This document shows, in pieces, positions 1 to 11,417 of a stretch of 11,417 nucleotides of DNA (position 1 is its first letter; each line of letters begins with the position of its first letter). The notes below the pieces were generated by a model that worked only from the letters and a program-made list of their open reading frames with translations, made no database searches and was not told the origin of the DNA. The stretch is from Promethearchaeota archaeon. Lineage in GTDB: Archaea; Asgardarchaeota; Lokiarchaeia; Sigyniarchaeales; SOKP01. The DNA lies in contig JBHLON010000068.1 of assembly GCA_048940445.1 (NCBI GenBank), forward strand, positions 1 through 11,417, in the 5' to 3' direction. A program made the position numbers and the translations under genes.

Positions 1-435
1 TGCAAGATTAAATGCAATTTGAAATTCATTCTCCTTCCAAACTAAATCTGCTGCTGCTATACTCGCTCCACAAACCAGTGCCGATGCCTCATACATTCCT
101 TTGAAAATAGGATTATCTCCAGGACCTAATCCATATGCATATGCTTCTCTTAATAAAGTGTTATCCCCATGAGCAAGCCCATTTAGGTATGAATCGTCTG
201 GATTTTCACTTAATTTTAATACCGTATTAACATATTCAGGAGAGTGAACTCTTTCAATCTCCTCTTTAGTGGCAGCTCTAGGCTCTATAACTTGTAAGTT
301 TTCACTATTCAAAAGACCTAACTTTTCCATTAAACTATATGTTAGTTTAAGCCTCAATGGTCTAAGAGGATGTTGAGGACCGAAGTTATATGCTTGATAT
401 TTATCTGTGTAAATTAAGGCGACCTTTCCAACCAT
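1..435 (-). CDS. Histone deacetylase family protein (class I HDAC / AcuC-like), N-terminal 145 aa; continues beyond the left edge
   Basis: Manual translation from ATG at 435: MVGKVALIYTDKYQAYNFGPQHPLRPLRLKLTYSLMEKLGLL...PRAATKEEIERVHSPEYV...YGLGPGDNPIFKGMYEASALVCGASIAAADLVW...AFNLA. It has the HPxxPxR, AT(x)EE...H..EY and GDNPIF motifs, and breaks off just before the expected GGLHHA. No stop in 145 codons. Confidence 0.95.
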   Translation of the reverse strand, partial: MVGKVALIYTDKYQAYNFGPQHPLRPLRLKLTYSLMEKLGLLNSENLQVIEPRAATKEEIERVHSPEYVNTVLKLSENPDDSYLNGLAHGDNTLLREAYAYGLGPGDNPIFKGMYEASALVCGASIAAADLVWKENEFQIAFNLA

Positions 436-636
436 GATAATTACTAGAATATAAGATCCTATTAATTTTTTTTAGCTTTAATTTTAAGTTTCTAATACAC
501 AATTGTTTAAATGAGTAAAATTAAAAGAAAAGACCAGCATTAAGGCAAATACAAAAAATTATATTATATAAATATCATATAAAAAAATATAGTTCTTTTA
601 GAATAGATTATCGTAAACTAGTTTTTGTTAAAGATA

Positions 637-1191
637 ATGAGTCAGAGATTTAGAAAGTTTGTACTTAGAGTTGCAAAGGATAATGAATTCCAGCCAATTA
701 AAAATAAACTGTTAAATTATTTACAAAAAGAAAGTAAAAATAAATATAAAAATTATCCACGTCTATTGGAACTAATGAAATTCTATTGGCCGGAGTATAA
801 GAATGGTTCTAAAATTTCATATCTCTTAAGGGATCATTATGAGGAGATTTTTAATTTTTATTTAAATACGATATTTCCTTTTAGAAAAGGAGGATTAAAA
901 TTTAACAATTGTGAAGCTCCAACTCCAGTCGATTTCAAATTAGAGTATTATTATCGATATAATATTAAAGAAATAGAAATTATAGAAGAAGTAATGCAAG
1001 AACAAAATATTGATGGAAAAGTTGAAGGTGTTCTAAAACGACTTTTAATTTTTGCTGTCTCATCATTTAGTCCTATGGTTGAACAAATATTTGGAAGGCC
1101 ATTTGCTTTCCAGTTTTCTAGCATTGATGCGACTCAATATAATAATAACGAGTGGGAAGTTAAAGCAGTAATTTCCGCAAGAGAACAATAA
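637..1191 (+). CDS. Hypothetical protein (~184 aa), soluble alpha/beta
   Basis: Long open frame in AT-rich DNA, divergent from the deacetylase. The ORF track starts at TTG 625; ATG 637 is more likely. No family motif recognised with confidence. Confidence 0.8.
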   Translation: MSQRFRKFVLRVAKDNEFQPIKNKLLNYLQKESKNKYKNYPRLLELMKFYWPEYKNGSKISYLLRDHYEEIFNFYLNTIFPFRKGGLKFNNCEAPTPVDFKLEYYYRYNIKEIEIIEEVMQEQNIDGKVEGVLKRLLIFAVSSFSPMVEQIFGRPFAFQFSSIDATQYNNNEWEVKAVISAREQ

Positions 1192-1207
1192 TAATTTCGA
1201 AGTGAAC

Positions 1208-1636
1208 CTAGGATTTTGTCAAATAAGATCCTAGATCCATCACTTCGCCATCTCCTTTTTTTACTTGTATTTTACTTTTAATACCTTTAGCTTTTCTCTC
1301 AAGATAAATTATAATATCTAAGGGAATTCTTCTTGGAACTGAACCTCTTTGCCTTATTATTGCAATCAAGTAATCAATATTTTGAATTACATCTGGACTT
1401 ACTAATTGGTTGAAAATTTGTTGATATATCACTGGTTCGTTTTTTTTTAGATTAGTTAAGTGTAAATATGCATCAGAAGCTAAAACGGCACGTAAAATAA
1501 AATCAATTTTCTCAGAAATTGAAACTACTCTATTTTTAACTGCTTCTTCTCTCTTCTTTGCCTCCATAAGAGCTTGCATCTTTCTTAATTTAATTTTTTC
1601 TAATTCATGTTCTTCGTCATTATTATTTTCATTCAT
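1208..1636 (-). CDS. PDCD5-like (double-stranded DNA-binding domain) protein, divergent
   Basis: ELEKIKLRKMQALM...ILRAVLASDAYLHLTNLKKNEP matches the PDCD5/MTH1615 pattern (ELeeIr.rkl.eL...ilrqiL..eAreRL.ni.lvkP); basic C-terminal tail. SD-like AGGTGGG overlaps the upstream stop. Confidence 0.8.
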   Translation of the reverse strand: MNENNNDEEHELEKIKLRKMQALMEAKKREEAVKNRVVSISEKIDFILRAVLASDAYLHLTNLKKNEPVIYQQIFNQLVSPDVIQNIDYLIAIIRQRGSVPRRIPLDIIIYLERKAKGIKSKIQVKKGDGEVMDLGSYLTKS

Positions 1637-1642
1637 TTATTA

Positions 1643-1650
1643 ACCCACCT
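1643..1650 (-). promoter_or_regulatory. Ribosome-binding site of the PDCD5-like gene, overlapping the oxidoreductase stop
   Basis: Minus strand reads TAG GTGGGTTAATAA ATG; the 12-nt gap implies co-transcription. Confidence 0.55.
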
Positions 1651-2566
1651 ATATATTAACTATTTTTAAAGCGATATCTAACGCTTTAATACCATCTTCT
1701 AAATCCACAAGCAACTGTTTATCGTAAAGAAAATTAATAATCTCTCTCTTTAGTGGCTCATCTTCTCTTAAAGGAGTATATTTAATGTCTTTGGTTATCG
1801 GCCAATCACCCTGCAAATCAATTCCACTTCGAATAGTAATCTCTTGAGTTATAAAGTCAGCTATTATTCCTCCAATTTCACCATTTACATAAATTCGTCT
1901 GAATTTTGAAGGTGTAAGCCAATTAGACTCAATTTGACCTATAGCATTTCCAAAATCAAGAATTATAAAAGCTGCATCTGCGTGTTTTGTATCTTTGAAG
2001 CACTTTTTTACTCCAAAGACATTTACAATCTCTGCACCACCCATAATTTTTTCTTGAAGATAAATATCATGAATAGATAAATCAAGAATCACTCCCATAT
2101 CCCAGTTTCTTCTCGGATAGAGCCCTACTCTTTTCGAGGAAATTGAAATAATTTCACCAATTTCAGGTAAACTCTTCAATAATTTCTCAAATACAGGATT
2201 AAAGAGTTCAATAAATCCAGGCATTATTCGAATATCTTTATAGTTCCTAAAATAAGTTAAGTCATCCAAATTTAGTGCCAATGGTTTTTCCATTAATATA
2301 TCTATTCCATGGTCAGCAAATTTTCTCGCTATCTTCGGAATTTCTTTTGGAGGTGTGACTATGCTCACTGCTGCAATATCCTCGTTTTCTATCATAGTAT
2401 CAATATCAGTATAAGTATTAATGTCATCATATTCCTCTTTAATCTTATCTAATTTCTTCTGCTCACTATCACAAATTCCAACAAGATTAGAAAGATTATA
2501 AAAATTACGAACATGTGCTCTTCCGAACCAACCTGTTCCGACTACAGCAGTATTCTTTTTCTTCAT
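1649..2566 (-). CDS. Gfo/Idh/MocA family NAD(P)-dependent oxidoreductase (resembles nucleotide-sugar 3-dehydrogenases)
   Basis: Rossmann motif AVVGTGWFGRAH, EKP motif (LMEKPLA), GFIELFNP, DMGVILDLSIHDI, EPLKREI. The ORF track starts at TTG 2575; ATG 2566 is more likely. Confidence 0.93.
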   Translation of the reverse strand: MKKKNTAVVGTGWFGRAHVRNFYNLSNLVGICDSEQKKLDKIKEEYDDINTYTDIDTMIENEDIAAVSIVTPPKEIPKIARKFADHGIDILMEKPLALNLDDLTYFRNYKDIRIMPGFIELFNPVFEKLLKSLPEIGEIISISSKRVGLYPRRNWDMGVILDLSIHDIYLQEKIMGGAEIVNVFGVKKCFKDTKHADAAFIILDFGNAIGQIESNWLTPSKFRRIYVNGEIGGIIADFITQEITIRSGIDLQGDWPITKDIKYTPLREDEPLKREIINFLYDKQLLVDLEDGIKALDIALKIVNI

Positions 2567-2695
2567 TACATCCAAATAGGCTTTTTATAATTTAGTATAA
2601 TTACTTGTAAAATAAGAATTTTGTGTTGAAGAATGGCTCACATGAAAAGTTAATTGGACCTATATGAGTAAAACAAAAAAATTAACTCTTTATGT

Positions 2696-3000
2696 TTAAC
2701 TAGTTCTAAATCTTTTGATAGCAATAGCTATCATAAGTACACTTATCCAATGGAATATTAAAATTGGTATAAAGAGCACCAAATTTATTTTTCCTGTGGA
2801 ATATGTATCAAAAATAAATGATAAAATTATGAAAAATGATGATACAAAAAAAACGCTTCCAAAAAAGCCTATACAAAAACATGATGTGTGCTTTAATCCA
2901 TCCTCCATGTCTTTTCCATGAACGCAATCGATACATTCCCTTTGAAATATAAAAAGTCTTCATCTGTAATTTCTTTTCCACAATTAGAACATTGAGGCAT
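2696..3000 (-). pseudogene. Frameshifted paralogue of the 3138..3467 zinc-finger membrane protein (pseudogene or sequencing error)
   Basis: From ATG 3000: MPQCSNCGKEITDEDFLYFK. One base is then missing in the GGG at 2938-2940; restoring it gives G-ECIDCVHGKDMEDGLKHTSCFCIGFFG..., collinear with the neighbour. Span is 305 nt (3n-1). The ORF track shows only the 3' part (2696..2908). Confidence 0.88.
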
Positions 3001-3041
3001 TAAATTCCCTCATATTAAAAAGCCTTTAGTATCGATGATCT

Positions 3042-3070
3042 AATACTTTAAGATACTATTTAAATATATC
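3042..3070 (-). promoter_or_regulatory. Duplicated archaeal promoter block, copy 1 (TATA-like TTTAAATA)
   Basis: aatactttaagatactatttaaatatatc, 27/29 identical to 3477..3505; lies upstream of the paralogous gene. Confidence 0.7.
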
Positions 3071-3137
3071 TGTTACTTGATTTGTTTTTAGAAGAACAAG
3101 TAGATTTCCTCCTATTTATATAAAAGTATCTCAATAT

Positions 3138-3467
3138 CTATAATAAGGTTCTTCTATATCGAATAGTCTTATACTTTTTAATAGCAAGAACAATCATAAT
3201 AATACTTATTCCATGAAATATTGCTATACCTGAAATTTGTGAAATAGTCATTATTCGTGCCATATAAAAACTGTCAACAATAAAACAGCTAACCATTAAT
3301 GAAGATGATATAAGAAAAATTAATCCAAAAAACCCTATAAGAAAACATGATGTGAGTTTTAAGTTATACTCCACTTCTATTCCATGTACACAATCTATAC
3401 ATTCTCCGTCGAAATATAAAAAGTCCTCCTGTGAAATTTCTTGACCACAATTAGTACAATAAGGCAT
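3138..3467 (-). CDS. Small membrane protein with N-terminal C4 zinc finger (CxxC-x15-CxxC) and two TM helices
   Basis: MPYCTNCGQEISQEDFLYFDGECIDC followed by two hydrophobic segments and a basic tail; an adjacent paralogue supports coding. Confidence 0.88.
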   Translation of the reverse strand: MPYCTNCGQEISQEDFLYFDGECIDCVHGIEVEYNLKLTSCFLIGFFGLIFLISSSLMVSCFIVDSFYMARIMTISQISGIAIFHGISIIMIVLAIKKYKTIRYRRTLL

Positions 3468-3476
3468 TGATAATCA

Positions 3477-3505
3477 AATACTTTAACATGCTATTTAAAT
3501 ATATC
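3477..3505 (-). promoter_or_regulatory. Duplicated archaeal promoter block, copy 2; leaderless spacing
   Basis: aatactttaacatgctatttaaatatatc; minus-strand TTTAAATA (3499..3492) sits 25-32 nt upstream of ATG 3467. Confidence 0.7.
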
Positions 3506-3532
3506 GAACAATCGATTTAAAAGAAAAATTAG

Positions 3533-3682
3533 TCCCTCCTCCCGGATTCTCATCCTTCCTTAATAGAAACGCAATTTGAGCCGGGGACCTCACGGTGTCG
3601 GCTGACGTATTTTCATTGGTAAAAACCTTAATACGCGATTAAATCTACAGCCGCGCGCTCTAACCAACTGAGCTAAGGAGGG
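3533..3682 (-). tRNA. tRNA-Tyr(GTA) with two introns (37/38: 3597..3644, 48 nt; 59/60: 3547..3574, 28 nt); CCA not encoded
   Basis: Manual fold: acceptor CCCTCCT/AGGAGGG + A73; D arm GCTC-AGTTGGTTA-GAGC; anticodon stem CGCGG/CCGTG with loop CT-GTA-G|A; short variable loop AGGTC; T stem CCCGG/CCGGG. Spliced length is 74 nt. C1:G72, A73 and the short variable loop are archaeal/eukaryotic Tyr features. Confidence 0.95.
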
Positions 3683-3943
3683 GATAATTGTTTAATCAAT
3701 TCTATAATTGATAAATAAATGAACAAAAGAATTAATATAATTTTTACGATTTTAGCTTCGATATCACAATATTATAGCAGATTAATAATTTGTAAAAATA
3801 AAATTTTTCTTTAAAAACTTATACTATCAAATATAAAATATCATGTTTTCGTAATATTTTTTAAAGAATAGTTAAACTAAATATTTAACAAATAATTTTA
3901 TATATTTAATATTTGTACTTCAACCAAATAAAGTGTAAGTTGC

Positions 3944-4453
3944 ATGAGAGAAGAAACTGACTATGCTGAAGCATTAGAAGCCTATAAAGACGATCCATAC
4001 GTAATCATTGAACCGTGGGGTAGAAGTATTGATCACCTAAGGTTAACGATTTTAGGCAAAGATGGAACTCCATATGCCAAAGGACGTTTTGTTTTTGAAG
4101 TGAAATTCCCGGAAAATTACCCATTCCAACCTCCTTATGCATATGCTGTGACTTTAATGTGGCATCCGAATATTGATTCATCAATACCTCCGGGAAAATT
4201 AAATATTTGTTTGGATTTAATTAATCCTGACCTTGTAGGAAAGGTTGATGCGGGAACAGGAGCTTCAGGGTGGACCCCCAGTAAAACCCTTACTAACATA
4301 ATAGAAGCGTTAAAGATGATGATGCATCTTGATCCTCCGTTCTTTAATCCAGGAGATCCTCTAAATCATGAGGCAGGAGAGCAGTATTTCAGAGCTTTAA
4401 AGAAGTTTGAGGCGAAAGCAGCGGCTTGGACCAAGAAATACGCTATGGACTAA
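3944..4453 (+). CDS. Ubiquitin-conjugating enzyme E2 (UBC fold), catalytically intact
   Basis: G-x-x-GTPYxxGxF, FPENYPFQPP, WHPNI (H74-P75-N76), catalytic ICLD (C89, codon 4208-4210), WTPSKTL, NPGDPLNHEA, C-terminal AAAWTKKYA. Confidence 0.97.
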   Translation: MREETDYAEALEAYKDDPYVIIEPWGRSIDHLRLTILGKDGTPYAKGRFVFEVKFPENYPFQPPYAYAVTLMWHPNIDSSIPPGKLNICLDLINPDLVGKVDAGTGASGWTPSKTLTNIIEALKMMMHLDPPFFNPGDPLNHEAGEQYFRALKKFEAKAAAWTKKYAMD

Positions 4454-4464
4454 GGAGACTTAAG

Positions 4465-4491
4465 TTTTTATTATTTTCTATTTTTATTTTT
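4465..4491 (+). terminator. Putative oligo-T terminator after E2
   Basis: Several T4-T5 runs (tttttattattttctatttttattttt) begin 12 nt after the stop. Confidence 0.45.
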
Positions 4492-4693
4492 AAAAAAAAC
4501 TAAAATTAACTTTAGTAGTTTAGATAGTGTTTAGAAGAATCCTTTGGTTATTTTTCTTCTTAAGAAATTTGAACGGATATAGAAACAAAATCAGTAAGAA
4601 TTCTATATTTGCATTGATAATCTTATTTAGTATTATCACTCCATGTTAAAATAATTAATACGATAGCTATAGTATGTAATATTGAATATTAGG

Positions 4694-4752
4694 TAAAGCT
4701 TATAAGAATACTTCAGTTATTTTTATACAAAAATTGTAAAAAAAAGGGTGAT
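4694..4752 (+). promoter_or_regulatory. BRE/TATA-like element (aaagCTTATAag) and GGTGAT ribosome-binding site for 4762..5076
   Basis: taaagcttataag at 4694-4706; GGTGAT at 4747-4752, 9 nt before ATG 4762. Confidence 0.55.
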
Positions 4753-4761
4753 TTTAATAAG

Positions 4762-5076
4762 ATGAGCATTGAGGATCTTGATGAGTTAATTGATCAGAAA
4801 TTGATATTAATAAAACATAAATATAATTTTCTAAAAAAATTCTCTTTCTCTCTATTTATTCTGTCTGGAATTATTAACTTATTAAGTACAATCACTGCAA
4901 TAATAATATATTCTAATCCGATCTATCCTAGCTGTTTCTATATTGCTGGCTTTCACTGTGAACCTCACTATATAGCTAATTATCCTAGCACGATTTTTCC
5001 ATTGATGATTGTTTTAAGTTTCATTTTTCTTTTTAGTGGTATATTATTATACAAATACACTGAAAAATTTCTTTAA
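4762..5076 (+). CDS. Hypothetical 2-TM membrane protein
   Basis: Good SD; two hydrophobic helices flanking a Pro/Tyr-rich loop with two Cys (PSCFYIAGFHCEP). Confidence 0.8.
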   Translation: MSIEDLDELIDQKLILIKHKYNFLKKFSFSLFILSGIINLLSTITAIIIYSNPIYPSCFYIAGFHCEPHYIANYPSTIFPLMIVLSFIFLFSGILLYKYTEKFL

Positions 5077-5204
5077 TCAATTTGGATCAAGTTTCTACAC
5101 TAATATTAAGTAAATTCTGGAGCTTATTTTATAGTTTTAATATATTTTTTAAATACTCAGAGCTATAAAGAATCCAAGTATTACAAAAAGATAAAGTAAT
5201 AACT

Positions 5205-6362
5205 TTAAATCTTTAGTATCTCATAGATTTGGCCATCAGATGCACAAAAGTATAATTCATTATTATCGTCAATTCCAAAGGAAGTAATTCCTAAATTAGT
5301 ATCTACTAGGATAGTATTGTTAGTATGATGTATTCCATCATATTCTAAAGCCCAAATTTGACCGAATTCGAAATCTGCATATATATACTTTCCAATTAAA
5401 TTTGGAAATTGGGAACCTCTATATACAAATCCTCCTGTAATAGAATGCCCGACACCGTGGTTGTATTCAAAAATTGGAAAGTCAACTTTAGTCACATTTG
5501 TGCCAAAATTATAAACATGATTCCCCTCAAACGCATTCCATCCATAATTTTTACCACTTTCTATTATATCTATCTCTTCCCATGCATCTTGACCAACATC
5601 TGCTGCCCAAAGTATACCTAGATCAAAACTAAAACGCCATGGATTTCGCAATCCGAATGCGAATATTTCTTCTTTATAGCCATCTGAATTATTGTAAAAA
5701 GGGTTATCGGTGGGGATAGTATATGGATCGCCATTATCGATATCAATTCTTAATATTGATCCTAATAAAGTTTCTCGATTTTGACCATTCCCCAATGGAT
5801 CACCAGCAGAACCTCCATCACCTAGAGCAATATATAAGTATCCATCTGGACCAAAAACAATTTGACCTCCATTATGATTAGAGTATGGTTGATTAACTTC
5901 GAGAAGAATTTTCTCGCTTGATTTATTCGCGATAGTGTTGTCTGAGTTATTAACCTTAAATCGGGAAATTATGGTGTTCCCTGCCAAGTTTGTGTAATCT
6001 AAAAAGAAGAATCCATTTTCACTAAAATTAGGATGAAAAGCTAGACCTAATAATCCTCGTTCTCCTCCACTTGATACGTGATCACTAATATCTAAAAATA
6101 AATTCTTTTGGGTATCATAATAATTATTATTAAAAGTATATATTTTACCTCCTAGTTCTAGAACAAAAAGTCTATTAGAATCATCATTTGTGTCATAAAT
6201 ACCAACAGGGAATGAAAAGCTTAATTCTGGAAAAGCAGTTCTAATATCATAGCCAAACGTTCTTGTAGTATTGAAATAGATATACCACGCAATAAATATA
6301 CCTGAAACACTAGAAATTAAAATCACAGATCCAATAATTATCCCTTTAAACTTCTTTTTCAT
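5205..6362 (-). CDS. PQQ-dependent glucose/sorbosone dehydrogenase family (GSDH beta-propeller), N-terminal membrane anchor
   Basis: GERGLLGLAFHP, NHNGGQIVFGPDGYLYIALGDGG, GSILRID, GLRNPWRFSFD, DVGQDAWEEID, NYGW, SITGGFVYRG; MKKK plus a hydrophobic N-terminal helix. Confidence 0.95.
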   Translation of the reverse strand: MKKKFKGIIIGSVILISSVSGIFIAWYIYFNTTRTFGYDIRTAFPELSFSFPVGIYDTNDDSNRLFVLELGGKIYTFNNNYYDTQKNLFLDISDHVSSGGERGLLGLAFHPNFSENGFFFLDYTNLAGNTIISRFKVNNSDNTIANKSSEKILLEVNQPYSNHNGGQIVFGPDGYLYIALGDGGSAGDPLGNGQNRETLLGSILRIDIDNGDPYTIPTDNPFYNNSDGYKEEIFAFGLRNPWRFSFDLGILWAADVGQDAWEEIDIIESGKNYGWNAFEGNHVYNFGTNVTKVDFPIFEYNHGVGHSITGGFVYRGSQFPNLIGKYIYADFEFGQIWALEYDGIHHTNNTILVDTNLGITSFGIDDNNELYFCASDGQIYEILKI

Positions 6363-6587
6363 TAAATACCCTTAGCATATAGTTTCTTGGTTAAAAGAGA
6401 AGCAAAAATTGTATTTTTATCTTTTATCTATGATTAAAAAATAAATCGTCATTTACTATTATATTTTAAAGTGAATTTATGAAAATTAGTTCCATATTAA
6501 AGACAAAAATGGAAGTGAATTTTTATAATAAGAACTTCTATTCTAATAAAATTCTAATTCTCATAAAATCAATAAAAAGTGATTAAG

Positions 6588-6662
6588 ATGGGAGATTTTA
6601 AAAAAACGAAAAAAGTCTTTGGAATTGTTTGGATAATAGGGTTAGTATTCTTATGGCTTTAG
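6588..6662 (+). CDS. Possible 24-aa single-TM microprotein or gene remnant (MGDFKKTKKVFGIVWIIGLVFLWL)
   Basis: Manual translation; basic N-terminus then a hydrophobic stretch; SD-like AGTGAT just upstream; lies in an otherwise empty 450-bp gap. Confidence 0.3.
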   Translation: MGDFKKTKKVFGIVWIIGLVFLWL

Positions 6663-6814
6663 GATACTTTATATTAATGAGAAAAAGAGAGATAAAAAAT
6701 AACTATGCTGATATTATATTTATTCACTTTTTTTTCCATAAAGGATATAATTAAAATATAGATTTTAGATAAATGTAAATAAAAGTTTAAAATCAAAACT
6801 AATTGGCTGCATTG

Positions 6815-8185
6815 ATGAAAACACAATTAAAAATTCTATTTCCCTTAATAATTTTTACAGTAATATTTCTCTCTTTTACACAAAATTTTAAAAATCTTAA
6901 TATAGATACAGATATCTTCCATTACAATTCCCAATATAATATAAATTATTCTAATCTTGAAAACTTGAGAAGTTCAGCTATATGGGGTAAAATCCATATT
7001 AAAAATAACTGGACAGCTACTAAGGAGGCGGGAATATGTACTGGAAATGGCACTTTTACTGATCCATACATCATACAGGATTTAATAATAGATGGAGGAA
7101 ATCTAGGAAATTGTATTAAGATTGAAAATTCCAGTGTTTATTTTAAAATTGAAAATTGTACATTTTACAATTCAGGAGGAATCTATGGTAATGCAGGAAT
7201 CTTTTTATCTAATGTTAATAATTCCCAATTAATTAATAACAATTGCTCGTTTAATTTTCATGGAATGTTTTTATCTGATTGTTATAATAATACCGTTTTG
7301 GGTAACATCTTAGATAAAAATAACTGGGGTATTAATTCTTTCTCCGGTATTAATAATAATTTCTCACAAAATACTATTAATAACAGTCTTTGGGACGGTA
7401 TAAATTTATTTAATGCTCAATTTGCATATATTTCAGACAATAACATAATTGGCAATATAGATGGAATTGGTTTATTATTGGGTTTTAATAATACCATTTA
7501 TGCTAATACAGTTAATAAAAATGAGATCGGACTTTATATCGATAGTCTCAACAATATTATTTCAGGAAATATAGCTATTAATAATGATATGCATGGTATC
7601 TTATTATATGGCGAGAATGATATCATTTCTGGAAACACAGCGAATTATAATGGAGACAGCGGGATAGTATTATCAAATTGTAATAAAAGCAAAATTATCG
7701 GGAATATTGCAAATTACAATACCAATTGGGGGATAGCTTTAAGCACTGGTAATAATAACAGCATATTGGTTAATAATTTAAGTAATAATGATGCAGGAAT
7801 ATACTTAGAATTTGCTAATCAAAATAATTTATCGGGCAACTTTGCAAATACTAATAATGGATATGGAATCTTCTTAACTTTTAGTGATTCGAATATAATT
7901 TCGGGAAATACTGCTAATAACAATAAATATGGCATATTTTTACATATTAGTGACAATAATATTATTTCCGGAAACACCTTAATAGGTAATATAGAATGCA
8001 TTTTTGAAGAGAATTGTCAAGGAAATAAATTTAGTGATAACGGTGATTGTATTTATGGGCAAAGTGGAAATGGTAGATTTCCTATTGAAGTATTATTATC
8101 CTCTATATTTATTGGAGTAGGGATTTTGATAAGCATAGTTCTTATTTTCTACATTGTCAATAAACGGAAAAGAATAAAACAATAA
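6815..8185 (+). CDS. NosD/CASH right-handed parallel beta-helix cell-surface protein, paralogue 1
   Basis: N-terminal signal/TM; GNGTxxDPYII motif; 22-23 aa coils (SGNTANNNxYGIxL..SxxNxI); C-terminal TM plus basic tail; many N-x-S/T sequons. The ORF track starts at TTG 6803; ATG 6815 is more likely. Confidence 0.92.
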   Translation: MKTQLKILFPLIIFTVIFLSFTQNFKNLNIDTDIFHYNSQYNINYSNLENLRSSAIWGKIHIKNNWTATKEAGICTGNGTFTDPYIIQDLIIDGGNLGNCIKIENSSVYFKIENCTFYNSGGIYGNAGIFLSNVNNSQLINNNCSFNFHGMFLSDCYNNTVLGNILDKNNWGINSFSGINNNFSQNTINNSLWDGINLFNAQFAYISDNNIIGNIDGIGLLLGFNNTIYANTVNKNEIGLYIDSLNNIISGNIAINNDMHGILLYGENDIISGNTANYNGDSGIVLSNCNKSKIIGNIANYNTNWGIALSTGNNNSILVNNLSNNDAGIYLEFANQNNLSGNFANTNNGYGIFLTFSDSNIISGNTANNNKYGIFLHISDNNIISGNTLIGNIECIFEENCQGNKFSDNGDCIYGQSGNGRFPIEVLLSSIFIGVGILISIVLIFYIVNKRKRIKQ

Positions 8186-8199
8186 AGCAATCATAAAAT

Positions 8200-9591
8200 A
8201 TGAAACAAATCAAATTAAAATTTACAACAATTCTAATCTTTATATTATTAACTTTAGGGATTATATTCTCCACTTTTACTCTAACTATTAAATTTAATGG
8301 CGCGATTTTCTCTCAAAGTTTAAAAAGTGATAAGAATCTCTCATATAATGAAAATTTGAAAAGTTCGGTTATATGGGGAAAAATTCATATTGATAATAAT
8401 TGGTCAGATGCGGAGATCATGGGTATATGTACCGGAAATGGTACTCCTAATGATCCATACATTATGAAAGATTTAGTAATAGATGGGGGAAATCTAGGAA
8501 CTTGTATCTTGATAGAAAATTCAAGAGCATACTTTAAAATTGAAAACTGTACATTTTATCATTCGGGCTATGTAGGAGGACCTGATTATATGGTGGGGAT
8601 CACATTATCTAACGTTACTAACTCTCTATTGATTAGTAACAATTGTTCAAATAATTTTTATGGGATTAGTTTATACAATAGTCATTATAACCAAATTATG
8701 GACAACATGGTAACCAATAACCAATTAGGAATAGATTTAGAAAGCTGTGATAATATAACTATCTCGAGAAATAGAGCAGATAATAATTCGGTTGGAATAA
8801 ATGTCTTCGATGGTCAGAACTTTAACATTTCAGGAAATACAGCAAATAATAATTCTAGATACGGGATTTATTTAAGGTCTAGTAGTAATAATATCATTTC
8901 GGAAAACACGGCGAATAATAATACTGCATTTGGGATATATTTAAGGAATAGTCTTTATGATGATATTTCCAAAAATACAGCAAATTATAATGTAGTGTAT
9001 GGAATTTACGTAAGAAACAGTAGGTATAATAATCTCTCGAAAAATACTGCAAACTGCAATTTAGTACATGGAATACTATTACAAGATTGTAGATATGGTG
9101 ATATTATGGACAATAACGCAAGTTTTAACATCTCCTGGGGGATAGGGTTATCTACTAGTAATAATACCAACTTTCAAGGAAACTGTGCTAATAATAATGA
9201 TGTTGGACTAAATTTACAATTTAATTATAATAATCTTATTTCTGGAAACAGAGCAAATTTTAATCATCATTATGGGATTTATTTATATTATGGTGATTCG
9301 AATACAATTTCGGGAAATACAGCTAATAACAACATTTATGGAATTTTTCTACAACGAAGTGATACCAATATTATTTCAGGAAACATTCTTTTAGGAAATA
9401 CTAAATGTATCTTTGAGGAAGATTGTCAAGGAAATGAATTTAGCGACAATGGTGCTTGTACTTATGGAGAAGGTGAAGATGGTCAAAATAATATTGATAT
9501 TTTCATTGTCATTTTGAATATTGAAATAGGTATTTTGGTCATTGCTTTAGTTATTCTGACAATTATTTCTAAGAGGAAAGGTAAAAAATAA
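8200..9591 (+). CDS. NosD/CASH right-handed parallel beta-helix cell-surface protein, paralogue 2
   Basis: Same architecture; shares IWGKIHIxNNW, GICTGNGTxxDPYI, YFKIENCTFY and CIFEExCQGNxFSDNGxCxYG with paralogue 1; starts 14 nt after it. Confidence 0.93.
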   Translation: MKQIKLKFTTILIFILLTLGIIFSTFTLTIKFNGAIFSQSLKSDKNLSYNENLKSSVIWGKIHIDNNWSDAEIMGICTGNGTPNDPYIMKDLVIDGGNLGTCILIENSRAYFKIENCTFYHSGYVGGPDYMVGITLSNVTNSLLISNNCSNNFYGISLYNSHYNQIMDNMVTNNQLGIDLESCDNITISRNRADNNSVGINVFDGQNFNISGNTANNNSRYGIYLRSSSNNIISENTANNNTAFGIYLRNSLYDDISKNTANYNVVYGIYVRNSRYNNLSKNTANCNLVHGILLQDCRYGDIMDNNASFNISWGIGLSTSNNTNFQGNCANNNDVGLNLQFNYNNLISGNRANFNHHYGIYLYYGDSNTISGNTANNNIYGIFLQRSDTNIISGNILLGNTKCIFEEDCQGNEFSDNGACTYGEGEDGQNNIDIFIVILNIEIGILVIALVILTIISKRKGKK

Positions 9592-9707
9592 TAAACCCTG
9601 ATTTTTTATTTTAATAGCATTTTAGATATGTTTACTAAATGTTTTTTTAACATATTATAATCTAATTTATACTTTAATGAAAGTATTAGTTATGTACCTT
9701 ACTTAAA

Positions 9708-10319
9708 ATGAAGACTTTACTTATTTTACGACTTAAAAAGGTTATAGTTTTTGACCTAGATGGAACAATAGTAGAATTAACTGCTGATTGGCATGGACTG
9801 ATAGAATTTCTAAGGAAGCGTTATTCAGAACGTTATAACGAAGAATGTAATTGCAAAAGAGTTTCATCCTATTTAACTAAGATTATTGAAAAAAAAGATG
9901 AGGAAGAACTTAGAAAAAGCTTTGAAATTATCAGAAAGTATGAATTAGAGAATATTAAGCAAACTATCCCAATTGATGAAATCATATACTTTATTAACAA
10001 TTTAGGCTTCTTTGGAATAAGGAAAGACACAAAGTTAGCAATCCTCTCTTTGAATACCCATAAAACTATAATAGAATCTTTAAAGTTAATTAATTTGGAA
10101 CAAAAAATAGATTATATAGTTGGAAGGGAAGATGTAAGGAAGTGGAAGCCCCATCCAGAAGGTTTAATGAAAATCAAAAACTTTTTTGGAGTTTCAAAAG
10201 AAGAAGTGGTGTTTATAGGAGATTTAGATAATGATTTACTTACTGGTCAGAATATGGGTATAGATTCCTTTCTAGTTGATGATTTAATAAAACTGGTAAA
10301 AGAATCAAAAATGAAATAA
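9708..10319 (+). CDS. HAD-superfamily hydrolase (subfamily IA, phosphoglycolate-phosphatase-like)
   Basis: Motif I FDLDGT, motif II ILSLN, motif III KPHPEG, motif IV FIGDLDND. Confidence 0.93.
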   Translation: MKTLLILRLKKVIVFDLDGTIVELTADWHGLIEFLRKRYSERYNEECNCKRVSSYLTKIIEKKDEEELRKSFEIIRKYELENIKQTIPIDEIIYFINNLGFFGIRKDTKLAILSLNTHKTIIESLKLINLEQKIDYIVGREDVRKWKPHPEGLMKIKNFFGVSKEEVVFIGDLDNDLLTGQNMGIDSFLVDDLIKLVKESKMK

Positions 10320-10322
10320 GAT

Positions 10323-11153
10323 TTAACCTCTATCTGGACCAGCAATTGCGATCACTCCCTCAGTTTGATTGTATCCTTTTCCATGTATCATCCTAATTGA
10401 ATAAAAATATTCATTTAGATTAAACTCAGAAGCTAATCTTAATGATAATTGATTTTTTTCCAGCATTCCAATACGAATTCTTTTGTACTCAATTTTATTA
10501 ATTAAATTTTGAAGAAGTAAATGAGGTTTAGATTCTTTAGGATCGATTATCCAAGGTCCAATGAAGATACAATCCTCTTTTGGAATTCCCATTATAAAGC
10601 CTTTCAATTTGTTTTGTTGATTTAAAACATAGCATAAATCGGGATGAAGCAAAAATCTCCTTTTTAATAGGAAGGATCTATTTCCCCTAAAATATTTCCG
10701 ATCTAATTTGACTACTCGCATTAAATCTTTTTTAGTCATTAATTGTACATACTCAACAATTTTTAGATGCAATTTTCCTTCTAATCTAAGTGAGCGGCAA
10801 ACTGGCCTAAATTTGAATTCCTCATAAAGAGGACATATTTCTGGAACAGCATCTAGCATAATAGATTTTACCCCTAATGATAATAGATATTTCATTGCAT
10901 GTTTGATTAGCTTTCTTCCTATTCCTTGATTTCTAAATTGTTCTAAGACAATTAAATTTCCGATAAATCCAAATCTGCCATAATTCGCGGTTGAGATAAT
11001 TCCTTCGAGAGTTCCATTAGAATCTGAAATAAAGAATCCTTCAGGAGAAAATAAGAAGAGATCTTCTAATTCTTCCCTAGAAGTACCCCAACCTTCAAGT
11101 TCTGTAAGCTTAAGAGCAAAATCTAATTCATTAGATAAAAGATTTCTAATCAT
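10323..11153 (-). CDS. GNAT family N-acetyltransferase (two-domain, YitH-like C-terminal half)
   Basis: Motif A FIGNLIVLEQFRNQGIGRKLI, LDA...PLYEEFKF; second domain LDRKYFRGNRS...IGPW; C-terminal GPDRG. Confidence 0.92.
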   Translation of the reverse strand: MIRNLLSNELDFALKLTELEGWGTSREELEDLFLFSPEGFFISDSNGTLEGIISTANYGRFGFIGNLIVLEQFRNQGIGRKLIKHAMKYLLSLGVKSIMLDAVPEICPLYEEFKFRPVCRSLRLEGKLHLKIVEYVQLMTKKDLMRVVKLDRKYFRGNRSFLLKRRFLLHPDLCYVLNQQNKLKGFIMGIPKEDCIFIGPWIIDPKESKPHLLLQNLINKIEYKRIRIGMLEKNQLSLRLASEFNLNEYFYSIRMIHGKGYNQTEGVIAIAGPDRG

Positions 11154-11207
11154 AATTTAATGAAATATATTTTAGGTGATTTTGGAAGAAAAAATACGAT
11201 GAGTAAA

Positions 11208-11417
11208 TTACATATATGTTATTATTACATTATATTTTTTGATATCTGATTCTACTTTTGCCTTTCCTAGCGGTGTTAATGTAACTATATCATTATTTCT
11301 TATTTTTAAAGAAGTTAATTTAAGGTTAGGGTCTTTCATTGAAGGAATATATGGATTCCAATATATTTCTTTTGAAGCAGGATTAGTAATCATCCACAAG
11401 ATTGGCTCTAAGGAATG
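11208..11417 (-). CDS. 3' end (69 aa) of a gene entering from the right edge; resembles the C-terminal ubiquitin-fold domain of E1 enzymes (tentative)
   Basis: The frame is open to the window edge: HSLEPILWMITNPASKEIYWNPYIPSMKDPNLKLTSLKIRNNDIVTLTPLGKAKVESDIKKYNVIITYM*. The TTG start in the ORF track is probably internal. Coding is likely; the product call is by motif resemblance only. Confidence 0.55.
   Translation of the reverse strand, partial: HSLEPILWMITNPASKEIYWNPYIPSMKDPNLKLTSLKIRNNDIVTLTPLGKAKVESDIKKYNVIITYM

Follow-up and report, generated by a model that had tools for sequence, protein, structure and literature searches.

The window, i.e., the whole stretch of 11,417 nt of Lokiarchaeia DNA analyzed here, contains a gene for an intact E2 enzyme of the UBC fold that, judged by its sequence and a structural model, is predicted to be catalytically competent. 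We consider it reasonably probable that this E2 is the conjugating enzyme of a Ubl pathway that is restricted to the Lokiarchaeia and separate from the operon-type ubiquitin system, and that the two loops flanking its catalytic Cys function in specificity or gating as an analogue of the acidic loop of Ubc7/Cdc34. The gene has the following features:

3944..4453, + strand: E2 gene, a stand-alone copy of a Lokiarchaeia-specific, loop-bearing subfamily (169-aa ORF, UBC fold)
3947..3994, + strand: helix 1 region (R2-D17), acidic with a net charge of −5, motif MREExDYxEA (residues 2-13 helical in the model according to DSSP)
4163..4171, + strand: HPN motif (H74, P75, N76), with H in 131/131, P in 130/131, and N in 130/131 orthologs
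4172..4207, + strand: loop A, the 12 residues between N76 and C89 (IDSSIPPGKLNI), five more than in Ubc1/UBE2D by HMMER gap placement (mean column identity 0.955)
4208..4210, + strand: TGT codon of the catalytic Cys89, which aligns with the catalytic Cys of Ubc1/UBE2D and is C in 129/131 orthologs
4211..4270, + strand: loop B, the 20 residues between C89 and W110 (LDLINPDLVGKVDAGTGASG), which contains K100 and corresponds to a 13-residue gap in Ubc1/Ubc4 (mean identity 0.94)
4271..4279, + strand: W110-T-P, the counterpart of the canonical W-S-P (RING/E1-contact loop), with W in 131/131 and P112 in 130/131 orthologs

Several lines of evidence place the protein in the UBC/E2 superfamily. Using Pfam, the UQ_con domain (PF00179) matched the window E2 with an E-value of 1.8e-25. 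In a phmmer search against PDB sequences, yeast Ubc1 was the best match (2.6e-19), followed by the rice UBC core, Ubc4, UBE2T, and UBE2D, and the E-values for Ubc1, UBE2D, and UBE2T were in the range of 1e-19 to 1e-15. An AlphaFold2 model built on 35 orthologs had a mean pLDDT of 91.7, and Foldseek together with VIA-align returned UBE2K, UBE2E2, UBE2D, UBE2T, and UBE2N as the top structures with Z-scores of ~20 (UBE2K, Z 20.4 and rmsd 1.8 over 148 residues; UBE2D2, Z 20.2 and rmsd 1.6 over 144 residues). Because the alignments to UBE2K, UBE2D, UBE2E2, and UBE2T span 144-149 of the 169 residues, the unaligned part corresponds to the two insertions. Pfam, AlphaFold2, and VIA, therefore, all support the alpha/beta fold that defines the superfamily. 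Its characteristic motif residues are also present, as H74, P75, N76, C89, W110, and P112 align with their counterparts in Ubc1/UBE2D, and the active-site motif residues are kept in 129 to 131 of 131 orthologs. The interval 4163-4273, to which the original prediction was assigned, runs exactly from H74 to W110 (codon 4271-4273), and the C-L-D motif and K100 are as it had described. F61 (in 'YPF') and P112 after the Trp, which are the positions that canonical E2s use for RING contact, are both present. In public records, relatives of the window E2 are labeled plainly as ubiquitin-conjugating enzyme E2.

The best-matching solved structures are class I cores (Ubc1/UBE2K, Ubc4/UBE2D, UBE2T, and UBE2E; Z-scores of ~20 and 30-33% identity). 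They share the HPN motif, the Cys, the WxP and PxxPP motifs, and the F61 and P112 positions with the window E2 but lack its 5- and 13-residue insertions flanking the Cys; UBE2T has an insertion of only 4 residues at the second site (spacing 11). They also differ at the N terminus, where helix 1 is basic in the class I cores and acidic in the window E2. The acidic nature of helix 1, as originally claimed, holds with a net charge of −5 in the window E2 and of −4 to −5 (residues 1-17) in most orthologs, among which R2 and D6 are nearly invariant. In the operon-type E2 of the same genome (contig C70), helix 1 is basic.

A word-indexed search with the window E2 recovered 86 relatives; the full-length ones have 169-172 aa and come from MAGs labeled Lokiarchaeota/Promethearchaeota, Helarchaeota, and Hodarchaeota. 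In a scan of species-representative genomes, we identified 138 E2 loci, and the best 80 of these 138 are 82-98% identical to the window E2. Among 400 genomes of the phylum, matches at the ortholog level (E-value below about 1e-70 and 60-100% identity) were found only in families f1-f7, which represent the window's own class (Lokiarchaeia), while the remaining phylum had paralog-level matches only (42-46% identity). The representative search also returned more distant archaeal E2 relatives at 36-55% identity, followed by canonical E2s. The lower-ranked representatives have HPN-Cys/Cys-Trp spacings that are mostly 7/7 (UBE2D-like) or 7/11 (UBE2T-like).

We prepared an alignment that comprised the window E2, 25 archaeal relatives, and a second E2 from this genome (C70). 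The whole archaeal group, including the C70-type E2, has a lengthened segment of 12-17 residues between HPN and Cys and shares the motif 'L-(D/A)-L-(I/V)-(N/D)-P-x-x-(V/I)-G' after the Cys. With its lengthened segment and its L-x-L-(I/V)-(N/D)-P motif, the window E2 is a member of this Asgard/archaeal clade. In a quick ML tree of 89 rows, from which gappy columns (and with them most loop columns) were removed and in which unnamed representatives with canonical spacing served for comparison, the 29 archaeal rows separated from the 58 canonical-spacing representatives with an SH-aLRT of 87, which is below the cutoff of 95 for strong support. The proposal of a distinct Asgard E2 subfamily is, at this level, supported by an archaeal clade that carries the pre-Cys insertion and lies apart from E2s with canonical spacing. 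A Cys-Trp spacing of 14 is found in the C70 E2 (G000:C70:737-1264) as well as in the equivalent E2s from other Asgard families (L098-L102), and the Gly-rich 'K-V-D-x-x-T-G-A-S' that brings the spacing to 20 is present only in the window subfamily and a few close relatives. Loop B, thus, has a clade-wide half, LDLINPDLVG, and a Gly-rich, subfamily-specific extension, KVDAGTGASG. Because the sister archaeal E2s have a spacing of 14, the increase to 20 residues took place inside the archaeal clade. The common ancestor of Asgard E2s would have passed on loop A together with the beginning half of loop B ('L-D-L-I-N-P-x-L-V-G'), and the second half ('K-V-D-x-x-T-G-A-S') would have been gained in the window subfamily.

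The E2 gene has a conserved neighbor that encodes an E1 and of which the window contains one end:

11208..11417, − strand: C-terminal 69 residues of a 524-aa partner E1, likely a ubiquitin-fold domain (UFD); the gene continues on contig C138, where it covers position 16599 to the contig end

The last 77 nt of contig C138 are the exact reverse complement of the right end of the window, and joining the two contigs generates a single ORF of 524 aa. The E1 gene lies ~6.8 kb downstream of the E2 gene in convergent orientation with unrelated genes in between. In a tblastn search of 80 loci (best 80 of 138), 66 had the E1 gene no more than 10 kb from the E2 gene, almost always convergent with the E2 and downstream of a MIT/TPR gene; in L024 and L034, the stop codons of the two genes are only 27-40 nt apart. 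In the closest relative (L014), a single contig carries genes for the E2, a NosD-like protein, a GNAT protein, the E1, a giant MIT/TPR protein, and a RACo-like protein, and this gene order is that of the joined window and C138. The 1,648-aa MIT/TPR protein encoded upstream of the E1 had no sequence match in the PDB, and ARAGORN detected no tRNA gene in the window. In some class-level relatives, the E1 and E2 genes are on different contigs. E1 orthologs are full-length in families f1-f3 and shorter (414-453 aa) in families f5-f7.

The full-length E1 ortholog of the closest relative (L014:13509-15080) matches ThiF (PF00899) with an E-value of 1.1e-58 and has an insertion of ~170 residues relative to this domain. 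The E1 is eukaryote-like, and its closest matches in the PDB were to the active adenylation domains of UBA1, UBA7, UBA6, and UBA3. Its invariant C263, which is part of the sequence AACTLKGLPRNRNHC, aligns with Cys632 of human UBA1, the catalytic residue of that enzyme. In an AlphaFold2 model of the E1, residues 430-524 form a beta-alpha-beta arrangement with pLDDT values of 77-92, and structural alignments reach the C-terminal UFDs of SAE2, UBA1, UBA6, and UBA7 but with a large rmsd. The C terminus of the E1 is, based on this model, likely a UFD; the model is poor overall (pLDDT 61) and, therefore, a UFD is only consistent with the data. In a charge test of the C-terminal 95 residues of the E1 against the acidic helix 1 of the E2, the mean net charge was ~−2 and there was no clear complementarity. 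As in the UBA3/UBA2-type E1s, the partner E1 has just one adenylation domain, its zinc site is of the form CxxC...CxxC, and its catalytic Cys is found within a C-T-(L/I)-x-x-x-P motif; a C-terminal beta-grasp domain at the place of the E2-recruiting UFD is also predicted by the low-confidence model. The partner E1 differs from these enzymes in that the best match is the active adenylation domain of UBA1, UBA7, and UBA6, no separate regulatory subunit is evident, and residues 174-240 form a long helical insertion.

There is no Ubl gene in the window. Among the five Ubls of this genome, only one, which is encoded by a gene that stands alone on contig C62 (G000:C62:34908-35162), matches the Ubl domains that are fused to or inserted in E2-like relatives of the window E2. 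This Ubl has 84 aa, matches PF00240 with an E-value of 4.7e-10, and ends in QAGGI; its family ends in GG or GG plus one residue. It is not encoded beside the E2 or the E1 gene in this genome. The E2-like relatives in question (P0115, P0113, P0105, P0100, P0076, and P0089; E-values from 1e-14 to 6e-4) carry the Ubl domain either fused at the C terminus or inserted, and one of the fused forms is from a Helarchaeota MAG. Most Ubl-fused forms have F, Y, N, or H at the position of the catalytic Cys and are, therefore, UEV-like. Another locus (L095, on contig C630 of genome G144) has three adjacent genes, namely for a Ubl with GG as its very last residues, for a 379-aa protein that carries a Ubl domain at the C terminus, and for a loop-bearing E2 paralog. 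The phyletic range of the C62 Ubl is that of the E2, i.e., families f1-f7 with 68-100% identity; the E2 ortholog, the Ubl, and the E1 are all present in these families and absent from the phylum outside this class. Based on these fusions, one adjacency in a paralog, and co-distribution among related, non-independent genomes, the C62 Ubl is likely the own Ubl of the window E2. The suggestion that the E2 has its own E1/Ubl specificity, therefore, finds support for the E1 in conserved synteny and, for the Ubl, a likely candidate in the fusions, the adjacency, and the shared range.

This genome encodes three E1/E2 sets:

Set 1: an operon split over the C68/C70 junction that encodes two Ubls with 'STAG' at their ends, along with an E1, an E2 whose helix 1 is basic, a JAMM protease, and a membrane protein with a zinc finger
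Set 2: a cluster on C110 with genes for a JAMM protein, an E1, an E2-like protein, and a Ubl
Set 3: the window E2 and the syntenic 524-aa E1

The window does not contain a Ub-E1-E2-Rpn11-RING cluster; only the E1 is encoded nearby, and genes for a Ubl, an E3-like protein, and a JAMM protein are on other contigs. In genome G128 (family f7), one locus (L104) has an operon for a UEV/RWD protein with a C-terminal zinc finger, an E1 (414 aa), an orthologous E2, and a JAMM protease. Such an operon for an E3-like protein, E1, E2, and JAMM protein was seen in this one genome only. The ortholog of its UEV/RWD gene in the window's own genome (G000:C16:11512-13182) encodes a 556-aa protein with UQ_con/RWD-like domains, and the zinc finger of this protein has a weak match to the RING-H2 of RBX1 (E-value 0.016). 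The multi-UEV/RWD protein encoded on C16 and a JAMM protease are candidates for the E3 and the deconjugase, respectively.

An operon-type archaeal ubiquitin system from Caldiarchaeum subterraneum has been reconstituted (PMC5654768), and Asgard E1/E2/Ub genes and clusters as well as UEV-ESCRT links have been reported generally (PMC9192718). The operon-type E2 of Caldiarchaeum subterraneum (PMC5654768), of Asgard archaea (PMC9192718), and of this genome (G000:C70:737-1264) belongs to the same archaeal clade as the window E2, and shares with it the pre-Cys insertion and the motif 'L-x-L-(I/V)-(N/D)-P-x-x-(V/I)-G'. By contrast, it has ~38-41% identity to the window E2, a basic helix 1, and a Cys-Trp spacing of 14. 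The operon-type E2 is present across the Asgard families sampled, whereas the window subfamily is found in Lokiarchaeia only, and, unlike the operon type, the latter is dispersed in the genome and has a longer E1 and, probably, a different Ubl.

The common clade of the two E2s and the lack of a Ubl gene in the window could also be explained if the window E2 had no pathway of its own and were a second E2 that takes ubiquitin from the operon E1 (C68/C70), as many eukaryotic E2s do with one E1. This explanation is unlikely, since it is a different, full-length E1 that is syntenic with the E2 across rearrangements in 66 of 80 loci (best 80 of 138), the helix 1 charges of the window E2 and the operon E2 are opposite, and the fusions and the one adjacency tie the subfamily to a different Ubl. 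In the separate pathway that we favor, the 524-aa E1 (with its adenylation domain, CxxC...CxxC zinc site, Cys in CTLKGLP, and putative C-terminal UFD) would adenylate the 84-aa, GG-ending Ubl and form a thioester with it, and its C-terminal domain would recruit the E2 via the acidic helix 1. The Ubl would subsequently be passed to Cys89 of the E2, with H74-P75-N76 in their usual catalytic role. The opposite charges of helix 1 in two E2s of the same cell suggest that the two pathways are insulated from each other.

In HMMER alignments of the window E2 with yeast Ubc1, Ubc4, and the rice UBC core, a gap of 5 residues precedes the Cys, and one of 13 residues separates 'LDI(L/I)' from the Trp. The reported spacings of 12 and 20 residues were thus reproduced and represent 5 and 13 extra residues, respectively, compared to Ubc1/UBE2D. 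Among 131 distinct orthologs, column identity was 0.955 for loop A (residues 77-88), 0.94 for loop B (residues 90-109), and 0.92 for the 95-108 insertion, compared to 0.82 outside residues 74-112. Because both loops are kept in 131 distinct orthologs, they are not the result of chance or a local error; the concern raised at the outset that the loop might be variable or absent in close orthologs did not materialize. We suggest that the two loops flank Cys89 as an enlarged rim or lid of the active-site cleft, where the position of loop B is taken from the known location of L7. Their most likely role would be in pathway specificity or gating through contact with the Cys domain of the E1, the Ubl tail, or the acceptor. 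Alternatively, the loops could be lineage-specific surface decorations with a role in stability or an unrelated interaction but no part in charging or transfer. Loop B is Gly-rich, and its residues 95-109, with a short helix at 95-98, have the lowest confidence in the model (pLDDT 63-78); moreover, distant paralogs vary in loop length, and the Ubl-inserted forms have no such loop. Nevertheless, both loops directly flank the catalytic Cys and are the most conserved segments of the protein within the ortholog group, and we regard mere decoration as improbable.

The original prediction also pointed to K100 in loop B as a possible auto-conjugation site. The Lys is indeed present, on a flexible loop near the catalytic Cys, and position 100 is K in 121 of the 131 orthologs. 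The idea of auto-conjugation is weakened by R at this position in 6 orthologs and T, Q, or other residues elsewhere, as well as by T in the loop-bearing E2 paralog adjoining the Ubl genes. An Arg would keep the charge but not an acceptor amine; the variation at position 100, accordingly read from sequence comparison, suggests a conserved positive charge rather than an obligatory acceptor lysine, and a regulatory auto-conjugation site at K100 appears very unlikely.

Loop B was originally likened to the acidic loop of E2 family 3 (Ubc7/UBE2G1/UBE2G2 and Cdc34/UBE2R). The family-3 loop is a 12/13-residue insertion downstream of the catalytic Cys with the consensus ILHxPG-DPxuhEhxxERW and, in UBE2G2 numbering, the invariant residues P96, G97, and P99 together with the acidic residues D98, E103, and E107; the catalytic Cys of UBE2G2 is residue 89 and the Trp is residue 110 (PMC3399832). 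The window E2 has an insertion of this size in loop 7, based on the 13-residue gap relative to Ubc1/Ubc4, and because Cys89 and Trp110 have the same numbers in the two proteins, loop position and length are the same, as had been proposed. The likeness extends to the strong conservation of the insertion within its own family and, judged by the known location of L7, to an expected lid-like position over the active site. The sequences do not correspond. In place of the family-3 consensus, the window E2 has D96, L97, V98, G99, A103, and A107, the ortholog consensus over the loop B region is NPDLVGKVDASTGASG, and none of P96, G97, D98, P99, E103, and E107 is present in register in the 131 orthologs. 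Whereas the family-3 loop alternates between acidic and hydrophobic residues, loop B is Gly-rich with one Lys and two Asp residues and was built in two steps within the archaeal clade. Unlike family 3, the window E2 also has the additional pre-Cys insertion, and its core is, among the matches listed, closer to Ubc1/UBE2K, UBE2D, and UBE2T. Family-3 chains were not among the best 60 sequence matches or the best 50 structural matches to the window E2, and there was no family-3 sequence in the top 150 representatives, nor did any of the lower-ranked ones resemble family 3. We compared the window E2 with family 3 by means of the published consensus (PMC3399832), and the ML tree covered archaeal and canonical-spacing E2s.

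These data do not support that the window E2 is a precursor of the loop-bearing, chain-building E2s, given the missing family-3 invariants, the nearest solved E2s among the matches listed (Ubc1/UBE2K, UBE2D, and UBE2T), and the two-step origin of the loop. The alternative proposal, a convergent or analogous loop, is plausible, with chain building as a putative activity. Because the loop is composite, i.e., half clade-wide and half subfamily-specific, convergence is far more likely than ancestry. Loop B is most readily interpreted as an insertion that occurred independently at a known hot spot and as an analogue rather than a homologue of the Ubc7/Cdc34 loop. That loop B is homologous to the acidic loop of Ubc7/UBE2G/Cdc34, with the window E2 as an early family-3 member or precursor that undertakes the same loop-assisted chain building, is extremely unlikely despite the identical insertion site and Cys89-Trp110 spacing of UBE2G2, the argument that the acidic loop is ancient (PMC3399832), and the weak RBX1-like RING match of the candidate E3, as none of the six invariants is found in 131 orthologs, the top matches are Ubc1/UBE2K, UBE2D, UBE2T, and UBE2E with family 3 absent among the matches listed, and the spacing of 14 in sister E2s places the origin of the 20-residue spacing inside the archaeal clade.

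A more far-reaching reading combines all candidate components. The loop-bearing E2, the UFD-carrying E1, the 84-aa GG Ubl, and the multi-UEV protein with the RBX1-like RING-H2 might represent a complete second ubiquitylation pathway of the Lokiarchaeia, in which the charge-reversed helix 1 would provide insulation and the Gly-rich loop would position the acceptor Ubl for chain building. We consider this quite unlikely in its entirety. If true, archaea would have arrived independently, in the form of the window E2, at a processive E2 that builds chains with the help of a loop.

In a literature search on Asgard and archaeal ubiquitin systems, we found no description of the loop-bearing subfamily or of the E1 and Ubl that go with it. 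Reconstructions of the origin of eukaryotic ubiquitylation make use of Asgard ubiquitin systems, which have so far mostly been described as single operons or ESCRT-linked clusters. The locus described here points to at least one additional E1-E2-Ubl set in Lokiarchaeia, which is dispersed in the genome and highly conserved, and in which the E2 is remodeled on both sides of the active site and has a helix 1 whose charge is opposite to that in the operon E2 of the same cell. Because the proteins are small and the partners are named, the cascade can be reconstituted directly. If confirmed, the system would show, in a simple natural setting, how two Ubl pathways are insulated from each other in a prokaryote, and it would be an independent example of a long loop-7 insertion with which the general role of such loops could be tested.

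The E1 partner of the E2 is encoded by one ORF that runs across two contigs; the window (C52) and C138 lie next to each other in the genome, with a perfect 77-base overlap. The features of this region in and beside the window are as follows:

Window 5205-9591: genes for a glucose/sorbosone dehydrogenase and, in tandem, for two NosD-like, membrane-anchored beta-helix proteins, between E2 and E1
Window 11208-11417, reverse strand, continuing at G000:C138:16599-18040: E1 ORF across the junction (77-base overlap)
G000:C138:11475-16421 (locus L094): MIT/TPR protein of 1648 aa, directly upstream of E1

Among the best 80 of 138 related loci, the dehydrogenase and NosD-like genes were found in the E2-E1 interval at 0 and 9 loci, respectively, and most relatives have neither there. 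These genes are an insertion into an otherwise conserved neighborhood of HDAC, PDCD5-like, E2, HAD, and E1 genes. Just upstream of E2, a tRNA-Tyr with two introns had been proposed at window positions 3533-3682 from the sequence alone; ARAGORN detected no tRNA in the window, as expected if introns disrupt this tRNA. In the separate operon-type system, the end of contig C68 and the start of contig C70 have one E1 ORF in common (peptide 'MAFKEKFDRDPN'), indicating that a Ub-E1-E2-JAMM operon is divided by a contig break.

Some E2 orthologues contain stop codons, which lie inside in-frame inserts of exactly 30 nt that follow either codon 64 or codon 129:

L084, ~1835-1864: in-frame, stop-containing 30-nt insert in E2
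L085 and L080, ~10388-10417: in-frame, stop-containing 30-nt inserts in E2

The same extra length of 30 nt, again with stops, is seen in the E1 genes of loci L062, L078, and L085. Hairpins are present in the inserts, which, together with their flanks, fold into helix-bulge-helix-like structures (z of -2.1 to -4.1). These inserts resemble tRNA-type mini-introns within mRNAs. The E2 copy in the window has no such 30-nt insert.

Among the E2 relatives, P0095 is fused to a TIR domain (TIR_2, 1.7e-15) and retains the Cys, while P0088 has a weak HEPN/PaREP1-like C-terminal region. Together, these architectures hint that the same E2 clade may have been put to defense-type uses.

The MIT/TPR gene is always 5' of E1 on the same strand and is conserved at 56 of the best 80 of 138 loci. 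The 1648-aa protein comprises two N-terminal MIT domains (PF04212, 5.4e-20) and TPR repeats, is longer in some relatives, and had no sequence match in the PDB. Because MIT domains occur in proteins that bind ESCRT-III, it is conceivable that the ubiquitin-like protein pathway of this E2 is linked to ESCRT.
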